Positions 1 to 64,000 of a DNA stretch of 64,000 nucleotides are shown in pieces. The notes beneath the pieces are model-generated. The model did no database searches. It was not told the origin of the DNA and saw only the letters and a list, made by a program, of their open reading frames with translations. The first letter of the stretch is position 1; every line of letters starts with the position of its first letter. This DNA comes from an uncultured Candidatus Binatia bacterium (GTDB taxonomy: Bacteria; Desulfobacterota; Binatia; UBA9968; JAJDTQ01), in assembly GCA_965213675.1 (NCBI GenBank), contig OZ243916.1:1600001-1664000 (forward strand). Direction: 5' to 3'. The translations under genes were made by a program, and so were the position numbers.

Positions 1-413
1 TCCATCCCAAGGCCAACCCGGACTGGGTGTGCACCGTGGACTACGGCGCCGCCCATGTCGGCAACCCGGACGTGGTGTTCCTGGACGTGCGCTCGGACGG
101 CGAATGGACGGGCGCCAACAACCGCGGCAACCGGCGCGCCGGCCGCATCCCCGGGGCCGTGCACCTGGAATGGCTCAATTTCGTCCACGACAAGCCCTAT
201 CGGACCTTCAAGGAGGCCGGAGAGTTGCGGAGCCTTTTGGAGCAAGCGGGCGTTCCGCCTGATCGTGAAGTGGTCACCTATTGACAGGGCGGCATCCGTG
301 CGGCGCACGGAGTCTTCGTCCTGACACTGATGGGTTACGAACGGGCGCGCAACTACGACGGCTCCATGGCCGAATGGGCGAACCGCGACGACACGCCGCT
401 CGTGCGCGAGTGA
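1..413 (+). CDS. Rhodanese/sulfurtransferase, C-terminal part (5' end outside window), probable selenoprotein with UGA=Sec at 282-284
   Basis: LDVRS..E..G, GRIPGAVH, then VVTY-TGA-QGGIRAAH...ARNYDGSMAEW. The rhodanese C-terminal signature continues in frame past the TGA to a stop at 411-413. Confidence 0.88.
291..314 (+). promoter_or_regulatory. Putative bacterial SECIS hairpin
   Basis: TCCGTGC(295-301)-GGC loop-GCACGGA(305-311). The loop G starts 18 nt after the UGA. Confidence 0.7.
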
Positions 414-494
414 GTCGCCTTGCCGCACGCACGCCGTTGGCAACGACCCGCCGCGTGGCGCACCGGCTGATGGGCGGGGGCGCCAACGACGGCA

Positions 495-1418
495 GTGGCA
501 TGGCTTCTGCCAGCGCCCGTGCCTGAACCGTTGCTCATGACGCTCGAAGAAAGGGAAATCGTCGTGCGCAGGACGCGCGACCACCGTCGGGCGGAGGAGT
601 GGGCACTGGTGCTGGAGGCGGAAGGCCTGACGCCGCGGCTGTCGCACACGACCAGTGGATGGGTCCTGTCGGTGCCCGCCCATCACCTGGAGCGGGCCGC
701 CACCGAACTGTGGGCGTACGAGAGCGAGAACCGCGCCGCCCCGGTGGATGAAGATCAGCCTTGGGCGGGGCGGGCTCCGTTCCACACCGGGCTCGGCGTT
801 GCCGCGGGGTTGATCGCGTTCTTCCTCTTCGCCGCGTGGACTCAGGAAACCGTGCGCTGGGTGGAGCACGGCAACGCGTCGGCCGACTGGATCCTGCGCG
901 GCCAACTGTGGCGCACGGTCACCGCCCTCACCCTGCACGGCGACTTCCCCCATGTGGCTTCCAACGCGGTGGCCCTGGTCTTCTTCCTGACCGCGGTGTG
1001 CCGTTCCCTGGGGCCCGGGTTGGGCGCGGCCATGGTGCTCGGGGTCGGCGCGCTGGGCAACCTCTTCAACGCCTGGTTTCACGGCTTCGCCCACCAGTCC
1101 GTGGGCGCCTCCACCGCGGTGTTCGGCGCCCTGGGCCTGCTGGGCGCCATCGGCGTCGTCGAGCGCCAGCGGCTCGGGATGCAAGGACGGCGCGCCTGGG
1201 TGCCGTTGGCCGCGGGGGTAGGGATTCTCGCCATGCTCGGCACGGGCGGCCCGCGCGTGGACCTTTGGGCGCATTTCTGGGGCTTCGGCGCCGGCGCCGG
1301 CGCGGGTATCTGCGCGGCCTTGTTCATGGAGCGGCCGGAAAGCGCCACGGCGCAACTCAGGATCGGCGTGGCCGCCGCCGGCGTGGTGGTGCTGTGCTGG
1401 ATCGTGGCGCTGGCGTAA
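495..1418 (+). CDS. Rhomboid-family intramembrane serine protease
   Basis: WR motif, H...H..N, GAS catalytic motif, AHFWG; multiple TM segments. Start uncertain (495 or 537). Confidence 0.9.
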   Translation: MAWLLPAPVPEPLLMTLEEREIVVRRTRDHRRAEEWALVLEAEGLTPRLSHTTSGWVLSVPAHHLERAATELWAYESENRAAPVDEDQPWAGRAPFHTGLGVAAGLIAFFLFAAWTQETVRWVEHGNASADWILRGQLWRTVTALTLHGDFPHVASNAVALVFFLTAVCRSLGPGLGAAMVLGVGALGNLFNAWFHGFAHQSVGASTAVFGALGLLGAIGVVERQRLGMQGRRAWVPLAAGVGILAMLGTGGPRVDLWAHFWGFGAGAGAGICAALFMERPESATAQLRIGVAAAGVVVLCWIVALA

Positions 1419-1638
1419 TGTCCGTCCCGTCCGATGGCCTCGCGTTTTGGCCTTTGCGCTGTCCCGGCGCGACGCTCGGGACGAACGCTTCCACGACGTT
1501 CAGGACCCGCTCTGTCCGTTGTCGGTTCATGCCAGCAGACTCGCGCGAGGGTCCGCGACGAAACGAACCTTGACAACGGTTCCCTGGGAGCTGGCGCCGC
1601 AGGGCAACGTCCCGCGGGCGAAAGAGAAAGGATCGATC

Positions 1639-2403
1639 ATGGGTTTGCTGGATCAGAAGGTGATCATCGTCACCGGCGGGGGCCACGGCATCGGCCGAGC
1701 CTATTGCCTGGGCATTGCCCGCGAGGGGGGTGCGCCCGTAGCCGCGGACATCGACGGGGACGCCGCGCAGTCCGTGGCGCGGGAGGTTGCCGGAAGCGGC
1801 GGACAGGGCCTCGGCACGCGCACGAACGTGGCGGACTCCGGGAGTTGCCAGGCCATGGTCCAGGCAACCCTGGAGCGGTTCGGACGTATCGACGGGTTGG
1901 TGAACAACGCCGCGGTGTTCATGAGCGTGCCGGTGACGCGCTCGGGCTTCCAGGACATCCGCGAGGAGGAATGGGACCAGGTGATGGCGGTGAACGTCAA
2001 GGGGCTGTGGCTATGCAGCCGCGCCGTGGTCCCGGCCATGCAGGAACGCGGGCAGGGCAGCATCGTCAACATCGCTTCCAACATGGCCTACAACGGCGGC
2101 GCCGGCATGATGCACTACGTCGTGTCCAAGGCGGCGGTGGTAGGCTTCACGCGGGTGCTGGCGCGGGAGTTGGGGCCGGACAACATCCGCGTGAACACCC
2201 TGGCGCCGGGCTCCACCGCAAGCGAAACCGAGCCCACCGGCGCCGCTTTGGAGGACTACCGGCGCTCCGCGTCCAAGCGCATTCTGCAACGCATCGAGAA
2301 GCCCGAGGACGTGGTGGGAACCGCGCTGTACCTCCTGTCCGATCTGAGCGCCTTCGTCACGGGCCAGTCCATTCTCGTGAACGGCGGCGCCAACCTGCAT
2401 TGA
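1639..2403 (+). CDS. SDR-family oxidoreductase
   Basis: TGGGHGIG, NNA, YVVSK; ATG preceded by AAAGGA. Confidence 0.92.
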   Translation: MGLLDQKVIIVTGGGHGIGRAYCLGIAREGGAPVAADIDGDAAQSVAREVAGSGGQGLGTRTNVADSGSCQAMVQATLERFGRIDGLVNNAAVFMSVPVTRSGFQDIREEEWDQVMAVNVKGLWLCSRAVVPAMQERGQGSIVNIASNMAYNGGAGMMHYVVSKAAVVGFTRVLARELGPDNIRVNTLAPGSTASETEPTGAALEDYRRSASKRILQRIEKPEDVVGTALYLLSDLSAFVTGQSILVNGGANLH

Positions 2404-2465
2404 AGCCTTCCCCGGGGAGCCGGCCGCTTCAAGACGCCTGCGGCAGCGCGGCATTCCCCTATCCC

Positions 2466-2514
2466 GGATTCCCGCTCCCGATCAAGGTCGGGGACGGACT
2501 TTCGCGGGAATGAC
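2466..2514. repeat. Palindromic intergenic repeat GGATTCCCGC...GCGGGAATGAC with nested CCCGATC..GTCG hairpin
   Basis: A closely similar copy is at 22550-22598; related partial copies lie near 33705-33731 and 35164-35212. Confidence 0.75.
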
Positions 2515-2582
2515 ACACAAAGGATGCGGCGATGACGGAAGACCCGAATCCGGGATGACGAGGGAGCAACCCGACTCTTGAA

Positions 2583-2622
2583 GTTGCCTGGACTGGCAAC
2601 CACGCGGCGCATCGCGTAGACT
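2583..2622 (+). promoter_or_regulatory. Putative sigma70 promoter with overlapping inverted repeat
   Basis: TGGCAA(2594)-N17-TAGACT(2617); GTTGCC-N6-GGCAAC at 2583-2600. Confidence 0.45.
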
Positions 2623-2644
2623 GAAACCAAGCTAAAGCTGCGTT

Positions 2645-2716
2645 TTGTCACACAAGTGGTCACACATGTGGTCGTGCATCTTGTCGTGCATCTTGTCATG
2701 CATGTTGTGACGCATC
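2645..2716. repeat. Six degenerate 12-bp tandem repeats
   Basis: ttgtcacacaag/tggtcacacatg/tggtcgtgcatc/ttgtcgtgcatc/ttgtcatgcatg/ttgtgacgcatc. Confidence 0.85.
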
Positions 2717-2759
2717 CACGCACATCCACCGCACGGGAAAGCCGCCAAGGGATTTCCGC

Positions 2760-4166
2760 ATGCCAGACGCAGGAACCGACGACCATCCATTGCGAATTGC
2801 CATCATCGGGTCCGGTCCGGCGGGCTTCTATGTGGTGGAGCGATTCTTTCGCGAGAAGGGCCTGAACGTCGAAATTGACATGTTCGACGAGTTGGCGACG
2901 CCGTTCGGATTGGTACGGGGCGGCGTGGCCCCGGACCATCAGAAGATCAAGTCGGTGGTGCGGGTCTATGACCGGAGCGCCCGCAATGCCCGGTTCCGCT
3001 TCTACGGCAACGTGCGCTACGGCCGTGACCTGAGCCTTGAGGACCTCCGGTCCCACTACCACCAGATCTGCTTCACCACCGGGGCCCAGACCGACCGCGT
3101 CCTGGGCGTTCCAGGCGAGGACCTCCGGGGCAGCCACGCGGCCACCGAGTTCGTCGCGTGGTACAACGGCCACCCGGATTACCGCGACCGCAGCTTCGAC
3201 CTGTCCGGCGAGGCCGCCGTGGTCATCGGCGTGGGCAACGTCGCCATCGACGTCGCGCGCATCCTGTGCCGCACCTACGAGGAGCTGGCGGTCACCGACA
3301 TCGCCGACTACGCACTGGCGGCGCTGCGAGAGAGTCGCATCCGCACCGTCCACCTCATCGGCCGCCGCGGCCCGGCCCAAGCCGCCTTCACCACCCCGGA
3401 GATCCAGGAGATGGGGGAGATGGCGGGCGCCGATGTGGCAGTGCTCCCCGAGGAGGCCCGGCTCGACGCTCTCAGCCAGACCGCCGTCGATGCTCATCCG
3501 GACAAGGCCCTGGTCCGAAAGATCGAGATCCTTCAGCGCTACGCCGCGCAGCCGTCCGCTGGCAAGCCACGCCGCCTCCATATCCGCTTTCTGCTGTCAC
3601 CCACCGAATTGATGGGCGATGCCGGCGGCCGCGTGCGAGGCGTCCGTCTGGCGCGGAACGTACTCTACGCGGACAACGGCTCTCTGCGGCCGCGCGCCAC
3701 CGGCGAGCACGAGACGCTTCCCGCGGACATCGTCTTCCGTTCCGTGGGCTACCTGGGAGTGCCGTTGCCGGGCGTGCCCTTCGATGAACGCCGGGGGGTG
3801 ATTCCCAACGACCGCGGCCGGGTGCTGACCGGACAAGGCGGCGAGCCCATGCCGGGCCTCTACGCCTCCGGGTGGATCAAGCGCGGGCCCAGCGGCGTCA
3901 TCGGCACCAACAAGCCCGACGCCGCCGAAACCGTGGAACGCATGCTGGAGGACCTGCGCGCCGGCGCCGTTCCCGCCCCCGTCCACCCCGGCGTGGCCGA
4001 CGCCGAGCGCCTGGTGCGCGAACGTCAACCCGATTACGTGTCCTACGAAGACTGGCTGCGCCTCGACCGGATTGAAACAGCCCGCGGCCAGGCGGCCGGA
4101 CGCCCGCGCGTCAAGCTCACGCGCACCGAGGACATGATCGCGGCACTGAAGGGCGCCGAGGGGTAG
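2760..4166 (+). CDS. Ferredoxin--NADP+ reductase, FprA/adrenodoxin-reductase type
   Basis: GSGPAG, PFGLVRGGVAPDH, GVGNVAIDVAR, GWIKRGPSGVIGTN. Confidence 0.92.
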   Translation: MPDAGTDDHPLRIAIIGSGPAGFYVVERFFREKGLNVEIDMFDELATPFGLVRGGVAPDHQKIKSVVRVYDRSARNARFRFYGNVRYGRDLSLEDLRSHYHQICFTTGAQTDRVLGVPGEDLRGSHAATEFVAWYNGHPDYRDRSFDLSGEAAVVIGVGNVAIDVARILCRTYEELAVTDIADYALAALRESRIRTVHLIGRRGPAQAAFTTPEIQEMGEMAGADVAVLPEEARLDALSQTAVDAHPDKALVRKIEILQRYAAQPSAGKPRRLHIRFLLSPTELMGDAGGRVRGVRLARNVLYADNGSLRPRATGEHETLPADIVFRSVGYLGVPLPGVPFDERRGVIPNDRGRVLTGQGGEPMPGLYASGWIKRGPSGVIGTNKPDAAETVERMLEDLRAGAVPAPVHPGVADAERLVRERQPDYVSYEDWLRLDRIETARGQAAGRPRVKLTRTEDMIAALKGAEG

Positions 4167-4261
4167 AAACCCGCGGGGGTGGGTCCGCCGTGGGGACGAC
4201 AGCGGGTCGCCCCTGCCGTTCATCGCGCCTTGCCCGCGACGAAATTGCCTGCGCGGATTTG

Positions 4262-4972
4262 TCAAGGTATTCGTGCAACGCGATTCCCACCTTGGCCGGC
4301 CGCGGCCTGATCGGCCAGGACCACCGCGACGTCCGATGCCACGCGGCCCGCGGGGATGGCGGCGTCGCCGTCACACAGCCGCCGCAGCATCTCGCGCTTG
4401 TCCGCGCCGGTCACCACCCAGAGAATCCGCCGCGCGTTGTCGAGCGCCGGGCAGGTCAGGGTCATGCGCCGCCGGCCTTGGTACACGCCGGTTGCGGCCA
4501 CCGTTGCGTTCTGGATGGCGACTTCCGGCGCACCGGGCACCAATGACGCGGTGTGGCCGTCCGGTCCCAGCCCCAGATGCACCAGATCCAGCCGACCCGA
4601 GGGCGCGGTCAGCCGTCCCAGGGTTTCGGCGTACTCGCGCGCGGCCGCGTCCAGGTCGCGCGCCGCCACGGGCATGGCGTGTATCTGACCCGGCTTGAGG
4701 GGCGCTCGCGCCAGGCTCTCGCGCAGATGCGTCAGGTTCCGGTCCACATGGCCCTCGGGCGCCGCCCGCTCGTCCACCTGCACGATGTCCATCGCGTGCC
4801 ACGGCACGTCCTCGTCCACCAGCGCCCGCAGCATCACCCACGGGGTTCGGCCGCCGCTGGCGGCGAACACGAACCGGCCGCGCGCCGCCACGGCCGCGCG
4901 CGCGGCCTGCGCAATAAAGGCGGCCGCGCGCCGCGCCACCCTCTCGCTGTCCGGCAACACCTCGACCTCCAT
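4262..4972 (-). CDS. pgl: 6-phosphogluconolactonase
   Basis: SGGRTP, VDER, LGLGPDGHTASL, RMTLT; lies downstream of gnd. Confidence 0.9.
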   Translation of the reverse strand: MEVEVLPDSERVARRAAAFIAQAARAAVAARGRFVFAASGGRTPWVMLRALVDEDVPWHAMDIVQVDERAAPEGHVDRNLTHLRESLARAPLKPGQIHAMPVAARDLDAAAREYAETLGRLTAPSGRLDLVHLGLGPDGHTASLVPGAPEVAIQNATVAATGVYQGRRRMTLTCPALDNARRILWVVTGADKREMLRRLCDGDAAIPAGRVASDVAVVLADQAAAGQGGNRVARIP

Positions 4973-4985
4973 GTCGGGCCCCCGG

Positions 4986-6005
4986 TTATTTCTTGCCCGG
5001 CAGCTCCTCGTGGCCGCCGAACTGGAAGCGCATGGCCGAGAGCAGCTTGTCGGCGTAATCCGCCTCGCCGCGGGAGCTGAAGCGCTCGAACAGCGCCGCG
5101 GTGAGCACATGGGCGGGCACCGCCTCGTCCACCGCCGCCTGGATGGTCCAGCGCCCTTCCCCGGAATCCGACACCCGCCCGGCGAAGCGCTCGAGGCCGG
5201 GATCCTCCAGCAGCGCGTTGGCGGTGAGGTCCAGGAGCCACGAAGCCACGACGCTGCCGCGGCGCCACAACTCCGCCACCTCGCCCAGATCGAAGTCGTA
5301 TTGATAGTGCTCCGGCTCCCGCAGCGGAGTCTGCTCCGCGCTGGCCTCGCCGCCCTGCTTGCCCACGTTGGCATGCTTGAGGATGTTGAAGCCCTCGGCG
5401 TAGGCCGCCATGATGCCGTACTCGATGCCGTTGTGGATCATCTTGACGAAGTGGCCGGCGCCGTTGGGGCCGCAGTGCAGGTAGCCGTTTTCGGCGGTCC
5501 CCTTGCCCGGCTCCCGGCCCGGAGTGCGCGGCGCCTCGTCGATGCTGGGCGCCAACGCCGCGAAGATGGGATCGAGATGGCGCACCACGTCGGGCTCGCC
5601 GCCGATCATCTGGCAATAGCCCCGTTCCAGGCCCCACACGCCGCCGCTGGTGCCCACGTCCACATAGTGAATGCCCTTGGCCGCCAACTCCCGGGCGCGA
5701 CGGATGTCGTCGATGTAGTACGAGTTGCCGCCGTCGATGAGAATGTCGTCCTTCTCCAGGTGCTCGACGCAGGACTCGATGGTGCGGTCCACCACGGCCG
5801 CCGGCACCATCATCCACAACGCCCGCGGCCTGTCGAGCTTCGCCATCAGATCCGCCAGCGAGCCGCTTCCCACCGCACCGTCCGCCACCAGTCCCTGGAC
5901 GGCGTCGGCGTGCCTGTCGAAGGCCACCACCTGGTGTCCGGCCTTGATCAGCCGCCGCGCCATGTTGCCGCCCATCCTTCCCAAACCGATGATGCCCAAC
6001 TGCAT
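4986..6005 (-). CDS. gnd: Decarboxylating 6-phosphogluconate dehydrogenase (short type)
   Basis: [36 protein letters not shown]. Confidence 0.95.
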
Positions 6006-6015
6006 GCCGACCTCC

Positions 6016-6043
6016 TTCAGTGCAACCGTTTCAGTGCAACCGT
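6016..6043. repeat. Perfect 14-bp tandem duplication TTCAGTGCAACCGT x2 upstream of gnd
   Basis: Directly visible in the sequence; resembles a LacI-family operator. Confidence 0.8.
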
Positions 6044-6193
6044 TTTCGCACTTCCGGTCTCCCCACCCGTCTCTCGCCCCGTGGAGACCGAACAGACGGT
6101 TGGCATCTTAGCATACCCGGCCGGGCCGGGATGCACCGCCGTTCCCACCCGGACCGTGGCATTGACTCTCGGGATGCGATAGAGTGGCGCGCC

Positions 6194-8032
6194 ATGTACG
6201 TTCCCATTGAAGACTACGGCGTCATCGGCGACCTGCACACCGTCGCCCTGGTGGGGAACCACGGTTCCATCGACTGGTTCTGCTACCCGCGCTTCGATTC
6301 GCCCAGCGTCTTCGGCGCGGTGCTCGACCACACTCGGGGCGGACGCTTCGTCATCGGACCGGATGTGGCCAACGTCACTTGCCGGCAATTGTACCTGCCC
6401 GACACCAACATCCTGATCACGCGCTTCATGACCGAGGAAGGGGTCAGCGAAGTCATGGACTTCATGCCCCCGGGACCGGCGGACGAGAGCTACCACGGGC
6501 GCATCATCCGCATCGCCAAAGTGGTGCGCGGCGCCATGTCGCTCAAACTGGAGTGCGCCCCCGCCTTCGACTACGGGCGCGCCCGCCACACCGTGGAGGT
6601 GCGCGACAACCGGGCCGTGTTCCGTAGCGACCGCTTGGGCTGCATGCTGAACCTTTCCCAGCGCGGGCACCGGGACGTCGTGTCCATGCGCCCAGACGGC
6701 AACGGCGGCGTGGTGGCCAGCGGCACCCTGCGCGAGAACAGTGTGTTGGCCGCGGTATTCCAGGGCACGGACGACCACGGCATGGACGCCGACTGCCCGG
6801 ACGTGGACCACTGTCTCGAGTTGCTGGAAGACACCGAACGGTACTGGCACCGATGGCTGCGGCAGTCCCGCTACAGCGGGCGCTGGCGCGAGATGGTGGA
6901 CCGCTCCGCCCTGGTGCTGAAGCTCCTGTGCTACGAGCCCACCGGCGCCATCGTGGCCGCGCCCACCTGCAGCCTGCCGGAAAACATCGGCGGCGGGCGC
7001 AACTGGGACTATCGCTACACCTGGATCCGCGACGCCAGCTTCAGCCTCTACGGCCTCATGCGCCTGGGCTTCACCGACGAAGCGGCGCGGTTCATGGACT
7101 GGCTCAAGGAGCGCTGTGGCGACCTCAAGCCCGACGGTTCGCTGCAGATCATGTACGGCATCCGCGGCGAGAAAAACATCCCCGAGTCCACCCTCGATCA
7201 CTGGGAAGGCTACCGCCAGTCCGCCCCCGTACGCGTCGGCAACGCCGCCGCCGACCAGCTCCAGCTCGACATCTACGGCGAGATGATGGACTCGGTCTAC
7301 CTCTTCAACAAGTACGGCAGCCCCATCGACTCGGAGCTGTGGAACAACCTGTCGCGGCTGATGGAGTGGGTCTGCGACCACTGGGATCAGGCGGACGAGG
7401 GCATCTGGGAGGTGCGGGGTGGCCGCCAGCACTTCGTCTACTCCAAGCTCATGTGCTGGGTGGCCCTGGATCGGGGCGTGCGCTTGGCGGAGAAGCGCTC
7501 GTTTCCGGCCAACCGGGAGCGCTGGCTCCACAGCCGGGACGCCATCTACCACAGGATCATGGCCGAGGGATTCAACCGCGAACGGAACGCCTTCGTGCAG
7601 GCCTTCGGCAGCGACACCCTGGACGCCAGCAACCTGCTCATGCCGCTGGTGTTCTTCGTCTCCCCCACCGACCCCAAGATGCTGTCCACCCTCGATGCCA
7701 TCAACCGCCCGCCGCACCAGGCCGGGCTGGTGTCGGACAGCCTGGTGTACCGCTACGATGTGGCCCGCACGGACGACGGGGTCGCCGGGGAGGAAGGCAC
7801 CTTCAGCATGTGCACCTTCTGGCTGGTGGAGGCGTTGACGCGCGCCGGCCGGCTCGGCAACGCCCGCTTCATCTTTGAGAAAATGCTGAGCTACGCCAAT
7901 CACCTGGGGCTCTATTCCGAGGAGACCGGCCCGCGCGGCGAGGCCTTGGGTAACTTCCCTCAGGCCTTCACCCACCTGGGCCTCATCAGCGCGGCGTTCA
8001 ACCTCGACCGCAAGCTCGGGTCCAAGGACTGA
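6194..8032 (+). CDS. Glycoside hydrolase family 15 (trehalase/glucoamylase-like)
   Basis: [47 protein letters not shown]. Confidence 0.95.
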
Positions 8033-8186
8033 GTTCCGATCCAGGGACTGACATCGGATCGACAAACACCGAGTGGGCTTGATGGGTTGCCAGCAACCCG
8101 AGTTTCGCGTAAACACCACGCGTTGATGACCGCCGGGGCCATGACTCGCACGGTCCCGAACCCCTTGCGAAGAACGGAGGAAACCC

Positions 8187-9296
8187 ATGTTCGCGAAATC
8201 CATGTGTGCAAGACTGCTCGTGGTATTGGCCGTGCTCGGCCTCGCCCTGCCCGCGTTGGCGGAAGAAAAAATCTCGCCCGCGCTCCAGAAGGTCATCGAC
8301 GCCGCCGGGAAGGAAGGCGAGTTGAAGATCCAGTGGACACCCGGGCGACTCGGTGGAGACGTGGGTCTGCGCAAGATGGTCGCCGCCTTGAACAAGCGCT
8401 ACGGGACCGATCTCAAGGTCCGGTTCACGCCCGGACCGAGTTTCCCGCGCATGACCGCCAAGCTGCTGCAGGAACACGCCGCCGGGCAACAGGCCAGCAG
8501 CGACATTCACCTGGGCACCTCGAACCACATCTCCCAGGGCACGGCCAAGGGCATGCTCAGGCTGTTGGACTGGGAGGGACTGCTGGAGCGGCCCAACCCC
8601 AAGGACGCCAACATCAGCCGGACCGCCCCCAAGGGCGCCGCGGTGGCCATTGCCTCGCGGGTGGTGGGCATCTCGTACAACTCGCGGCTGGTCAAGGAGG
8701 CTGACGTCCCCAAGAGCATGGAAGACGTCTTCAACCCGAAGTTCAAAGGCAAGATCGCGTCCACGCCCTACGCCACCGGGCTCTACCAGTTCGCCGCCGA
8801 CGACATGCTCGGGCGCGAGCGCATGACCGATTACACCAACCGGCTGGCCACGCAAATCGGCGGACTGATGAGCTGCAATGCGCAGGAGCGCATCGCCAGC
8901 GGCGAGTTCCTCATGCTGGTGTTCGACTGCGGCCACGACGACTCGCTGCGCATGACCCGCAAGGGGGCGCCGGTGAAGCAGACCACCGTCAAAGAGATCT
9001 CAAGGGTCAACGTCATGTACCTGGGCGTGCCCAAGCACTCGCAGCACCCCAACGCGGCCACCCTGTTCGCGGCCTTCATGAACACGGAAGAAGGCCAGAA
9101 GCTCCAGTGGGACCTGGCCGGCCATGACCTGCACATCTATCCCGAGGCCAACACGCGCAAGCCGGTCCAGGAGATCGTCAAGAGCGGCGGCCTGCTCTTC
9201 ATCGACACGGTGGAGCGCAACAACCGGCGCGATCCCAAGGAACTGCGGAAGATTCAGGCCGAGTTCCGCAAGATCCTCAAGGACGGCGGGAAGTAG
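8187..9296 (+). CDS. ABC transporter substrate-binding protein (Fe3+/polyamine-type fold)
   Basis: Signal peptide, YNSRLV..P, HPNAATLF; RBS GGAGG. Confidence 0.85.
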   Translation: MFAKSMCARLLVVLAVLGLALPALAEEKISPALQKVIDAAGKEGELKIQWTPGRLGGDVGLRKMVAALNKRYGTDLKVRFTPGPSFPRMTAKLLQEHAAGQQASSDIHLGTSNHISQGTAKGMLRLLDWEGLLERPNPKDANISRTAPKGAAVAIASRVVGISYNSRLVKEADVPKSMEDVFNPKFKGKIASTPYATGLYQFAADDMLGRERMTDYTNRLATQIGGLMSCNAQERIASGEFLMLVFDCGHDDSLRMTRKGAPVKQTTVKEISRVNVMYLGVPKHSQHPNAATLFAAFMNTEEGQKLQWDLAGHDLHIYPEANTRKPVQEIVKSGGLLFIDTVERNNRRDPKELRKIQAEFRKILKDGGK

Positions 9297-9309
9297 TCCT
9301 CACCCGGAC

Positions 9310-9348
9310 GGCGAAACCCGGAGGACCAGCGGTTTCCCGGGTTTCGCC
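9310..9348. terminator. Intercistronic stem-loop between binding-protein and permease genes
   Basis: GGCGAAACCCGG...CCGGGTTTCGCC, a 12-bp stem. Confidence 0.55.
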
Positions 9349-9451
9349 CCGGATGGTGTGAAAGTCCCGGAATGCGTCCGGGACACTGCCCGCCGATGGA
9401 AATCGAGCCAGACCAACCATGAGGCGTCTCCACTGAGAAAGGCCCGAAGCC

Positions 9452-11161
9452 TTGCACCTGCCGCGTCTTAACGGTCAGGTTTCCCCTCTCCTGTTCATCG
9501 CGTTGCTGCCCATGGCGCTCGTGGCGATGTTCATCCTGGTGATCATCTGGGTGAGCGTTCAGAGCGGGACCCTGGGCACGGCCCACTCCGCCTATACCCT
9601 GGAGAACTACCGTGACGTGCTGGGAGACTCCGCCATCTATGGCGTGGTGTGGAACACCCTGTGGTTCGCGTTGTCCACGGTCTTCTTCGCATTGATCATC
9701 GGGTTGCCCATCGCTTGGCTGACCGAGCGCACCACCATCCCATGGAAGCCCGCCATCTACGTCATCATGACGCTGGGGCTTCTGATCCCCGGTATCTTCG
9801 TGGCCATGGGCTGGACCTTCATCGCCCATCCGCGCATCGGCTTCATCAACCGCTGGCTGGTGGACCTGCTGGAACTCGACAACGGCCCCGTGAACATCGC
9901 CACCCCCTTGGGCATGGGCTTCGTGCAGGGGCTCAACCTGGCGCCGCTGGCCTTCATCCTCACGACGCAGATGTTCCGCGCCATGAACCCCATGCTGGAG
10001 GAGGCCGCGCGCACCGCCGGCATGAGCGCCGCCGCTACCCTGCGCCGGGTGACGATTCCCCTGGCCGGACCCGCCATCCTGGCCGCGGTCATCTACATCT
10101 TCATCGTCGGCATCGCCACCTTCGACGTGCCCGCGGTCATCGGACTCGGCAACCGGGTCTACCTCTTCAGCACGTACCTGTTCACCATCACGTTTCCCGA
10201 GGACATGGAGCCGCGATACGGCATCACCGGTGCGGTGGGTGTGCTCATGATCGTGTTGGCGCTGGGGCTCACCGCGTGGTACGGCCGGGTGCTGCAACGC
10301 GGTAACCGCTACCAGGTCATCACCGGCAAGGGCTACCGCCCCAAGATGCTCGACCTGGGCCGGTGGAACTGGGCCGCGTGGGCGATGATCGGTGGCTACG
10401 CCGTCCTCTCCAAGGTCGTGCCCATCGGTCTGGTGGGTTTCATCTCGTTCGCGCCGTATGTCGCGCCGCCGTCGCTGGAAATGTGGGAGCAACTCTCGCT
10501 CCAGAACTTTTACAACGTCAACTGGGAACTCGTGTGGCGCGGCATGAAGCACACGCTGATCCTGATGTTCGTGGTGCCGATCCTGGTGCTGGTGTGCGCC
10601 TTCGCCATCTCATGGCTGGTGGTGCGCACGCGCAGCCGCGGGCGCTACGCGCTGGAGTTCGGCGCGTTCCTGCCCCACACGGTGCCCGAACTGCTCTTCG
10701 CCATCGGCGCGCTGCTGGTGGCGCTGTTCGTGTTGAGGGACTACGTGCCGCTGTACGGCAGCGTGTGGCTCATCGCCTTGGTCTATCTCGTGACGCGGCT
10801 GCCCTTCGCCACCCGCGCCCTGAACGGCGCGCTGCTGCAGATCCACAAGGAACTGGAAGAAGCCGCCTACGTGTCCGGGCTCACCATGCTGCGCGCCAAC
10901 CGGCGAGTGCTGCTGCCCCTCTTGCGTCCCACGCTCATGTCCGTGTGGATGTGGACCGCCCTGCTCGTCTATCGCGAGGTGACCGTGGCCGTGTTCCTCG
11001 CCACCGAGAGCAATATCACCCTCACCGCGGTGGTGTGGAGCTACTGGGCCGCCGCCGGCATGACCGAAGCCTCGGTGGTGACGACCCTGATGATCCTGTT
11101 CTTCTCGCCGCTGCTGCTGATGTTCTGGATCTTCGGCCGGCGCAGCGCCATGGAACAATGA
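9452..11161 (+). CDS. ABC transporter permease (FbpB-like, two fused TM domains)
   Basis: Two EAA motifs (LEEAARTAG, LEEAAYVSG). Start uncertain. Confidence 0.9.
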   Translation: MHLPRLNGQVSPLLFIALLPMALVAMFILVIIWVSVQSGTLGTAHSAYTLENYRDVLGDSAIYGVVWNTLWFALSTVFFALIIGLPIAWLTERTTIPWKPAIYVIMTLGLLIPGIFVAMGWTFIAHPRIGFINRWLVDLLELDNGPVNIATPLGMGFVQGLNLAPLAFILTTQMFRAMNPMLEEAARTAGMSAAATLRRVTIPLAGPAILAAVIYIFIVGIATFDVPAVIGLGNRVYLFSTYLFTITFPEDMEPRYGITGAVGVLMIVLALGLTAWYGRVLQRGNRYQVITGKGYRPKMLDLGRWNWAAWAMIGGYAVLSKVVPIGLVGFISFAPYVAPPSLEMWEQLSLQNFYNVNWELVWRGMKHTLILMFVVPILVLVCAFAISWLVVRTRSRGRYALEFGAFLPHTVPELLFAIGALLVALFVLRDYVPLYGSVWLIALVYLVTRLPFATRALNGALLQIHKELEEAAYVSGLTMLRANRRVLLPLLRPTLMSVWMWTALLVYREVTVAVFLATESNITLTAVVWSYWAAAGMTEASVVTTLMILFFSPLLLMFWIFGRRSAMEQ

Positions 11162-11232
11162 CGCAAGGGCGTCCTTCGCTTCGCTGCGCGCAGGACGCCC
11201 TTGCAATCCCAACGACCGTTGGAGCCTCGTTC

Positions 11233-12306
11233 ATGATCCGCATTCGCAAGCTGGAAAAGATTTTCGACTCGTCCCGCGGCCCGGTGCGCGCCGTCGACGG
11301 CATCGACCTGGAGGTGGCCGAGGGAGAGTTCATGGTGCTGCTGGGGCCCAGCGGCTGCGGCAAGACCACCACCCTGCGCTGCGTGGCCGGACTGGAGCGG
11401 CCCGACGGCGGTTCCATCGAGATCGACGGCGAACTGGTGGACAGCGCCGGGGGCGGCGCCTACGTGCCGCCGGAGCGCCGCGACATCGGCATGGTGTTCC
11501 AGAGCTACGCCGTGTGGCCGCACCTGAACGTGTACCAGAACGTGGTGCTGCCGCTCACCGAGGGGCAGCGGCGCATTCCGCGCTCGGAGGTGCGGGAGCG
11601 GGCGCGGGAGGCGCTCCGGCTGGTGCGGCTGGACGGTCTGGAGGAGCGCCCGGTCACGGACCTGAGCGGCGGCCAGCAGCAGCGCGTGGCGCTGGCCCGG
11701 GCAGTGGTCACCCGGCCCAAGGTGCTGCTCATGGACGAGCCTCTGAGCAATCTGGACGCGCGCCTGCGCGACCAGATGCGCGACGAGTTGCGCCGCATCG
11801 CCGAGTCCGTCAACGTCACCTCTCTGTACGTCACCCACGATCAGGCCGAAGCCCTGAGCCTGGGCGACCGCGTGTGCGTCATGAACGCGGGCGAAATCCT
11901 GCAGCTCGCCACGCCCAAGCAGGTGTACTCCGAGCCTCCCAACATCTTCGTCGCCCGCTTCGTCGGGGAGATGAACTTCCTCCCGGCCAAGGTGGTGGAC
12001 GCCGGCCGGGTGGAGTCGGGCGTGGGCATTGTCGAATGCGCCGTGCCGCCGGCGTGCGCGCCGGGCGCCGCGGTCACCCTGGGCATCCGTCCCGAGCACA
12101 TTCGCATGGAAGTGGGTGAACCCGCCGGGACCATGCGCGGTCAGGTCTTGCGCCAGACCTATCTGGGCGACGCCCTTCACTGCCAAGTGCAGGTGGGCGA
12201 GGTGGAACTGACCGTCAAGGCCGTGGGCGACGCCGAGTACGCCCGCGGCGAGACCGTCGGCGTTTCCCTGGCTGGGAGGGGCTGGCACGTGTTCCCGGAG
12301 ACGTAG
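11233..12306 (+). CDS. ABC transporter ATP-binding protein (PotA/FbpC-like)
   Basis: GPSGCGKT, LSGGQQQR, DEPLSNLD; TOBE-like C-terminus. Confidence 0.95.
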   Translation: MIRIRKLEKIFDSSRGPVRAVDGIDLEVAEGEFMVLLGPSGCGKTTTLRCVAGLERPDGGSIEIDGELVDSAGGGAYVPPERRDIGMVFQSYAVWPHLNVYQNVVLPLTEGQRRIPRSEVRERAREALRLVRLDGLEERPVTDLSGGQQQRVALARAVVTRPKVLLMDEPLSNLDARLRDQMRDELRRIAESVNVTSLYVTHDQAEALSLGDRVCVMNAGEILQLATPKQVYSEPPNIFVARFVGEMNFLPAKVVDAGRVESGVGIVECAVPPACAPGAAVTLGIRPEHIRMEVGEPAGTMRGQVLRQTYLGDALHCQVQVGEVELTVKAVGDAEYARGETVGVSLAGRGWHVFPET

Positions 12307-12335
12307 AGGGAGCGCCGGAGGACAAAGGACACACC

Positions 12336-13271
12336 ATGGCTTTGATCATCAGTGCGGCACAGACTCGCGAACTCGTGGACATGACCGTCTGCATCCGCCT
12401 CCTCGACCGCATGTTCCGTGACCGTGCCGCGGGCAAGGTCCGCGCCGTCCCGCGCCGCAGGCTCCAGGGCACCTCCAAGCAACTCAACGTCATGGCCGCG
12501 TGGCACCAGGACACGGGACTCATGGCGCTGCGCAGCTACGTCGCCAAGGCCAACACCATCTCGCTCTATGACAGCGACGCCGGCGCCCTCAAGGCGATCA
12601 TGAGCGCGGCGTATCTCAGCAGCCTGCGCACCGGCGCGGCCACCGGAGTGGCGGCGAAGTACCTGGCCCCTCGGAAGCCCGGCGTCCTGGGTCTCATCGG
12701 CCCCGGGTGGCAGGGGACATTCCAGGTGGAGGCCGTGGTCAAGGCCTGCCGGCCCAAGCGGGTGCTGGTGTTCGGCCGCAACGCCAAGCGGCGCCAGGGT
12801 TTCATCGAGGCCATGCGCAAGGTGGTGAAGACGCCCTTCGGTGTGGCCGAATCCCTGGACGAGGTGGAGAGCGAGTCCGACGTCCTGGTGATCTCCACCA
12901 ATTCCACCACCCCCATCATCGACGGCAAGCGGCTCAAGGACAACGTCCTGGTGGCCACCATCGGCGCCAACCAGACGGTGAAGCACGAAGTCTCCGGCCG
13001 GCTCATCAGATCCATGGACCTGGTGGTCACCGACGACCTCGACACTGCCCGGAACGACAGCGGCGATCTCATCGCCGCCTGCGCCAGGCGGCAACTGCGC
13101 TGGCGCGACGTGGCGCCGCTGGAGAGCATCGTCGCCGGCGGCGTTCCGGGTGAGCCGCACAAGGTGCTGTTCCAGTCCAACGGCATACCCGACGAGGACC
13201 TGGCCGTAGGCGCCTACGTGCTACGCCAAGCGCTGCGGAAGAAGATGCGGTTGCAGGAAATCGACCTGTAG
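12336..13271 (+). CDS. Ornithine cyclodeaminase/mu-crystallin family protein
   Basis: LRTGAATG, IGPGWQG, FQSNG...EDLA. Confidence 0.88.
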   Translation: MALIISAAQTRELVDMTVCIRLLDRMFRDRAAGKVRAVPRRRLQGTSKQLNVMAAWHQDTGLMALRSYVAKANTISLYDSDAGALKAIMSAAYLSSLRTGAATGVAAKYLAPRKPGVLGLIGPGWQGTFQVEAVVKACRPKRVLVFGRNAKRRQGFIEAMRKVVKTPFGVAESLDEVESESDVLVISTNSTTPIIDGKRLKDNVLVATIGANQTVKHEVSGRLIRSMDLVVTDDLDTARNDSGDLIAACARRQLRWRDVAPLESIVAGGVPGEPHKVLFQSNGIPDEDLAVGAYVLRQALRKKMRLQEIDL

Positions 13272-13488
13272 AGACGACTGGCGGTCGCCCTTGCCGTGGC
13301 ACCCGTCCCGAGGGCGAACCGCCGGTCGCCCACACACGGACATGGATACCCGACCCATCCACCGCTACGCGGCTCAGCGCTGTCGCAAGGGTCTGCGCAA
13401 TCCGTTGGGCGTATTCAGCCTTGAGTTCACCCCGCCACCTGTATCGCTTGTCACATCCGTGAACTCGGAACCCCCTTCGGCTTCTCGC

Positions 13489-13764
13489 TTCGTCGCCGTT
13501 CGACAGAAAGACGAACGGCACCCCGAGCTGTCTCGCGTAGTGCCGGCCCTGGTCCTGCGCCGCGACGGGATCGATGCTCGCGCGCTTGGCCTCAAGCACG
13601 GCCATCGGCCGGCCCTGCCGGTCGCAGAGGACGTAGTCGGCCTGCGTCCCGTCCGGCAACGCGTGTTCGAAAAAGACGTTTGAGGCGTCGGTGAGGTTCC
13701 AGCCGGCATCCTCGAGCAGGGCGTCGATCTTGACGCGCGCAAAGGCTTCGGTCGTACCGCTCAT
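13489..13764 (-). pseudogene. Truncated type I restriction HsdR N-terminal (nuclease) fragment
   Basis: EAFARVKIDALL..AGW, ADYVL....P.AVLEAK, Q..HYA, FLSNG. Similarity ends after ~92 aa and no helicase domain follows. Confidence 0.75.
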
Positions 13765-14183
13765 GCCACCGCCCAGGGATCAACGAGTTCGACTTCCGTA
13801 CCTTCGAAATCCCGTACGTTGCGCGTCACCAGGACAGCGCCACGGGAGCGGGATATGGCGGCAATCTGACAGTCTGCCTCGCCGATCGGCCGACCTGCGC
13901 GGCGACGGACAGATGCGATCTCCGCATAGGCTCGAGCCGCGGCGCTGTCGAACGGCAGAATCCGTTGCGTGAACCCGAGATCGAGCCACTCGCGCATGGC
14001 GGCTTCCAGTACCCTTCGCCGCTTGCCGGCCGGCATGATCGCGACGCCGTACAGCAGTTCCGCTTCGCTCACGGCCGTCAGATACATCGCCTCCACGTCC
14101 TGCCCAGCTATCCACGCCGCCACGGCAGGATTCGGCGCGGGGCGCATGAGTTCGGACGCGACATTGGTGTCAATGACAAACAT
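13761..14183 (-). CDS. VapC/FitB PIN-domain toxin
   Basis: IDTNVASE, AELLYG, DCQIAAI, LVTRNVRDF. Confidence 0.93.
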   Translation of the reverse strand: MFVIDTNVASELMRPAPNPAVAAWIAGQDVEAMYLTAVSEAELLYGVAIMPAGKRRRVLEAAMREWLDLGFTQRILPFDSAAARAYAEIASVRRRAGRPIGEADCQIAAISRSRGAVLVTRNVRDFEGTEVELVDPWAVA

Positions 14184-14193
14184 CCCAAGCGTT

Positions 14194-14439
14194 TCAGGAG
14201 AAGTCTGGAGGCTCGCGCATGGGGCCGCGCGGAGGAAGTTCGAGCTCGACGCCGCCAAGGGGCGCGAAGCACTCCCGGGTAAACTTCGCCAGATCCCGGG
14301 GACCGGTCCGCCCGCCGTCCACCGCGTCACGCAGGATGACGCGCACCTCTTCCTCCATGGAACGGTGGTGCTCGGCCGCGCGCACGCGCAGGCGCGTCTT
14401 CACCTCGTGGTCGAGATTGCGGATCGTGATACTCGCCAT
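14194..14439 (-). CDS. FitA-like ribbon-helix-helix antitoxin
   Basis: MASITIRNLD..VKTRLRVRAA...RSMEEEVRVIL; lies upstream of vapC. Confidence 0.92.
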   Translation of the reverse strand: MASITIRNLDHEVKTRLRVRAAEHHRSMEEEVRVILRDAVDGGRTGPRDLAKFTRECFAPLGGVELELPPRGPMREPPDFS

Positions 14440-14472
14440 GGTCATCTTCCCATGGTTGTGAATTTAAGCGGG

Positions 14473-14487
14473 GATTGCGATGCAATC
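14473..14487. promoter_or_regulatory. Candidate TA autoregulatory operator
   Basis: GATTGC-N3-GCAATC perfect inverted repeat upstream of the antitoxin. Confidence 0.5.
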
Positions 14488-14652
14488 AAGATGCTGTGCA
14501 TGTGCCCTGCATCTCTCACGGTATAACCGCTCTGATTCGGCCCAGAGAGGCTGATCTGCCTCTAAGGTCCCTCTGCGCATTGTCGCGCATGTGCGTCGAG
14601 CAGGTGGAACTCAATAGTGTATCTACCCGGCCCCAACGTGCGCTTGTACGGG

Positions 14653-14689
14653 TTCGTGCAGGGGTGACCGCCGGTCGCCCCTGCACGAA
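14653..14689. repeat. REP-like palindrome (G[T/C]AGGGGCGACC..GGTCGCCCCTGC family)
   Basis: Long hairpin; related copies at ~4190-4216, 13268-13335, 35424-35449, 51078-51094 and 53534-53570. Confidence 0.7.
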
Positions 14690-14711
14690 GAGGCGGCGAG
14701 GGGTGATCGAA

Positions 14712-15737
14712 TCAGCTCGCCACGCCGTACAGCCGCTTGGCGGAGTCGGCCAGCAACCACTTCTTGTCCTCGGGGGACAGGTCCTCGCGCCGGCCGAGGT
14801 GGTCGATGTTCTCCGGGAACTCCATGTCCCAGTGGGGATAGTCGGACGCATAGTAGAGCACGTCGGGGCTCAGCCACTTGCCCGTCTCGCCGATGAACGG
14901 CTCGTAGTCCTCGGCGTGGAAGTAGATGTTGCGGCTGCGCACGTACTCGCTGGGTCTCTTCTTGCACAGCGGCGCCTCCGCCGCGCCGCGCTTCTCCCAT
15001 TCCTCGTCCATGCGTCCGGCCCAGTAGGGCGCCCATGAGCAGCCCGCCTCCATGAAAGCCACCCGGAGATTCGGGAACCGGTCCATCACGCCGCGGAAGA
15101 TCATGCTGGTCATCTGCATCATCTGCGCGAACGCGTGGGACAGGGTGTGGACCTCGATGAACTGATCGAAACCGTCGGCGCCGAAGTACTGCGGCCCGCG
15201 CACGGTAGCGTGCACGCCCACCATGCAGTTGAGCTTCTCCGCCTCCTCGTAGATGGGCCAGTAGTCCTGGTGCCCCAGCGGCAGCCGCAGCCCCACGGCG
15301 GGCAGCATAAGCCCGGTGAGCTGCAACTCCTGGACCGCCCGGCGCAGTTCCTTCACCGCCTCGGGCACGTCCTGGAACGACACCAGCGCCACCCCTTTGA
15401 GCCTCGGGCTGACCTTCTGGAACTCCTCCGAGACGAAGTCGTTCCACGCCTTGCACAGCGCCACCGCCAGGTCCGGCTCGCGGATCCAGCCGATGCCGAG
15501 GCCGCCGGTGGGATAGAGGTACGCCGTGGTGAGGCCGCCCTCGTCCATGGCGTTCAGCCACGTCCTGGCGTCACACGCCGTCGTCCCCAGGGTCCCGCCG
15601 ATGGAACGGTCCCAGTTGTCGATGGGGTAGAGGGTCGAGGTCCGGTCCACCCACGGCGCCTCCATGTACTTCTTGAGTTGCGCGTCGGTCTCGGTGATGT
15701 GCCCGTCCGCATCGATGACTTCGATATCTCTGGCCAT
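14712..15737 (-). CDS. Amidohydrolase family 2 (LigW/ACMSD-like) protein
   Basis: IDADGH, FPNLRVAFMEAG, SDYPHWD. Confidence 0.92.
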   Translation of the reverse strand: MARDIEVIDADGHITETDAQLKKYMEAPWVDRTSTLYPIDNWDRSIGGTLGTTACDARTWLNAMDEGGLTTAYLYPTGGLGIGWIREPDLAVALCKAWNDFVSEEFQKVSPRLKGVALVSFQDVPEAVKELRRAVQELQLTGLMLPAVGLRLPLGHQDYWPIYEEAEKLNCMVGVHATVRGPQYFGADGFDQFIEVHTLSHAFAQMMQMTSMIFRGVMDRFPNLRVAFMEAGCSWAPYWAGRMDEEWEKRGAAEAPLCKKRPSEYVRSRNIYFHAEDYEPFIGETGKWLSPDVLYYASDYPHWDMEFPENIDHLGRREDLSPEDKKWLLADSAKRLYGVAS

Positions 15738-16130
15738 GGCTTCCTCCTCGATCAGGTTGGTCGTCCATACGAACGCCGGCGGCACGGCAGGGCTGGATGT
15801 GGGATGGAGTGCGCTTACGCGCGAGGAGGCAGCCCCGTGGCGTGAGCGGCCGCGGTCAACGCCAGATCGACTCTAGGGCCATCCCCGGTGGGTTGTCAAG
15901 GTGAACGGTGGGTGCGTAGGGTGTGAGAACCACGCGCCGAAGGGCGTCCAGATCGCGCTTCCTGACCGCTCGAACCGCCGGGCGACAAAAGCTGTTTAGC
16001 CTTCGACATTTAGCCCGAGCGGCGCTTGAGCGGCAGCGGCCGCCGCACATGTTCCCGCAGTGCAGGGTCGAGCCGTGCACACGTTTCCGCTCTGCAGCGT
16101 CGCCGCCCGTCGCGACGGCACGGCGGGCGA

Positions 16131-16159
16131 TTGCGGCGTGTAACGTGGCGCGCTACAGT
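16131..16159 (+). promoter_or_regulatory. higBA promoter with embedded operator
   Basis: TTGCGG-N17-TACAGT; imperfect IR TGTAACG-N5-CGCTACA. Confidence 0.6.
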
Positions 16160-16164
16160 GAGTC

Positions 16165-16437
16165 ATGAGGATCAAGCACAAGGGACTACGGGCGCTGCAC
16201 GAACGCGACGACGCGGCGCGGCTTCCCGCTGGTCTCGTGCCACGGCTTCGGCGCATCCTGTTCCGGCTGCAAGAGGCGACGCATCCGGGCAGCGCCGACG
16301 CGCCGGGCTTCCGGCTGCATCCCCTGAAGGGCGACCGTGCGGGCCAGTGGAGCGTCCGGGTCTCGGGCAACTGGCGCGTGGTGTTCCGCTTCGAGGACGG
16401 CGAGACCGTGGACGTGGACCTGATCGACTACCACTGA
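16165..16437 (+). CDS. higB: HigB-family (RelE/ParE superfamily) toxin
   Basis: HKGLR.L.E, LHPLKGDRAGQWSVRVSGNWRVVFRF, DYH end. Confidence 0.93.
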   Translation: MRIKHKGLRALHERDDAARLPAGLVPRLRRILFRLQEATHPGSADAPGFRLHPLKGDRAGQWSVRVSGNWRVVFRFEDGETVDVDLIDYH

Positions 16438-16456
16438 CCGAATGGGAGCACTGACC

Positions 16457-16771
16457 ATGAAGGACATTGGAAACGAGCGCGTCGGCCCGATGCTGAACCC
16501 GCCGCACCTGGGCGAACTCATCCGCGAGAGCATGGACGATGTGGGCTGGAACGTGACCGAGACGGCGGAGCGGCTTGGCTGCGAGCGCGGAACGCTGTCG
16601 CGGCTGCTGAACGGAAAGGCGGGAGTATCCGCGAACATGGCGTTGGCGCTGGAGGACATCGGCTGGGGCACCGCCGAGCACTGGATGCGGATGCAGGCGA
16701 GCTACGAGCTTGCACAGGCGCGCCGGGAGAGGACCACCGCCGAACGGCACACGGACGGGCCGCACGCATGA
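16457..16771 (+). CDS. higA: HigA-family antitoxin (XRE HTH)
   Basis: PPHLGELIRE, LSRLLNGK, WMRMQASYEL. Start uncertain (16442/16457/16490). Confidence 0.9.
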   Translation: MKDIGNERVGPMLNPPHLGELIRESMDDVGWNVTETAERLGCERGTLSRLLNGKAGVSANMALALEDIGWGTAEHWMRMQASYELAQARRERTTAERHTDGPHA

Positions 16772-16886
16772 TGGGCCGGCGCGCCGGCGCGGACGGACGG
16801 GGTACTGTCCCGGCGGCTGTCCACCATGCGTTTGCGGCCAACGGCGGGCCATCCGATGCGCGGATCAGAGCGGGCGGTGCGGCCTG

Positions 16887-17349
16887 ATGCGCCTGTCATG
16901 GAACGAAGTTCGCGCCCGCGCCGCCGCGTTCGCCGGGGAGTGGAAGGCCGCGGCCTGCGAGAAGGGCGAGACGCAGAGCTTCTATAACGAGTTCTTCCAG
17001 GTCTTCGGAAAGCGTCTTCGCGATGTTGCCCGCTACGAGCAGCATGTCGCCAAGCTCGATAACCGCTCGGGCTTCATCGACCTGTTTTGGCCGGGCGTGC
17101 TGCTCGTTGAACAGAAAAGCGCCGGGCGCGATCTCGGCAAGGCGTATGAGCAGGCCGGCGACTATTTCGACGCGCTGCCGGAACGCGAGCGCCCGCGCTT
17201 CATCCTGGTGAGCGACTTCCAGACCTTCGAGCTTCACGATCTCGACGAGCGTGAGGTTGTGGCCTTCCCGCTTGCGGACCTGCCGGCGCATGTCGAGTCG
17301 TTCGGCTTCATCCTCGGGGTGCAGCGCCGGACGTTCCGCGACCAGGACC
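16887..17349 (+). pseudogene. Truncated MmeI-like type IIL restriction-modification enzyme (N-terminal nuclease domain)
   Basis: MRLSWNEVRARA, EKGETQSFYNEFF, GFIDLFWPG.LLVEQKS. Similarity breaks at the junction with the integrase. Confidence 0.82.
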
Positions 17350-18493
17350 ACCTCAACCTACCGACCCTCTCCGCCGCTTCGACAAGGTGCGCATCGTCAA
17401 GGTGGGCGTAGCCGGCGGTCGTGCGGTGGCGGCGGTGCCCGAGGAGCTTGCCCACCAGCGGCAGGTTCTCGCCCGCCATGACGGCTTGGCTGGCTGCCGT
17501 GTGGCGCAGGTCGTGCAGGCGCAGCCTGCCGAGCCCGGCCTCGGCGCAGACCGTCCGCCAGCAGGTCGTGAGGCTCCATTCGCCCCTGCCTTCGGCGTGG
17601 CGCGGGAACAGGAACGCATTCGCCTTGCGCGCGCCGGGCAGCCCCTCGATGAGCGCCCGCGCGACCTCGCCGAGCGGCACGGCGCGCGGGCCAGTCTTCG
17701 AGTCTTCGAGAGCGATGGCATCCTCGCCGATGTCGCGCCAGCGAAGAGCGAGCACTTCGCTCCGGCGGCAGCCGGTGAGCGCGAGCAGCCGGATGGCAGC
17801 GACGGCCTCGGACCAGCGGTCCTCGCGCGCGTCGAGCGCGCGCCCGAGCCGGGCCAGCTCGTCGGTGTCGAGGAACCGGGCAACGTTGTTCCTCGGGTTT
17901 TTCGCGATGCCGAGACAGGGGTTGGAGCCGCGTTCGCGCAATCCCCAGTCCTCAGCCCGGTTCATCATCGCGCGCAGTATCTCGAAGGCGCGGTTGGCCG
18001 CGCCGGGCTTGTCCCTGCTGGCTGCGTCGAACCACGCGGCCACGTCTTGCGCGCCGATGCGGTCGAGAGGCATCCTGCCGAAGGCGGGCAGGATGCGGGC
18101 CTTGAGATAGATGCGCACGGTCCTGCGCCCGGAGGGCTTCCAGTGCGGTTCCGAGCGGCGCAGATACTCGTCCGCAAACGTGCGCAGCGTCGGGGTCTCC
18201 TTCTCGCGTTGGATGTCGTCGGCGGGGTTGTCGGCGGGGTTGTCGCCCGCGCGGATGCGCGCGAGCATGTCGCGGGCGCGGCGGCGGGCCTCCGCAAGCT
18301 CGATCTCGCCGTGGCGAGCGATGACGATGCGGCGGCTCCGTCCCTCGATGCGGGCCTGCACGATCCAGACCTTGCGGCCCGACGGGTGGATGCGGAGCCC
18401 GAAGCCGGTGACCGCCTTGTCGAACAGGATGGTGTCCTTGCCGTTGGACCTGCTCTCGCGGGCAAGGCGCGGGGTGAGGTCAAATGTGGACAT
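17350..18493 (-). mobile_element. Tyrosine recombinase/integrase 2 (arm-binding + catalytic domain), extreme C-terminus replaced
   Basis: TGCRRSE, DSKTG, HDLRH, LLGH, TTAGYAH. The frame reads on into antisense MmeI DNA and stops at 17234. Confidence 0.85.
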
Positions 18494-18518
18494 AGCCGAT
18501 GGGTCCCCTGGGCTGGGT

Positions 18519-19507
18519 CTAGGGACCGGCCTGGGCCGGACGCACGGTGCTGGACGTCGGCCCGCCGCCTTCCTCCCTTCCGGCCAGGGCCGCATGGATG
18601 CGGTTCGATACCCGGTCGGCGGCGTCGGCGGACGGGCGGGAAAGAGATACGGGCAATCGGGGCCGTATCGCGGGATGGCGTCGATCACCGCGCGGGCGGC
18701 GCTCGACAGCCAGACCGTGCGCGGCCCGGACTTCGAATCCGGAAGATGGATGCGCCTGTCCTTGATCCAGTCCCATTCGAGGGAGGCGATCTCGCCGAAG
18801 CGGCAGCCGGTCAGCATCAGCAGCCGGACGATGGCGACGATGTGCGGACACCAGAACTCGTCGCGGGTCAGCACGGCGTTGAGCCGGGCCATTTCCTCCG
18901 CTGTGAGGAACCGCTCCACCGGCTTCACCTTGTAGCGCCTGGTGTTCTTGCACGGATTGGAGTTGTGGGGGCGGTATCCCCAAAGCTCGGCCATGCGCAT
19001 CATGACCGACAGGGTGGGCATGGCGCGGTTGGCGCTGCCGGGCTTGTCGGCCATGGACGCGAACCAGTCCCTGACGTGCTCGACGGCGATGGCGTCCACG
19101 GTCATATGACCGAAGGCGGGCAGGATGTGATTGCGGACGAAATATGCGCTGGCCGTCAGCGTCCGGGGCTTCCAGTGCCGGGCGTAGCGTTCGAGGAACT
19201 CGGCGGCGAAGGCGTCCATCGGATGCCCCGGCGTCCTGGGTCCGTTGTCCGTCTTCGCCGGTTCGATGTAGCTGGCGATCAGCTTTCGGGCCTCGCGCCG
19301 CGCCTCGGGGATGGTCATGGCATCAGCGCTGCCGATGGTGGCGTAGCGCCTACGCCCGCGCACCATGCGGGCCAGGAACCAGGTACGGACTCCGGTGGGC
19401 TGGATGGCGAGCGCGAGTCCGCTCACCACGTCGTCACGGACTTCGTACTTCTTGGCGCGGGGTTTGGCGGCGCGGACGCGCCGGGCGAACGTGGATTGTT
19501 CGGCCAT
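18519..19507 (-). pseudogene. Tyrosine recombinase/integrase 1 with internal deletion/frameshift near 18625
   Basis: TGCRFGE and DSKSG are present but HxxRH, GH and the catalytic Tyr are absent. The natural tail DAADRVSNRIHAAL lies in another frame, with a stop at 18519. Confidence 0.75.
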
Positions 19508-19740
19508 GGTCGCGGCTCCTCGTTCGGGCCGCGCGGCTGGGCGGTAATGCAGGAAGCAGCCGCGGCGGCGTTTCGTCGGGGAAGCCGCGCGCCGGAGTGG
19601 GACGGGACGGGCCGTAAGGCCCTGTAGTCACGGGACTTTCTGCCCGTTCATGCGAAGGCGGGCGCTGGCGGGAAGGGCACCATCGGTGCGTGGGGTGTGA
19701 GTCCGTCTCCGTTTCTCGCCACCACGAGGCGCCACCGGGG

Positions 19741-19769
19741 TTGACGAAGTAGCCACGGGTGGCTACCGT
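19741..19769 (+). promoter_or_regulatory. TA promoter with perfect palindromic operator
   Basis: TTGACG-N17-TACCGT; GTAGCCAC-GG-GTGGCTAC at 19749-19766. Confidence 0.72.
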
Positions 19770-19776
19770 CGCAATC

Positions 19777-20070
19777 ATGCGATCAGTGGGAATCAAGGCA
19801 CTCAACAACAGGTTGAGCCAATACATTCGGTTAGCCGCATCCGGCGAAACCGTTTTGGTCACGGACCGGGATCGAGTCGTAGCGGAAATTGGTCCTCCGA
19901 GAGAGACAAGGAGCCCGTTTCTCGCCGACGCCCTGCTGGCCGAAGCCGTGCGTGCCGGTTGGTTGACGCCGCCGGCCCTGCCAGCCACCGGAGAACCTCC
20001 CGCATCCAAGCCAGTCGCTCCGTTGTGCGACCTGCTTCGCGAATTGGACGACGATAGAAGCGACCGGTGA
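19777..20070 (+). CDS. Phd/YefM-family antitoxin
   Basis: MRSVGIKALNNRLSQYIR.AASGETVLVTDRDRVVAEI; overlaps the toxin start (GTGA). Confidence 0.88.
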   Translation: MRSVGIKALNNRLSQYIRLAASGETVLVTDRDRVVAEIGPPRETRSPFLADALLAEAVRAGWLTPPALPATGEPPASKPVAPLCDLLRELDDDRSDR

Positions 20071-20453
20071 TCTACGTCGATACATCTGTCGCCCTCGCCC
20101 ACCTCCTGGCCGAAGACCAGCGTCCCCCTGCGTCACTGTGGCGCGAAACTCTGGTATCGAGCCGTTTGTTGGAATACGAGGCCTGGACCCGGTTGCACTC
20201 CCGCGGACTTGCGGAGTCCCATGGCGATGCAGCCCGTGGAATCATCGGGCGGCTCGCCCTGCTGGAACTTTCGCCCCCGGTGCTTGCACGCGCTCTGGAG
20301 CCATTTCCCTTACCGCTGCGTACCCTCGACGCGCTGCACTTGGCATCATGCGATTACCTGCGCAACCAAGGCCAGCAAGTCACGTTGGCCAGCTACGACC
20401 GCCGGATGACGGACGTTGCCCACGCTATGGGTATCCCTGTTTTTGAGTTGTAA
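20067..20453 (+). CDS. VapC PIN-domain toxin
   Basis: IYVDTS, LRTLDALHLAS, SYDRRM. Confidence 0.92.
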   Translation: MIYVDTSVALAHLLAEDQRPPASLWRETLVSSRLLEYEAWTRLHSRGLAESHGDAARGIIGRLALLELSPPVLARALEPFPLPLRTLDALHLASCDYLRNQGQQVTLASYDRRMTDVAHAMGIPVFEL

Positions 20454-20819
20454 CTGCGAGGCGTGATCGACCGGGGTGCAGGAATTGTCCGACTCCATCA
20501 GTAGCTCGACCTCGAGTAGTTCTCCAGAAGTTCGTCGAGCAAATCGAGCAATCGACCTGGATAGCCACTCTCCGCGTTCCACTGTGGCATCGCGGCACTC
20601 CTTTCCGAGCCTGGGACCGCGACCATATACGGCACCGCTCCGTTTTACGCGGGCCGAGCATCCGTGTCGAAGGCCGGATGGACTTTGTCCTTGTCCTCAC
20701 GCAGCCGCGTTCCGTCGAAAGGGCGCCGTCAGAATCCCGGCTTCCGTGCGAATCGGCAGCGTAGAACAACCCTCCGCTGGCGCGGCTGGCCATGCGATGT
20801 CAACCCGTGGAAGGCGCCG

Positions 20820-22499
20820 TCACGCCCCGTTCCGCAACACCTTCCCGGTACGCTCCCCGGTGGGCTCGCCGTCCTCCAGCGCCACCTGTCCGTTGACGAG
20901 CACGGTGCGGATGCCGTCCGCCTGTTGCACAAGGCGGGCGGCGCCGCCCGGGAAGTCGTGCATCAACTCGGGCTCGCGGGGGGCCACGGTGGCGGGGTCG
21001 AAGACGACCACGTCGGCAGCCATTCCCTCTTCCAGGCGGCCGCGGTCCGCGATGCCGCAGATGTCGGCCTGCATGGAGGTGAGCTTGCGCACGCCCTCCT
21101 CCAGGGTGAGGTCGCCGCGCTCGCGCACATACTTGGCCAGCAGCAGGGTGCAGTAGCCGAAGCCTGCGTCGATGGCCACGTGGGCGCCGGCATCGGACTG
21201 ACCCAGCACCGTGTAGGGGTTCGCCACGATGGCGCCCACGGCGTCGGCGTCGCCGTTGGTGTGGGCGGTCTGAAAACCGGTTTCCAGGTTCTCCTCCAGG
21301 CACAGGTCCATGAAGGCGTCGAAGACGTCCTTGCCCACGGAGCGGGCGTAGTCGGCCACGTTGGCGCCCTTGAGATGGGCGTTCTTTTCGGTGGCGGGCT
21401 TGACGATGTAGACCAGCTCCCAGCGTTTGTGGAAGGCCGAGGGCGTGGGGTTCTCCACCACCTCCCAGCGGAGCTTTTTCCGCACTTCCGGGTCCTGGAA
21501 CGCCGCCCGGCGCTCCTCGATGGGGCTGAACATGAGGCCGCGCCACGTGGGGAACTCGTCGAACTCCTGGCCGTCGATGAGGTTGAAGCGGTTGTTGAAG
21601 GGCCGGACGTTGGTGTTGGCCCAGGCCTGCGCACCGCGCTCGAAGCCCGCCACCGTGGCGTCCAGCAGCTCGCGCCACTCGTCGGGCTTGGACCACCGGT
21701 GCAGAATGGAGTTCCACACCACCGGACGGCCGGTGCGGAGCGAGAAGTCCGCCAGCGACGCCACCCGCTCGGCGTTCTGGCCCGCGGAACTCATCTGGAT
21801 CACCCCTCGCTTCAGGTCCGTCAGCACCTGCCCCAGCGCTTCCAGCTCTTCCCACTCCGCCAACCGGCTGGGCAGGGGCTCGCCGTCCTCGCGGAAGTGG
21901 CGCTCGTTGCGGTTGGTGGAAAAGCCCAGGAGCCCGGCGTTCAGAGCTTCGCGCAGGAGTCCCTGCATGGCGGCAACCTCGTCCGCGGTGGCGGCGCGCT
22001 TGATGGCGTCGTCGCCCATGACGTACTGGCGCAGCGGGCAATGGCCTACCAACATGCCGACGTTGAGCGCCGGGCGCATGGCCTCCACCGCGTCCATGTA
22101 CCCGGCCATGTCGGTCCAGCTCCATTCCACCGCGCGCCGCAGAAGCTCGATGTCCATGCCTTCCACGTGGGAGAAGGTCTGGAGCAGGATGTCCCGGTCC
22201 TCGGGTTTGCACGGGCCGAGGCTCAAGCCGCAGTTGCCGGTGACGATGCTGGTGACGCCGTGATAGCAGGAGCTGGTCACCTGGGGGTCCCACAGGAGCT
22301 GCGCGTCCATATGCGTGTGGCCGTCGATGAAGCCGGGGGCGGCCACCAGGCCATCGCCGTCCACTTCGCGCCGGGCCGCGCCGGCCTTGCCGCCCACCTG
22401 GCGGATGGTCCCGCCCTCGACGGCCACGTCGCCCGTATGGCGGGGGTTGCCGGTGCCGTCGCAGATGGTCGCGCCGCGAATCACCATATCGTATGCCAT
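20820..22499 (-). CDS. N-acyl-D-amino-acid deacylase-like amidohydrolase
   Basis: APGFIDGHTH, GNCG, SDAGAH, ADVVVFDP. Confidence 0.9.
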   Translation of the reverse strand: MAYDMVIRGATICDGTGNPRHTGDVAVEGGTIRQVGGKAGAARREVDGDGLVAAPGFIDGHTHMDAQLLWDPQVTSSCYHGVTSIVTGNCGLSLGPCKPEDRDILLQTFSHVEGMDIELLRRAVEWSWTDMAGYMDAVEAMRPALNVGMLVGHCPLRQYVMGDDAIKRAATADEVAAMQGLLREALNAGLLGFSTNRNERHFREDGEPLPSRLAEWEELEALGQVLTDLKRGVIQMSSAGQNAERVASLADFSLRTGRPVVWNSILHRWSKPDEWRELLDATVAGFERGAQAWANTNVRPFNNRFNLIDGQEFDEFPTWRGLMFSPIEERRAAFQDPEVRKKLRWEVVENPTPSAFHKRWELVYIVKPATEKNAHLKGANVADYARSVGKDVFDAFMDLCLEENLETGFQTAHTNGDADAVGAIVANPYTVLGQSDAGAHVAIDAGFGYCTLLLAKYVRERGDLTLEEGVRKLTSMQADICGIADRGRLEEGMAADVVVFDPATVAPREPELMHDFPGGAARLVQQADGIRTVLVNGQVALEDGEPTGERTGKVLRNGA

Positions 22500-22549
22500 G
22501 GTCAACCCTCCCGATCGAGTGCATCAACAACCCCGCCGCCTCTTCTCCT

Positions 22550-22598
22550 GGATTCCCGCCCCCGATCGGGGTCGAGGGCATGCTTTCGCGGGAATGAC
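22550..22598. repeat. Second copy of GGATTCCCGC...GCGGGAATGAC composite palindrome
   Basis: Matches 2466-2514. Confidence 0.75.
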
Positions 22599-22699
22599 GG
22601 ATGCGGAGGCCTTGCCATGACGGCCGCCGGGGCTTGGTGTTGATTGCCGGAGCCCCGTGTTGGTCGCCGGGGCCTCGTGTTGGTTACCCGACCCTGGTG

Positions 22700-24445
22700 T
22701 TAAATCGACTGAATGATCACGTCCAGCAGAGCCGGCTTGCGCTCTTCCTTGACCACGGCCAGCGCCCGCCGGACCGCTGCCTGAATTTCCGCCGGATCCT
22801 CGATGGGGCCTTCGCTCCACACGCCGAAGGACCTGGCCAGGGTGGCGAAGTCCACCGGCGGGGTCTCCATGCGCATGCCCACGCCCTTGTTCTCCACCGG
22901 GCGGCTGCGCGCCAGCGCCACCCGCTCCTGGTGTTCCTCATCGTTATAATACGTGCGGTTGTTGGTCATGATCATGAGCAGCGGCACGCTGTAACTGGCC
23001 GCGGTCCACAGCGCGCTGTTGGTGAACAGCAGGTCGCCGTCGCGCTGCAGGTCGATGCACACGGTGCCGGTGTCCTTGAGTCCCAGGGCCGCACCCACCG
23101 ACGCTCCCGGCGCGTAGCCCAAGCCGCCGCCGCCGTAGCCGCCCAGGAACGCGTTGGGCTTTTCCCAGTCCCACAGCCGCCGCGGCCAGCCGCGAAAGGA
23201 GCCCGCCACCAGGGTCCAGTCCTCGTCCTTGAGGACCTCCCAGATCTCCTGGGACATGCGCGGCGGCGAGATGGGACGTTCGTCCCAGCGTTTGCGCAGC
23301 ATGGCCTGGCTCTCCTCGCGGATCTCCCGGTGGCGCTGCGCCAGCGCCCGGACGCGGGCGTCCTTCACGGCCTCCCCGGGGCCGCCCCGGCGGCGCACCG
23401 CCTCGGTGAGGGCGGGCACGAACACCTTGGTGTCGGCCAGGATCGGCAGGTCCACCGGGGACAACTCCATGTACTCGGTGGACCAGCTCTTGATGGCGAA
23501 GTCCGCCAGGGTCACGTTGATGATCTTGCAGCCGGGCTGGAACGCGGGCGCGGAGGTCTGGGTTCTGGCATCGTGCCGGTGCAGGGCGCCGTAAAGGTCC
23601 ATGACATCGAGGCCCAGGATAACATCGGCCTCGGCCACCAGCTCCTTCTCTTTCCCGCTGAGGTCCAGGGGATGGGTGTTGGGGAAGTTGTGGCGCGCGC
23701 CCCGGTCCACCACCGCGGCTCCCAACTCTTCAGCCAGTTCCACCAGCGAGAGCATGGATCGGGGATTCCGCCCCAGGTAGTCGGCAATGATGAGCGGGTG
23801 CTGGGCGTCGCACAGCCACGCCGCGGCTTCCTCAATGGCGCCCTGCTCCGCCTGGAGCGGCGCCGGCGGGCGGAACCGGTCCGGCGCCGGCATGCCCGCG
23901 GCCATGGCCTCCGGCAGCCGCGCCTCCTGCAGGTCGAGGTCGAAGCACAGGTATACCGGGCCCTTGGGCTCGGTCATGGCCACCCGGTAGCCCCGCAGGA
24001 TGGAGTTGGACAGCGCCCCCAGGCTCATGGGCTGGTCGTCCAGCTTGACGATGTCGCGCACGAAGTTTCCCTGCACCAGCGCGGTGTGGATCCAGTCGAT
24101 CCAGGGACGCCGCCTGGTGGTGTCCATGGGACCCGTGCCCCCCAGCACCAACACCGGCGTCTTGTCGCACCAAGCGTTGTAGATGGCCATGGACGCATGC
24201 TGCAGCCCCACCACGTCATGCACGATGGCGGCCATGGGTTCGCCCGTGGCCTTGGCATAGCCGTGGGCCACGGCCACCGCGATCTCCTCGTGGCAGCACA
24301 CGATCATCTCCGGGTTCTTGTTGTCGGCATAGTTCACCAGCGAGTCGTGGATGCCGCGAAAACTCGCGCCGGGGTTCAGCGCCGCGTACTTGATGCCCAG
24401 GCTCCTGAGCATGTCCACGATGAGGTCGGAGCCGTATTCAGCCAT
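22700..24445 (-). CDS. Thiamine-pyrophosphate-binding enzyme (acetolactate synthase/benzoylformate decarboxylase-like)
   Basis: NPGASFRG.HDS, HEEIAVA.AHGY, (R)DGD...NN TPP motif. Confidence 0.9.
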   Translation of the reverse strand: MAEYGSDLIVDMLRSLGIKYAALNPGASFRGIHDSLVNYADNKNPEMIVCCHEEIAVAVAHGYAKATGEPMAAIVHDVVGLQHASMAIYNAWCDKTPVLVLGGTGPMDTTRRRPWIDWIHTALVQGNFVRDIVKLDDQPMSLGALSNSILRGYRVAMTEPKGPVYLCFDLDLQEARLPEAMAAGMPAPDRFRPPAPLQAEQGAIEEAAAWLCDAQHPLIIADYLGRNPRSMLSLVELAEELGAAVVDRGARHNFPNTHPLDLSGKEKELVAEADVILGLDVMDLYGALHRHDARTQTSAPAFQPGCKIINVTLADFAIKSWSTEYMELSPVDLPILADTKVFVPALTEAVRRRGGPGEAVKDARVRALAQRHREIREESQAMLRKRWDERPISPPRMSQEIWEVLKDEDWTLVAGSFRGWPRRLWDWEKPNAFLGGYGGGGLGYAPGASVGAALGLKDTGTVCIDLQRDGDLLFTNSALWTAASYSVPLLMIMTNNRTYYNDEEHQERVALARSRPVENKGVGMRMETPPVDFATLARSFGVWSEGPIEDPAEIQAAVRRALAVVKEERKPALLDVIIQSI

Positions 24446-24601
24446 GTTGTCTCCCGTCCCGGTTGTCTATCGTACCCACGGCCTGCCGCGTTCGAAGTCT
24501 CCCGCCTTCAAGGTCACACGTTCTCAAAGCGAGATATCAAAGCGCGGAAATCCGCCACGCGCCTCCACTGCACCGCCCCCACAGGACGCCGCGAACCCGC
24601 G

Positions 24602-24648
24602 CCGTTCGTCCTGAGCGTAGCTCCACGTGAGCGTTGCGAAGTCGAAGG
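24602..24648. repeat. Intergenic repeat CCGTTCGTCCTGAGCGTAGC...CGAAGG
   Basis: An identical 20-mer is at 51204-51223; related degenerate copies lie near 1472-1506 and 11171-11196. Confidence 0.7.
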
Positions 24649-24652
24649 TTGC

Positions 24653-25438
24653 TCACTCTCCGCGCCACCGCGGCGCGCGTTTCTCCACAAAGGCCCGCGC
24701 CCCCTCCTTCACGTCCTCGGTGGTCCGCAGCAGCGCCGACAGGTCCGTCTCCAGACGCAGGCCCTCGTCCAGGGACATCTCGTAACCTTCGCGCACCGCC
24801 TCCTTGGCGAACACCACCGCGATGGGCGCCTTGGTGGCGATGGCGCGGGCATACTCCTCGGCCGCGGCCATGAGCCCGTCCCGTGGCACCACCTTGTTCA
24901 CGAGGCCGATGCGGCAGGCCTCCTGGGCATCGATGACGCTGCCCGTGAGGATCAATTCCAGCGCCTTGCCGAGCCCCACCACCCGCGACAGCCGCTGGGT
25001 GCCGCCGCTGCCCGGAATCATGCCGCGGGACACCTCGGGCAACCCCAGCTTCGCTTCTTCCACCGCCACCCGGATGTCGCACGCCAGCGCCAACTCGCAG
25101 CCGCCGCCCAGGGCGAAGCCGTTGATGGCCGCGATCACCGGCTTGTTGAGCCGGGCGATCATCTCGGTGTCGCTGATCTCCATCTTGGCCTGCCGCGCCG
25201 CCACCACGCCGACCTTCTCCTGGGCCGCCTCCTTGAGGTCCCGCCCGGCCGAGAACGAGCGCTCGCCCGCGCCGGTGAGGATCACCACCCGCACCTCTGG
25301 ATCCTGCCGGATGGCGGTCACCGCGTGGATTAGCTCCTCGCGCATCTGCCGGTTGCGCGCGTTCAGCACCTCCGGGCGGTTCAGCGTGACGTACGCAATG
25401 CCGTCCCTGCGTTCGAACAGGATTGCCTTGTAGTCCAT
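24653..25438 (-). CDS. Enoyl-CoA hydratase/isomerase
   Basis: LNRPEVLNA, AINGFALGGGCELAL, PEV..G..PGSGGTQRL. Confidence 0.95.
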   Translation of the reverse strand: MDYKAILFERRDGIAYVTLNRPEVLNARNRQMREELIHAVTAIRQDPEVRVVILTGAGERSFSAGRDLKEAAQEKVGVVAARQAKMEISDTEMIARLNKPVIAAINGFALGGGCELALACDIRVAVEEAKLGLPEVSRGMIPGSGGTQRLSRVVGLGKALELILTGSVIDAQEACRIGLVNKVVPRDGLMAAAEEYARAIATKAPIAVVFAKEAVREGYEMSLDEGLRLETDLSALLRTTEDVKEGARAFVEKRAPRWRGE

Positions 25439-25516
25439 GTTTAATTCCTCTACTCCAAATCCGGCGTCGTTGACAGAGTTGAGCCAGCTTGGGAGCCTGC
25501 GCCTCCCTTGGTCCGG

Positions 25517-27934
25517 TCAGAACGCCCCGGCGTCCTCCATGCCGCGAATCTGGTCGTGGGTCATGCCCAGCAGACCGTTCAGCACCGCGTGGGTGTCCTG
25601 GCCCAGGAGCGGCGCATGGCGACGTATTTCTCCCGGCGTCTCCGAAAGCTTGGTCGCGATGCCCGGCAGCGTGAGCCGGCCTTGGCGCGGATGTTCGTGG
25701 GCGACCACGGAACCGCGGGCGCGCAGGTGCGGGTCGTGGACCAGGGTGGTGCCGTCGCACACCATCCCGGCCGTCACGCCATGGCTCTGGAGGATCTCCA
25801 TGACCTCGCGCGGGGTGCGTTGCCGGGTCCACTCGCTCACGAGTCGGTCCAGGGCCGCACTGTCGGCCCGGCGCGATTCCGCGACGGCGAACCGCTGATC
25901 GTCCAACGCCGGGACGTTCCCCGTTGCTTCACGGAACCGCCGCCATTCCTCTTCGCCTTCCACGGAGATCGCACACCAGGCGTCCCCGCCCCGGCAAGGG
26001 TAGCAGCCGTGGGGGGCGCACGCCCGGTGGCGGTTGCCGCCGGGCTCTCCAGCGCGCCCGTTGACCAACGCGTCCAGCATGGCCGGCCCGATGAGCGAGG
26101 CGGTGACCTCGGCCTGGGCGATGTCGATGAGCTGTCCCTTGCCAGTGAGGGCACGATGGTGCAGTGCCGCCATGAGCACGAAGGCCATGTGCACGGAGAC
26201 GATGTAGTCCGGATAGGAGGTCTGCGACCCCACCGGGGCGCCGGCGTCCGGGTGATTCCAAAGCCAGGTCATTCCCGAGAACGGCATGAGGCTGGGACCC
26301 CACGTGACATAGTCTCTCCGGGGTCCGGTGGCGCCCATTCCCTGGAGCCGGATCATGATGAGGTCGGGTTTGAGCGCCTTGAGCTCTTCGTAGCCCAGCC
26401 CCAGGCGGTCCATGACCCCGACACTGAAGTTCTCCACCACCACGTCGCTCCGGGCAACGATCTGGCGCGCGACCTCCCGGCCCTCTCCGGTCTTGAGATT
26501 GGCGGTGACCGACCGCTTGTTGCGGTTGTGATCCGCGAAGGGGAGCGACGCTTCCACGTCCTTGTTGCCTTCGCGGATGCGCCAGGTATCGGGACGCGCC
26601 CGCGACTCGATCTTGATGACGTCGGCGCCGAAATACGCCAGCTGCATGGTACCGTAGGGTCCCGCCACCATGTGAGTGAAATCGGCCACGCGGATGCCGG
26701 CCAATGGCGGCTCGCTTGCCGGCGCCACCGGGGCGCCCGCACGCGCCGTTGCGTTCCTTCGCGGCCCCGCAGGCGCCGGGGACTCCGCGCCGAATAACTC
26801 CCGATCATGTTCTCCCACGGCCGGCGCGTGATGGCGAAAGCGCCAGCCATCGGTCTTGCAGGCACGCCCGGGAAACTCCATGGGGCCGAGACGCGGGTGC
26901 ACCGTATCGACGACGAAACCGCGCGATCGTATGTGCGGGTCCCGAACGAAGTCCAGGGGCGTGTTCACCGGGGCGCAGGGGATGTGGCGCGCCTGCAATT
27001 CCTCGTAGACCTTCTCCTTGGGCAGGGCAGCCAGGATTGCCGACACCACCCGGTCCACTTCCGCCACGTGGGCGCGCCGATAGACGGGTTCCTCGAACTC
27101 CTGGCGCGCCAGCGCCTCCGGGCGGCCGAGCCAGTCCACGAACCGGCCCCAAGCGCCCGGTTGCGAGTTGGTGACGAAGATGTGCACGAAACCGTCGGCA
27201 CAGCGGTAGATGGTGCCGGGGGTGGCGAAACGGTGCTGGGTGCCGTCCCGGCGCGGATGCGCGCCCGTGGCGGCCGACCGCGACACCAGGTTCTCCATGG
27301 CCGCCAGGCAGTCCATCATAGAAACGTCGATGTGCTGTCCCGGACCGCCCCGGCGCACGTGCCACAGCGCCACGAGGGTGGCCAGGGCGGCGTGGGCCGA
27401 GCCCACCAGGAACGCTTGGGCGCCGGGCGCGTTCACCGGCGGGGCCGACGGCTTGCCACTCACGTACATGAGCCCGCCCATGGCAAAGGCCGTCAGCGCG
27501 GACCACCGATAGCCGCTGTAAGGACCGGTCTGACCGAAGGCCGTGATCGACGTATACACCAACCGGGGATGCACGGCGCGCAGATCCGGGTACCCCAGAC
27601 CCATGGCTGGAAGAGTGCCGGGCTTGGTGCCTTCCACCAGCGCGTCCGCCTGGCGCGCCAGCCGCCGCACCCGCTCCCGGCCCGCCTCGGTAGCCAAGTC
27701 CGCGGTGACGCTCTTCTTGTTGGCGTTGAAGTAGAGAAACGGCAGGCTTCGGTCCGGACCCGGCCGGTCGTCCACGAACGGCGGCTCGCGCCGCGACGGG
27801 CTGCCGCCGGGCGGCTCCACCTTGATCACCTCGGCGCCGAAATCCGCCAGGAGCTTGCCGCAGTACTCGCCCTCCGCGCCGGCGAGTTCCACAACCCTCA
27901 CGCCCTCCAACGCCTGTGGTGTGTTCTGTGGCAT
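25517..27934 (-). CDS. Double-length CaiB/BaiF family III CoA-transferase (two fused units)
   Basis: Two GA(E/D)VIK(V/I)E motifs and two NK(K/R)SVT motifs in 805 aa. Confidence 0.92.
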   Translation of the reverse strand: MPQNTPQALEGVRVVELAGAEGEYCGKLLADFGAEVIKVEPPGGSPSRREPPFVDDRPGPDRSLPFLYFNANKKSVTADLATEAGRERVRRLARQADALVEGTKPGTLPAMGLGYPDLRAVHPRLVYTSITAFGQTGPYSGYRWSALTAFAMGGLMYVSGKPSAPPVNAPGAQAFLVGSAHAALATLVALWHVRRGGPGQHIDVSMMDCLAAMENLVSRSAATGAHPRRDGTQHRFATPGTIYRCADGFVHIFVTNSQPGAWGRFVDWLGRPEALARQEFEEPVYRRAHVAEVDRVVSAILAALPKEKVYEELQARHIPCAPVNTPLDFVRDPHIRSRGFVVDTVHPRLGPMEFPGRACKTDGWRFRHHAPAVGEHDRELFGAESPAPAGPRRNATARAGAPVAPASEPPLAGIRVADFTHMVAGPYGTMQLAYFGADVIKIESRARPDTWRIREGNKDVEASLPFADHNRNKRSVTANLKTGEGREVARQIVARSDVVVENFSVGVMDRLGLGYEELKALKPDLIMIRLQGMGATGPRRDYVTWGPSLMPFSGMTWLWNHPDAGAPVGSQTSYPDYIVSVHMAFVLMAALHHRALTGKGQLIDIAQAEVTASLIGPAMLDALVNGRAGEPGGNRHRACAPHGCYPCRGGDAWCAISVEGEEEWRRFREATGNVPALDDQRFAVAESRRADSAALDRLVSEWTRQRTPREVMEILQSHGVTAGMVCDGTTLVHDPHLRARGSVVAHEHPRQGRLTLPGIATKLSETPGEIRRHAPLLGQDTHAVLNGLLGMTHDQIRGMEDAGAF

Positions 27935-28064
27935 CGCCCTGACCGTTCGAAGGGCTCAGCACGCGCGGAGCGTCAAAGCCCCGCGGTTCACGACACGCAT
28001 CCGCCGGGCAGGACACTCGCGTCTGGCCCGGAGCCGAGACCTCTGAACCCCTGACTCCCGGCGA

Positions 28065-29186
28065 CTATCCGCGGCGATCCAGGGGCGTGAACACCAGGCC
28101 CGTCGCGCCCACGTACTGTGAATTAGGCCTGTACAGACGGTTGTGCTCCATCTGCTCGATGACATGGGCCGACCACCCCACCACCCGGCTCATGGCGAAG
28201 ATGGGGGTGTTCAGGGCTATGGGAATGTTCATCATGTGGTAGATGGGGGCGGCGTAGAAATCCACGTTGGGGCACAGGTTTTTCTCCCGCCGCATGATCT
28301 CCTCGACCGTGACGCAGATGTCGCTCAACCGGGTGTCGTCGAGCTGCTTGCCCAAGAGCGCGCCCCACTTCTTGGCCACCTCCACGCGCGAGTCCGCGGT
28401 CTTGTAGATGCGGTGGCCGAATCCCATGACGCGCTTTTTCTGCCGCAGGCTCTCCTCCACCCAGGCCGCGGCCCGGGAAGGCTCCCCGATCTCCAGGATC
28501 ACGTCCATGGCCTTCTCGTTGGCGCCGCCGTGGAGCGGCCCCTTCAGGGCGGCGATGGCACCCACCACCGCGCCGTAGAGGTCCGACAGCGTGGAGGCGA
28601 TGACCCGGGCCGTGAAGGTGGAGGCGTTGAACTCGTGCTCCATGTAGAGGATCAGCGTCACCTCCAGCACCCGGGCCTCGAACTCGTCCGAACGCTCGCC
28701 GCGCAGCATGTAGAGGAAGTTGGCCGCGTGGTTGAGCGCCGGGTCCGGCGCCACCACCTCCAGTCCCTGGGAGAGCCGGTGCAGCGCCGCCACCACCGTG
28801 GCCAAACGCGCCAGGAGACGCGTCGCCTTCCTCAGGTTGGCGTCGCGGGAGTCGTCGCGCGCATCGGGATCGTGAAGCGCCAGCGCCGACACCGCGGTGC
28901 GCAGGGCGTCCATGGGCACCGCCTCCGCGGGGAGCGACTCCAGGCATTCGACCACGCCCGGCGGCAAGACCCGTTGCGAGCGCAACTCCTGATCGAATGC
29001 CTGGAACTCGGCCCGGTCGGGAAGCCGGCCGTGCAACACCAGCCAGGCGACCTCTTCGAATGTCGCCTGCTCCGCCAGATCGTGCACGTCGTAACCGCGG
29101 TAGATCAGCTCGCCCTCCGGGCGTACCGAGCAAATCGCCGTCTCCCCTGCCACCACTCCTTCGAGTCCTGGCCTCACCTCTGACAT
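28065..29186 (-). CDS. Citrate/2-methylcitrate synthase
   Basis: GLEGVVAGET, HEFNAST, GPLHGGANE, GFGHRIY, PNVDF. Confidence 0.93.
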   Translation of the reverse strand: MSEVRPGLEGVVAGETAICSVRPEGELIYRGYDVHDLAEQATFEEVAWLVLHGRLPDRAEFQAFDQELRSQRVLPPGVVECLESLPAEAVPMDALRTAVSALALHDPDARDDSRDANLRKATRLLARLATVVAALHRLSQGLEVVAPDPALNHAANFLYMLRGERSDEFEARVLEVTLILYMEHEFNASTFTARVIASTLSDLYGAVVGAIAALKGPLHGGANEKAMDVILEIGEPSRAAAWVEESLRQKKRVMGFGHRIYKTADSRVEVAKKWGALLGKQLDDTRLSDICVTVEEIMRREKNLCPNVDFYAAPIYHMMNIPIALNTPIFAMSRVVGWSAHVIEQMEHNRLYRPNSQYVGATGLVFTPLDRRG

Positions 29187-29354
29187 CGATGCCTCCTGGA
29201 ACGGCGCCGCGCAGGCGTCCAAGCCGTCTCCTGAACCTATCACTTATCTTGCAACCATCGCGTGAGCGCGATAGGGCACACTTACTTCAACGGGAGACGG
29301 CCTTCAACCGTTTCCCGTAGCCTCGAGCCGGAGTTGAACGGGAAGGAGAGCGAC

Positions 29355-29460
29355 ATGAACCGGTTCGTCAAGCCCGTGGCGGCCCTCGGCCTCTGTATCG
29401 CGCTGGGCGCGACCGCGGCGACGGCGCGGGTACGGGCCGCGGACGATCCGGTTTCCGGTC
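29355..29460 (+). pseudogene. Possible remnant 5' end (signal peptide) of a secreted binding-protein gene
   Basis: RBS GGAAGGAG followed by MNRFVKPVAALGLCIALGATAATA, then non-protein-like sequence. Confidence 0.35.
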
Positions 29461-29575
29461 ACATGGTGGCGTCAGGCCATGACAGGCATTCGGTGTTTGA
29501 AATACCCCGCCTCCTGCTCTATCGTAGCCCGGTGCGATCAGGACTGGGCTCTTCAACCCCACAAGGAGAACCATC

Positions 29576-30616
29576 ATGGATCGACGTTTGGCATGGATCG
29601 GGCTGATGGTGGCGGTGCTGCTGGCGTGCGCGGGCACGGCTGGAGCGGCGTCTTTCTATGAAAAGAAGACCGTCAAGATCGTTTCGGTGCACGCGCCAGG
29701 GGGCGGTTACGACACCTACTCCCGTCTGTTCGGGCGTCATCTCGGGAAACACATTCCAGGCAAGCCCAAGGTCATCGTCGTCAACATACCGGGGGCCAGC
29801 GGTCTCATCGGCACCAACTACGTCTACAATGTCACCAAGCCGGACGGCCTGACCCTGATCCAGCCGAGTTGGGGCGTGGCCCAGGCGCAGTTCCTGGGTT
29901 TCCCGGACATCAGGTACGACGTCACCAAGATGATCTGGCTGGGTCTGGCCAACAGCGGCCCCGTCACCGCGGTGGTGCGAAAGGAATCGCCGATTCAGAC
30001 CATGGATCAGTGGCTCGACCCCAAGACCAAGCCATTGATCTTCGGCTGTACGTCGCTCAACAGCCTTACCTGCAGCATTCCCTTGGCCTTGAACGACATT
30101 TTCGGCAAGACCTCGGAGATCGTGTCCGGCTATGTGGGAACGGCGCGCATCCGCGCCGCGCTGTTGCAGAGTGAGGTGGACGGGCTCACCGGGTGGAGCT
30201 GGGACTCGGTGAAGTCCACCGGCATGTCGATGATCGACGACGGGGATGCCAAGATCATGTCGTACATCGGCTTCGACCGTCATCCAGAGCTGGACGAGCG
30301 CAAGGTGCCTTTCGTCAACGAACGGATCACCAAGCCCGCGGACATCGCCTTCATGGAAGTGCTGCTCCTGCCGGCGGCCATGTTGCGGCCCTGGGCCGTG
30401 CCTCCGGGGACACCCGCGGACCGGGTGGGAATGCTGCGGACGGCCTTCGAAGCGACGCTGAAGGATCCCGGGTTTCTGGCGGACGCCAAGCGCACCCGCC
30501 TGGACATCAACCCCAAGAGCGGCAAATGGCTGACGGACCTCATCAGGAACATGAAGACGCAGATGAGTCCGGAGGTGCTGAGCCGCGCCCGGAAGATCGT
30601 GGGCCTGGACAAATAG
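29576..30616 (+). CDS. Bug/TctC-like tripartite tricarboxylate transporter substrate-binding protein
   Basis: Signal peptide, PGGGYDTYSR, HIPGKP, NIPGASG, PPGTP. Confidence 0.9.
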   Translation: MDRRLAWIGLMVAVLLACAGTAGAASFYEKKTVKIVSVHAPGGGYDTYSRLFGRHLGKHIPGKPKVIVVNIPGASGLIGTNYVYNVTKPDGLTLIQPSWGVAQAQFLGFPDIRYDVTKMIWLGLANSGPVTAVVRKESPIQTMDQWLDPKTKPLIFGCTSLNSLTCSIPLALNDIFGKTSEIVSGYVGTARIRAALLQSEVDGLTGWSWDSVKSTGMSMIDDGDAKIMSYIGFDRHPELDERKVPFVNERITKPADIAFMEVLLLPAAMLRPWAVPPGTPADRVGMLRTAFEATLKDPGFLADAKRTRLDINPKSGKWLTDLIRNMKTQMSPEVLSRARKIVGLDK

Positions 30617-30864
30617 CCACGTGAGAGTTCGTCGGATCGAGAGGTCGCCGGTTTACCCCTGGCCGTTCCGACACGCGGGTTGAGTCCATGCCGGCGCGGT
30701 TCGCCCGCGGCGCGGCATCGGAACGCGGGTCGGATCAACCCGAGGCGCAGTCCGAACTGCCTCTTGGGGAGTTCGGAAAGCCGCCGGGCCGGGCACGACG
30801 CAGGCGGCCTCCACCATTGGATCGCAACACATTGGACGGAAGAGACAAGGGAGGAACAACGTAC

Positions 30865-31905
30865 ATGTTACCGAAAATCATATTCATCGGGCTCGTGATG
30901 GCCGTCCTGGCGGCTGGCGGCAGTGCCGGCGCGGCGGATTCTTACTACAAGGGCAAAACGGTCAGGATCGTCTCGGTGAGCGCGCCGGGAGGCGGCTACG
31001 ACACCTATTCGCGGCTGTTCGCGCGGCACTTGGGGAACCATATACCGGGCAAACCCAACGTGATCGTCATCAACATTCCGGGCGGGAGCGGCCTCATCGG
31101 CACGAATTACGTGTACAACGTCACCAAGCGGGACGGCCTCGCCCTCGTGCACCCCACCTGGACCGTCGCGCAGGCGCAGTTCCTGAACTTTCCGGGGGTC
31201 AAGTACGACGTCAACAAGTTCATCTGGCTGGGACTCGCCAATGCCGGTCCCATCACGGTGGTGGTGCGCACGGGTTCGCCCATTCAGAGCATGGATCAGT
31301 GGCTCGATCCGAAGACCAAGCCTTTGATTTTCGGCTGCACGGCTCGTAACAGCCTGACCTGCAGCATCCCCCTCGCCATGAACGACATCTTCGGCAACAC
31401 GTCCAAGATCGTTCCCGGGTACAAGGGCACCGCGCCGGTGCGCGCGGGCCTGCTGCAAAACGAGGTGGACGCGCTCACCGGTTGGAGCTGGGATTCGGTG
31501 AAGTCCACCGGCATGTCCATGCTTGAAGACGGCGCCATCAAGATCATCGCCTACATCGGCGAGGAGCGTCACCCGGAGCTCGAGGCGCGAAACGTGCCGC
31601 TTTTGAACGAAAGGATCACGAAGCCGGCGGATGTGGCCTTCATGAAGGTCCTGCTGCTTCCGGCCGCCATGCTGCGCCCCTGGGCGCTGCCGCCCAACAC
31701 CCCCGAGGACAAGGTGGCGATCCTGCGGAAGGCCTTTGAAGACACCATGAAGGATCCCGCTTTCCTGGCGGACGCCAAGCGCGCGCGTTTGGACATCAAC
31801 CCCCAGAGTGGCGAGCACCTCACGGCGCTCATGGCCGAAATGAAAAAGCAGATGACGCCGGAAGTCGTGAGCCGCGCGCGCAGGATCGTCGGCCTGGACA
31901 AGTAG
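30865..31905 (+). CDS. Bug/TctC-like substrate-binding protein (tandem paralog)
   Basis: Same length (346 aa) as the previous gene, with long identical blocks. Confidence 0.9.
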   Translation: MLPKIIFIGLVMAVLAAGGSAGAADSYYKGKTVRIVSVSAPGGGYDTYSRLFARHLGNHIPGKPNVIVINIPGGSGLIGTNYVYNVTKRDGLALVHPTWTVAQAQFLNFPGVKYDVNKFIWLGLANAGPITVVVRTGSPIQSMDQWLDPKTKPLIFGCTARNSLTCSIPLAMNDIFGNTSKIVPGYKGTAPVRAGLLQNEVDALTGWSWDSVKSTGMSMLEDGAIKIIAYIGEERHPELEARNVPLLNERITKPADVAFMKVLLLPAAMLRPWALPPNTPEDKVAILRKAFEDTMKDPAFLADAKRARLDINPQSGEHLTALMAEMKKQMTPEVVSRARRIVGLDK

Positions 31906-31986
31906 GTTGCGTCGCACAGGGTTGCGCCGGGCCGGAGTGCGGGACCGGTCCCGGCGCGTGGGCGCGCCGGGAACAAGGAGAAACGC

Positions 31987-33141
31987 ATGTCGAACCTCTC
32001 GGGGAGATACGCCATCGTCGGCGTGGGCGAGACCCAGGTGGGGAAGCGGCCCGAAGCCACCACCAACTCGCTGCACCTTGAAGCGATCCGCCTGTGCCTG
32101 GACGACGCCGGCATCGACGCGTCCCAGGTAGACGGTTTTCTCACCAACCAGCCACTGACCGACGCCCACCGGAGCTACGCCGTGCGGCTGGCGCACATGG
32201 CGGGCATCGATCCCAACTACGCCACCGATCTGGCCCTCGGCGGCGCCACCCCCATCGCCATGATCCAGAACGCGGTGATGGCCATCGAAGCGGGTATGGC
32301 GAACTACGTGGTGTGCGTGCACGCGCGCAAGCGGGCGACGCCGGATCCCACGCCAGGCTATCCCATCCGCAGCGGCGACGAGCACTGGGAGCAGCCCTGG
32401 GGGCATTTTTCCGCGGTGGCCAACCACGCCTTCGCGGCCACGCGCCACATGCACGAGTTCGGCACCACCAGCGAGGACCTGGGGCAGGTGGCCGTGTCCA
32501 CGCGCAAGCATGCCTGCATGAACAAGAACGCCGCCATGCAGAAGCCCATGACCATCGAGGACCATCAGAACTCGCGCCTGATCGTGGAGCCGCTGCACCT
32601 GTTCGACTGTTCGCTGGAGTCGGACGGTGGGGCGGCGCTGCTGGTGACCAGCATGGAGCGCGCCCGGGACCTCCCGAAGAAGCCCGTCCAGGTGCTGGGC
32701 ATGGGACAGCACCACCCGCACTCCAGTGTCATGGACGCGCCCACCTTGACCACTCTGGGGAGCCGGAAGTCCTCCGAGGCCGCCTACCGCATGGCCGGGC
32801 TCGGCCCCAAGGACATGGCCTTCGCGCAAATCTACGACTGTTTCACCATCACTACGCTTATCACCATCGAGGACTACGGCTTCTGCGGCAAGGGCGAGGG
32901 CAAGGACTTCGTGAAGGACGGGCGCATCGAAGTGGGCGGCGAGATCCCCGTGAACACCCACGGCGGACTGCTGTCCCAGGCCCATCTCGAGGGCATCATG
33001 CACGTCACCGAGGGCGTCAAGCAGTTGCGCGGCAACGAAGTGGAACCGGAGCGGCAGGTGCAGGGCGCCAAGGCCGGCATCATCAGCGGGCACGGCGGCA
33101 GCCTGTGCATGCACGCATCACTCGTACTGGGGGTACAATGA
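31987..33141 (+). CDS. Thiolase-family protein (SCP-x/Ltp2-like)
   Basis: AIVGVGET, DCSLESDGG, IYDCF, NTHGGLLS. Confidence 0.9.
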   Translation: MSNLSGRYAIVGVGETQVGKRPEATTNSLHLEAIRLCLDDAGIDASQVDGFLTNQPLTDAHRSYAVRLAHMAGIDPNYATDLALGGATPIAMIQNAVMAIEAGMANYVVCVHARKRATPDPTPGYPIRSGDEHWEQPWGHFSAVANHAFAATRHMHEFGTTSEDLGQVAVSTRKHACMNKNAAMQKPMTIEDHQNSRLIVEPLHLFDCSLESDGGAALLVTSMERARDLPKKPVQVLGMGQHHPHSSVMDAPTLTTLGSRKSSEAAYRMAGLGPKDMAFAQIYDCFTITTLITIEDYGFCGKGEGKDFVKDGRIEVGGEIPVNTHGGLLSQAHLEGIMHVTEGVKQLRGNEVEPERQVQGAKAGIISGHGGSLCMHASLVLGVQ

Positions 33142-33581
33142 GCAAGTCCGAAGCACACGACAAGCGCGGGCGGGCGGCGCCGCGCAATCAGCCGTTTCTT
33201 GCGGAAGTGGAGGCCAAACCCTTCTGGGACAACCTCAAGGAGCACAAGCTCACCGTGCAGCGCTGCAACGCGTGCAGCACCTACTTCCACTTCCCGCCCC
33301 AGGCCATGTGCGCCAAATGCTTGTCGTCGGACAACGAGTGGGTGCCGGCGAGCGGCAAGGGCACCATCTACTCCTTCGTCACCTATCACCGGGCGTGGCA
33401 TCCGGCCTACCAGGACCAGATCCCGTACAACGTCTCGCTCGTGGACCTGGACGAGGGGCCGCGGCTCGTGAGCAACGTCATCGACATCCCGCCAGAGGAC
33501 GTGAAGGTGGGGATGCCGGTGGAGGTGGTGTACGAGGACCACGAGGAGTACACACTGCCGAAGTTCAAGCCGAGCGCATAG
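33138..33581 (+). CDS. DUF35 zinc-ribbon/OB-fold protein (thiolase partner)
   Basis: CxxC...CxxC, GKGTIYSF, LDEGPRL; ATGA overlap with the thiolase stop. Confidence 0.92.
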   Translation: MSKSEAHDKRGRAAPRNQPFLAEVEAKPFWDNLKEHKLTVQRCNACSTYFHFPPQAMCAKCLSSDNEWVPASGKGTIYSFVTYHRAWHPAYQDQIPYNVSLVDLDEGPRLVSNVIDIPPEDVKVGMPVEVVYEDHEEYTLPKFKPSA

Positions 33582-33773
33582 GCAAATGGCGTTTCATTGA
33601 TCGAAGCGGCGATGGCCCCTGTTCCGTCATCCCGCGTCCCTCTCCGTCATTACAGAGAAAGCGGGTCCAGGGGGCCGACTCGGCGGTGAAGCCCGTCATC
33701 ACGCCGTCACCCCGGCATTCGTGGGAATGACCGGGAAACCGATCAATTGGCGATCAGCCGCCAGGAGTGAACC

Positions 33774-35138
33774 ATGGCCTACACCGCCCAAGGGCGCACC
33801 AAGGACTTTCCGGTCTTCGACTGCGACAGCCACATCCACGAACCCCGGGAAGTCTGGGACGAGTACATTCCGGAGAAGCAGCGGGCGTTCGCCAAACAGC
33901 ACTTCTACCGGGACATGGACCGGCTCGTGATGGTCGTGAACGGCCAGGTGAGCTACGGCAACCCCAAGACCTACGCCTATCCGGGACAAGGCTGGCACCC
34001 CGGCATGAACAAGAAGATCCTGGGCTCCATCGCGCCCGACGATCCCCGGTGGGACCAGGAAATCGGCCGCAACGCCAGCCAGCGGGATCCCCACGTCCGC
34101 CTCAGGGACATGGACGCGTCGGGCATCGACCAGGTGATGGTGTTCCCGTCCACCTTCGTGCGCATGCCGCTGGTGAAGAACCCGGACGCCGCCCGGATAT
34201 GCGCCGCCGCCTACAACGACTGGGTCAACGACTACTGCGCCGCCGACCGCAAGCGCCTCTATCCCTGCGCCGTGCTGCCCGTCCAGGATGTGGACTACGC
34301 GGTCCAGGAGTTGCGCCGAGTGGCCAGGCTGGGGTTCAAGTCGGCGGTGGTGCGGCCCGTGCTGGTCAACGACCGGTACCCCACCTTCCCGGAGTTCGAC
34401 CCCTTGTGGAAGGAGTTCGAGGAGCTGGGACTGGCCTTGGGAATGCACACGTTCCCGTCCGGCGGCGAGGCCGTCACCGAAGCCATGGCGGAGCGCATGT
34501 CGGCCGGCACCCAAGGCAAGAGCAGCGCCAAGCGCTCCCCTTTCACCGCCCACGACGTCTACGTCTACTCCCCGGGGCAGTTCGTGGAGAACATCATGCG
34601 CAGCATGGGGTCGGTGCAGCCGGGCTCCGAGTCCCTGAGCTTCATCAGCGAGGCTCAGACCTGGACCATGGTCGTGATGCTCACGGGCTGGCTGGAAAAG
34701 TTCCCCAAGCTCAGGGTGGCCATCCTGGAATCCAACTCGAGCTGGCTGCCGCTGATCCTGGAGAAGGCCGAGACCTACCTCGACCTTTACCGCTTCGTCC
34801 GGGAACAAGCCGTGCCACCGCAGAAGGTCGGCGACCCGCGGGAGACCTTCGCCCGGCAGTGCTTCATTGCCTTCGAGAGCGACGAGGACATCACCCTACG
34901 CCTCTGGGACATCTTCGAGAACATCGCCCTGTGGTCGTCCGACATGCCGCACCACGACGCCTCGGACACTTGGGAAGCCGTCGACAACATGGACAAGCAC
35001 GGCGTGCCCCGGGAGGTGCAGGAAAAGATGCTGGGCGGCAACGCCCGGCGCCTCTACGGCATCGAGCCCGAGTTGTTCGTGACCGAGGCGCCGGCGGAGT
35101 ACACGCCGACCAACATCGTGCCGCGCTACGCGGGGTAG
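33774..35138 (+). CDS. Amidohydrolase family 2 protein
   Basis: FDCDSH, RLRDMD..GID, FPKLRVAILES, SDMPHHD. Confidence 0.9.
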   Translation: MAYTAQGRTKDFPVFDCDSHIHEPREVWDEYIPEKQRAFAKQHFYRDMDRLVMVVNGQVSYGNPKTYAYPGQGWHPGMNKKILGSIAPDDPRWDQEIGRNASQRDPHVRLRDMDASGIDQVMVFPSTFVRMPLVKNPDAARICAAAYNDWVNDYCAADRKRLYPCAVLPVQDVDYAVQELRRVARLGFKSAVVRPVLVNDRYPTFPEFDPLWKEFEELGLALGMHTFPSGGEAVTEAMAERMSAGTQGKSSAKRSPFTAHDVYVYSPGQFVENIMRSMGSVQPGSESLSFISEAQTWTMVVMLTGWLEKFPKLRVAILESNSSWLPLILEKAETYLDLYRFVREQAVPPQKVGDPRETFARQCFIAFESDEDITLRLWDIFENIALWSSDMPHHDASDTWEAVDNMDKHGVPREVQEKMLGGNARRLYGIEPELFVTEAPAEYTPTNIVPRYAG

Positions 35139-35456
35139 CCGCCGGCGTGGACGAATTTCGATTCGTCATTCCGGGCTTGACGCCGGATCAAGTCCGGGGC
35201 AGGCTCCGGAATGCAGTAGCGGCGGTGGGGCGCCGCCGCTACTACGAGAGCTGGCAGAAGCACCGCCTCCCCTTCCCCCACCACGACTCCGTCCACCCCG
35301 AACGCCGCTGGGGCTCCGCCACGCCACCTACGACGACATGCTCTTCGTGAACGACTGGCCCAACTACGAAGAGGAATGGGACCGGGGCTCGCGGGAGGGG
35401 CTGAAGGCCTGCGTGACCAGCGGGTAGGACGGCATCCGAGGTCGCCCCCTTAACCC

Positions 35457-35577
35457 TTCAATCAGTCGGACCTAAATATTCAATTGGTCGGTCATAGAGC
35501 TTCAATTGGTCGTCTCTTGACTTTCCATTGGTCGGTCATTAACCTTCAATCAGTCGTATTTGTACGTCAAATAGTTG
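35457..35577. repeat. Array of 12-bp cores (TTCMATYRGTCG) with 10-bp variable spacers, 22-bp period
   Basis: Cores start at 35457, 35479, 35501, 35523 and 35545; a degenerate sixth starts at 35566. Confidence 0.92.
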
Positions 35578-35590
35578 GAGAGGTGCAGAC

Positions 35591-36811
35591 GTGTATCCTC
35601 GTTTTATCGAAAACCGCGTCAATGACGCGTTGACCTATACACGGGTAGTGCTCATATCCGGCCCGCGACAGTCCGGGAAGACGACGCTGGCCAGACATAT
35701 CGCAGGCGGCAAGATCCCGTTCCTGGACCTCGATGACCAAACCACCCTGGAGACGGCCCTAGCCGATCCAGTGGGATTCATACGCGGCCTCGATCGGGCT
35801 GTTATCGACGAGGTTCAGCGTGCGCCCGACCTCCTTCTGGCCATCAAGATGACTGTCGATACCGACCCGAGGCCCGGCCGCTTTTTGCTCACCGGGTCCG
35901 CGAATCTCATGACCGTGCCACGGGTGTCCGATTCGCTTGCAGGCCGAATGAAGGTCGTGCGCCTCTTGCCCTTGGCACAGGCAGAGTTGAAAGGGAGTCC
36001 ATCCACCTTTCTCGATATGGCCTTCAAAGGCCAAGTGCCCAAGACCGGCGACGTCGTGGTCGGAACCGACTTGATCGAAGAGGTCCTTGCCGGCGGTTAT
36101 CCGGAAGCTCTTACCCACTCCCGTTGGAACACCCGGCGCGACTGGTATCTCGACTACATCGAGGCCATCGTTCAACGAGATGTCCGTGACATCGCCCAAT
36201 TTGAGAAAGTTCCGTTGATGCCGAGGCTCTTGCGCGTTCTCGCGGAGCACTCCGGACAACTCGTCAACTACTCCGGCTTCGGCGCACCGTTGGGAATGAA
36301 TCATTTCACCACCCGAAGATACACTGGATTATTCGAGAGTCTGTATCTCCTGTGCAACCTGCAACCCTGGTTCACCAATACGCTCAAGCGGCTCACCAAG
36401 ACACCGAAGCTGCACTTCCTCGATGCAGGACTGCTTGCGGCCTTAAGGGACATCACCCCCGCCCGCGTGAAGAAAGACAGGGCGCTGTTCGGACCGGTCC
36501 TGGAGACTTTCGTTCTTGCTGAGTTGCTGAAACTGGCCAATTGGTCGGACGACCGGTACGACTTCTCGCATTTCCGAGACAAGGAGCGGAAAAAGGTCGA
36601 TATCGTCATGGAGGACCGTCGCGGCCGCGTCGTGGGAATCGCGGTCAAGGCCTCCGCCACCGTGACCGCCCGGGACTTCGCCGGCCTCCGCTGCCTGTCG
36701 GAAGCCTGCGGCGACCGGTTCGTGCTGGGGCTGGTCCTCCACGACCACGAACATGTCGTGCCCTTCGGCGAGCGCTTGGTCGCCGCACCGATCTCTGCGC
36801 TGTGGTCGTGA
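35591..36811 (+). CDS. AAA+ ATPase (AAA_14) with DUF4143 domain
   Basis: GPRQSGKTT, IDEVQR, LLTGS, SLAGR, KTPKLHFLDAG; GTG start with RBS GGAGAGG. Confidence 0.92.
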   Translation: MYPRFIENRVNDALTYTRVVLISGPRQSGKTTLARHIAGGKIPFLDLDDQTTLETALADPVGFIRGLDRAVIDEVQRAPDLLLAIKMTVDTDPRPGRFLLTGSANLMTVPRVSDSLAGRMKVVRLLPLAQAELKGSPSTFLDMAFKGQVPKTGDVVVGTDLIEEVLAGGYPEALTHSRWNTRRDWYLDYIEAIVQRDVRDIAQFEKVPLMPRLLRVLAEHSGQLVNYSGFGAPLGMNHFTTRRYTGLFESLYLLCNLQPWFTNTLKRLTKTPKLHFLDAGLLAALRDITPARVKKDRALFGPVLETFVLAELLKLANWSDDRYDFSHFRDKERKKVDIVMEDRRGRVVGIAVKASATVTARDFAGLRCLSEACGDRFVLGLVLHDHEHVVPFGERLVAAPISALWS

Positions 36812-36904
36812 CCGAGCACCATGGCTCCGCACGCCTGTACCTGGCAACCGGGTGATCCCGCACCGCCCAGTAGGAAAAAACGAAGAGAGGTCACGACACT
36901 CCGA

Positions 36905-38143
36905 ATGATCAAAGGCCAGCAGCACTGGAAGTTCACTTGGTCCCGGGACGCAATACTTGCGGCCTTCCTTCTCCTCCTGACCGTCCTCTCTCTTCACGGC
37001 GCAGTGGATCTCTTCGCCTACGCTTTACTAGCCGAGACCACAGCCGAATCCCTGGGCATCTATGCCTTGTCCAGGAGCATCAATGCCGGCATTTCCGTAT
37101 TTCAGAGCACCCAATTCGGCGTGGGCATCACCGTACAGTTGGGTGAGTTGCTCGATCCAATCAACGACGCCGTCGAAAGGCTCTCTGCTATTATGGTCTG
37201 GGCCATCGGTTCGCTGTTGCTCCAGCGTTTGGTGCTTGAAGTTACCTCAACGGCGATATTTGAGTGGAGTTTCTTCTGCATCGGTGTCGCAACATCGGCG
37301 CTCCTGCTCGTCTCGGCATGGCACCGGTGCCGAGAGCTGGTTCGCATCAGGCTCCACGTCACGGAAAGCGGCCTCAACCGCTGTCGCGGCCTGCTGATTC
37401 GGGTGTTCGTCGTCGCGGCCATCATCCGCTTCATCGTCCCGGTATTCGTCATCACCAGTTCGCTGGCCTCCGAAATGTTCGTCGGGGCAACCGTCCAGGA
37501 GCAGCGCGACCGCTTGTCCGCATTCAGCGCCGACATCGGCGTGGACCCAGGCTTGCCGCTCGTCACCGATGAAGACCTTGAGAGCCAACGGGCTGAGACG
37601 TCGGCCAAGTTGGACGATTTGGAGGACTCTCTGGCGCAACACCGTCGCGAGACCCAGCACCTCGACGACCAAATCCGGAAGCTGCGCGAGGCGGTCGGCT
37701 GGTGGCGCAGTCGAGCGCCCGAGTTCCTTGGCGGTGTCCCCCCCAGCAAGGAACTGTCAGAGGCCATGGCTACACGGGAACAAATCGGCGACGCACTGGA
37801 GGGCATCCTCCAGAGACAAATCGAGCGAGGTAGGCAGGACCTTCAATGCATCGAGAGACGCCTTGCCGGCGACACTTGCGATTCGCTGTTTGACAAGTTC
37901 ACCGCCGCCGGCAAGACTCGGTACGCCCAGATGTTGACGATCGTTGACAAGTCAAGCCGAATGGTGACGAGTATCGCCCGGCTTGCGATCGCGATCGCCG
38001 TCAAGAACATTCTGTTCCCCATCGTTTTCCTGATGATCGCCCTGAAGTACGGCCTGCCCTTCATCCGGTACGCCGTACGAAAGAGCTACGCTTGGGAGCG
38101 GAACCTGAAGGAACTGCCAAATTCACTGAGGCAACTGGATTGA
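36905..38143 (+). CDS. Hypothetical membrane protein with coiled-coil region
   Basis: Long ORF with several TM helices and a heptad-rich central segment. Start uncertain (36821 or 36905). Confidence 0.75.
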   Translation: MIKGQQHWKFTWSRDAILAAFLLLLTVLSLHGAVDLFAYALLAETTAESLGIYALSRSINAGISVFQSTQFGVGITVQLGELLDPINDAVERLSAIMVWAIGSLLLQRLVLEVTSTAIFEWSFFCIGVATSALLLVSAWHRCRELVRIRLHVTESGLNRCRGLLIRVFVVAAIIRFIVPVFVITSSLASEMFVGATVQEQRDRLSAFSADIGVDPGLPLVTDEDLESQRAETSAKLDDLEDSLAQHRRETQHLDDQIRKLREAVGWWRSRAPEFLGGVPPSKELSEAMATREQIGDALEGILQRQIERGRQDLQCIERRLAGDTCDSLFDKFTAAGKTRYAQMLTIVDKSSRMVTSIARLAIAIAVKNILFPIVFLMIALKYGLPFIRYAVRKSYAWERNLKELPNSLRQLD

Positions 38144-38211
38144 GACACCGTCAGAGCCACAAGCCAGGACCGGCAACAAACGAGGTGAACACGGCCCCCC
38201 AAGGGGTACGC

Positions 38212-38358
38212 GAAATCGTCGAATCCGTGCGTAGAGGCCTCGCCGAAGCAAAGGTCCCAGGCAATTGCGACTTGGAGGCCCTGCTATCCGAAATGCCCTC
38301 GGATTACCAGCCCGAAGAACTCGACTGGGGGCCACCCACCGGGAAAGAAGTCTGGTAA
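38212..38358 (+). pseudogene. C-terminal remnant of MazE/ChpS antitoxin
   Basis: DLEALLSEMP..YQPEELDWGPPTGKEVW resembles the MazE C-terminus. There is no AbrB N-terminus and no mazF. Confidence 0.65.
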
Positions 38359-38383
38359 GCGGCCCGGTCATCAGGGCACAGCC

Positions 38384-38543
38384 ATGCCGGAAGACACGAC
38401 CACAGCACTGTTCTTTGAGTTGTTCAGTGGTTGCGGTGCCAGGGACGCGGTGGTGCGCGGAGCGCGTTCCGGGCTCTCGCCCTCGTTCGGGATGTTCGAG
38501 CGCGGGACGCGCGTTCTCGGCATTAGGTGAGGGACCGACCTGC
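38384..38543 (+). pseudogene. Decayed 5' fragment homologous to the methyltransferase at 42033
   Basis: MPEDTTTALFFELFSG versus MPDDTTTALFFELFSG; nucleotide similarity continues ~160 nt with frameshifts. Confidence 0.85.
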
Positions 38544-38548
38544 GTGGC

Positions 38549-39340
38549 CTACTTGGGCCACCACGACCCTGTCCGTCTCGTAAGTTCGGTCTCAAGTTCG
38601 CTCACAGCGAGTGACTTACGCTCCCGAGAAGCGTGGTTTCCTTCTGTTGCGACGAATTCACGCAAATGGCCGACAAGAAACTCGATGATGCGTTCCTTAT
38701 TGCAATCCGGGTTGCCCGCGCAGTAATCCGACAGTGATTTCGCCAACTTTCTGGCCGTGTTGCCCGACACATTGCCCATACATTGTTCTATCGCCCGTTC
38801 TACAAAGTGCGCATTGTAACCCCACTCGTCGGAGTAGTAAGAAACGATACCTTCCTGTTCTTCTCCGCTGATGTCTTCGTCGTCGGACTTTGCAATCCAG
38901 ATACTCAGAGGCAACATAAGCCCCAAAAGCTGATTGGCGATCACGTCCAGTGGCGTGTTGATGTATCTCGCACGCTCGACCCTGGAGTTCTTCCTTACTT
39001 TAACGAGCATCCACCTAAAGCCATAGTACACGCCTCCGGTGAGGGCACCGGCGGCGAGCATCCAGCCTATCGGCGTCGTTGCGGCAGCGCCCAAGCCAAG
39101 CCAAGCGAGAACCCCACTTGATGGAAAGAACGTCGTAGCGACAACTGAGCTCGAAGCGATTATCATTCCACCAGAGGCAGCGCCTACCGTCCCCAAAAAC
39201 AATTCCAGGTTCTCCCCGGATTTCAAGAACCTGCAGGCGTCGTCTCCAACACCGAGGTGCTCCAAGAATATTTCTTCGTTGGCAAGGATTGTGTCGGGTT
39301 GCTCCGTCATCTTGTGACGTACTCCATTTTGGTCGCTCAC
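38549..39340 (-). CDS. Hypothetical protein: Gly/Ala-rich TM hairpin plus possible TerB-like C-terminal domain
   Basis: GAASGG/TTPIGW hydrophobic segment; IAKSDD.IS.EE resembles the TerB AxADG.....E motif. Lower GC than flanks. Confidence 0.65.
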   Translation of the reverse strand: MSDQNGVRHKMTEQPDTILANEEIFLEHLGVGDDACRFLKSGENLELFLGTVGAASGGMIIASSSVVATTFFPSSGVLAWLGLGAAATTPIGWMLAAGALTGGVYYGFRWMLVKVRKNSRVERARYINTPLDVIANQLLGLMLPLSIWIAKSDDEDISGEEQEGIVSYYSDEWGYNAHFVERAIEQCMGNVSGNTARKLAKSLSDYCAGNPDCNKERIIEFLVGHLREFVATEGNHASRERKSLAVSELETELTRRTGSWWPK

Positions 39341-39879
39341 GCCGCCGCATTCAACAGTGCAAGTGGCTGAAGTGCTTCCTTGGCTTCACGGCCGACAGGC
39401 TCATCCATAAGGGCTTTCAGGCCAGCATCCATTTCGTCACCCTGCTCATACTTCCTCGCGTCTTCGTTCGTGCGCTGTGACAACCGATCCTTTACCAATG
39501 CGTAAAGCAACTGGACGGCCTCGAAAAACGGGACAAGTATCGGCGCCAACCCAGGCACAACCATGGGAAGAAGTTTAATTACCAGGCACATGACAACTGC
39601 GAAAGTAAAGTTGGGGTATCGCCGACAGAGATCGAACACGATTTCAAGGATTCGTCTACCGATGTACAGCAGGGCGTTTCCGATCTTCACGGTGACGCTC
39701 ATAAGCGCATCAAGCAATACCTTGATCTCACTGGGAAGTGCCAGATTACCGATCCTCCGCCCCAGCACTCTTCGGGAAACCCTGGGTCTGGCTTCCCGAA
39801 CAACCTGATCCAATTCCTCGACCGATATTTCGAAGGCGATCCTTTCGCCGGTAGCAGGGTTGACGGCTTCAGCCAGCAT
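39337..39879 (-). CDS. Hypothetical membrane protein
   Basis: RBS GGAGGAG, C-terminal hydrophobic segment; stop overlaps the next start (GTGA). Confidence 0.7.
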   Translation of the reverse strand: MLAEAVNPATGERIAFEISVEELDQVVREARPRVSRRVLGRRIGNLALPSEIKVLLDALMSVTVKIGNALLYIGRRILEIVFDLCRRYPNFTFAVVMCLVIKLLPMVVPGLAPILVPFFEAVQLLYALVKDRLSQRTNEDARKYEQGDEMDAGLKALMDEPVGREAKEALQPLALLNAAA

Positions 39880-40412
39880 TGACTCCTCCACGAGCAAGGG
39901 TGCAGTGATCCACTTGGAGTGTCCATACACACACCGTCCAGGGCCGGTCAAACCGATTCTACCCCAATGTTGCAAAAAAATTCGTGGAGAGCGACTCGAA
40001 ACACGGCCTACAAAGCATCATTCCCCAACAACCCCCTCCTTGCACATCCCATCCCACTTGCGTTCCGATCCTCTCCTTGCCTCCAGCTTCTCCAACTTTG
40101 AGGCCTGGTGTTGCGTTCCACGTAGTTCTTTGCCGAGTTGCGCAGGATTTTGTGTGGTCGGCAAGGCGCAATAACGAGCAGTGGCAGGCACCACGCGAGG
40201 AAGACCCCGGTTCAAGCTTGCCCCGGGGCCCGGGGGTGACGTGAGGTGGTCCCGGTATTCTTGACGCATGCCTTTATGACGCGCCGTAGACTCCGGGTCG
40301 TTCTCGCCCAGCACGGGAAGTTCAGGATGACAAGACTCATTGGCTTGACTGGCAGGGCAGACTAGGCCAAGGTAAGTCCTGAGAAGGAACACAGCCGACC
40401 CATCGACTCGCC

Positions 40413-41960
40413 ATGACCAAACTCAGGCTCCCCATCGGCATTCAGACGCTCCGCAAGATTAGAGAACAGAACTGCTACTACGTAGACAAGACGCCGTGGG
40501 TACGTGCGTTGATCGACGAGGGCTCGCTGTTCTTTCTCTCCCGCCCGCGCCGCTTCGGAAAGAGCCTGTTTCTGGACACCCTGAAGGAATTCTTCGAGGG
40601 CAACGAGTCACTCTTTCGCGGCCTTTACATCCACGAAGGATGGGACTGGTCCGTGCGTCATCCGGTGCTGCGGCTGAGCTTCGGCAGTGGCAACTTCAAG
40701 GAGCCCGGCCAGGTCCGTGCGAGCCTCATGGCGCAACTCGACGCGGTCGAACGCCGCACGGGCACAGCATCCCCCTACCCTGCCGCACCGCAACGTTTCG
40801 GCGATTTGCTGGAACAGTTGCACCACCAGACGGGGCGGCCAGTCGTGGTGCTGGTCGACGAGTACGACAAGCCGATCCTCGACACGCTGGACACACCGGA
40901 TATCGCCCGGTCAAACCGTGATTCCCTGCGCGGCCTCTACGGCGTCATCAAGGACTGCGACGCGCACATCCGGTTCGCCTTCCTTACCGGCGTGAGCAAG
41001 TTTTCCAAGGTCAGCCTGTTCTCAGGGCTCAACAACCTCAAGGACCTGACCCTGGATCCGCGCTATTCCGCGGTGTGCGGCTACACCGACACCGACCTCG
41101 ACAGCGTGTTCGCGCCGGAACTGCCGGGGCTGGATCGGGAGCAGATTCGTCATTGGTACAACGGGTACGGCTGGCTGGGGGACGAGAAAGTCTACAATCC
41201 CTTCGACATCCTCTTGTTGTTCGACCGGCGCAAGTTCGAGTCCTGGTGGTTCGAGACCGGCACGCCCTCGTTCCTGGTGGAGACCCTGTTCAAGCGACGG
41301 GTCAGCACGCTGGCCCTCGAAAACATGCTCGGCACCGACGACCTGCTGTCGCGATTCGATGTCGACGACATCGCCACCGAAGCCCTGCTGTTCCAGACGG
41401 GGTACCTGACGGTCAAGGGTGAGCAGGACCTGGGCGGCAAGCCGGTCTATCGACTGGCTTATCCCAATCGGGAAGTACGTGAGAGCCTGAACCGGAGTCT
41501 CCTGGGCCATTTGGTGCAGGACCCCTCGCGCCAGACGGCCAACAGCATTCAACTCTACCGCCTGCTGGAAGGCAACGACTTCGATGGTCTCGGAACTCTG
41601 TTCCAGGCGTTCTTCAGCAGCATCCCGTACCAATGGTACACGAACAATGACATCGCCGAATACGAAGGTTTCCACGCCAGCGTGTTCTACTCCTACTTCG
41701 CCGCGCAGGGATTCGACATCACGGTGGAGGACAGCAGCACGCACGGACGCGTGGACATGGCCGTACGCTTCAACGGCAACGTTTATCTTTTCGAGTTCAA
41801 GGTGGTCGAGATGACTCCCGCGGGAGCGGCCATGGCCCAATTGAAGAACCGGCGTTACGCCGACAAGTACCGCGGCCTCGGCCGGCCCATCTGGCTCATC
41901 GGCATCGAGTTCAGCAAGGACACGCGCAACGTGGCGGCGTTCGAGGTGGAGCGGGGGTGA
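40413..41960 (+). CDS. AAA-ATPase-like protein with C-terminal PD-(D/E)XK nuclease
   Basis: LPIGIQ, YYVDKT, RPRRFGKSL, VDEYDKP, FSGLNNL, GRVD...FEFK, Q....Y. Confidence 0.93.
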   Translation: MTKLRLPIGIQTLRKIREQNCYYVDKTPWVRALIDEGSLFFLSRPRRFGKSLFLDTLKEFFEGNESLFRGLYIHEGWDWSVRHPVLRLSFGSGNFKEPGQVRASLMAQLDAVERRTGTASPYPAAPQRFGDLLEQLHHQTGRPVVVLVDEYDKPILDTLDTPDIARSNRDSLRGLYGVIKDCDAHIRFAFLTGVSKFSKVSLFSGLNNLKDLTLDPRYSAVCGYTDTDLDSVFAPELPGLDREQIRHWYNGYGWLGDEKVYNPFDILLLFDRRKFESWWFETGTPSFLVETLFKRRVSTLALENMLGTDDLLSRFDVDDIATEALLFQTGYLTVKGEQDLGGKPVYRLAYPNREVRESLNRSLLGHLVQDPSRQTANSIQLYRLLEGNDFDGLGTLFQAFFSSIPYQWYTNNDIAEYEGFHASVFYSYFAAQGFDITVEDSSTHGRVDMAVRFNGNVYLFEFKVVEMTPAGAAMAQLKNRRYADKYRGLGRPIWLIGIEFSKDTRNVAAFEVERG

Positions 41961-42032
41961 GGGACGGCCGCCCCGTGGCAGGGCCTTGACCCGACAGCCG
42001 TACCCGCGCGGGAGTCCACAGGATAGACACCG

Positions 42033-42788
42033 ATGCCGGACGACACCACCACGGCGCTATTCTTCGAGTTGTTCAGCGGGTTGCCGCGCCAAGGACCCGG
42101 TGATGCGGTCAGCACGCTCCGGGCCCTCTCCCTGGTTTCCGACGTCGGCCCCGAGACCCGCATTCTCGACGTCGGCTGCGGCACCGGACTGCAAACACGG
42201 GTGCTGGCGCGGAACTCGCCGGCGAGCATCGTTGCGGTGGACAACCACCCGCCGTTCGTCGACTTCCTCGATCAGGAAGCGCGCCGGATCGGATTCGCGG
42301 ACCGTCTGGAGGCGCGCGTCGCCGACATGCAAAGCCTCGAGTTCGCGGACGCCTCGTTCGACCTGATCTGGTGCGAGGGCGCCATCTACATAGCGGGTGT
42401 CGAGGCCGCTCTGCATGATTGGCGCCGCCTGCTCAAGCGCGGCGGGCACGTGGCTTTCTCCGAAGTCTTCTGGACAAAGCCCGACCCGCCGGCGGAATGC
42501 CTGTCATTCTGGGAACAGGAATACCCCGCCATACGCGACGTGCCGGCCCTTCTGAAGGCCATCGACGGGTGCGGGTACGAGACTGTGGGGCACTTCACGC
42601 TGCCCCGTTCGGCGTGGTGGGATGACTACTATGGTCCGCTCGAACAAAACGTGACGGCCTTTCGAGCGCGTCACCACAGCCAACCCGAGGCGCAGGAATT
42701 GGCGGACTGTACTCAGCGCGAGATCGACATCTGGAAGGCGTACTCGGGCTACTACAGCTACGGGTTCTTCGTGGCGCGCGTCCGGTGA
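42033..42788 (+). CDS. Class I SAM-dependent methyltransferase
   Basis: LPRQGPG, ILDVGCGTG, FDLIWCEGAIY. Confidence 0.93.
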   Translation: MPDDTTTALFFELFSGLPRQGPGDAVSTLRALSLVSDVGPETRILDVGCGTGLQTRVLARNSPASIVAVDNHPPFVDFLDQEARRIGFADRLEARVADMQSLEFADASFDLIWCEGAIYIAGVEAALHDWRRLLKRGGHVAFSEVFWTKPDPPAECLSFWEQEYPAIRDVPALLKAIDGCGYETVGHFTLPRSAWWDDYYGPLEQNVTAFRARHHSQPEAQELADCTQREIDIWKAYSGYYSYGFFVARVR

Positions 42789-42892
42789 CCCCGATAGGCC
42801 GTGAGGAAAGGGCCCAGACGACCGGCGATACAGACCGCACGTCCGGGTCATGCCTTCATCCCTTCCTGCCGCAGGGGTCCACAAGGACAATC

Positions 42893-44107
42893 CTACACCA
42901 GCACCCCCTCGTCCTTCCACTTGCCGATGGCGGCCTCGTCGTAGCCGAGCACATCCCGCATGACCTGCTCAGTGTGCTCGCCGAGGTTCGGGGTGAGCGG
43001 GATTTCTTCCTCCGGCTGGTCCTTGAAGATGATCCCGCCCCGGGGCAGCTCGAAGGGGCCGATGGGGGAGTCGTCGTATTTCTGGAAGTAGTCCCGGTGG
43101 CGGAGCTGGGGGTCGTGGCAGAGGTCGGTGCCGTTCTGCACCACTCCGGCCGGGACCCCGGCGGCCTGCAGGCGGTGGGCGACGTCCTCGACGGTCTGGG
43201 TGGCGAGCCAGTCGGACATGATGGCGTCCAACTCGTCGCCATGGCGGCGCCGCTCGACGCAGGTGGCGAAGCGGCTGTCGCCGGCCAGCGCCTCGTTGCC
43301 CATGACGCCGCACAGGCGCCGCCACTCGTCGTCGCTGTTGACCGACACCACGCACCAGCGCTCGTCACCCTCACAACGGTAGCAGCCGTGCGGGGCGGCG
43401 GTGAGGCTCCGGTTGCCCTGGGGCTCGGCATCGACGCCGTTGATGCTGGACTCCAGGTAGCTGGCGCCCAAGGTATAGGCGGTCACCTCGCCCTGGGACA
43501 CGTCGATGGAGCAGCCCTTGCCAGTGAGCTTCTGGCGAAGCAGCGCAGCCATCATGATGGTGGGCGCGGAGATGAAGCCGAGATGGTCGGGATAGACGCC
43601 CTGGCTGCCGATGGGGCGGTCCTGTCCAGGATGGTTCCACAGGTAGGTCATGCCGCTGAAGGAATTGAGATTGAACCCCCAGGTGCCGTACCAGTTCTTG
43701 GGTCCGGTTTCGCCGAGGCCCGGCAGCTTGAGGATGATGATGGATGGGTTGACCTTTCTGAGCTCGTCGTCGCCGAGCCCGAGCCGGCCCAGCACCTGGG
43801 GCCGGAAGTTCACCAGCACCGCGTTGGACTTGGCCGCCAGCTCCTTGATGATCCGCTTGCCGTCGTCGTGCTTGATGTTGACGGTCATGGAGCGGATGGC
43901 CAGGTTGCACTCGATGAAGCGCGGCGCGGCGTTGATGTCGCCCGCCGCGCCGTAGTGCCGGAAGGTGTCGAGGCCGCCGGGGTACGATTCCACCTTGATG
44001 ACCTCGGCGCCGTACTGGGCCAGCAGCCGGCCGGCATAGGGTCCGGCGTATCCGGTGGTGAACGCGATGATCCGGACGCCTTCGAGTATCCTGTTGGGAC
44101 TGGGCAT
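42893..44107 (-). CDS. CaiB/BaiF CoA-transferase (unit retaining probable catalytic Asp)
   Basis: GAEVIKVE, NFRP, YPDH; coupled to the upstream gene (TGATG). Confidence 0.9.
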   Translation of the reverse strand: MPSPNRILEGVRIIAFTTGYAGPYAGRLLAQYGAEVIKVESYPGGLDTFRHYGAAGDINAAPRFIECNLAIRSMTVNIKHDDGKRIIKELAAKSNAVLVNFRPQVLGRLGLGDDELRKVNPSIIILKLPGLGETGPKNWYGTWGFNLNSFSGMTYLWNHPGQDRPIGSQGVYPDHLGFISAPTIMMAALLRQKLTGKGCSIDVSQGEVTAYTLGASYLESSINGVDAEPQGNRSLTAAPHGCYRCEGDERWCVVSVNSDDEWRRLCGVMGNEALAGDSRFATCVERRRHGDELDAIMSDWLATQTVEDVAHRLQAAGVPAGVVQNGTDLCHDPQLRHRDYFQKYDDSPIGPFELPRGGIIFKDQPEEEIPLTPNLGEHTEQVMRDVLGYDEAAIGKWKDEGVLV

Positions 44108-45303
44108 CAGATGACCCCCTCCGCGGCCAGCACCCCCATGTCCTCCTCGCTCAACCCGAGGTCGCCGCCGAGAACCTCCGCGTTGTGCTGGCCCAGCATG
44201 GGCGCGGGCCGTGGCTCGCGGCGCTCGCCGTCCAGCAGGAACGGCGCCCCCGGCTGGGAGAAGGAGCCCAGCACCGGATGCGACACCGTGCCGAAGAAAC
44301 CCCGCTCCACGATATGCGGGTCCTCCATGAAGTCCCGCGGCGAGTTCACCGGGAGCGCCGGAAGGCCGTGCTTCTGGAGCAGCACGGACAGTTCCTCCTT
44401 GCCGTACCGGGAGGTGAACGACGCCACCATGGGGTTCAGCCAGCCCGCGGCCGCGCGCCGGTTGAGGTTGACCAGCAGCTCCGGGTCGTCCAGCTCCGCC
44501 GGATGCCCTTCCCACATGTCGAGGAAGATGGGCCAGTGCCGCTGGGTGGCGAAGAACGAGATCCAGCCGTCCTTGCACGGGAACAGGTTGGCGGGGGCCA
44601 CGTGCTGGTGCTGGCTGCCGGCGCGCTTCATGAGACGCCCCTCCGACGACCAGGTGAAGGCCACGTGCTCGTGGAGCGCCATGCTGGCCTGCACCGAGGC
44701 ATCGATATGCGCGCCCAGGCCCTTGGTCTCCCGCTGCCAGAGGGCCAGCAGTGTTCCCAGGGCGGAATAGAGACTGGTGTAGACGTAGGACTGGCCGCCG
44801 GGAGGCACGCACGGAGTCATGCTGGGGTCGCCGCTGATGAAGAGCAGCCCGCCCATGGCGTTGGCCACCAAGTCCGGCGCGCGGTAGTCGCGGTAGGGTC
44901 CGTCCTGGCCGAAGGCCGAGATGGAGACCAGCACCAGCCTGGGGCGGCGCGCCACCATCTCGCCGTAACCGATGCCCAAGTCGTCCAGATAGCCGGGATC
45001 GTGGCTGTCGATGACCACGTCGGCCTTTTCCACCAGGTCCAGCAGGATGCGGCGCCCGGTTTCCCGAGACAGGTCCAGGGTGATGCCGCGCTTGCCGGAG
45101 TTGAAGTAGGCGAAGCGCAGGCTGCCCTCGCGGTTGCTGTGTCCCTTGGCAAAGGGCGGCTCGGTGCGGAGGTCGTCCCCCGACGGCGGCTCGACCTTCA
45201 CCACGTCCATGCCCAGGTCCGCCAGCACCTTGCCGCAAAAGGCGCCCATGGCGGTGGTCAGGTCGAGGACCCGGAAGCCGGAGAGCAGGGCCTCGCCGCT
45301 CAT
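44107..45303 (-). CDS. CaiB/BaiF CoA-transferase (unit apparently lacking catalytic Asp)
   Basis: DVVKVEPP.GD, NSGKRGITLD, FGQDGPY. Confidence 0.9.
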   Translation of the reverse strand: MSGEALLSGFRVLDLTTAMGAFCGKVLADLGMDVVKVEPPSGDDLRTEPPFAKGHSNREGSLRFAYFNSGKRGITLDLSRETGRRILLDLVEKADVVIDSHDPGYLDDLGIGYGEMVARRPRLVLVSISAFGQDGPYRDYRAPDLVANAMGGLLFISGDPSMTPCVPPGGQSYVYTSLYSALGTLLALWQRETKGLGAHIDASVQASMALHEHVAFTWSSEGRLMKRAGSQHQHVAPANLFPCKDGWISFFATQRHWPIFLDMWEGHPAELDDPELLVNLNRRAAAGWLNPMVASFTSRYGKEELSVLLQKHGLPALPVNSPRDFMEDPHIVERGFFGTVSHPVLGSFSQPGAPFLLDGERREPRPAPMLGQHNAEVLGGDLGLSEEDMGVLAAEGVI

Positions 45304-46469
45304 TGGCCCTTGGCGCGGGCGCGCAGCAGGTTCTGGGCCATGCGCCAGCGCAACACCTCGGTGGCCCCCTCGGTGATGCGGATGCTGCGCAACTGGCGGT
45401 ACCACCACTCCAGCGGCAGTTCCTTGGTGAGGCCGATGCCGCCGTGGACCTGGATGGAGCGGTCCACCACGCGGCTGGCCATCTCCGTGCACGTACACTT
45501 GACCATGTAGGCCAGGTTGCGGACGTCCTCACCGCGGTCGTGGCGCCAAGCACATTCGTAGACCAGGTTGCGCGCCATGTGCAGCTCCATGACCGAGTCG
45601 GCGATCATGAACTGAACGGCCTGCCGTTCCGACAGCGGCTGGCCGAAGGTGGTGCGGATCTGGCAGTAGTCCATCATCATGTCCAGGGCGCGCTCGGCGA
45701 TGCCGATGCAGCGGGCGCCGTGGCCCTTGACGCGCCCCTCCTGGAGCCAGCCCTGGGCCAGCCGGAAGCCCTGCCCCGCCTCGCCCACGAGGTTGGACGC
45801 CGGTATCCGGGCATTCTCGAATAGAATCTGGAACGGGGCGTCGCCCATCATGGTGGGCCAGCGCCGCTCGATGGTGACGCCGGGGGTATCCATGTCCACG
45901 AGGAAGGTGGAGATGCCGCCCCGGGCGCGTTTCTCGGGGTCGGTCACCGCCATGACCTGGGCGAAGTCGGAGAAGCCCGCATTGCTGATGAACCGCTTGG
46001 TGCCGTTCAACACCCAATGGTCGCCGTCCAGCACCGCCCGGGTCTTCATGCCCGCGGGGTCGCCGCCGGCGTCGGGCTCGGTCTGGGCGAAGCAGGCGGT
46101 CTTCTCGCCCCGGAGCACCGGGTAGAGGTAGCGCTCCTTCTGCTCGTCGTTGAGCTCGAACAGGATGCCGCGGGCCTCCGGGCCGAAGATCGGGTTGTTG
46201 CGGAAGGGGATGGAAATGGTCCGGGATACCTCCTCCTGGATCACGCAGCGCGTCAGCAGGTCGAGCCCGGCGCCGCCGTACTCTTCGGGCACGTCGAGCA
46301 TCCAGAACCCCAGCGCCCGGGTCTTTTCCTGGAGCGGCTTGTAGAGTTCCTCGGGCATCTCCTCGCCCTCTGGGCGAAACTCCCGCTCCAGCGGGATCAG
46401 CTCCCGGTCCACGAAATCGCGCATGGTCTTCTTGATGATCTTGATCTCTTCGGGAAGCTCGAAATCCAT
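45300..46469 (-). CDS. Acyl-CoA dehydrogenase
   Basis: [41 protein letters not shown]. Confidence 0.95.
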
Positions 46470-46553
46470 TCCTCGTCTCCTCCTTGCTCGCTTCGGTCGG
46501 ACAGATGGCTCGTAACATAAGCCCGTGCCCGTCTGGAGGTCAAGCCGCTCGCA

Positions 46554-46582
46554 TTGACAAGCGCGGGGGCAGTGTCTATGTT
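46554..46582 (+). promoter_or_regulatory. Putative sigma70 promoter
   Basis: TTGACA-N17-TATGTT upstream of the FmdB-like gene. Confidence 0.6.
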
Positions 46583-46612
46583 TCCTCAAACCTACCCGCG
46601 CGAGGCCAGCTT

Positions 46613-46927
46613 ATGCCCATATACGAGTACAAGTGTCCGGAATGTGGTGTGTTTGAGGTGACGCAGCGGATCACAGAGGATCCGCTGGATGTGTGTCCGA
46701 CCTGTCAGGACGCGGTCAAGAAGCTCATCTCGAACACGTCGTTTCAACTCAAAGGCACCGGTTGGTACATCACCGATTACGGGCGCGGCAAGGGCGACAA
46801 CGGCGACAAGCGCGAGACCAACGGGACCAAGGATTCATCCGACTCCAAATCCACGGAGAACAAGTCGTCCGACAAGTCTTCGGACAAGTCCTCGTCCGGC
46901 GACAGCGCCTCCAGCAGCGCGTCCTGA
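46613..46927 (+). CDS. FmdB-family zinc-ribbon protein
   Basis: [11 protein letters not shown]...CPTC, F.LKG.GWY.TDY; Ser/Lys-rich tail. Confidence 0.93.
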
Positions 46928-47017
46928 TCCACACGCGGGCATGTCCCGACGGCCACCGCGTGGCTGCCACCCCACACGGCTCATCGAATCCCTGCTGCTC
47001 TCGATGGCAAGGACCCC

Positions 47018-47821
47018 ATGAAAACGAAACCACTGGGAGGCACCGGCATCCGGCTACCCGAGATTGGCTTGGGGGCCTGGCAATACCGGGGCGGCGTCGC
47101 ACCCCTGCGGCGCGGCGTCGAGTTGGGAGCCAACCTCATCGATACCGCCGAAATGTACCGGACCGAAGACACCGTGGGCGAAGCCGTGCGCGACATGCGC
47201 GAGCGGGTGTTCGTCGCCAGCAAGGTATCCGGGGACCATCTCGGGTACGATCAGGTGCTGCGCGCGGCGGACGAGAGCCTCCGCCGGCTGGGCATCGACA
47301 CCATCGATCTCTACCAGATTCACTGGCCGAGCCGCAGCACTCCCATCGCGGAGACCCTGCGGGCCATGGAAACCCTGGTGGACACGGGGCGCGTCCGCTA
47401 CATCGGCGTCAGCAACTTCTCCACCGACGAGCTCGACGATGCGCGCTCGGCCATGAAACATCACCCCATCGTCTCGAATCAGGTCCTCTACAACCTCCGC
47501 CACCGCGAGATCGAGCGCTCGCTGATGCCCTACTGCCTGCGCCACGACGTCACGATCATCGCCTACACCCCGCTGGACAGTGGCAAACTGGCGGGCAAGC
47601 CCGGAATGTTCGCGGCCAGGGACGCCAGGGTGCTCCACGACGTTGCCGGAACGTACGGAAAAACCGCCGCTCAGGTCGCACTGAACTGGTGCACCGCCCA
47701 CGAAGGCGTCATCGCCATTCCCAAGTCCGACAGCATCGAACGCACGGAAGAGAACTGCGGCGCGTCGGACTGGCGCCTATCCCGAGAGGACATGGCACGG
47801 CTCGACCGCGCCTTCGCCTGA
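47018..47821 (+). CDS. Aldo/keto reductase
   Basis: IDTAEMY, IDLYQIHWP, IGVSNF, IPKS. Confidence 0.95.
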   Translation: MKTKPLGGTGIRLPEIGLGAWQYRGGVAPLRRGVELGANLIDTAEMYRTEDTVGEAVRDMRERVFVASKVSGDHLGYDQVLRAADESLRRLGIDTIDLYQIHWPSRSTPIAETLRAMETLVDTGRVRYIGVSNFSTDELDDARSAMKHHPIVSNQVLYNLRHREIERSLMPYCLRHDVTIIAYTPLDSGKLAGKPGMFAARDARVLHDVAGTYGKTAAQVALNWCTAHEGVIAIPKSDSIERTEENCGASDWRLSREDMARLDRAFA

Positions 47822-47845
47822 GTTCCGAGAAATCGAGGAATTTTG

Positions 47846-49222
47846 ATGGACTTTCCCGCGCTTGACCGCACCGGCGCCATGGCGTTCTTTTCCGACTTCG
47901 GAAGAACGATCCACAACCCGCCGGGGATCCTCCACTGGACCCGCAAGGCCCGCGCCAAGGCCCGCATCAACGGCACCATCGGCTCGGCGCGAGGCGCCGA
48001 GAAGACCGTGTTTCCCGACGGCGGCGACCGTCCGATCACGCTGTGCACGCCGCTGATCCACTCGTTCTTCAACGGCCTGGACACCGAGGAGATTTTCCCG
48101 TACACGCCGGAGACCGGCACGCCCGCGTTTCGCGCCGCGTGGAGGCAATGGAACCTGGCGCGGGCGGGGGACGCGGCCGAGCGCCTGGAGCGGCAGATGA
48201 CGCAGCCGGTCCTCACCCCCGGCATTACCGCGGCCATCAGCATTTGCGCGCGCATGTTCGTGGACCCCGGCCGTTCCATCATCGTGGCCGACCGCCGCTG
48301 GGAAAACTACGACCATGTGCTCGAACGCAACCTGGGCCTCTCCGTTACGGACTTTCCGCTGCTCGGCGACGGCGACCTGAACGTCACCGGGTTGCTCGAC
48401 GCCATCGAGCGGGTGTGGCGCGGGCAGGACAACGCCGTGGTGCTGCTGAACTTTCCCAACAACCCCACGGGCTTCTGCCCGTCCGATGCCGCCGGGCACA
48501 AGCTCGCGGAGGAGCTGGACCGGCTCGCGGCCGGCACGGAGAAGCGCCTGGTGCTGCTGTTCGACGACGCCTACGAGAGCTACGTGTACGACCCCGGCGC
48601 CATGCAGTCTTCCCTCTTCTACCGCTGCCGGGCGCGCTCGAATCTGCTCCCGGTGAAGATTGACGGCGTCACCAAGGAACTGCTCTGGTACGGCGCGCGC
48701 GCGGGCGCCATCACCCTGGCCTGTCCAGACGAGTGGCTTTCCGGCGACGGCGCGGCCGTTGCCGGGGAACTCGACAACAAGTTCGGCGGGGTCATCCGCG
48801 GACTCGTCTCCAGCAGCGCCACGGTGACCCAATCCGTCGCCGCCAAGGCCATCGCGCAGATGGACCGGCTGCTGGACGAACGGCGCCGGACTTTCGACGT
48901 GCTGCAGCAGCGTTACCGCACCCTCAAGCGGGAGCTGGAGACCCTGGACACGGACCTCTTCACGGTGGAACCCTTCCACGGCGGCTTCTTCTGTTTCCTG
49001 AGCCTGCGTCCCGACTCGGGGCTCCGAGCCACCGACTTGGCCAACCACCTGCTCGACCACTACAGCGTCGGCACCGTCCCTTTCGAGGGCGAGAACCTGA
49101 ACGGCCTGCGCATCGCCTACTGCAGCGTCGAGAACAACGACTTGCCGGAGCTGTGCCGCAGCCTGGCCCAAGCCGTCAACGAACTGGGGCGCGGAGAGGC
49201 GCCGGCGCATGGGGCGGCTTGA
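47846..49222 (+). CDS. PLP-dependent aminotransferase class I/II
   Basis: NFPNNPTG, DDAY, DGVTKE. Confidence 0.88.
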   Translation: MDFPALDRTGAMAFFSDFGRTIHNPPGILHWTRKARAKARINGTIGSARGAEKTVFPDGGDRPITLCTPLIHSFFNGLDTEEIFPYTPETGTPAFRAAWRQWNLARAGDAAERLERQMTQPVLTPGITAAISICARMFVDPGRSIIVADRRWENYDHVLERNLGLSVTDFPLLGDGDLNVTGLLDAIERVWRGQDNAVVLLNFPNNPTGFCPSDAAGHKLAEELDRLAAGTEKRLVLLFDDAYESYVYDPGAMQSSLFYRCRARSNLLPVKIDGVTKELLWYGARAGAITLACPDEWLSGDGAAVAGELDNKFGGVIRGLVSSSATVTQSVAAKAIAQMDRLLDERRRTFDVLQQRYRTLKRELETLDTDLFTVEPFHGGFFCFLSLRPDSGLRATDLANHLLDHYSVGTVPFEGENLNGLRIAYCSVENNDLPELCRSLAQAVNELGRGEAPAHGAA

Positions 49223-49940
49223 CGGCAAGGTCGCCATCGTCACCGGAGCCAGCCGCGGCATCGGGCGGGCGGTGGCCTTGGAATTCGCGCGTCAAGGCGC
49301 GATCCTCGTCATCACCGGCGTGCGCGACCGCAGGGCGCTGGAGAGCGTGCGGGACGAACTGGTCTCGCTGGGCGCGGAGTGCATCGCGCGCATGGCGAAT
49401 GTGGGCCGGCGCGCCGACATGGACAGGCTGGCAGCGGAGACGGTGGAGCGCTGGGGCCGCGTGGATGTGCTGGTGAACAATGCGGGCGTGCTCCGGATGG
49501 CGCGCTTCGAGGACATCTCCGAAGAGCAATGGGACGAGACCCTGCGGGTGCACCTCAAGGGCGCATTCAACGGCATGCAGGCCGTGTTGCCGGTGATGAA
49601 GCGGCAGCGCGCCGGCAAGATCATCAACCTGGCCGGACCCGCCGCGTTGCGGCCATCCATCGGTGTCTCCGACTACGCCAGCGCCAAGGGCGGCATCATC
49701 ACGCTGACCTTCAACGTCGCCAACGAGATGAAGGCGTACAACATCCAGATCAACTGCATCTCCCCGGTGGCGGACACCCGCATGACCGACGCCATCGCGG
49801 AGTTCCGCGGACGCGAGTCAGGCTCGGCAACGCGCCCGAGCCCGGTGCCACCCGAAGCCGTGGCGCCGGCGTTCGTCTTCTTCGCGTGCAGCGACAGCGA
49901 TTACATCACGGGCGAAGTGCTGGGTTTCGGGCGGAAATAA
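49209..49940 (+). CDS. SDR-family oxidoreductase
   Basis: TGASRGIG, NNAG, YASAK. Confidence 0.93.
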   Translation: MGRLDGKVAIVTGASRGIGRAVALEFARQGAILVITGVRDRRALESVRDELVSLGAECIARMANVGRRADMDRLAAETVERWGRVDVLVNNAGVLRMARFEDISEEQWDETLRVHLKGAFNGMQAVLPVMKRQRAGKIINLAGPAALRPSIGVSDYASAKGGIITLTFNVANEMKAYNIQINCISPVADTRMTDAIAEFRGRESGSATRPSPVPPEAVAPAFVFFACSDSDYITGEVLGFGRK

Positions 49941-50059
49941 GCGGCTCCGCCTGGAGGGGCCACCGAATCGGCGGCAGCCCCGGGGATCTTCAGAAGTGCG
50001 GCGCTCCCGGCGGCAGCCCAGCCGCGCGCGGCGCGGCGCGATGGAAACGAGGTGAAACC

Positions 50060-51055
50060 ATGCTCCGAAGAACAGCGACCGCCTGGCTCGTCGCCAGCGC
50101 CCTCACTGCGCTGGCCGCCACCGCGGCGGCTCAACCCCTCGGCTATCAGGCGGTGCCCCGGGACGCGTTTCCGGTGTTCGACTACCCGAAGATGCTGAGC
50201 GCCGCGGAAGCGGAGAAACAGGAGGTTATCTTCGACCGCGACGTCGTCATCGGCGTGGCCCACAACGGCGAGGCCAAGGCCTACCCCATCACCATCATGG
50301 GGGTCCACGAATTGGGCAACGACACCATTGGAGGGGTGCCCATCGCGGTCTCCTGGTGACCGCTTTGCCAAACGTCTATCGTGTATAGACGCAAACTGAA
50401 CGACCGAGTGCTGAGCTTCGGCCACGCGGGCATTCTCTACGAGAACTCGTTCATCATGTACGACCGCGAAACCGAGTCGCTGTGGGTTCACGTCACCGGC
50501 GAGGCCGCGCACGGCGCGCTCAAGGGCCAGAGGCTCGACTTCATGCCTTCCACCGTCACATCCTGGGCCAACTGGAAGAAGAGCTACCCGTTCACCCAGG
50601 TGCTGCCGGGCTACCGGCGCGGCGGCTTCATGGGAACCTATGTCGGCCCCTTTGAGAGCGACATCCTGGGTCTGGCGGTGCTGGTGAACCTCAAGGCCAA
50701 GCTCTACCCCTACGAGACCCTGGCGCGGCAAAACCTCGTCAACGACGAGTTCAACGGCGCCAGGGTGGTGGTGTACTATTCGCCGGACGACGCCACCGCC
50801 ACGGCGTGGCGGCGGGAACTCGACGGCCGCGCGTTGACGTTCGAGCCATCGGACCGCAAGGACGGCCAGGGGAGTGTGCTGCTGCGCGACCTGGAGACCG
50901 GGAGCCTGTGGTCGTGGCTCCGCGGCGAGGCCGTGGAGGGAGAACTCAAGGGGCGGAAGCTCCGGCAACTCCTGTACAACCCCATCCTCAACGACCGCTT
51001 CGTGGCGTTCTACCCGGGCGCGCCGATCTTCGACACGGCGAGCCAGAATCCTTGA
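50060..51055 (+). CDS. DUF3179-like secreted protein, probable selenoprotein (UPLC; UGA at 50357-50359)
   Basis: Signal peptide, AKAYP, HE..ND, VSW-TGA-PLC, then MYDRETESLW in the same frame. Confidence 0.88.
50364..50395 (+). promoter_or_regulatory. Putative bacterial SECIS hairpin
   Basis: CGTCTAT(50373-79)-CGTGT loop-ATAGACG(50385-91), plus a lower TTTG/CAAA stem. Confidence 0.7.
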
Positions 51056-51377
51056 TGAGTCCGATCTTGACCCCAATGGCCGGTCGCCCCTGCGGGAGGT
51101 CGTCCGATCACGATACTCGCGGCTCAGGCTCCGGGCCGGTCCCGAGCTTGCCGGAGGGATCAGGACCCACGGAAAGACAATCCGCGGAATCCTGAACCGG
51201 ACACCGTTCGTCCTGAGCGTAGCGAAGACGAAGGACGTGGAATCAAATCCGGCAGACTCCTAGCCGGCACCGGCAAATCGTTATATAAAGTCCGTGCAAC
51301 CGCGGGTCCCGTGCACGTCAAGCCGCGACGAAATCAGCGGCACGGTGACATGCCGGGCCACAGGGATTCCAAGACTC

Positions 51378-52472
51378 GTGAGCGCCACCAACGACTACAT
51401 CCGAGAAGCACGAGAGCAAAAGGGTCTGACCCTGGCTCAAGTGGCCGACGCGACGCGCATTCCACGTTACTACCTGGAGATTCTGGAAGGCGGCGGCAAC
51501 GAACAACTGGTGTCGGACCGGCTCTACCTGGTCCACTTTCTGCGCGAGTACGCCGCCTATCTGGAGATCGAGGTCGAGACGCTGGCGGCTCAGTTCGTGC
51601 GCGAGAACCGGGGCGTGGGAAACGTGACCGCCCCTCCCGAGACGGAGGCCCGTTCCACGAAAGGAATCACGGTCGCCGTCCTGGCTGTCCTGCTGCTGAT
51701 TGTCGCCGGCATCTACGTCTACGATCCGACGCTGGTGAATCCCGTCAACCTTACCCGCACGGTCAACCAACCCGGCGAGGAAGCACAGCCCGCCGCCCCG
51801 CCGGAAGTCGTCGAGACGCCATCGTTGCCGACCCCTGACGCCGCCCAAACGCCTCCGGTGAGCACAGAGCCGAGTTCGGTACTGCAACCCGAAGCCGACG
51901 AAACCGTGCCCGCCGATCCCATTCTGGCGGAGAGCCCGCCCGCAGCCGACTCGGAACCGCCGCCCGCCGCGGCCTCTGAGACCGCGGGCGCCAGCGAATC
52001 GGGCGCCACGGGCGTTGCGGAGGCGGAACCCCCGGCCGCGACGGACTCGGAGCCCGGCGTTGCGGAGACCGGCACCGCGCCCGGCGCGGTTTCTGAGTCG
52101 GCGGGCGTTACGGAGGCCGAGCCCGAGGCTCCCGAAACCGCGGAGGCCGAGCCGCCAACGACCGCGGCGGCGAGCGAAACGGAGCCGCCACAAACCGGCG
52201 GCGCCGAGGCCGCGGCAGCACACACCCTCACCATTGCGGCTGACTCCCGCTCCTGGATGCGGGTCTGGGTGGACGACCGACCGTCGCGCGACCTGTTGCT
52301 CAACGCCGGCCAGAGCGCCACGCTGTCCGCGGACACCGGATTCAGGATCACCTTCGGCAACGCCGGAGGCGTGCGCCTCACGCTCAACAACCAAGAACTC
52401 CCCGCCGTCGGCAGGTCCGGCGAGGTAGTGCGCAACTACGAACTGCCGCGCCCCGCGCAGGCAACGCCATGA
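51378..52472 (+). CDS. RodZ-like protein (HTH, TM, Pro/Ala/Glu-rich linker, DUF4115)
   Basis: [22 protein letters not shown], one TM segment, FGNAGGV. Start uncertain. Confidence 0.85.
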
Positions 52473-53497
52473 TCGATCTCCGTTCCGACACGGTCACGAC
52501 CCCGACACCCGACATGCTCAGGGTCATGACGGCGGCCGAGGTGGGGGACGACGTCTACAGCGAAGACCCCAGCATCAACCGGTTGGAAGAAGAGGTGGCG
52601 GGCATCCTGGGCAAGGAGGCCGCGGTGTTCACGCCATCCGGCTCCATGGCCAACCAGATCGCCATCCGGCTCCACACCCAGCCGGGCGACTCGGTGCTGT
52701 GCGAAGAAAGCGCGCACACCTTTGCCTACGAGGCCGGGGCCGGGGCGGCGCTCTCGGGGGTGCAGTTCGACCTCATCCCGTTCCGGGAGAAGCTGTCCGA
52801 CGCGGCCATCACGGACCGCTTCCGCGCGGACGGACTCCACGAGTCCCCATCCACCCTGATCCTCGTCGAGAACACCCACAACCGCGGGCGCGGGCGCGCC
52901 CTGGACTCCAGGGAGACACGGCGCATCGTGGCCACGGCGCGGGGGTTGGGACTCAAGACCCACTGCGACGGCGCCCGGCTGTGGAACGCCGCCGCCGCCA
53001 CCGGCGACTCCGAACGCGATCTGGCGGCAGGCTTCGACACGGTGGCGGTGTGCTTTTCCAAGGGGCTGGGCGCGCCCGTAGGTTCCGCCCTGGCCGGCAG
53101 CGGCGACGCCATCGCCCACGCGCGCAAGATCCGCAAGCGGCTGGGCGGCGGCATGCGCCAGGCCGGGTTCCTGGCCGCGGCCGCGTTGTACGGCGTTCGG
53201 CAGCATCGGCGGCGTCTGCCGGAAGACCACCGCCGCGCCGCGGCCCTCGCACGAGGCCTGGAAGAGCTCATGCATGATGGCAGACCCCTTGAGGTGGAGA
53301 TCCCCGACCCGCCCACGAACATGGTCTATTGGCGCGCCCCCGACGGCCCCGCCATGGTGGAGGCGCTACGCGGCAAGGGCGTACTCATGAACCATGTCGG
53401 CAACGGCTGGCTCCGCGCGGTCACCCACCTCCAGATCTCGGACGGCGACATCCACGACGCCCTCCTGCGAATCCGCGACGTGCTGCGCGGCGGCTAG
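52469..53497 (+). CDS. ltaE: Low-specificity L-threonine aldolase
   Basis: [43 protein letters not shown]. Confidence 0.92.
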
Positions 53498-53638
53498 TGT
53501 GGTGTCTGTCGAGCAATCGGCAAGGCACGGGCGTCCGTGTAGGAGCGACGGCCGGCCGCCCCTGCACGGACAGCCTCCTGGTGCTGTCGTCGGCGTCCCA
53601 AGCATCGCGTAGCCGAAGGATCCCCACTCGCGACCCCA

Positions 53639-54748
53639 ATGCGACCCGAAGACGCAAGATACGTCATCATCGGAGCCGGCTTTGCCGGGGCGGCCACGGC
53701 CTGCCATCTGGCTTGGCGCGGCGCGCGGCGGATGACCATCCTTGAGCAGGAAGCCGTGGCCGGGTTCCACTCGTCCGGCCGCAACGCCGGCTTCATCCGC
53801 CAAGTGCTCTCCGAGCCCTCCGTGGGGGACTTGGCGGCGCGATCCGCCGAGTTCATCCGCAACCCGCCGCCCGGCTGGCCCATTCCCGTCTCGTACGACG
53901 CCATCGGCTGCCTGATCCTGGGACGCGGCGCACAGTGGGAGGCCTTGGGTCGCGACGCGGAGCTGGCGCGCGGGCGCGGCCTCGAGGTGGAGTTGTGGTC
54001 CCCGGACAAGACCTTGGCGACCCTTCCGGTGATCGCGGGATGCGCCCTGGACGGCGCCGTATGGTGCCCTTCGGACGGTGTCATCGACATCAACGCGCTG
54101 CTGTCCGGGTATCTCAGGGTGGCCCAGGGAGCCGGAGCGGTGATCCGTTACGGCGAGACCGTGCGCGAGGTACACGTGCGCGGCGGGAGCGTACAGGGCG
54201 TCGCCACGGACCAGGGTTTCCTGGAAGCCGACGTGGTGGTGAACGCGGCCGGACCTTGGGTCGGGCCCGTAGGCGTCATGGCCGGAGCGGAACCCATCGC
54301 GTTCCATCCGCGCCGTCGGCATCTGTTCGTCACCCCGCCGCTGGACTGGGTGCAGCCCGGCGCGCCCTTCTGTCTCAACGTGTCGGACCAGATCTATTTC
54401 CAGCCCAACTCCGGCGGCCTCATGCTTTGCCCATGCGACGAGGAGGACCTGCCGCCCTGCGACCCGCCCACCGACGTCCGCGCCATGGAACTGCTGGCGG
54501 ACAAGTTGGCGGACGCCTACCCCCACTTCCCGGACGTTTCCATCGCGCGCCACTGGGCAGGACTCCGGACGTTCAGCGACGACAACCGCTTCGTCATCGG
54601 GTGGGACCCCAAGGTGGAGGGCTTCTTCTGGGTGGCGGGCCTCGCCGGACACGGCGTCACCACCAGCGCGGCGGTGGGCTCCCTGGCCGCCCGGGTGCTG
54701 TTCGGCGCCGACGAGGACCCGAATTTCTCGCCCGCGCGCTTCGGCTGA
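53639..54748 (+). CDS. FAD-dependent oxidoreductase (DAO/DadA family)
   Basis: IIGAGFAG, SSGRNAG, NAAGPW, WAGLR, GHG. Confidence 0.9.
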   Translation: MRPEDARYVIIGAGFAGAATACHLAWRGARRMTILEQEAVAGFHSSGRNAGFIRQVLSEPSVGDLAARSAEFIRNPPPGWPIPVSYDAIGCLILGRGAQWEALGRDAELARGRGLEVELWSPDKTLATLPVIAGCALDGAVWCPSDGVIDINALLSGYLRVAQGAGAVIRYGETVREVHVRGGSVQGVATDQGFLEADVVVNAAGPWVGPVGVMAGAEPIAFHPRRRHLFVTPPLDWVQPGAPFCLNVSDQIYFQPNSGGLMLCPCDEEDLPPCDPPTDVRAMELLADKLADAYPHFPDVSIARHWAGLRTFSDDNRFVIGWDPKVEGFFWVAGLAGHGVTTSAAVGSLAARVLFGADEDPNFSPARFG

Positions 54749-54793
54749 CACGCCGCCGTCCCCTGCCCTTCCGGCGCTCCAGCCGCCTCCGCG

Positions 54794-55399
54794 CTATCCG
54801 GATTCCCGCTTGACCAGGATCTCGTCGATGATGTGATATTCCAGGGCCATGGGCGCGGTCATGTACCGATCCCGTTGGGTGTCCCGTTCAACGGTCTCGA
54901 GAGTCTGCCCGGTGTGCTTCACGAGTATGTCGTTGACCTCCCGGCGTACCCTGAGCATTTCCCTGGCGTGGATGTCGATGTCCGCCGCCGACCCATGGTA
55001 ACCCCCCAAGGGCTGGTGGATCATGACTCGGGCGTGAGGTAGCGCGAACCGCTTCCCGGACCGCCCGGCGGCAAGCAGCAGGGCCCCCATGCTCGCCGCC
55101 TCGCCGACGCACACCGTGGCGACGTCCGGCCGGACGTACTGCATGGTATCGTAGATGGCCAGTCCCGCGGTCACCAGCCCGCCGGGCGAGTTGATGTAAA
55201 GGTAGATGTCCCGTTCGGAATCCTCGGATTCCAGGTACAGAAGCTGAGCCGCGATGGTGTTGGCCACCGGGTCATCGACCTCCCCCACCAGGAACACGAT
55301 GCGGTCTCGCAGCATCCGGGAAAAAAGGTCATAGGCGCGCTCGCCGCGGCCGCTCTCCTCCACCACTGTCGGTATCTCGATCTGGTTTCGCATCACCAC
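54794..55399 (-). CDS. clpP: ATP-dependent Clp protease proteolytic subunit
   Basis: [32 protein letters not shown]. Confidence 0.95.
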
Positions 55400-55422
55400 G
55401 GGTGAAACATGCAGGGCAATCG

Positions 55423-56319
55423 TCAGGAATTCAAGAGGCCATGCCGGTCCAGGAACTCACGCATGATCTCGACGCAACTTTCCGGTTCTTCGAGCTGCAG
55501 AAAATGCGTCGTTTCGGGCACGAAATCGTAGTCCACGGTCAGGATATGACGCAGGTCCAGCGTCGGCAGGTAGGAAAACGGCAGAGTGGGATCGGCGCCG
55601 ATGACCTTGGTCGGGCAACGGAGCTTGTCGAGTTCCACCATCACCGCGAACGGCGCGGCGTATTGGATGATCTGTGCCTCGTATTCACGCGGACACCGGA
55701 GCTCGTATCCGTTCCCGTCCACCGACTCGCGGAGGGTCGTCCGCGCGACGAGATCGAACACGCCGGGAACGGCCCGTTGATATACTGGCAGATAGGGCAG
55801 GATCTCGGCAAACTGTTGCACGCTCTCGAACCGGGGTGTGCGGTGGCGGGCCATGCCCGCCACGCGGTCGGCGGCAGCATCGAATTCCGCGTAGTTCAGC
55901 CCGCGCTTGCACACGGGCGGATCGAACAGAACGCGAGCCGCGAACTCGCTGCCCAGGTTGGCCGACAGGAGTGTGGCCAAGGCGGCGACGGAATGGAAGA
56001 CCCCGATCTTGGGTTTGTTTCCGTAGTGGTGGTCGACCGCCTTGAGAATCCGGTCGTGGTCACTGACGAATCTCGCGAGGTTGTGACTCTGCGACTTGCC
56101 GACAGCATTCCAGCCGTGATTTCTGAGGTCATAGACGACCAGGTCGAAATCGTCGGCCAGCAGCGACCAGAAAGGGTAGTAGAGGTCGATGGCAAGCCCG
56201 TTGCCGTGGCTCAGGACCAGGCGCGGGCCGGCGGGGTTGCCGTGACGCCGCAGGACGATGACGGTGTCATCGTCCACGCGGACGTCACGGGTGGAAAGCG
56301 GCTCGGGTACCTCCCACAC
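55423..56319 (-). CDS. Alpha/beta hydrolase of sup-type PKS cluster
   Basis: HGNG, DLRNHG, GVFHS, THFLQLE; lies immediately downstream of the ACP. Confidence 0.85.
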
Positions 56320-56335
56320 GGTTTCCCGAACGGCC

Positions 56336-56560
56336 TCACCCGGAGTGGGAATCGACGTAGGCGATCAGATCCCCGAAGGTGGTGAACTTCGCGATTTCTT
56401 CGGGAGGAATCGTAACGCCGAACTCCTCGCCCACCGCTTTGATGAAAGCTACCGCGTCCAGGGACGACACGCCCGAATCGGCGACGCTGGCCGCAGGATT
56501 CGCGGGGCGACCCAACTGTTCCTGAAAAAGCTGCTTGATGCGGTCTTCACTTGATGCCAC
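56336..56560 (-). CDS. Stand-alone acyl carrier protein (SupB-like)
   Basis: GVSSLD, EFGVTIP, TFGDLIAYV; RBS AAAGGAGA before GTG. Confidence 0.85.
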   Translation of the reverse strand: MASSEDRIKQLFQEQLGRPANPAASVADSGVSSLDAVAFIKAVGEEFGVTIPPEEIAKFTTFGDLIAYVDSHSG

Positions 56561-56686
56561 GGTGTTGTCTCCTTTCGTCAAAATCGAGTTGGCAGTAACC
56601 TATAACACACGGGTATGAAACTTCACCATCTGTCGGAGGCTTGGACTGCCAGCCCTCCGGGGATGGTGCGTCAATGAACCCGACCT

Positions 56687-64000
<7,314 letters not shown>

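Follow-up and report, generated by a model that had tools for sequence, protein, structure and literature searches.

The closest described system is PDC-S01, in which an ATPase is joined to a PD-(D/E)XK domain. The passages dealing with it place PDC-S01 fourth in frequency among the defence systems of prokaryotes (PMC12988326); most PDCs, according to the same passages, await validation. PDCs were defined as untested candidates, identified by guilt-by-embedding, and the word "repeats" is absent from the text of that work as far as it was available (bioRxiv 2024.01.29.577857). The function of DUF4143 is listed as unknown in the relevant passages of a further paper, where the name COG1373 also appears (PMC3424549). 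STAND and ORC-Cdc6 ATPases in defence are discussed, in the sections considered here, without an array of the kind described below (bioRxiv 2026.10.19.760177, PMC12839542). In the accessible literature on DUF4143, COG1373 and PDC-S01, a scope that leaves supplements and most subscription papers outside, no description of such arrays was found.

Iterons of theta plasmids are direct repeats, spaced at about two helical turns; the P1 RepA promoter lies among its iterons, and Rep is autoregulated. Archaeal Orc1/Cdc6 proteins combine an AAA+ domain with a winged helix, and bind to repeated origin recognition boxes located beside their own gene. FokI, a type IIS enzyme, recognizes an asymmetric site by a winged-helix-type fold, with a C-terminal PD-(D/E)XK domain placed to one side: no ATPase is known in it, it depends on a methyltransferase partner, and its nuclease domain is not known to read bases.

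The locus described here was found in a window of 64,000 nucleotides from the genome of an uncultured Candidatus Binatia bacterium (contig OZ243916.1, assembly GCA_965213675.1). Its features are reported in Table 1, where all coordinates refer to the window. A short array of direct repeats precedes a gene for a protein assigned to the same family as PDC-S01 by both Pfam and PADLOC. The published passages on PDC-S01 mention neither an upstream array, nor an operator, nor a base-recognition code, and the window allele lacks two nuclease glutamates. As with iterons and Rep proteins, repeats at about two turns would overlap the promoter of the protein predicted to bind them, with two DNA-reading elements in adjacent grooves; here, however, there is no Rep domain, an ATPase is joined to a nuclease fold, and the location is chromosomal. 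Orc1/Cdc6 differs from the present protein and array, which feature a C-terminal nuclease fold, strict direct phasing at 22/23 bp, many paralogs with boxes of their own and no sign of an origin. Unlike FokI, finally, the protein contains an ATPase and has no methyltransferase partner among the scanned neighbours.

Table 1. Features of the locus, with coordinates in the window, strand and basis of the assignment.
Feature	Coordinates	Strand	Basis
REP-like hairpin in place of the 5' part of the 464-aa gene, outside the module	35140..35233	.	fold z -3.3
Remaining 3' part of an unrelated gene of 464 aa, outside the module, marking the left context	35234..35427	+	whole gene in congeners
Five direct repeats phased at exactly 22 bp, core consensus YTTCAATYRGTCG	35455..35556	+	sequence, TRF, conservation in homologs
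Predicted sigma70-type promoter: TTGACT (35517-35522), 17 bp containing core 4, TAACCT (35540-35545)	35517..35545	+	sequence
Degenerate sixth core, touching the ribosome-binding site	35566..35577	+	sequence
Shine-Dalgarno-like GGAGAGG	35577..35583	+	sequence
406-aa AAA_14 + DUF4143 protein: STAND-like ATPase, winged helix, PD-(D/E)XK-fold domain	35591..36811	+	Pfam, PADLOC, AF2, fold searches
Predicted winged helix, residues 207-276	36209..36418	+	model secondary structure, co-variation
Residues 324-341 of the nuclease fold, predicted to form a beta-hairpin, with K331 and E335K	36560..36613	+	model, co-variation
E-x-K nuclease motif, here A351-V-K353	36641..36649	+	homolog alignment

An earlier note on this DNA described five cores, each of 12 bp, with four spacers of 10 bp between them, and all are present as written: core starts, checked in the sequence, fall at 35457, 35479, 35501, 35523 and 35545, which confirms the 22-bp steps, and TRF calls the array at period 22/44. 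The sixth core is degenerate and abuts the ribosome-binding site, as had been noticed, but does not keep the 22-bp step, being located 21 bp after the fifth; in the ortholog L002, where it matches better, the offset is likewise 21 bp. Conservation covers a bipartite unit of about 13 bp: in a 14-bp frame whose first base is 35455, positions 1-4 and positions 10-13 form two conserved blocks, about one helical turn apart. Within arrays, conservation is 0.77-0.89 and 0.83-0.91 for the two blocks, and 0.25-0.54, near background, for the spacers. Among five orthologs compared, identity is 0.90 for the core, 0.70 for the spacers and 0.72 for four-fold codon sites: spacers are passed on at fixed positions, and diverge as fast as the neutral four-fold sites do. 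Because of this behavior of its spacers, the array is not CRISPR-like.

The array has a GC content of 0.40, against 0.60 for the ATPase gene and 0.66 for the window, in line with the AT-rich character attributed to the array in a GC-rich genome. Contigs of four public runs, which represent at most three samples of one study, possibly including the source sample, cover the array with 0 differences. The 3.97-Mb contig C1 was scanned for groups of five phased 12-mers, each neighbour matching at 9 or more of 12 positions: a single locus was found at period 22, coincident with the array at 35457, and a single one at period 23, upstream of another DUF4143 paralog.

The array had also been placed just after a REP-like element; in fact, the remnant of the 464-aa gene lies between the two. 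The hairpin has short matches at several sites in related genomes. The 464-aa gene, of which a whole copy is found at L173:141-1535, gives no match in Pfam; it carries a cysteine cluster, CQYWGPDEECRFC, which we take to resemble an atypical radical-SAM motif, and has tandem paralogs in relatives outside the genus (L166, L167). On the other side of the module, positions 36821-41960 of the window form a low-GC hot spot, where three ORFs have no Pfam match and one gene combines AAA-ATPase_like and PDDEXK_9. A fragment without Pfam match at about 38250-38360, likened to genes in L162 and L165, is a probable remnant of a mazE-type antitoxin.

The array is a real, family-wide feature. In a first pass, where periods from 18 to 40 were allowed, 12 of 136 loci were skipped and duplicates were still included, arrays were found upstream of the gene in 58 of 124 loci, the two controls giving 3 of 116 and 1 of 109; the period was 22 in 46 loci and 23 in 12. 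All later counts concern periods 22-23 only, other periods falling outside them. Once duplicates and incomplete genes had been removed, an array was present at 89 of 139 loci (controls: 0 of 129 downstream, 1 of 129 further upstream), while a set of new loci gave 43 out of 60, with 0 out of 59 in the downstream control. Taking all distinct homologs together, 22/23-bp arrays precede 132 out of 199: 58 of the 62 with protein identity of at least 50%, 70 of the 112 between 40 and 50%, and 4 of the 25 below 40%. Cores repeated at about 21-22 bp upstream of AAA_14+DUF4143 homologs, for which a check had been proposed in the earlier note, are found with a 22-bp period in 70 cases and a 23-bp period in 31. 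Arrays consist of 3 to 6 units, at a median distance of 21 bp from the start codon.

The period is clade-specific in the tree, two sister clades featuring 23 bp and most others 22 bp, which suggests that spacing is set by protein geometry. Flanking genes of the homologs, plasmid copies included, differ widely. One clade on rhizobial plasmids (L265, L280, L281, L285) is set apart from other members of the family by a constant neighbourhood: it is located between a strawberry-notch-like helicase or WGR gene and a DUF1173 gene. An order-level search around G348 gave no new loci, and two further viral scans gave duplicates only.

About 15 DUF4143 paralogs are present in the genome. For 4 of the 15, a direct array is found, with a core different from that of the window, and another 4 of 15 have strong palindromes; among 40 controls, one array and no strong palindromes were found. 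Two paralogs, G000:C1:2035609 (minus strand) and C1:1922039, bear 23-bp arrays of their own; the core of the former is within two mismatches of the window core, so cross-binding between paralogs is possible. The distant paralogs G000:C1:2406720, 2511992, 3445486 and 2866225 feature long palindromes at their start, and no direct arrays.

The 406-aa protein scores positive for both expected Pfam domains (AAA_14, PF13173, 1.3e-23; DUF4143, PF13635, 9.6e-41) and, over residues 1-406, for the PADLOC model of PDC-S01 (PDLC04790, E 9.8e-167). Its Walker A (GPRQSGKT) and Walker B (VIDE) motifs are intact, and its closest named relatives are titled Candidatus Binatia. An AF2 model built from 147 sequences has a pLDDT of 93.3; an earlier one, from 20 sequences, was discarded as poor (pLDDT 59.8). 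In the model, the winged helix is formed by helices 207-219, 227-234 and 238-250, followed by a wing extending to 276: the third helix of the HTH, which begins at H238-F239, is the predicted recognition helix. The hairpin listed in Table 1 belongs to the C-terminal alpha/beta domain, with residue 331 in its loop.

A sequence search of the PDB with the protein gave P-loop matches only. Fold searches are headed by two archaeal STAND-like ATPases, PABY2304 (2qen; Z 14.8, rmsd 5.1, 251 aligned residues) and SSO1545 (2fna; Z 14.0, rmsd 4.7, 249 aligned), which also take the first two places in Foldseek; NLR and Avs proteins follow. The match to the two ATPases, at 15-16% identity, covers residues 1-287, corresponding to the ATPase, helical and winged-helix parts, the nuclease-fold domain falling outside. 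Archaeal Orc1/Cdc6 on DNA (2qby) is also found (Z 9.8, rmsd 8.7, 220 aligned), with 2qen, 2fna and the NLRs scoring higher. FokI and Rep are absent from the lists of matches, an absence which, the whole-protein model being the query, is not an exclusion.

Nuclease residues are nearly invariant among 199 homologs: E335 is present in 198, D337 in 198, E351 in 193 and K353 in 195. In the window allele, two of these glutamates are replaced, by K335 and A351 (codons 36593-36595 and 36641-36643), both changes being confirmed in contigs of the four runs; of the ten changes private to the allele, no others fall at conserved columns. With E335 and E351 replaced, the window allele is likely nuclease-dead, while its ATPase and DNA-reading residues, judged from the sequence, are intact. 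The lost glutamates make an active nuclease less credible for this allele, and leave its family origin unaffected. In L001, a relative at 94%, the Walker B glutamate (residue 74) is privately lost instead.

The correspondence between protein residues and core bases was analyzed by rules derived from a first tree, and fixed in writing before hold-out loci were fetched. Trees were built without the tested columns, because kin share states. Frames were registered automatically; eight loci were shifted to the frame of their neighbours, and two distant ones were dropped. The first hold-out provided 32 usable loci out of 60, from clades shared with the training set: K or R at 331 occurs with G10 in 30 of 30 loci, other residues in 0 of 2; K239 occurs with C3 in 7 of 7, V, P, F or I239 in 0 of 19; Q333 occurs with A11 in 8 of 10, against 4 of 22 for the others. 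When all 4788 column-base pairs were scanned for co-change, residue 238 with base 4 ranked first (z 5.9) and 331 with base 10 second (z 4.5, the background tail reaching 4.1), while 239 with base 3 ranked 11th.

A further test was restricted to cases where the nearest relative differs at the column under study, and compared its base with that of the closest among the relatives having an identical residue. For residue 238, the relative with the identical residue gave the correct base 4 in 14 cases and the nearest relative in one, the best result of 406 columns; the corresponding figures are 6 to 1 for 239, 1 to 0 for 331, with one informative case, and 1 to 3 for 333. Within one clade, H238 is found with C and Y238 with T in 20 of 20 loci, with five changes each. 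A second hold-out, from a single clade (11 usable of 15 new loci), agrees with the 331 rule in 5 of 5 and 6 of 6 loci, which correspond to two events only, a loss and then a regain, in step with G10. Each of the clade tests, for 331 and for 238, includes 2 starred branches or pairs.

Tests on phylogenetically independent pairs did not reach significance for 331, 333, 239 or 238, pairs being too few: 331/G10 gave 5 pairs (4.7 same, 0 opposite, p 0.0625), 239/C3 gave 4 (1.6 same), D or G at 238 against G4, in binary coding, gave 9 (2.3 same, 6.5 with no change), and 333 gave 9 (4.7 same, 4.2 unchanged). Two rules were abandoned: Q333/A11, contradicted by the nearest-relative test and not at the top for base 11 in the co-change scan, and the association of S, T or V at 238 with A, to which S and A occurring with G are exceptions. 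A partial-Mantel window scan, which had pointed to residues 321-336 and 239, was replaced by the tree-based tests, since its seed-biased filter had dropped 18 loci.

A helix code, in which residues 238-239 correspond to core bases 4 and 3, is well supported by this co-variation, and a contact of hairpin residue 331 with G10 is likely. The co-variation between core and central HTH-like region, suggested for checking together with the periodicity, is found where the model places the recognition helix of the predicted winged helix, for 238 and base 4. Since core letters change in step with particular residues, the repeats are likely docking sites of the protein: the proposal of phased sites for the encoded ATPase is sustained by this result and by the arrays of the homologs.

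Sigma70-like elements overlap the array, and are predicted to form the promoter of the gene, overlapped in turn by the array sites. TTGAC[TA] is retained in one spacer in 10 of the 10 close orthologs shown, the remaining spacers drifting, and in 22 of 101 loci a core has TTG[AC]C at offset -4. By a simple promoter score, whose weights are ad hoc and whose comparison with shuffles is inflated by AT-rich arrays, the sense strand exceeds the antisense in 79 of 101 loci, and the best site overlaps the array in 95 of 101. A strict promoter scanner reports 0 sites in the window, TTGACT/TAACCT falling below its threshold with 8 matches out of 12.

Taken as a whole, these data make it probable that the array is a cis operator of the ATPase-nuclease gene, bound by the encoded protein, which would repress the predicted promoter contained in the array. 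Each subunit would bind one asymmetric 13-bp core: its recognition helix (238-239) would read the 5' block, bases 1-4, and the hairpin of its PD-(D/E)XK fold (331) would read the 3' block, at base 10, one turn on. The two-turn period would align subunits on one face of the DNA, where the STAND-like ATPase domains of neighbours would meet head-to-tail, so that binding would be cooperative and would depend on nucleotide. Occupied cores would block the overlapping promoter, resulting in autorepression, the likely purpose of which would be to hold a potentially self-damaging nuclease at a low level. The repeated loss, in the genus, of the gene or of catalytic residues is consistent with an enzyme that is costly and restrained. 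A single gene, along with its array, would regulate itself and could so enter defence hot spots and plasmids as one module; an antiviral role is a candidate one, as labelled by PADLOC. Of the functions listed in the earlier note, autoregulation fits best, sigma70-like elements overlapping the array, while self-marking and an origin find no support. As to genome-wide marking, no second array with the window core is present, except before a paralog.

The array may also be seen as a loading or holding platform, where a sequence-specific, ATP-dependent endonuclease is parked inactive, to cut foreign DNA bearing the site or, when released upon infection, host DNA. As the main explanation, this is rather unlikely, although the two are not mutually exclusive. 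The near-invariant nuclease residues, the apparent reading of the 3' block by the nuclease-fold domain itself and the PADLOC listing as a defence candidate are in its favour, as is the fate of the gene in the genus, where it is often lost or inactivated. In congeners, the module occupies a single variable hot spot and decays by deletion: of 20 regions from congeners and relatives, 7 have array and gene, while in 8 (L157, L158, L159, L160, L161, L162, L164, L165) one to three cores are left behind and the gene is lost or cut. The deletions of L160 and L161 begin 6-8 bp after a core, as read by eye; in several loci the mapping script had chosen a chance core in the upstream gene. This hint amounts to two cases, however; a third deletion breaks inside the gene, and four orphan arrays are unmappable. 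Against the platform, the genome shows no depletion of single cores, with 37 seen and 26 expected at one mismatch, and no DNA methyltransferase is found among the six neighbours scanned, the sole related gene being of Methyltransf_11 type; yet a 13-bp site is too rare for either methyltransferase or site avoidance to be needed. The fixed, short distance of the array from the start codon, and the promoter-like elements it holds, point rather to the operator.

Orc1/Cdc6-like initiation of replication or transposition, with the array acting as an iteron-like origin or as the end of a minimal mobile element, is highly improbable. It would account for the 22-bp direct-repeat period, equal to two turns as in iterons, for the fold likeness to Orc1/Cdc6 on origin DNA, and for the patchy occurrence of the family, with 156 plasmid records and several paralogs in the same genome. 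Cognate cores, however, are found within 500 bp downstream at 1 of 91 loci, on each strand, which speaks against the origin or element end proposed earlier; the module, within the genus, stays at one locus; and a Pfam scan of the gene and its six neighbours shows no Rep or transposase family.

A similarly low probability is assigned to the cores being sites of a different, host-encoded regulator, with the residue match reflecting shared ancestry. Such a regulator would explain why orphan cores persist after gene loss, and the pair tests, taken alone, are non-significant. Against it stand the different cores of paralogs within one genome, the advantage of residue 238 over the nearest relative, and the phased pairs of the window core, which are found at two genome sites only, both upstream of DUF4143 genes. 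The exact core occurs 5 times in the genome, 4 of them in the array (0.56 expected). Taken together, core counts, phased pairs and downstream cores fail to support marking of the genome, avoidance of the site, or a role as an element end.

Transcription of the array, followed by processing to very short RNAs of a guide-like kind, is the least likely option: it is suggested by the repeat-spacer look alone and finds no support, given that the 10-bp spacers are passed on by position and drift neutrally, that Rfam gives 0 matches for the array, that no RNA fold exceeds shuffles (z -0.2 and 0.55), and that repeat bases, not spacers, track the protein.

For the operator, the kind of mechanism, an iteron-like autoregulation, is already known; the contribution made here is the residue-base code. 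The array provides each PDC-S01 member with a predicted DNA substrate which, along with point swaps at the paired residues and bases, expected to change specificity, makes binding, autoregulation and cleavage directly testable. The apparent reading of bases by a hairpin of the PD-(D/E)XK fold ties the nuclease domain to the site, and is relevant to the family's mode of action. A more ambitious picture, tentative and on balance doubtful, is that of a family, among the commonest defence candidates, of single-chain, ATP-switched, sequence-specific nucleases which, guided by a two-domain code, would polymerise head-to-tail on their own phased arrays, silencing their genes and being held there, and would cut just 3' of their sites when triggered. 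If this were true, thousands of natural variants would constitute a readable, reprogrammable library of 13-bp specificities.
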